From NCBI RefSeq assembly GCF_000400465.1, contig NW_008806290.1:217374-249373 (forward strand): a DNA stretch of 32,000 nt, written 5' to 3'. The notes beneath the pieces are model-generated. The model did not search any database. It had not been told where the DNA came from and saw nothing but the letters and a program-made list of their open reading frames with translations. This document shows, piece by piece, positions 1-32,000 of the stretch. A program made the translations under genes and the position numbers. Positions within the stretch are counted from its first letter, which is position 1. Each line of letters starts with the position of its first letter. Origin of the DNA: Wallemia ichthyophaga EXF-994 (taxonomy: Eukaryota > Fungi > Basidiomycota).

Positions 1-537
1 TCTTCATAACGTTAATGGCTGCTTCAAGTAAAGACGTTACTGATACAAAGAATGCTGCGAATAGGACTATAATGAGTTATAGGCGGTGTATATTCATCAT
101 TATAATAAACTCAATTCTAATTAAATACGACGTTATTAGTCTAATCTACTTGGTGTTATCTGTTGTGTTTTCAATTATGATGATACTCAGGAAGCTGGAA
201 TTGGATAATATGTCAGATTTATATAGGGTACCAAATAATTTGGTACTTATTGCTTCAGTGGTGGCCTTGGTGGTTGAGATCCTTTTACTGGTGAACATAA
301 ACTTGTAGACAGTATCCTGTGTAGACTGTGTATCCTTATATCCTTTTATATCCTGTAGACTCCTTGTAGGTGTAATATACCCGTTGAAACACCCGCTAAC
401 ATATCAAGAAATCCTTGTTTATACCATTTTATATGGTTATTATTGATACATTTGTTACTTTCGATACATTTGATATTCCAATATTCCCTTTGGATCTTTA
501 GATTTCCCGCCTTCCTCCCAACCATCCCTCACACCAA

Positions 538-999
538 ATGAACGCAGCCAAATTCACCAAAAATCTAACAAGCTCGTTGAATGCAGGCAACGCCATATCC
601 TACAACAAATCTACAACGAAATCAATCATAAATGTCCACAGCACAAGGAACAACACTATCATAACACTAACCAACAACCTCAATCAACCGCTAACTTGGA
701 TTTCTTCGGGCTCAATTGGTTTCAAATCTGCCCAAAAAGCTGGTTATGAAGCTGGTTACCAGTCCACAATAGCTCTATTCAACAAGATCAATGACTCTTC
801 CATCGATTCTTCACTCCACCAATCCAAGTTTGGTCCCCTTGAGCTGCATTTTAGAGGTTTTGGCCAAGGACGATCGGCTAGCTGGGCAGCACTCTTATCA
901 CAGGAAGGTGAAGCTTTTAAGCAGCGTCTGAGCTTGGTCAAGGATAAGACTAACTTGGTCAGAGGCGGTACAAGACCTAAGAAGCAGAGAAGATTGTAA
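538..999 (+). CDS. MRPS18: Mitochondrial ribosomal protein uS11m (S11 family)
   Basis: Intronless 153-aa ORF with uS11 motifs STRNNTIITLT, WISSGSIGFK, FRGFGQGR and the C-terminal DKT...GGTRPKKQRRL. The N-terminus is basic and hydroxylated, like a presequence. Confidence 0.85.
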   Translation: MNAAKFTKNLTSSLNAGNAISYNKSTTKSIINVHSTRNNTIITLTNNLNQPLTWISSGSIGFKSAQKAGYEAGYQSTIALFNKINDSSIDSSLHQSKFGPLELHFRGFGQGRSASWAALLSQEGEAFKQRLSLVKDKTNLVRGGTRPKKQRRL

Positions 1000-1040
1000 T
1001 TTAGACATTTCATTTCCTCATTTCTATCCTGTCAACCGTC

Positions 1041-3977
1041 ATGCCCCGGCTGTTTATCATACTTTCCTTCTGTCTCGTAGCATGTACGCTAGCTGTGTCT
1101 TCCTGGAGTGATTCCCGCGCGATCCCAAAAACTACTCAATACGCTTTGGAGTTGGCTGATGGCCACGCCCCACACGACTCTCTCTTCCAGCAGCTCCAGT
1201 CGCGCGATATTCCATACACACTCACGCAGTCATTCAACTCCCCTGATTTGTTTGTAGGCGCTGCGATACACTTGCAAAACTCGGACCACAGTTATCACCT
1301 CCCGTCCCTCGAATCTGTCAAGCATGTTTACCCAATCAACTCCTTTGACAGCCCAAATGCGTTTACAGAGGTGGTGAATACTGAACAGCGCAACTTGGCA
1401 GAGTCTTCCTTTACGCCCTCACTTTATCCACTCGTCTCAGGCACTCAGGCACAGCCTTCCTTCTACGCGGTCCAAACACTGTCTCAATCTGTCTTAGACA
1501 TGTCCGGCCTGGCATACGCCCACGCCCAAAACCTCACTGGTAGCGGGATCTTCATAGCCTTTGTAGACGACGGCGTCGACTATTCCCACCCGGCACTTGG
1601 CGGTTGTTTCGGTGCCGGTTGTCCCATCTCCCGCGGCTGGGATCTCGTCGGCGACGCGTACAACACCACCAACAACATCCTCAACCCAGGTCCGCTCCCA
1701 ATCACGACCTGCAAGTCACACGGCACATCTACGCTCGGTTTCGCTGCATCCCAACTGCGCGAGCTCCCCGGCGGTGCACCTAACGCCACGTACGGCATGT
1801 ACCGCATATTCGGCTGCCACGGCTCCTCAGGCGACGATGTGCTCGCGATGGGGCTTATTCGCGCGTACGAGGACGGCGCCGACATCATCAACGTCAGTGC
1901 CGGTGGCCCAGATGGGTGGACAACGTCTCTCCCCTCCGTCGTCGCCAGCCGTATAGTGCAGCGCGGCAGACATGTCGTCACTAGCGCCGGCAACTACGGC
2001 CAGCAGGGTCTCCTCTACTCTAACTCTCCCGCTGGCGGTATAGGTGTGACGCCCGTCGCTGCGCTCGACCTGCCCTACGTTCCCGTTCTCAATGCCTCCC
2101 TCACCGTCGCTGAACTGCCTGGCGAGCGCTTCCCATACATCCCCGAAGAGGTGTTCGGAGCAGGCAACGAGACGCGCAGGAGTTATGTCGTTGACGACGC
2201 ATGTGGGGGCGTAAGCGCCGCCGAAATGGGCAGCCTGGACGACCTGGCGCTCATTATCGACAGCTCCACCGATGAGTGTGACCTCTCCACCAAACTCGCC
2301 AATTTAAAGGTAGGTTGACGAGCAAGAGACGAGACTTGATTAACGCGCACTCCTCGCTCACCGCTCCACAGACAGCCAACGCATCGCTGGTGCTCATCAC
2401 AGACACACACTCCAACCTAACGCAAGCGCCGCACGTGGGCGGACTCGACACAGCGCTCCTGCGTACATCAGTCGCCTCAGCGATTCCGCATAATGGCACG
2501 CTCACGCTGCACTACACGCCGCAGCTGACGCACATCCCGCGCGGCGGGCTTGTCGCGCAGTACTCGAGCATGGGGCCGAGTGCCGATGGCTATGGGAAGC
2601 CAGCGGTGAGTGCGATAGGCAGCAACATCCCCACCCCGGCACCAAACAACAGCTACATGATTCAGAGTGGTACGTCGTTTAGCGCACCCGTCTACGCATC
2701 CCTGCTCGCGCTCCTTCTCGAGAAGCACGCTATAGATGATGTGCATCTCAGTCCGGAGCAAGCTCGCGCCATCATGCTCAACAGCGCCCAAAGTGTTCGG
2801 TTAGCTGTGGATGCAGATGACGGCGACGCGTTCACTGTGCTGCAGGGTAATGGACGCACGAGTATCGCTAGAGCACTCGCCGCGTCGGCTTACGCTACAC
2901 CTGATATAGTCAACCTCAACGATACGTGGGGTGCGGATAGTACGGGCGCGGGCGCTGGCGAGAAAAGCGCGCAGGTCCAGCTCGTCAATCTCTCACAAAA
3001 ACGCACGACTTACACCCTCGCTCACCACCCCGCCCTCACCGGCTACGTGCTCGAGGAGGGCACTATCCAGCCTAGCACCTATCTGCCTCCGTACTCAAAC
3101 GACACTGCGACTGTGAAAATGGCGCACAGTGTGTCTGTCGAGCCGCTCTCATCGGTAGATGTCGACATTGTTTTCACTCCGCCCCAGTGCTCCGATCATC
3201 GTCTGCCTATTTACAGCGGTTTCATCGAGTTCACAGACGCGCAGGATGTTAATAATACCCTGCACATTAGCTACAATGGTATAGCGGGCAATCTCTCCCA
3301 GATGACTATTCTCGATAACACAGACGATTTCTTCCAGCAGGGCTTCCCGGTGCCTTTCACGTACAGAAGCAGTGACAGGACCATGTTGAACGATACAAAC
3401 ACGCTCACCTTTTCCTTGGAGGATGATGATAGACCGGCACTCGTGTACAGACTCGCTGGCCCATCGCCATATTTGAGGATAGATCTCGTGGGCGCGGACA
3501 CGGAGCGCAATCGCACAACTAGCAGCATCACTATACCCGCACAAGAGAGCAATAACAATAGCAGAAGAACCAGTAGGAGCTTAGCTGATGGCGTGATGGG
3601 ATGGATGGCTGATCTTCTCGGAGGCACGAACATTAACACCAACACTAACACTCACGTTGACTCTGACGTGAAGAACAACAGCAGCACACTCACCATAAAC
3701 ACCCTAGGTATCTTGTACGAAGAGCTGGGCGTGTCCCGCAATGGCTTCAAGGGGTCCGGTCAGGGATCGTCTTTCTATCGTTACGACATGAACACTTTCG
3801 CAGATGGTGCACCCATCCCAACTGGCGAATACAAGTTCTTGCTCAGAGCGCTCAAAGTACACGGCGATGAACATGATAGTGCGGATTGTGGGTGGTATTG
3901 AATTTACGTGGATGCTCTACTTACAGTTTCACTCTCCAGACGAATCATGGCTGTCTGACGCGTTCAAGGTCATATAG
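1041..3977 (+). CDS. Secreted subtilisin-like serine protease (S8, pyrolysin/Vpr-like) with PA domain and C-terminal Fn3-like (DUF1034-type) region
   Basis: Signal peptide MPRLFIILSFCLVACTLAVS. Catalytic motifs are Asp (FVDDGVDYSHP), His (SHGTSTLG), oxyanion Asn (SAGNYG) and Ser (SGTSFSAP). The PA-like insert is DDACGG...LALII...KLANLK. Introns 2310-2371 and 3888-3939 join the two ORF-track pieces in frame and give the ending DYESWLSDAFKVI*. Confidence 0.92.
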
Positions 3978-4032
3978 ACGGATTATGTACAATATTTTCT
4001 CTTTTCTTTTAATTTACATTTATTATCACACC

Positions 4033-4365
4033 CTACTGCCCTTCCATATCCTCTTTTTCCGCATTTGCGACTAGATTGTCCATGTCCTGGTCATTGGTGA
4101 ACCGCGGTCTACTCCCTCTTAAGTTACTAGCAGGTCCACTCTGCCCCTTGAGCGCACTGACATCTTCGCCGTTGTCGAGGTCCTCAACCTCACCAGAAGG
4201 GTCACCGGTCTGTTCTGAGCTGATTGTTTTTTCATCCTCAGCTGAGGCATTGACGGCGGTATCCGCTTCTTCATCCCCTTGCACAAATTCGTCGTTCTTG
4301 TATTGGTCTTCTCCGTTCACTAAATGTGTCAGGAATGCTAGCCTTTTTGATAAAAAGAACTCACT
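4033..4365 (-). CDS. Small acidic, hydrophilic protein (95 aa); weak resemblance to fungal CHZ-like/stress hydrophilins
   Basis: Open frame MNGEDQY...SNLRGSRPRFTNDQDMDNLVANAEKEDMEGQ*. The ATG is formed only after splicing intron 4320-4364 (GTGAGT...CTGAC...TTAG): A at 4365 plus TG at 4319-4318. A TATA box lies upstream. Family assignment is uncertain. Confidence 0.7.
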   Translation of the reverse strand, partial: SEFFLSKRLAFLTHLVNGEDQYKNDEFVQGDEEADTAVNASAEDEKTISSEQTGDPSGEVEDLDNGEDVSALKGQSGPASNLRGSRPRFTNDQDMDNLVANAEKEDMEGQ

Positions 4366-4404
4366 TTCAAAAGTTAAGGTTGTTATTCAAGTAGATCACA
4401 CCCC

Positions 4405-4411
4405 TTTTATA
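4405..4411 (-). promoter_or_regulatory. TATA box (TATAAAA) of the small acidic protein gene
   Basis: The minus strand reads GGGTATAAAAGGGG, about 40 nt upstream of the A of the split start codon. Confidence 0.55.
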
Positions 4412-4645
4412 CCCTTCATTTAATAGCGTCATTGTTTCGGTGGCTGTGGTGCCTTGACATAATACTGCCGAATTTGGTAATCTAATGCGCTATCCATTGG
4501 AGTGGCGTGTGAAATAATAGACTAGTCATGTACTAAAAATGTACAAATGGTGATATGTAAAAAGATATATTGTTCTGAGTTTATTTGTGAAAATGCTATT
4601 ACGAATGCTGAAACAGTTTGCTGAAATGTGATCCATATTACTATG

Positions 4646-7600
4646 CTACTCAAACGACTTCAAATACTCTATCCACCGTTTCCTATAGACGACTCCTTGG
4701 ACTAATGATGTGGTGATTAGCTTTTGCACCCTCACAACGCACCTCACTTACATCCACCAACTGAATCAACCACAAACACCTGCCTTGCTCCCAGCTTTGA
4801 GAAGTTGTCGTGCACAAGAGCCATTGGTGCTTCTGGTCTGACTACTAAAGGACTGAGATCACAGTACGCCGATAAGTCGTACGGGTTTGCAGATAGTGGT
4901 GCACCATCACACACAACAGTCGAAAACCTCTTAGGAGGATTCCTATTGTTGTTCGATTTACTCGTTGATTGAGTAAGTATGCTGTTCTGTAACGTGTCAA
5001 ATTGTGCGAATCTCACGCCTGCTGTTGGATTGTGCGAGAGTGAATCTAGAGCGTGCTCTAATTCATTCGCTGCTATATATCCAACCAGTCTTACCACCCC
5101 TTCGTCTTCAATTATCAACGGAAATCCTGAGTCAGATAATCCTTTCAAGACCAGGGTATCCAGTTTATCCAGTAACGTACACACTGAATGCTCAACGTCT
5201 ATCCTTATCACTGGTATCTTCTTTGTTGCGACGTCCGTGACTGAATCTTTGCCAAACTTGTATTCATGCTTTGCATCCAAATACGGAAGCCTGTTCATGT
5301 CAATTAACTGGTCGTATATGCCTTTTTGCTCAATAGTATCTGCTAACGTCTTGGCTATCAGAATTGATAGCATCGATGGCTGTTCGAATATCAGCAAGAC
5401 TAGCAGCAACAGTAACAAACCCAACCCACCACGGCATAATTTAGCGTACCCGTCAGCTCACAAACTATGACAACAAGTGATATTGTCATCCTCGTGACAC
5501 CAGATAAGGCGGAAGCTGCACCGATCAACGCGTAGATAGCCGTCAACATGCACTTCTCTTGGCCTACGCACTGATTGAATATTGCCAAGTCAGGCATCAC
5601 TTTCGACCAGTATTCGACAACTAATCCAACCATACGTCCGAAACAAGCACCGACAGCTAGTGTAGGTATGAATATCCCTGCTGGTAACTTCATTCCAAAT
5701 GTGACTACAGTCAGCACACCTTTAATAATCATAGCTAGTGAGATCGTCTTGAGTATACTCCAAGGTGCCTGTCCTTCTTTTGCACAGAGTGTCGCAAATA
5801 TACCTTTGAGTTTCTTACCAGACGTTTTGGATGGGCATTCACTTAACAACGTTGAGACTAATTCTGTACCTCCCATCTCAGTTAGTGGGTTGTATGATGA
5901 TATGACAGCTGTGATCAAGGTAATAAGAACAACTTCGACAATTGGATGTGACTTGACTGCCGTCCTCATTCTAACGTTTTTTCCCCACCAAATGTTAAAC
6001 TTTGAGAAATATGCACCGTAGATACCCCCTGCTATCGCTATAACAAAGAAGAAAGGCAATTCAAAGAACTTCCAATCCTGATCGTAAGTGACTTGAAACA
6101 AAACAGTCTTGCCCGTTCCGAAAGGATCCAAGAACTTCAAAGTAACTGCTGCTAAACTGGCGCAATAGAAAGCTCTCCACATAACTTTCGGTGGGAAATA
6201 AGTGCAGACTTCTTCCAACGCGAATAAAACTCCACCGATAGGTGCACCAAACGCAACACTCACACCTGCAGCACAAGCGGCCGAAATAAGCTCTCTTCTT
6301 TTAGCTTCATTTGTTTCAAATTTACGTATGAATCTTGAAGTTATGTTTCCAACACAAGCGGCTATCTGAACCATGGGACCTTCTTTTCCTAAATTCAACC
6401 CAGATGCTACACTGAAAGCTAACCCGATACATTTGCAGAATAGCGTGCAAACTCCCAAATACCCTCTTATCACAAAGCCGGATAGGATTGCTTTCATCTC
6501 TGGTATACCGCTTCCAGCAGCGAAGTACATAACTGGATAAGCTTGTACATCGCCTGATTGAGATTTCTCAGCTGTAGGTTTTGATTGTAGGTTATTTGTA
6601 TCATACTGAGCACCACCCGGGTCGCTGTGTGCGAGCAATTCTTCCTCAAGGTCGCTCGAAGAAGACTCATTACCCCCATCGCTGCTTGACTTTCTTGAAA
6701 TCGAGCGTGAATGTAATGAAGCTGTCTTATTTGCGTCATTACTGTAGAGATAATTGCTGATGGAGTCCCTGTGAGAACTTAAAGAAGGTTGCGGTACAAT
6801 TGAGGCAGGAGAAGGGGTAGAAGTTGATTGCCTGCGTCCAGAAGCGGCGTGATGATATGCGTCTAGGTGTGCCGTGCTCGAATTGTTCACCCAAGGAGCA
6901 TCGGATGCAGAAATGTAGACGGTGATGACGGATGATATAAAAGCAAATCCGACAGCTAGTGTCATATTAGCCAATCTTGCCGAGCGCTTTCCAAGTTTTT
7001 CCTCCCAACTTATCCAGTCTGGACAATCTGTCGACGTTGAGAAGAGTGAGATAACGTTGTTGTCTTGGTTTATAGTATAGTTGTTATCGCAGCAGAACTG
7101 CTTGGATTGGAGGTAAGATGATGAGCAATAGCCTGATTTAAAGCTGAACAGGAATGATTCCGTGCGTACTATTGAAAAAGCGATAATCTGTAGTGATGTC
7201 AGGTGATACCAGATGACGTCAGGGATGTTGAGATATGAAAACAATGATACGCACGGCTGTAACTATTCCTATTATAGTAACAGCAATCCAGCCTGTAAAA
7301 AAGGATGTGTGAGTAGTTGAGATAGAAATATCAAACCAAACAAACCCTGTGCTCTATCGAAAGACTTGTAAATGAATCCACGGATACCTTTCTTTCTAAG
7401 CAAGCGCCTAAGCCTTACGCCCTCCTTAACCTGTCCAATTTCAGCTGAAAATATCCAGAAAAACACAGCAAATCACCTTATCGTGGATGTAATCAATTGA
7501 AGTGTGAGTGTGAGCGTATGTGCGAACACCTTTGCCAGATTCGACCATATCATTCTCGTAAAAGTCATCGTATCCGCGCTTGTATTTGTTGGCTTGTCTG

Positions 7601-7839
7601 CTAATAGCTTTACCGAGGGTTTTTGAACCAAGGTAACTAGGAGCAGGGCTAGGAGGGTTAAGTAGTGGAGTGCGTTCACCCAGGCTGTGTCCAGGGAAAG
7701 GAGTTCTTGGGAATAGAGCTCGGGTATTTGAAGTGCTACTCAAGTTATTCGAGTTGCTCATGTTTTCTGAAGGTAATGGTGGTAAAGTCACACGCGGATT
7801 CTTAACCGTGTCGCTGCCGCTAGCGTTGTTCGGCTGCAT
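4646..7839 (-). CDS. CLC-family chloride/proton exchanger (CLC-3/Gef1-like) with two CBS domains
   Basis: Signature motifs are GSGIPE, GKEGP (gating Glu), FGAPIGGVLFALEEV (proton Glu), PAGIFIPT and KGIYD. CBS repeats are C-terminal. Introns 7431-7476, 7293-7345, 7188-7254, 5380-5429 and 4702-4751 give a continuous frame from MQPNNASG to RWIEYLKSFE*. Confidence 0.95.
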
Positions 7840-8044
7840 TCTCCTCTCAAACAGAGTTGGTTTGGTGGAGTTGATGGTGACCCTTCTGGAATGAAATTAG
7901 CCACGATATTAGCGGGATATCAAGTATCCTAATCAATCGCACAAACTTTCTATTCATTTGAGATTATCGTCGTCATCCTCAGAGCCATATATACACTCGG
8001 ATAAAAAGGTATCGGTATCTTCATATTTACATTCTACAAGGAAA

Positions 8045-11000
8045 TCACTTAAGTAGCTTATTCAATGCCTTCTCCACGTTAAAGCCCGTCTGCTCAAGTG
8101 CTTCAATGGCTTGTGGTCTATCAAAACCCATATTGACCAACTGCTTTACCTGCTTTATATCATCATCCTCTGGTTCATTAAGGCGCGGCGGCAGATTTGG
8201 CTTGGCTGTGTTTTCTGCCTGCTCACTGCCTGGTGATTTGACGCTAAATGTCTCGCTAAAATCTACCAATGACGTCAGTCAATAGCTCAATAATAATTAA
8301 CTAAACACACCATCGAATGCTTTATTTGGAGCTGCCTTGTTAGATGTACCAGGTTGATCGAAATCAGCGACGAAATCAAAGGCCTCATCATTCTCAAAGT
8401 CATTCTGATCCCCATTAACGTTACCAGCCGCAATTTGAGCAGCAGGTAGATCACCAAATGAAGTATCAAACTCATCTTCATCTTTATCATCTTTCTCATT
8501 CTTATCAAATGCCCCACTTCCCATCATAGCTTCAAATGGATTTTTGTTGCTTGATTCTTTCTGTGCAGATGCAGATGTATCCGTTGGGAATGACGCGAAA
8601 GCATCATCGAATTCATCTTTGTTAGGATTGAGATTAGGTGGTTGTGCTGACAACTCTGGTAATTCCTCTGGTCCCTCATCGTCATCACTTGAGACATCAC
8701 CACGTTCCTTTCCTTTAGAGTGAGTGGTTGTGGTTGTGGTTGTAGGAGGTGGTGTGAAGCTGTCAAATGGTGATGAGACATCGTGCTTCTCAGCAGCAGG
8801 TGGTGGTACAATCTCAGCTGTTGACGCTGTTGGTGTGAAGCTATCAAATGGCGATGAGTCTGTAGCAGATGAATGCCCATACGCTCCCGTCGACGCAGCC
8901 GGTGCAAAGCTCTCATCGAAAGCTGCTCTAGAGTTGTCCATATTCGCCTTGTCTGACTTGCTATTGCTATCGAATCCCCTAAAAGCATCATCGAAATCAG
9001 AAACGGACACAGGTGCAGATTCATTTACGTTTATCTTGTCGCTTGCCTTCAAATTAGCATCATCATTAGCGTCCTCTGATTTGACTACTCTGGGCTCGTT
9101 TTCACCTTCTTCCACACCCATCTTGCTGAATTGATCTTGGAAAGGTGTCAAAGCAATTCCAGTGCCTTTGTTAGACTCAGACTCCACCTCAGCGGCAGCG
9201 TTCATGTCAGTCAAATGACTATCGCGAGTATCATTAGCATCATGAGCACCGTCATACTCATCGTGGCCACCTGCTCCAGCGAACGGATCCTCATCTACCA
9301 ATTCATCATCTTGAGCGCGTGTACCTTTGAATGCCTCCTCGTCTTTTATCGCGGTAGTCGCAGAAGCTGAGGGAGTGAGGCTATCGAATGGGTTTGTTGA
9401 TTTGGCTGATGCAGGGCTCAAGACGCTTGAGACGTCTTGGTGTTCATGATGAGCTTCGCTGTCTGGACTGATTGGGAGGGCGGTTGCAGCAGCCATATCA
9501 AGCGCCGGCGAGAGATTCTTGTCGTCTAGATTTTCTGCAGTTGACGTTGCATCTGTTGTATCTTTTACGTTTGCTGCGGTTGTTATATCGGACCTATCAG
9601 TTGCATCTGCTGCATGCTCATCCATAGCCACTGGGGTGTCCAAATCCTCAGCCTTAACGCTTGGATGAACTCTAGAGTCTTCAATCCCCTTGAGCGTGTC
9701 ATCCAACTCCTCATCACCAGGCGGAGGGAGAGCGACAGCCGGATCGACATTACTATACCTCTTGAGCTCATCTGCAGCCAAATCCCTATCACTTTCTGCC
9801 AATCTAAGCTGCTCCACTGCATCCTCATTCTCGCCATGAGCCACCACCTTCGTCTCTCTCAACTCGGACAAGCTCTGACGCATATCAGTCGTATGTTTAC
9901 TAATCTCCAACACCTTGGCTTTGACCACTCTAGCCTCCTCCTTCTCGCGCATGTAAGCCGTCTCAAGTTCAGCTCTCTCGACTTTCAGTGCGGAAACGTC
10001 ACTCTCTGCGCTGATGAGCTCATGGTCGAGGCGGCGGCGCTCGGCGGTAACTTCCGTCAGCTTAACCTGTAGGTCACTGACGAGGTGCGCTTCTGTGTCG
10101 TGCGCTTTATGCGCGTTGCTCAGTCGATGCTCTAGATTAAGGCGCTCTGCATCTCCCGCCTCCACAAGCCGCTCTAGCTCCGCACGTCGTGTTTGGTAGT
10201 CGGACAACGCGCGGTCCGTCGCGGATAGCTGCCCTCGCGCTGCTTCAGCCGCCACTGCGTCCTCGTGTAGCTTTGTCTGCTGTACATCGGAGTCGCCGAG
10301 GAGATCGTCAACGAGTGCTGTGCGTGGCTGCGCGTGTTCGCTGGGGTTTTCGAAAGGTGATCTGGCTTGTGATTGTGGTTGTGGGGTTGATTGTGGTTGT
10401 TGTTGTTGTGGCTGTGGCTGCTGCTGCTGCTGTTGTGCAGGCGAATTCTGCCAGCCAGTCACACCCTGTTGCAATGCATTTGGCTGCGAACCGCTAAACT
10501 GCGCAGAAAGACCAGTAGACTGCGCCGACAAGCCTGTACCCTGAGCAGACAAGCCTGTACCCTGAGCAGACAAGCCTGTGGGCTGGGTCGAGAGAGGAGG
10601 AGGAGCGCCGCTATGCTGAGGCTGCAAATCAGACTCATCGCCCATGAGATCAAAAAGGTCGTCTGTAGGTTTGCGTGGAGTTGTAGAAGCATTAGCAGCA
10701 GTACCTGGCATTCGCGACGATGCAGGTATTAATGAATCGGGTAAGGTGGGAGGGAGTGGATTGCCAGCGAGGCAGCGGTGGATGAGATGCATAGCAATTG
10801 CAAATTCGTCCTTGGAGAGACTGCCGGACTTTCTGACATCCGCTAAATCCCACACATTCGCTAAGACGTCTATGGGGAGACCTGATTTACTGAAAAAGTC
10901 GACAGCTTTGTCAGCTTCCAAGACGCCGTTTCCGGAGGGGTTGAGGGATTTGTAGAAACCGTCGTAGTTGCTCTTTTCTTGAGGGGATATTTCTGTGTTG

Positions 11001-11875
11001 AGTGGAGTGTGTGGAGTGTGTGGAGTGTTTGCTGGAGTATTTTGCGTAGGTAACTGAGGTGAGTCGGTGTCACCGACAGCAGCAAATCTAACCTGACGAC
11101 TTGGTGGAGGAGAACCAGGCTGAGTGCTGCCAGTTGATTGTCTCGGAATTGGAGAAGATAAGTTTCTACCCCCAGAAATCTGCTCGTAAAAGCCTTGTGG
11201 GAGTGTTTGAGGGAGACTTGCGATGGATTTGTTCATATAACACTGAATCAAGTGCATACCAATAATGAAATCAGTCAAATCAAGTGAACCGCGATTTTGA
11301 GTGTCAGCGAGGTTCCAAATCTGGCCAAGAACCTCAAAAGGCAGTTTGCTCTTTATGAAGATATCTCTTGCCTTATCGCCGCTGAGGAGACCGTTTGTTG
11401 GACCAGAACCAGCGAATATCTTGGTAAAGCGAGATTTTTCATCGATTTGAACTGGAGGAGGTGAGTTGGAGGGGTTTGAGTGTGCAATAGGGGAAGAAAC
11501 AGGTGATGAGATTGCAGGCGGAGGAGGAATACCATCGAATTGAGGAATAGGCCCAGCTGTGAGGGGAGTGAGTGGGTGTATCTACCACCAAAAACCACCA
11601 AACACACGCTTATCAACGAGATCATCGCTAACAGGCTGATTGTTCTGTACATGGCCAATCAGCCTCAAAGCCACGCTGAATCCAGGCTGATCGAGGAACC
11701 CGTTGTTGTTTCTATCTGAAAGTTGCCAGATTTGGCCCAGTTGTAAAGGGGCAAGACCAGAGTAGCTGAAGAACGCCACTGCTGATTCCCCAGATACGAT
11801 CCCATTTCCCTTCTCTGCGATGGAGTAGAAGTGTGCAAACGCATGCCTCTCTGATGGCGTCAGAGATAAGTTCAT
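8045..11875 (-). CDS. EDE1: Ede1/Eps15-like endocytic scaffold (3 EH domains, coiled coil, xPF motifs, C-terminal UBA)
   Basis: Three EH domains (LGQIWQLSD, LGQIWNLAD, LANVWDLAD), a Q/P-rich linker, a heptad-rich region, NPF/DPF/SPF motifs and a UBA domain (QLVNMGFDRPQAIEAL). Introns are 11557-11607 and 8263-8310. Confidence 0.93.
10490..10588 (-). repeat. 21-nt coding tandem repeat encoding LSTQPTG-LSAQGTG-LSAQGTG-LSAQSTG-LSAQFSG
   Basis: The unit gacaagcctgtaccctgagca is exact over 10527-10579 (about 2.5 copies) and is flanked by degenerate copies. Confidence 0.9.
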
Positions 11876-11960
11876 TGAATTTTTATTTAATTTAATTTAA
11901 TTAATTTTATTTCTTGTCTTGGTGGTTACGTTACAACAGATCTCCCGCTTAGTCCATGCC

Positions 11961-11968
11961 CACGTGAT
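11961..11968. promoter_or_regulatory. CACGTGAT E-box (Cbf1/bHLH-type) in the 100-nt EDE1/CENP-W divergent promoter
   Basis: CACGTGAT (ATCACGTG on the minus strand) matches RTCACRTG. An AT-rich tract at 11880-11912 lies in the same gap. Function is not demonstrated. Confidence 0.3.
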
Positions 11969-11975
11969 TTGAGCG

Positions 11976-12271
11976 ATGGCCCCACTCACGCTCACCAAAG
12001 CACTAAAAGACAAAAAACCAAAATCCCAAATCCACAAGCACTGCGATAAACTCTCTTACATCGCCCTATTATCCTTCTTGCAGCGCACTGCTATGGAGAC
12101 TAGAATCGTTTCCCAAGAAATCCACGGCCACGACAACAACAGGCTAATGACACGCAGGGAAGTTGGGAGAGCAGGCAGAGTGAGTTCCGTGTTTTCTTGC
12201 CTAGTTCCCCTCCAACTAACCCATACAAGCGCGTTTTGAGACGCGTAAATGGAAATCAAGAACAGCCATAA
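11976..12271 (+). CDS. CENP-W (Wip1)-like histone-fold kinetochore protein, 81 aa
   Basis: Exon 1 is 11976-12179, the intron is 12180-12229 (GTGAGT...CTAAC...AAG) and exon 2 is 12230-12271. The protein MAPLTLTKALKDKKPKSQIHKHCDKLSYIALLSFLQRTAMETRIVSQEIHGHDNNRLMTRREVGRAGRRVLRRVNGNQEQP follows the CENP-W pattern (KKP...D.L...L.F..R.A.E.R...V..A...L...G), aligned by eye from recall. Confidence 0.75.
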
Positions 12272-12312
12272 AATGAATAAATAATGTAAATCCATGTAAT
12301 TTATATAGGGTC

Positions 12313-15089
12313 TCATTTCCCTGCCATCTTCTTGAACTTGGCCTTGGCTTTCTGTTCACTCTTCTCTTCTGCCCTCTCATCACCCAATTGATCCACTTTC
12401 TTACGCATTTTATCCTCATATTTATCCAGCTCCTCTCTGCGTTCCTTCTGCTTATGCCCTGCGATGAACTTGGCATCTTTACGCAACTCCCGTATAGCTC
12501 CCTTTCTCTCCGCCTTAACCTCTGCCTTGAGTTTCGATGTTGCGGCTCGATCGTGATCTGGATCGTATCTCCTATCTGCGTTATAGTTCTCTTCAAACTT
12601 AGGTACGAGCGAGTTGATAGCGATTTGTTTGTGTTGCTGCATTCTCAATGGTCTGCGCGATTGTTTCGCAAATTTTACCTGATTGCCAAGCTGTTGTAGG
12701 GTGTTTTCTGTCTTATTCTGAGGGTATGTGAGCCTAACACTGACAATTCACTACCACTTTAACTCACTTTCACGCTTCCCAACATTCCCCTCTTCTCGAC
12801 CATCCTCAAACTCCCAACGAGTGGATCAAACGCTTCGATGAATCCATCAAGCGCACTCCACATTTGCGCTGCTTCGCGGGAAATCGTGAGTATCCTATCC
12901 ATCACGTCTACCTTGGCTTGTTGTTGGTCAGACTGTGAATTTGATTCGCTTTGAGTGAGCATGTCTCTGAGGTTCGTATCACTTGGCGTAACAACCGGGT
13001 TATTCATCGCCACTCCCCGCAATCGCCCTACATCAGGAACTGGATGCTGTCCCGGAACATTCATTTCCCTGCCAACTCCACCCAGAATAAGCACACTGCT
13101 AATCAGAAAGTTTACTACTTCCGGTATGAATCTCTTTGAGTAATGTTCATACTGCAAAGAAATGCCGCAAAGTACCAAACCTTTGATTATATCACTCAAA
13201 CTCCTTATGCGCGCCTGTGAGAGGTATTGTCCGATAAGCAGTTGTGCTGCAGATCCTACAGGATGACTGTAGTCGGAAGTTGACCACACAACACCAACTA
13301 CCCTAAGTATACTCAGTTCAGGTATCCCTGGCCACGTTTTGCTCTTATCGTTCGTCGCGCCGGCTGAGACACCCTTGTTGAAATTCCGCTCAAGTAGCTC
13401 GAGCTTCTGTTTGAATATATCGGCTGATGGGATTGGCAGTAGTTTTGTGAGCTGCTCAATATGACGAGAAATGGTCTCCATTATCTTCATGTCGACACTC
13501 GTTGACGCTGTGTATAGGAGGTGGTCGAGTAGAACGCCATTAAAGAGCGCCAACTTTGCTTTGTTTTCTTCACCTAATTCGGGGTGATAGAGTGTGCGTA
13601 TTCTCTCAATCATTATTGGGATTTGAGAAGGCTGGATGTTGTTAGATTCAACAATGTCCATGAATTCATCGTGATTCGATGGGCATTCAAAGGTGTATGG
13701 GAGGTTTGAGGAGGTATTTGAGGGTGTTTTTGATGACTTTTTCTTGCTACTAACTAGGTTCTCTACTGGTGCATCATTTTTCTGTGGCATATCACCGAGT
13801 TCGCCTTCATTTGATTCAGCGATGCTATCTTCAGAGTCGTCAGAGTCACCGTCTTGGTAATTCTCCCCCTCCTCATTGACATCCTCATGATCCTCATCAT
13901 CACTTTGCTCACTATCATCACCACCAAGACCCTTACCAATACCATAAGACTCGGCATTTTCCACTTGTTCATCATCTGAGGGGTTTTCATCGTCATGACT
14001 TTCATTCTCAGCCTCCTCTTCTTCTTCACGAGCACGTTGTCTTTTCGCAGCAAAACCACCGGTGGGATTGGTAACTTGAGAGTCATCCTCGCCTCTCATT
14101 CTAAGCAATCTTGCCTTCTCATTCTTTTCAAGTTCTTCTCTAGCTTCGAAAGCCACTTCAGCGTCAGATTTGAGTCGATCGGTAGGTTTTGCGCGTCTAT
14201 CGAAGGCCAATTGTCTAACGAATTGGTCGTAATCTTCGTTACCGCTCTTGTCTCCTTTGTAAGGGGCATTCCTTTCTCTATTCTTTCTCTCCTTCTCCTT
14301 GTCATTTTCTGCTGTACCATCAAAAAGCAGCCCTTTAATATCATCAAGATCAGCATCAACTTGTTCTCTAAGCGCATCGTCATCTTCACGCTGCTGCTGT
14401 CTTTCCATTTTGTGTGCTTTAGATTTAGTGATGAGTTCCTCCATGACCTCTGCCTTAGTTTTGCGTCGAGGGGGTGCATCTGGGTGAGAGTAATCGATGG
14501 GTTCTTCCTCCTCGCCGTCACCAAAGCCGCCGAAAGCGTCAAAACGAGTACTCTCGGCGGGGTCGTCATCATCGGCCAGACCAGCATTAGCAAAGTCATC
14601 GTTAAGAGCGAGGCTCTGGCCGTAATGAGTCAATTCATCATTATCTTCGAGATTGTAGTCGGCGTTGTTTCGAGTACGTTTGCCAGTATTGGCCTTCTCG
14701 GCCTGGTATCGCTCGAGCATCCTATCCTCCTCGTCGAGAGTTGGGTCCTGCTCGCCAAACCTCCTGTCTTTGAATTGGCCTGTTCTGTTTCGGTTCTGGA
14801 GTGCAGGCAGCAGTGCTTCTTTACGACTGTCTATACCGGCTTGCTTGGCTTTGGCGGGTGCACCGAGGCTGCCAATAACTTTTCTACCGCCCACATTATG
14901 CTTGAGGCGCTGCACTTGAGTATCGAACTTGTTAAATTTTGAGTGTATATCGCTGCTGACCTTCTTCTTCTTTTCTTTGTCGGAAGGAGTGGTGGATGTG
15001 CCTTCGAACTTTCTCTTGTTTGGCTGCTGGTGTTTATTTATCCCTGCATTCTGCACTGTTTGCTGGAGTTGCTTCAGTTGTGAAGGCAT
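12313..15089 (-). CDS. NOP14: Nucleolar protein Nop14 (SSU processome)
   Basis: Motifs FKDRRFGE, KTKAEVMEELITKSK, FDRRAKPTDRLKS, LPYTFECP and ERKGAIRELRKDAKFIA. One intron at 12718-12767. Confidence 0.95.
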
Positions 15090-15152
15090 TCGTGGGAGAA
15101 ACGGAGAGAGAAGGCATAAAGATATTAATGATATAAATACACAAGGACACTT

Positions 15153-16298
15153 CTAATCCTCCTCATCAGATTCTACACGCTTCTTATAAACCTTCTTCTC
15201 CTGCTCGATGCGGTTTTCTGCGTCTTCAAGTGAGTCAAGCGAGTGTTGACCGTCGTCGTCTTCTTCGTCGTCAATTCCTTCTTCCATAGCGCCGTCCTCT
15301 TCATCCTCCACGACGAATCCATCATCTTGGTCTTTTTCGTAGGTTCCTCGTGCACCTATACGCCTCGAGGCAGCTGCCCTACTAAGATCATCATCATCAC
15401 TACTCCAATCGAGGTTGTGTCCAGAAGCAATGGCTTCCTTCTTCGCGGCAGCTCTCTCCATTTTAGCTTTGTTACGCGCAGATTTCTTATCATCTTCCAT
15501 CTTTTTAAGGAGTTCCTTGTGTGGATCCTTGGATTCTGTTTCTTTATCGACCATTTTCATCTTTGCAGCCTTAAAGTGCTTGTCATTGACAGTCGACGCG
15601 TACTTCTTGTGTACATTTGAAGCCAGTGAAGGTGGTACAAAATTGAGCTGGGTGTCAATCACGCTATCGCCCATAACGACCTGATTCTTTTCGTGATGCA
15701 AGAAAGCGAATTGACGGGGATTTGTACGAGTTTCAGTGTCCGCGTCATGATTGAGGTTTATATCATACATCTCTTTTCCCACTTGCAAGCTCAAGCTGCC
15801 GTCAGACCAGCGAATGAATCTGCTGTTGGATTGTGCAATTGTGTGGCCATCCTCATCTTGATTCCACCTCCATCTGATAGTATTTGAAGTATTGGCGTTT
15901 GAAGGTAGATTCTTATCATCATCTTCAAACGTCTGCCTATCAAAACCAGCAGATTGTATGTTTAAAAAGTTTGGGATTCTGGCAAGTGAATTGTAGGTGG
16001 ATGTGCGTATAGGTGGGAGATTGTTTATATCCATCGTAGCTGTCCTGACTTGCTCAAGGATAACGCCATCATTAGGCATATCCTCTTCATTGTATTCCAA
16101 GGGGTTATTGGTAGGTTGTGTGTGAGCTTCATCCGTGTCATTGTTCTTGTCGTCATTCTTGTCGTCGTTGTCGTCGTTGTCGTCATTAAAACCATTAAAT
16201 TGATTCAAAACCCCAGAATTTCCGTGATTATCGACATTCTCACCACTCACACCACCTTCTCCAAATAAATCGTCCATCAAATCATCGTTATCAGACAT
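15153..16298 (-). CDS. LEO1: Paf1 complex subunit Leo1
   Basis: Intronless. Acidic N-terminus ([14 protein letters not shown]) and Leo1 domain motifs RIPNFL, NTIRWR and [18 protein letters not shown]. The first ATG is at 16298; the ORF-track start at 16304 is a GTG. Confidence 0.92.
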
Positions 16299-16334
16299 AT
16301 TCACCGGCTGTTGGTCGTTTCAATCCAACCAATC

Positions 16335-17786
16335 ATGTTCAATCCGAGTACGTCTTCCAGTTCAAATAAAAGGGTCTGTTACTTCCATGATAGCGATATT
16401 GGCCATTACCACTACGGTCCGAACCACCCCATGAAGCCTACTAGAGTAAATATGTGTCATAGCCTTGTTATGAATTATGGACTCTACAATAAAATGGAAA
16501 TCTACCGCGCTAAACCTGCGACGCGTAAGGAAATGACTCAGTTCCACACGGATGAGTATGTAGACTTCTTGAATAGAATTTCACCGGACAATATGGATTC
16601 CTATGCCAAAGAGCAAGCCAAGTGTGGGTGTTATCACTGTTTCTTCTTTGCTGTTTTAACACCACTGCCAGTCAACGTAGGCGATGATTGCCCTGTTTTC
16701 GATGGTCTGTTCGAGTATTGCTCCATTTCTGCAGGTGGTTCAATGGAGGGTGCCGCTCGACTCAGCCGCAACAAGACAGATATTGCCATTAACTGGGCTG
16801 GTGGTCTCCATCACGCTAAGAAAGCTGAAGCTTCCGGTTTCTGCTACATCAACGACATTGTTCTCGGGATCCTCGAACTCCTCCGCTACCACGACCGCGT
16901 CCTCTACATCGATATCGACATCCATCACGGCGATGGAGTCGAAGAGGCATTCTACACCACTGACCGTGTCATGACGGTATCCTTCCACAAATTCGGTGAA
17001 TATTTTCCAGGTACGGGCGACCTCAAAGATATAGGTTTGGGGAAGGGAAGGAAATATTCCTTGAACGTGCCTTTGCGAGACGGGATAACGGATAGCAACT
17101 ACCAGTCGATATTCGAGCCAGTAATCGAACACGTCATGTCGTGGTACAAGCCGAGTGCCGTGGTGCTCCAAAGCGGCTCCGACAGCTTAAGCGGGGACAA
17201 GCTGGGCTGTTTCAACTTGAGCATGCGCGGGCACGCCAACTGCGTGTCGTTTGTGAAGAAATTTAACCTCCCCCTCCTCCTACTCGGCGGGGGCGGGTAC
17301 ACGATCCGCAACGTCAGTCGCGCGTGGGCGTACGAGACGGGTATTGCCGTCGGGCAGGAACTCAGCCCTCATCTACCAATCACTGAGTACCACGACTACT
17401 TCGCCCCTTCACATACACTCGACGTACCCGCTTCCAACATGGAAGACCTCAATACTAAGCAGTACTTGTTTAATTTGAAAGCAGCCATTTTCGAGAACCT
17501 CCGCGATATAGACTTTACTCCTAGCGTTCAACTCCAGCCCGTACCACGTATGCTTCATGACGACGACGACGATCATGTCCTTGAAGACCGCGATGACCCC
17601 AACTCTAGACGCCCGCAGAGATTGTGGGATAGAAACGTGCAGAGGGACGACGAGTTTAGCGACAGCGACGGCGAGGGTGAGGGTGAGAATGCGAGCGGTA
17701 TTCGTGGTGTGCGTGCCAAACTTAACGGCGATTCTAACGCCAGACGGAATGAACAGAGCTATGCGAGTACACAGCCGGTTATATGA
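16335..17786 (+). CDS. RPD3: Class I histone deacetylase Rpd3/HDAC1
   Basis: Motifs [36 protein letters not shown] and GGGGY, followed by an acidic tail. The 48-nt intron 16624-16671 restores KFNVGDDCP. Confidence 0.96.
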
Positions 17787-17899
17787 TAAAACATAGCAAA
17801 CGAAATCTAACAAGGTAAAACTTGATGTAATATTACATGGACATATAAAACGGCGTATGCGTACTGCTTAATGCTTGCTGCCAACTATAACATGGGTGA

Positions 17900-18638
17900 T
17901 CAGCTGGCGTGTAAACCACTCCCACTCATACTCGCGCGTAACTGCATCTCTCTCTCGGCCAACTCAGCCAGATGAACCTGCAAGGCCAGTGAGCCGACCT
18001 GCAATTCGAGATTACTGCTGACGAGCGCAGACCAGTTCTTCTCGAGTGCATTGAGTCTATCGCCCAACTTGCCCTGTTCAGTCTTGCGCAATCTGTTGAT
18101 ATCGACAACCCTGTCGCGGGTGTGTTGCGAGTGAGTCTCCAACATCCGCGCGTCATTGTCGAGGGAATGATTAGAGACTTTCCACGCGTTTGCGCCGAGT
18201 GCAGTGAGTAATTCAAGATTGCTTGTTCGCTGTTGCTGGTATTCGGCGGTAATTGCGGCTGCGTTGAGCGACTGCTTCCATGGCGATTCCGCGGTGCTGC
18301 CGTCGCTGCCCTCAACATCCTCGGGCTCGGCCAGGGCATAACGGGAGCCGTCGAAGGCTGTGAGAGGGCTGCCGTGACCCACCCGCTCCAATTCCTGCGT
18401 GAGGAGGTGGCTAGAGGAGAGCGACGTAGATTCGTGTGGAGAAATATCGCTTGCTGGATTTGTATCGCCACTCCTCATTTCCTCAGCTACAAGACGTGCG
18501 GCGGCATCGCGCAGGTCTGGAGGTGGATAATGAGCGTGGAGTAGAGCGGGATACCAGCCACCCACGCTGATCGCTATCGATCTCCCTATCGTAGTAAGGC
18601 AGGCTGTCTAATTTGTAGTCTGCCTGCGTCGCTGACAT
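17900..18638 (-). CDS. SPF27: Pre-mRNA splicing factor Spf27/BCAS2 (Prp19 complex)
   Basis: Exon 1 encodes MSATQADYKLDSLPYYD. The intron is 18517-18565. Downstream motifs are LVAEEM, D.SRYAL, NLELL...GANAWKVSN and a C-terminal coiled coil. Confidence 0.88.
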
Positions 18639-18665
18639 GGCTGTACCGGTTCAAGGAGCACTTCC

Positions 18666-19073
18666 ATGGCCACCAAACGCACACTTATTGCAGCTATAGG
18701 CGATGACGATACAATAACGGGGCTGCTGTTGGCCGGCATCGGCAATGTGGACGAGGGGAGCGAGAAGAAGCAATCCAACTTCTACGTCCACGAGCAGCAC
18801 GCGCAGTTGAGTGTGTTGGAGGACCATTTCAGGCAATTCACGCAGGAGAGAGAGGATATAGCCATTCTACTGATAAATCAGCACATCGCTGAGCTTATTC
18901 GCCCGCTTGTTGAAAAGTATACGCAGCCATTCCCTGCGCTGCTTGAGATTCCATCCAAGGAGCATCCCTACGGTGGGGATATATACTACACACAACACCC
19001 TCCCTTACACTTACCCACAGACCCAGAAAAGGATACCATCCTTAAACGCGTGCAGAAATTAGTCGGCGATTAG
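18666..19073 (+). CDS. VMA7: V-type ATPase subunit F
   Basis: Motifs LIAAIGDDDTITGLLLAGIG, DIAILLINQHIA and PALLEIPSKEHPY|DPEKDTILKRVQKL. Intron at 18973-19020 (48 nt). Confidence 0.96.
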   Translation: MATKRTLIAAIGDDDTITGLLLAGIGNVDEGSEKKQSNFYVHEQHAQLSVLEDHFRQFTQEREDIAILLINQHIAELIRPLVEKYTQPFPALLEIPSKEHPYGGDIYYTQHPPLHLPTDPEKDTILKRVQKLVGD

Positions 19074-19748
19074 GTAACCCTTAATGCTATCTAATTGGGT
19101 ATTGCTGATTTCATACTCATAACAGCCGCGCTCAGATTCTTGATAAGGCTACACAAGCTCAAACATTGTATGATTATAATCAATATATCGCATTTATGGC
19201 TCGTGACGTCTGTTTGGAGAAGAGTCCAAATTTGCTGTCTTGGATGAGTGCAACGTCCATGTGAATTGCGCGTAGTATACTACACTTACTCAATAATATA
19301 AAGATTGACAAGACCACTCGCAATGTGTCTCCTTCATCCTTATCTGCTAATCTAGTGAAAAACACCGAGGAAAATGCACAAGCGAATACGCAGGAGAGAA
19401 GCCACAAAAGCGGCCTAAAAAGCGGCAAAGTTACTCTTAAATGCAGCTTCAGCCAGTGTATCAAAGGGGATGTGAAAATCTTGTTTGGAAACTTGTCTTA
19501 GAATGACAACAAGGTGAGCCAAATCAGTAGATGAGAGAGGAGTGTATATTCTCAGTCAAAATTCCAAGCATTTAGCTAAATCAAATGCACTCAATCATTT
19601 ATTAGAGATTGTTCTGGAATTAGTCTGATAGAGTGAAATAATTAGTCTTGAAAGCTAGCAGCGTGTGCAGAAGCGTTGATGATGAAAGGCTAACCATAAT
19701 GCCTTAAGCTTCATCGGCATGTTCAGCGCTATGATATTAGTTTCCCTC

Positions 19749-19868
19749 GTGAAGACTCCTCTTGTGTTGTAACAATTTCCCACACTGCGTAAAGTGCGTA
19801 TCAAGCATGTTGCATTTAAAGGGCTTTTCTGCTGGAAGATTGTTATGGGGTTATGGATGTTTGTTAAG
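19749..19868 (-). pseudogene. Degenerate C2H2 zinc-finger coding relic
   Basis: The minus frame reads LNKHP*PHNNLPA-EKPFKCNMLDTHFTQCGKLLQHKRSLH. This gives an EKPF linker and the spacing C-x2-(L)-x3-F-x5-L-x2-H-x4-H with the second Cys lost. An in-frame TAA (19853-19851) interrupts the preceding L-x2-H-x3-H. Confidence 0.5.
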
Positions 19869-20523
19869 CTTGCCAAGCTTTGGCTTTCTGAGATGGAGTG
19901 GGGTAGGATTGTTCAACTCGACGTCTGGCTGCTAACAGTGTAAGCCTGGGCCTGTATTATAAATGACCATTCGAAGCGTCTCTAGGTCGCAATAACTTAC
20001 TCATTCTGCGCTGTGGTTCCTCCTGGTCATAAAATTTTGGCCTGGAAGTTGGATTATCGCCCAGTACCTGTTTGAGATGCTCATAACTCGTTGAGCTGCT
20101 GGTGTTAATGAATTAATGGGTGTTTGTATCTTGGTGAATTGAAATATACAGAGAAGTGGGTGAATACCAAGGCGAAGATACTCCTCCGGATAACAAGTAA
20201 ATCACATCAAAATTACTCCTAAACTTGAACTGCTTAGCTCTGTGCCAGCAATTATGTTGAAATTTGTTTCAAGTTCTTATGTTTGTCTGTTCAGCCAGGA
20301 TTCAAAATTTTCATTCACGCTGCTGAGAGTGCACCGATATCAAACCAAATCGCTTAGCAAGGAAATCATAGATATACGCTGACCAAAGCATTATGTATGT
20401 CAGCCAGCAACAAAGTCAATCGAAATAACAAATTCATTTAATATACAATTCCATAACAAGAGCAAGAAGAACGGCGAAAAACCTAAACAGTTGTAGTGTA
20501 TTATACAATCCAATCTCTATAAC

Positions 20524-21125
20524 TCATATGAGCTGCTCTAGCGTATGCAAATACCCTGCCCGCTGTTTATGCAATCCCTTCTGAAACCGCTTGATAGTGT
20601 AATTCTCGATCCGTGAGCGCATAACATGCACGCCGATATCCATCCACGAGGAGGTAGATTTGCCGATGTTACTTATAACAGTAGCGTGAGTGTAGTGTTC
20701 TGTCTGTGAGTTGTTGTTGCACCCGCTAAAGCGCGCATCCTCCACCAAGCGCATCAGCTTAACGTGATCGATGTTATACGACTTGCACTCGAGCGTCTCC
20801 CCCACGGCATCCACGCGACTCTCCTCCACCACCCAGCTCTCTGCCCGCTCGACGAGGTTCTTCGGCAGCCATTTGGGCAGCTGGCCGCGTTTGAGGATGA
20901 GGCGTGTGCTGTGCAGCGTGTTGTCGGGTGCCACTGCCCGCCTGAGCACATCCACACTGACGATATGGCCCGCGAATGGGTTTGGGTAGCGAAGGAAGAA
21001 GGCCCTGGCACACAAGTTGAACGGGAAGCTGCGGGGAGTGAGAGGGCGAACACACCTAAACACTAGAAACACTAGAAACACTAGACACACTCGTAGACGC
21101 TGCTTATCGAGAAGCTGTTCACCAT
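20524..21125 (-). CDS. UPS1: PRELI/MSF1-domain mitochondrial intermembrane-space lipid transfer protein, Ups1-like
   Basis: Spliced N-terminus MVNSFSISSVYD|FPFNLCARAFFLRYPNP (intron 21029-21090), then LHSTRLILKRGQLPKW and SWVVEES. Confidence 0.85.
21058..21084. repeat. Intronic 9-nt tandem repeat (aaacactag) x3
   Basis: Three exact copies lie inside the UPS1 intron, which at 62 nt is longer than most introns here. Confidence 0.85.
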
Positions 21126-21198
21126 CCTTCTCCTTCTTGGTTGCGGTCCAAGAGAAGCGAGCGTTGGTTACGTTCCACCAACACATATCACATATCGC

Positions 21199-22456
21199 AT
21201 GGCAGACAGCACCCCATCGAGACTGAGCAACGTCTTCAAGACTTTCATGCCTCCGCCTCGCACTGGTCTCGCAGACTCCAACTACACAGGCGTCGAGCTG
21301 CAGTGGAAGATGTTCGTCATCAGGCCTGCGCTGTTCAAGTGGGATCTGATTGGATTGGCGTTGGTATTGGTCTACATTCTCTGGTCATTTGTTGGTCGCC
21401 GCTGGAACAAGCGTATTGCGGATAGCTGGTGGGTAGCGTAGCGGGACACGTGCACAAACTCACACTTAATCAGGGCCAACCACTGGCGCGCAGTGATCAA
21501 CAAGCAAGTAGCCGTAGTCAATGTCTTCAAGCACTCGCCCACCTTGGCCGACGGCCCCACAGATTTCCTGACTTATGCGAGTGGCCGTCGCGGAATGGAG
21601 AGGCTGTACACGCACATACACACCCGCCCCCGCCACGACATCTTCCAGCAACTGTTCAACACGGCCTGGTCACTCGTAGACTTCAACGCCGACTCGGCAG
21701 ATAACGTCTCCATCACTGCCACACTCACACCCGGCGCGGGCGGCCAGGATGTCGGCTTCGTCTATGCCCTCGTGCGTAAGAGCAAAATGACAAATCTGCG
21801 CAAGAAACGTTTTGATTTGGGTCTCACCAGGACCGTCGATGGGGGTGAGGACTGGACGGATTTCGCTCCGATGGCCGAAGTACACGCGCTGGCTACGTCT
21901 TTCGCTAAACCGCACCTCACTGGCTTAGTGGAGACGGTGCGCGAGAAGGGCGATCTGCTCAATTGGCTCATCATCTCAGACCAGCCCGCTGCGAAACCCA
22001 CAAAGGGGCCACTCAACCCAGACGAGAAAGAGAGAGTGATCGAATTGAATTTGAGACTGCCGGAAGATGTCACCGCGCTTACTCCTTATATCATGCTCGT
22101 ATTTAACCTCATCGACGCCATTCACCTCCAGAAACTCTCCCTTAATGCTGATGTGAGTTGGTTGGTGTGTTCTAGCATTGCGCTTAATCTAACAACTCCA
22201 TCAGACTCTCCGCCGCTTACAAAAGAATCGCGTCGAGCTAGGCGCTTCTCTCGCTAAGGAATACGCTAAACAACTCGAAGATGAAGAAGAAGAGAGGACT
22301 GGCAAGTCGGCAGAAGAGCGCAAACGCATTGCCAAGAAAGCCATCGAGGATGCCAAGTATGAGAAAATGTCCAACGAAGATAGACGCAAATATGAAGAAA
22401 AAGAGCGCAAAAAGGTGGCTAGGAAGGCGCAACCCAAGCCAAAAATGAAGCGTTAG
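21199..22456 (+). CDS. CCDC47/DUF1682 ER membrane protein (PAT complex subunit-like)
   Basis: One transmembrane helix followed by GRRWNKRIA, FLTYASGRRG, and a charged C-terminal coiled coil ending RKAQPKPKMKR*. Introns are 21429-21473 and 22153-22204. Confidence 0.8.
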
Positions 22457-22558
22457 CCTGGTCGATAGAGTTGAAAATTTAATAAAAATATACAACAAAT
22501 GGAATATAACCTGATTTACCAATGAATAATCCCATCTTTCACTCATCTCTGCCATGTT

Positions 22559-23497
22559 TCAGTTGTGTTTCGCAAAACTCTCATCCAGCTTGAGTGCATT
22601 TATTGTCCTGAGCTTCTCCACCTACCCAAGGCATTGTGTTAGTGGTGTATGCCTCACAATACACTAACAATCCCCACCAATCTGACGAAATCTGGCTCGC
22701 GCACGACTCGAAGAATGGATTCAGTGAGCAGCTCGTCATTCTCGACGTTAACATTCACATTATCAGCGCCTTCCATCTCCCTAAATGTAGTGCCAGAGTC
22801 AACCAAGTTACATCTCCTACGTTTCTGACTGGGAGAGGGGGCTGAGAAGCCCGTTTGGGAGTGTCTCAAAGACTGGCTGAGCTGTAATTGCGTCTGTGTT
22901 TGTAATTGTGTCGGAGGAGGCATAAATGTACTTGACTGGCTGGCTGATGGCACTCCAGACATGCTGTTCAATCTGTTCAAATTTTCCTTTTTCCCATTTT
23001 CACATCTGAGCAGAGGAATCGTGTCATTGGCAGCGACGCAATCGACTCCAAGTCTTCGAATACGACCTACAAACTCCATAGCCGAGGCGTTTGTCGTGAA
23101 TGTTATCTGGAATCTGCCATCGGACTTGTGTGGTGGGGTGTGGGCGTAGGCTATTTGAGCTACTGTAATATACGCCACTTACATGCTTCACCATGACTAT
23201 ATTCTCTTTGAAAATCACCTTGGGCGATGCTGTACCTATCTCCACTGTTTCCTGCGACTCGTTTAATGGCGCATTGAGCACACCAAGTTTCGACTTTACC
23301 ATCGTATCAACGCTACCACTCTCATACGTTATGCAAACCGTCAGCCTCCCCTTTTCCCCCTCTCGCCCATCTCTCTCCGCGTGCGAGATCTCCAGCGTTG
23401 CGGCCATCGATGGAGAAATGAACGTTGACCAGTGTTGCGCGTCTATTTGCGACGATCTGAGATATTTCTTCAGTGGGAAACGCAGCGTAGTCGACAT
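22559..23497 (-). CDS. Rec114-like meiotic recombination protein (about 274 aa)
   Basis: Exons are 23497-23183, 23124-22678 and 22621-22559; introns are GTAAGT 23125-23182 and GTGGGG...CTAAC 22622-22677. N-terminal FPLKKY...W..F and RFQITF...A..F...I motifs, a central S/TQ cluster and C-terminal LTESILRVVREPDFVRLVEKL resemble Rec114 signature motifs. Assignment is by eye. Confidence 0.6.
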
Positions 23498-23581
23498 GGG
23501 TTATGGATGTTGTCAATCAAGACAAGAAACACACAAGACAAAGAATCTGGAAATCTGCAAAATACATGTAAAATTACACCC

Positions 23582-25538
23582 CTAAAAATCAAAACCCTGT
23601 CCTCTGAACTTACTCACTGCCGTTCCCGGTCTGGCAATGTTGGCTAGATCGTGTCTGTCGATCGCAAAGAGAGCGCGACGTAGAGTCTGCCACAAGCTGT
23701 GACTTTCGTTGATGCTGTTGTCATTAGTCGCCTGCTGCAGTGCAATAGCCCCGAGGAGATGCTCAGTAGCCTCCTTGTAGCAGCCGATATTAAGACAACT
23801 GACTCCGAGGTTATGAATTGCACGTGTAAAAGTGGGGCGCAGTTCCAAAGCCTTCTCATAAGCTTCGATGGCTGATTCGGAATTACCTCCGTTTGCCAAC
23901 GTAGCACCGAGTCTGTTCCATAGCAGCCAGTCATCAGGTCGGAGTGAGAGAGCCGTCTTGAAGCAATCCTCAGCCTGGTCGTAGTTGCTCGTAGCATAGC
24001 TGAGCACACCAAGCCCAACCTGTACATCAGCATCCAGAGTTAATTTGTCAGCACTACTGAACTGCGAGCGAGCGACGTCGAGGAAACAGTCTATCACACG
24101 CTGGTGCGTCGCCCATGGCCAAGTACTATTTGTCGAAGTGCCCGTATCTGGAGTGAGAGTGTGGGGATATTTCTTACTTAGCCACCTCTCAAGTGTCAGT
24201 GTAGCTGCATTGTCATCGCCTTCGTTGGTGTACGATATCGCCAATGGGATCATCGCTTCGATCTCGTTGGAATCCTCGCGTAGACACCGCTCAAGAGCGC
24301 GGATCGCTGCTTCTTCTTTCTCGTCCATGGCGTGTGTATAACCAAGCCACAGCCACGCTTTGGCGTTGTGAGGCGTCTGTTGAGCTGCAGCCTCGAACGC
24401 TAGCGCTGGCTCACTCAGCGGTCCACCCTCCCTAAGCAGCCTCTGTCCTTCGGCGAAAGGGTCAGAGGTGTCTAGCAGGTGATTCGCGGTCTCGAACTGG
24501 TACTCTTGCTGGGATACAGGAGCACTATTGTTCTGCTGCTCAATCAAATCATTTTCTATACTTTCCCGCGTACTATTCATTTCCATGTTAAATTCCCTCT
24601 CCCAACCTGCAAGATTCTTATTGAATTCATCTTCATGGTGTGCTTGAGTCTGGGTATTCCAGACATTCTCAAACTCTGATAAATAATTCTCATTCTTGTC
24701 AACATCCAACCCTTCATCGCGGAGAGCCTGTTTGAATTGCTGCTGTATGTCATCGTCCTTTGATGTGCTTTGCTGGTGTGTCTGCTGCGACGCCGCCTTG
24801 CTGGAAATATCCTCATAGAGCCTATCAAACTGCTGGTCCCACTTGGCTTGTTCTTCTTCCTGATTGATGGGGTTGATGGGTTGTGTATGCTGGCTGGTGT
24901 TGGTGCTTTGCAAGGAAGGTGAGATAGGCATATAAGGGGAGTAAGTGGAGTAAGGAGATGTGGTTGAATGTCCCAAGGAGCTGGGGCTAGCGGAATCACC
25001 GCGTGATCCACGTTGCTGCTGTTGCTGTTGTGCGAACTCGTCGTTCCAATTCGATTGATTCATATGTCGCTGATTGAATGAACGCTCGAGGACATCCCGC
25101 TGCTTATCGCGGTAGTTGAGAGTGCCAAATTCACTACTCCAAGCGGCTGCAGCCGGACCTGCTGACGGTCCCACCCTTCCAATTTCAGTCTTGATGGCTT
25201 CCATGCCAAAAGGTCCTGTGTGTTGCGCGATGGGGACGTTACCACGTAGCTGATCAGCTTCCTTGAAAGATGCCGATGATGTCGATGTTCTTGGGAACGC
25301 GGAAGCTGTCTGTGGGGCGTGAGAATAATGAGAGTAGTGTATTATTTGCTCACGGAAGATCCCAAGCCAGTTCTGTCCTACAAAATACCCAAATTAGCCT
25401 AAGAAACTTGCTAAGTACTTCCAAACACACCTTTACTGCCGATCTGTCACTATCTGCGTGCTTTATAGCGCTATTTAGTGGATTGTATCCATTCGTAGAG
25501 CATTCAGCTCCATTTCCAAACATTCCTCCAAAAGACAT
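23582..25538 (-). CDS. PEX5: Peroxisomal PTS1 receptor Pex5
   Basis: Spliced N-terminus MSFGGMFGNGAEC...NPL carries the conserved Cys. Introns are 25378-25430 and 25310-25353, flanking a 24-nt micro-exon at 25354-25377. WxxxF motifs (WSSEF, WNDEF, WDQQF, WEREF) and TPR repeats (LWNRLGATLANG, ALELRPTFTRAIHNLGVSC) are present. Confidence 0.96.
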
Positions 25539-25660
25539 GATCGCTGTGCTGAGTAAACCGAGCTCCGGCAATATCGCTGGGCTGGGCTGGGGTTGTGACG
25601 CATGACCGGGAATTAAGAATACAAGCGAATATACATGTTTATATTACAATTTTATAGCTC

Positions 25661-26378
25661 CTAGCCACTCGCTGCACTCGTCTTACGCCCTTGAATGATG
25701 ATATACAGCGACGCTTCAACTAGAGCGATAAAGATAGCGCCCAAGAAGGCAAAGAGTGTTTTCTATCGAAATTGTTAGCCACGTAAGCCCTCTAAACTGG
25801 TTAAACTGACGTATATTGGGTTTATTGAACCGCCTGCCCACCAAATCGCAGTGGCTACGGCCAACATACTTGCGATAACAGATGTAACCACTTGCAGCTC
25901 GTCTTTTGTCTGCTTGTACTCAGATTTGGGCTTGGGCTGTTGCTCGTCTAAGGGGAGTAGAGAAGATCCCACCATACTCAAATAAGCATTCCTATCGAGC
26001 TGGTCTTTGATTTTATCCATATTTGCGTCATATTCCCTGCTTTTATCTAAAGAAAACTTGTGTTCTTTGTTATCAATGGGTTTTGAGCCAGCGAGTAGCG
26101 TAACCAAATTATAACCGCGTGTGTCTGTATACCAGTTAGCTAAATGATCAAAACAGTCCCCACACACCCAATCCACGCCGCTCTAGCTGCTCGCTGTGCT
26201 TTCTGACAAAGTTGAGAAGCTGGAGAATGTCTTGGTGGGTTGTACAGTTCCCTTGGATTCTCTTGTGCTGTGTGTGCTGCGTGTACTGCTCATACTCCTC
26301 AGAAAGCCCCACGTCGGCATCCACAACCTCATTCAACGTGTAAATTAACTCAACGGCATGATCCACCAGTCGAAGCAT
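25661..26378 (-). CDS. VMA12: ER V-ATPase assembly factor Vma12/Vph2 (TMEM199 family)
   Basis: Motifs LLAGSK, KSREYDANM..IKDQLDR.AYLSMV and YKQTKDEL, followed by two hydrophobic helices. Introns are 26125-26176 and 25763-25810. Confidence 0.75.
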
Positions 26379-26466
26379 CTTGAAGAAGCACCTTGAACAC
26401 TCCAAAGCATCTTTATTGTGAGAATGCGTACAAATATACGAAGATATTCTAATCCCTACTAGAATT

Positions 26467-27601
26467 ATGGCTCGCAGCGCGTTGCATTATTCCTGGGCAG
26501 CTGGACACGCTATCCTCTTCGTGTGTAGTGTTTTAGCCTCGAAACACACTCGACTAATGCAAATGGACAGTTAAGCACACTCAAATATGTTCTAGGCCTT
26601 CTTACGCTTAAGTAGGTGCTTTCACTGTCCAATTTGGCCCATTTTACACTCTTCGCAGAAGTGGTCTTATTGGCTGGGCATACAAGCGTGAGTTTGGGAA
26701 GCGCGTTGAGCGAAATCTAACATCAAAACAGTCTCTTACTTTGGTGCAATGTGGGTTTACACACATGTTTCCGTATCCAGCTCACACTCACCAGCGTCTC
26801 ATACGGTGTCGTCGTTTTCAAGTCATTTGGTATCCCACAGGCCAATTTAGCATGGGTACAGCGTGCTATGCTGGATGAGGTAAGCTGGTTATATAATGCT
26901 ATTCGCTTGAAGCTAACGTTTAGAAGAATGTCCAATACTTGATTCTTGCTGCCTTCTTCTTTGTGAGCAAGCCAATTCCACGTGGGTGATGTATTTACGC
27001 AGGCGAATCCACTCACATTCATTCACATAGTCACCTTAATCCCATACGCAACCTTCTCTCTCTTCCACATACTCTCTTTCCTTAAGAACACGGTGATCCC
27101 TTTGATATTCCCACCACCACCACAATCAAATGCAACTTCCACAGACGGCTCAACGCCTCCATCAAGCTCAGGCGCTGGTCCATCCATCCAAAAGTCAATT
27201 GGCTCGTTCGTCAAGTCAAACTACGCCAGGGCCAGTGAGTTGGGTTTCTTTTATCAACACTAATTACTCACACAGCACAGTGAAATTCGTCTCCTACTCG
27301 GAAATGATCGTTTTCCTGAGATTATTCTTTGGTGCCTTGATGTGAGTTGAAGCTTTTGGTTCCTGATTTGGTTCAAATACACTTACTTACAACCCTTTAC
27401 AGCTTCAATAACGCCTTGTCAATGCCAATGTTCTACGCGCTCTTCTTGCGCTCCAGATACGTTTTCAGCCCATACACTAGAAACGCGTTTGCTCACGTCG
27501 GCGCTCGTATTGATGGATTAGTGGCGCCATATCCACAACCAGCAAGAATCTGGACCCAAGCAAAGGGTTTCTTAGCTAGAGCAGGTGGACAAGCCGCTTA
27601 A
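26467..27601 (+). CDS. POM33: Pom33/TMEM33 ER-nuclear pore membrane protein
   Basis: Eight short introns (donors at 26521, 26612, 26688, 26751, 26880, 26982 and two further GTGAGT donors near 27235 and 27342). They join YSWAAGH, SYGVVVFKS, DENVQYL, LIPYATFSLFH and FLRSRY.FSPYTR, which are typical of the family. Confidence 0.85.
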
Positions 27602-27932
27602 AATTTTCATTTTTGTACAACGCAAAGAGATCTGTGCAATCATCTATATTTAGTAATGCTGTGCTGTATGTAATGTTGTACAACATTTTAATTGTCATAT
27701 ATTGCTTGGATTACGTTTATCTTGAGATCTAAATTACACCATCTGCTGCGTGCACTTCCAGGCACGTCGATCCCTTTAATCTAAATAGACTTTTATACAA
27801 GCAAGATATACCAGCGCTCATCTTTATCTCCCATCCCCGTTCCTCGCTTCACGTCTTCTGAACCAAAACAGCGGAAACGCATCTTAAACCAAAACCACGC
27901 AACCGCAATACCCAAAGCTTTATTTGCAGCGC

Positions 27933-30900
27933 ATGAGATCTGGCTCGAGAGATCTCAACGTCGATACGCACGTATCTGCCGCGGATACTGAGCAGTACGA
28001 GGATATAGACCAGCTCGGTGCGTAAACTGCGGCTGTGATGCTGACGCTAGCAGCGCTGACGAGTGTCCGCAGCCACACGTAAGGACTACGACGATTACAA
28101 CGATTACAAGGACTCGAGCGATACGCTGATCGGTGATAACGTCTTCGGAGCAACTGCAACTGCAACCGTTCGCACAACAGTTTCTGCAGACTCCAGCAAT
28201 CAGAGCCATCAGCGCCATCAGCGCCATCAGCGAAAGCCGGAATATTTCAGCTACCCGCCGTGGACAGTGCAGCCACCAACGCCGTCCACTTCTGCTCCTC
28301 CGCAGACACTCTTCAACAGCGACTTACAGCCTTTGCAGGACATGTACTCGTCTTGGGCCTCCTCACTATACACTCCCATCTCGATATCTGAGATAGAAAG
28401 CATTTTCCACGATATCTCACTCTACCTGGGCTTCCAACGTGATGCTTCTGGCAATGCTTTCGAAATGTTGATGCACCAATTAGACTCCCGCGCTTCCCGT
28501 ATGAGCGCTGATCAAGCACTACTCACTCTCCACGCTGATTACATCGGCGGTGAGCACGCTAACTTCAAAAGATGGTTCTTTGCTGCACAGCTCGACCTCG
28601 ACGATGCAATCGGTACAGAAAATAATCCAGGTATGGCTGTTCTCGGCGAAGCTGCACACGAGGTCAACGCTACTTTCGGCCAACGCTGTTATGCCTTCCT
28701 CACGCGAAATAGAACTAGACAGAAATCATTGCGTTCAGCTACAGAGCGCTGGCGCAAAGTTATGGAGCAAATGTCTAGTCGCGATAGAATCGTCCAAATG
28801 GCCGTCTTCTTGTTGTGTTGGACTGAGGCTGGTAATATTAGGTTCATGCCTGAATGTCTCTGCTACATATTCAAGTGTGCAAACGATCACTATAGAAGTC
28901 TTGAGCAGATACCGGAGCATGAAAGACGTATTCTTCCCCAAGGTTACTACCTCTGTCACATTATTCGCCCCTTATACCGCTACTATAGAGACCAAGTTTA
29001 CGAATTAGTCGATGGTAGATATCTAAAGCGTGAAAATGACCACGCTAAAACAATCGGATATGACGATATCAATCAGTTGTTTTGGTATCCGGAGGGTATC
29101 AACCGCATACATCTAGCAGATGGCACTCGGCTAGTCAACATACGTCCTGATCAACGTTACAGAGCTTTATCTAGTGTTAGATGGGACCAGCCATTTTTCA
29201 AGTCGTTCAAGGAGAAGCGCACTTTTGCCCATCTTCTAGTTAACTACAATCGGATTTGGATTGCACATGTTGCCGTCTATTGGTTCTTTACCGCATATAA
29301 TGCCCATGAAGTATACAAGAGAGATTGGGAATCCCAGCCTGCAAGGCCGATGCAGTTATCAGCATCAGCTCTTGGCGGCGCTGTCGCCTCTTTGATCATG
29401 ATAATAGGCGCATTTGCAGAGTTCAGTTTCCTCCCTGTTAGTTGGAATCATTTTTCAACGTTATTCAGAAAACTATTACTCTTCTCAATCACGCTCGTTT
29501 TATGCATTGGTCCCACTTACTACATTGCAACCTACGAAAGAGACACGCCTTTCTCACTGAATTTGGCAAGAGGTCAATTAGCTTTCTCGATATTTATTAC
29601 TGCATTCTACACTACCGTGCCATCGGGGAGAATACTGGGCGATAGAGTTAGTTCGAGGGCAAGAAAGTATGTTGCATCACAAACATTCACTGCTTCATAT
29701 CCGAAACTCGACAGTAGCGGGAGATACACTTCAATTGTTTTGTGGATCTTGGTGTTTTCTTGCAAATACGTTGAAAGCTACTGCTATCTCTCGTTGTCTT
29801 CCAAAGATCCAATGGCTGCTTTAATGAACATTAGCGTGCAAAACTGTTCAGATGCTCTTGTCGGAGAGTTCTTCTGTACACATCACGCAAAATTCACCCT
29901 AGTTATCATGATAATGATGGACCTGGTGCTTTTCTTTTTAGATACGTATCTTTGGTATGTCATCTGGAGCACCTTCATCTCTGTTTTGAGGTCTTTTGTT
30001 CTTGGTCTGTCCATTTGGACACCTTGGAAAGATCTTTACAGACGTATACCAAGCATGATCTACTCTAAGCTACTCGTACACAACGGACTTCCAATGAAAC
30101 CAAAGATTTTAGCAGCTCAAGTTTGGAATACGATTGTGCTGTCTATGTACAATGATCATCTGTTGTCCATCGTGAGTTACATACCAAACCATACTCTTCT
30201 CTAATAAGACTTCAAGGACCACGTCCAGAGGCTCATTTATACGGAGATTCAGTCAAAGGAGGATGGCAAGCGAACGTTTGAAAGCCCGCCGTTTTTCATC
30301 GATTTTGATCAGAAATATGGTACACGTACCGAATTGTTACCATCCAACGCTGAAGCTGAGCGTAGAATATCGTTCTTTGCAAGGTCACTGGCCATCAAGA
30401 TGCCCGAATCGATCCCAGTACCTGAGATGCCGTGCTTTACAGTATTAGTTCCTCATTATTCAGAGAAGATGTTGCTGTCATTGCGTGAAATTATCCGCGA
30501 AGAAGATGAGAGCACAAGAGTCAGTTTGTTAGAGTATTTGAAGCAGTTACACCCAGTCGAATGGTCGCACTTTATTCGTGATACACAGACTATCGCTGAA
30601 GAGTCGGGGATGTACCGCACCCCCAGTGCGACCCCTAGTGCCTCACCTTTGATGACAAATCTCGCAACAAAACCAATGACTACCAACGCGACTCCTAGTG
30701 CATCGCCATCAATGACAAATCTTGCAACACCGTCCATGACTCCTGCTGCAACGCCACTCTTATCACCCTCGATCAATATCTCAGGTAGGACCTCTCCAGG
30801 TGGATTCGGCGCACCAAGGACACCACTGCCTGAAACACTGCACAGATCCTTCAGCGATACCTTCGCTAGCTACAACAATATGAAAGCACAGCTACCCAAC

Positions 30901-32000
30901 TACACACTGCGTACACGTATATGGGCATCTGTTAGATCACAAACTCTTTACAGAACAATATCGGGCTTCATGAACTATAAAAAGGCTATCAAACTTCTAT
31001 ATCATGTCGAAACACCCGATTTAGTTGATAGGTTGCTCGACGAGCGCAACCATTCATCAGTATCAAGTGAAGATAGTCAGAAGTTTGGTGTTAAACACGG
31101 CGAAACATCTGACTGCGACGAAATCGATGAGGATACTGATCATATGGTGGAAAGAGCATTAGATAGCATGGCGACAAGGAAGTTCAAGTTTTTAGTGTCG
31201 ATGCAACGTTACTCAAAATTCAACGCCGAGGAAAGGGAGAATGTGGAGATATTGCTGAAAACTTTCCCGGATTTACAAATCGCGTATATTGAAGAAATAG
31301 TAACACCTGATGAAGATGATATCAGTGAGGACTTCGATGAGGTCAGATACTACTCGGTGTTGATTGACGGTCATTGCGACAAGCTGCCAAATGGCACTCG
31401 CAGACCAAAGATGAGAATTGAGCTGCCAGGTAATCCAATCCTCGGTGATGGTAAATCTGATAATCAGAACCATGCACTTATTTTTTATCGTGGCGAATAT
31501 CTCCAGCTTATCGATGCTAATCAGGTGCGTATTTACTTCAGTTCCCATAATTCCGCCAACTCACACTCCATTAGGACAATTATCTCGAGGAGTGCCTCAA
31601 AATTCGTAACGTGATTGCAGAATTTGAATCATACCAGACGTCTAAACAGTCGCCATACTCTGATTGGGGACAGCACGACTTCTATAAGAAGTCTCCAGTC
31701 GCTATTGTCGGTGCTCGTGAATATATCTTCTCAGAGAACGTCGGTATACTAGGAGATATCGCTGCTGGTAAGGAGCAAACATTCGGCACTATGGCTGCTA
31801 GAGCCTTATCACACATCGGGGGTAAGCTTCACTATGGTCACCCTGATTTTCTCAACGCAATCTTCATGACGACCAGAGGTGGTGTTGCGAAAGCACAAAA
31901 GGGTCTACATTTGAACGAGGATATCTTTGGTGGTATGACGGCTTTCAATAGAGGTGGTCGCATCAAGCATGCTGAGTATTACCAATGTGGTAAAGGTCGT
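27933..32000 (+). CDS. FKS1: 1,3-beta-glucan synthase (FKS/GT48), divergent, 3' end beyond the window
   Basis: Motifs [67 protein letters not shown] and LHLNEDI. Introns are 28018-28072, 30172-30216 and 31525-31574. The family is certain; FKS1 orthology versus a paralog is not. Confidence 0.95.
30628..30756 (+). repeat. 60-nt (20-aa) degenerate tandem repeat inside FKS: [20 protein letters not shown] / [20 protein letters not shown] / ATP
   Basis: Units start at 30628, 30688 and 30748. The copies differ at many synonymous third positions. Confidence 0.85.

Follow-up and report, generated by a model that had tools for sequence, protein, structure and literature searches.

In the present study we found that a small two-exon gene of the basidiomycete fungus Wallemia ichthyophaga EXF-994, lying at positions 11976-12271 of the 32,000-nt stretch of DNA that was analysed (hereafter, the window), encodes a basic protein of 81 amino acids that is very probably the W. 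ichthyophaga orthologue of CENP-W (Wip1 in yeast), the histone-fold partner of the kinetochore protein CENP-T. The gene itself is real, and its two-exon model is already public, so that this CENP-W is the rediscovery of a catalogued gene rather than the "hidden" gene that the initial annotation had announced. Indeed, the exact 81-aa product is annotated in EXF-994 and in other W. ichthyophaga assemblies, on 18 NCBI contigs altogether (protein EOQ99630.1), and the gene span on the four contigs shown is 296 nt, which corresponds to 11976-12271 in the window. The product is publicly named "uncharacterized protein J056_001715", with no functional name in the annotations.

The first exon (11976..12179, plus strand; 204 nt) was defined from the sequence and the list of open reading frames. 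It starts at the ATG at 11976 and comprises 68 codons (MAPLTLTK...GRAGR), which cover the fold from helix α1 through loop 1, the long helix α2 and loop 2 to halfway along helix α3. This exon is followed in the sequence by a 50-nt phase-0 intron (12180..12229, plus strand), which possesses a GTGAGT donor, a CTAAC branch-site motif (12216-12220) and an AG acceptor (12228-12229). The second exon (12230..12271, plus strand; RVLRRVNGNQEQP) comprises 13 codons, and then the TAA stop codon (12269-12271). The spliced product is strongly basic, with a pI of 10.95 and 17 lysines and arginines vs 7 aspartates and glutamates. The sequence reads as the initial annotation had described it, with two exons for a basic, histone-fold-sized protein.

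The following lines of evidence support the assignment of this protein to the CENP-W family. First, the sole Pfam match of the 81-aa protein, up to an E-value of 10, was PF15510 (CENP-W; E 6.3e-5, amino acids 6-72). Its score of 23.6 bits falls just below the cutoff of 25, a value which is the threshold of the curators, not a biological feature, and the other Wallemia homologues behaved similarly (21-24.7 bits, with likewise no other family). Second, the phmmer comparison of the window protein with the PDB retrieved CENP-W chains only, though weakly, while a profile built from three Wallemia sequences retrieved chicken CENP-W (3b0c_W, E 1.5e-5) and human CENP-W (E 0.012), with no chain other than CENP-W up to an E-value of 10. 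Third, a profile of 15 basidiomycete sequences, which contained no animal sequence, again matched only CENP-W in the PDB, i.e., the chicken (E 8.5e-12) and human (E 2.3e-4; residues 18-86, full length) proteins. Fourth, the exhaustive search of 1.84 billion representatives with a profile retrieved more small proteins of the MAP…YPRSTLR…FLQRLA.E.R type, and the search of 5.8 billion proteins with the enlarged profile retrieved many Microbotryomycetes "hypothetical proteins", including one from Leucosporidium creatinivorum, and reached an annotated turtle "centromere protein W" (E 1.7e-7). Fifth, the direct comparison with this turtle CENP-W gave a probability of 98.1% (E 7.8e-14) by hhalign with the basidiomycete profile, and an identity of 38% across 39 residues (E 3e-6) by BLASTP with the window protein. 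A 415-aa protein (P0007) that matched the Wallemia profile with an E-value of 1e-9 was left out. This tandem-repeat protein contains six copies of a 25-residue stretch matching α2 (…LCVTNMLQRCTKQQNIVGQHIY… repeated), and it is probably a chance match amplified by the repeats.

The AlphaFold2 model, computed from an alignment of 21 sequences (pLDDT 84; pTM 0.65), comprises three helices (residues 6-13, 23-50 and 60-74), and it predicts a bare α1-L1-α2-L2-α3 histone fold with neither tails nor extra helices. The best six Foldseek matches of this model in the PDB were all CENP-W chains (7qoo_W, 7r5s_W, 3b0c_W, 3b0d_C, 3vh5_W and 7xho_W), with probabilities of 0.99-1.00, TM scores of 0.64-0.71 and rmsd values of 2.1-2.7 Å over 70-71 columns. 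The corresponding E-values (0.03-0.17) are weak in absolute terms, as is usual for a fold of about 70 residues, for which it is the ranking that counts. Thus the Pfam match, the profile searches and the structural comparison all place CENP-W first, as the initial annotation had surmised from an alignment with the human protein.

Knowing that histone folds all look alike, it is worth considering whether the Wallemia protein might belong to another histone-fold family (H2B-like, NF-YB/Dpb4/Dr1-type or CENP-X/CENP-S) and merely resemble CENP-W. The H2B chains do come next after CENP-W in the Foldseek ranking. Moreover, a Rhodotorula homologue (P0008) shows a marginal match to CBFD_NFYB_HMF (PF00808, E 0.059) and bears a UniRef name starting with "Transcription factor CBF/". 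However, the H2B chains superimpose far less well than CENP-W (TM about 0.5 and rmsd mostly 6-8 Å, vs 0.64-0.71 and 2.1-2.7 Å), the predicted structure has no helix beyond α3, and CENP-W was the only family matched by the window protein in Pfam (up to E 10) and by the profiles in the PDB. In these searches there was no match to the core histone family PF00125 (up to E 10), nor to PF00808 (NF-YB/Dpb4/Dr1), CENP-S or CENP-X. We therefore regard membership of another histone-fold family as very unlikely, and we retain the assignment to CENP-W.

Similarly to the Wallemia protein, the vertebrate CENP-W proteins (chicken 3B0C/3VH5 and human 7QOO/7R5S, chain W) are short (76-88 aa) and consist of a bare three-helix histone fold. 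They share with the Wallemia protein the motifs TL.K..K..KP (α1/L1) and D.L......L.FL.R.A.E.R (α2), as well as the basic end of α3, even though their identity to it over the structural alignments is just 23-27%. Loop 2 is longer in the Wallemia protein than in vertebrate CENP-W, and it is rich in histidine and asparagine (HGHDNNRL). In the budding yeast Saccharomyces cerevisiae, Wip1 is reportedly the small histone-fold partner of Cnn1/CENP-T (Schleiffer et al. 2012), and we take it to be the functional equivalent of the Wallemia protein. Wip1 gave no sequence match in the PDB searches, where the vertebrate CENP-W chains alone appeared. In these sequence comparisons, the Wallemia protein is more similar to the CENP-W of animals than to the Wip1 of budding yeast.

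Among basidiomycetes, the CENP-W homologues and the window protein have a MAP...STL N-terminus in common, and in their genes a phase-0 intron precedes the final ~8-13 codons. This last intron falls in the same alignment column in Wallemia hederae (GRGGR|RALRRV), Leucosporidium creatinivorum (RKAKK|AVLKGL) and Rhodotorula paludigena (QRASK|RVLERG). The identity to the window protein is 73% for the W. hederae orthologue, 59% for the Wallemia mellicola orthologue and 30-36% for the Microbotryomycetes proteins. An N-terminal PKPSYPR insert is present in W. mellicola and in Microbotryomycetes, and it is absent from W. ichthyophaga and W. hederae. Another phase-0 intron, located after the DKL/DKI codon, is kept by W. 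hederae (positions 3079-3122 of contig L003) and W. mellicola (contig L002) as the first intron of the gene, and it seems to have been lost in W. ichthyophaga alone, where the equivalent point is 12053|12054. This difference would thus correspond to the loss or gain of an intron within the genus Wallemia.

The position of the last intron matters for the protein, in that the exon junction (12179/12230) falls between residues 68 and 69, i.e., within helix α3 of the AlphaFold2 model. The second exon completes α3, and in the alignments its residues fall opposite the AAAKVILKKSRG end of turtle CENP-W and the matching C-terminus of chicken CENP-W. The splice is needed for the C-terminal helix. As the initial annotation had pointed out, the mechanically predicted open reading frame (11976-12239; 87 aa) enters the intron and ends with ...GRAGRVSSVFSCLVPLQLTHTSAF, without the real C-terminus. 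Since the junction lies inside α3, this unspliced frame would truncate the histone fold.

Could the intron nevertheless be retained, and the real product be the unspliced 87-aa protein? The unspliced frame is open for 87 codons, and several homologue models in the databases are unspliced (P0005 and P0018). However, the read-through tails are unrelated across species (VSSVFSCLVPLQ... in W. ichthyophaga vs VSTPGSVAYD in W. mellicola), whereas the peptide specified by the second exon, RR[VA][LI]RR[VI], is kept in the three Wallemia species. Furthermore, the splice signals are canonical, and the second exon finishes α3 and aligns to the C-terminus of CENP-W. Finally, the homologous site appears spliced in a cDNA-like sequence, the 5.4-kb Logan contig SRR23314750_10605, which is ~88-96% identical to the genomic DNA of W. 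mellicola CBS 633.66 and lacks seven segments of 40-52 nt present in this DNA. In this contig the exons of the CENP-W homologue are joined as …GGTAGA|CGCGTA…, which is homologous to 12179|12230 in the window. Because introns are missing from the contig, we infer that SRR23314750 derives from RNA, in which case the contig supports the splice at the level of transcripts for a sister species, not for W. ichthyophaga itself. Together, these data make the retention of the intron hardly credible, and they argue for the spliced 81-aa product.

The same Logan contig spans three adjacent genes on both strands, encoding the EH-domain protein, CENP-W and Nop14. It looks like the transcriptome assembly of another Wallemia species or strain, in which the overlapping transcripts of neighbouring genes were merged.

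Beyond the two unspliced models mentioned above, other database models of the homologues apparently read through introns, namely P0012 in Wallemia (as P0005 and P0018) and P0009, P0020, P0021 and P0022, some of which are from Microbotryomycetes. The read-through concerns the last intron (yielding a tail starting from V…, e.g., GRAGR-VSTPGSVAYD), the first intron (P0012) or both (P0018), and the read-through of the last intron leads to the loss of the end of helix α3. From these sequences, the small CENP-W gene appears to be systematically mis-annotated in the relatives of W. ichthyophaga, but not in W. ichthyophaga itself, so that the earlier opinion that the gene is easily missed by annotation holds for the relatives only. 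The value of the gene is mostly one of curation. The J056_001715, E3P9x_... and WALSEDRAFT_68357 entries of GenBank/UniProt could take the name CENP-W, and the read-through models of W. mellicola strains and Microbotryomycetes, from which half of α3 is gone, need correction.

The comparison with W. hederae also revealed a coding signal. Over the 80 aligned codons, the numbers of differences at the first, second and third positions are 21, 13 and 40, respectively, and 28 of the 49 changed codons are synonymous. The excess of third-position differences indicates a coding sequence under purifying selection. The idea that the frame is a chance ORF and not a functional gene, which could be suggested by its very short length, its location squeezed into the 437 nt that separate the EH-domain gene from Nop14 and its want of a functional name in every annotation, is already effectively refuted by its orthologues in the same syntenic slot of three Wallemia species, its coding substitution pattern, its significant homology to CENP-W and its expression and splicing in a relative (the Logan contig, of presumed RNA origin).

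What could such a protein do in Wallemia? CENP-W is the obligate and integral histone-fold partner of CENP-T, and when it is lost, CENP-T disappears from kinetochores and the levels of the outer kinetochore fall (review PMC9252888). CENP-T binds the KMN network through its N-terminus and centromeric chromatin through its C-terminus (PMC7794384). By homology with the other members of the family, we propose that Wallemia CENP-W would use its three-helix fold to pair with the histone fold at the C-terminus of CENP-T. The resulting CENP-T/CENP-W dimer would bind centromeric DNA and stabilise CENP-T at the inner kinetochore, and the disordered N-terminus of CENP-T would then recruit the Ndc80 complex. 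The size, basic charge and predicted fold of the Wallemia protein fit such a role as the partner of CENP-T.

Our finding is consistent with a published survey of kinetochore proteins across Basidiomycota (Sridhar et al. 2021, Nat Commun 12:146). In Supplementary Data 1 of this survey, homologues are given for both CENP-T (I4Y8Y2 in W. mellicola and R9AAJ0 in W. ichthyophaga EXF-994) and CENP-W (I4YEJ2 and R9AHT8, respectively), so that the retention of CENP-T and CENP-W by this lineage, which the initial annotation had put forward, was correct and already published. W. ichthyophaga yielded a single CENP-W-like family, so R9AHT8 is very likely the window protein. A full-text literature search found no mention of R9AHT8, J056_001715, I4YEJ2 or WALSEDRAFT_68357. 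The basidiomycetes with a listed CENP-W homologue also include Leucosporidium creatinivorum and Ustilago maydis (Sridhar et al. 2021).

As regards CENP-T, we used a histone-fold profile combining the chicken sequence, identical to the PDB chain 3b0c_T over 109 residues, and the human sequence from the same comparison. Among the 120 of 186 matches listed, this profile found only vertebrate CENP-T, in a search whose word index does not extend to fungi for such queries, and no CENP-T_C match occurred among the large ORFs of the 32,000-nt window. The presence of CENP-T in Wallemia therefore rests on the list of Sridhar et al. 2021.

In the same survey, Wallemia is also listed with CENP-A, CENP-C, CENP-N and CENP-I, and with no CENP-S, CENP-X, CENP-L or CENP-H, while the bridgin table has no Wallemia entry; the loss of CCAN subunits in Agaricomycotina was placed at the divergence of the Wallemiales from the other orders (Sridhar et al. 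2021). One may tentatively imagine that the inner kinetochore of Wallemia is reduced, with a CENP-T/CENP-W dimer operating without CENP-S/CENP-X, CENP-H and CENP-L, although we consider this rather doubtful. If true, Wallemia would be a living intermediate between a complete CCAN and the kinetochore of Cryptococcus, which has CENP-C only (plus bridgin). The absence of CENP-S and CENP-X could equally be a failure of detection, because small histone-fold proteins are easily overlooked. The loss of CCAN subunits in Cryptococcus, invoked as a background by the initial annotation, is not directly applicable here, since the organism belongs to the Wallemiomycetes and is neither Cryptococcus nor a close relative. 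According to the published picture, the CENP-T/CENP-W linker was lost in Cryptococcus and in most other basidiomycetes (Sridhar et al. 2021). As a CENP-W gene, the gene of the window supports the view that this linker was kept by the Wallemiales, the earliest branch of the Agaricomycotina, and Wallemia offers a possible model of how CENP-T/CENP-W functions in a reduced CCAN.

The CENP-W gene is tightly packed between its neighbours. An AT-rich spacer of 100 nt (11876..11975) separates its ATG from the divergent gene of the EH-domain protein, the first-exon ORF of which (11582-11875, minus strand; EH Pfam match) begins at the ATG at 11875. This spacer is presumably a promoter region shared by the two genes. 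On the other side, a gap of 41 nt (12272..12312) separates the stop codon of the CENP-W gene from that of the convergent Nop14 gene, the last exon of which occupies 12313-12648 on the minus strand (from the ORF list and a Nop14 Pfam match). The 3' ends of the CENP-W and Nop14 transcripts probably overlap. The gene order EH-domain protein, CENP-W, Nop14 and Leo1 also occurs in W. mellicola, and Nop14 follows CENP-W in W. hederae.

The content of the whole window (1-32000) is otherwise ordinary fungal housekeeping, and its large ORFs included no further kinetochore gene. Upstream of the CENP-W gene lie the genes of a mitochondrial-type ribosomal protein S11 (538-999), a subtilase (1041-3901), a CLC channel (5400-7244, minus strand) and the EH-domain protein (8297-11875, minus strand). 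Downstream are those of Nop14 (12313-15089, minus strand), Leo1 (15153-16304, minus strand), a histone deacetylase (16311-17786), BCAS2 (17900-18565, minus strand), PRELI (20524-21186, minus strand), CCDC47 (21493-22257), a TPR protein (23582-25204, minus strand) and the FKS1 glucan synthase (28063-31614).

In several W. ichthyophaga strain assemblies (L004, L006 and L007), the gene upstream of CENP-W is annotated as encoding a product of 2205-2282 aa, and in L005 the upstream product unites an EH, a UBA and a Voltage_CLC domain. Separate blocks of ORFs, about 1 kb apart, encode the CLC channel and the Ede1-like EH-domain protein in the window, and the fused EH/UBA/Voltage_CLC model looks like an annotation merge.
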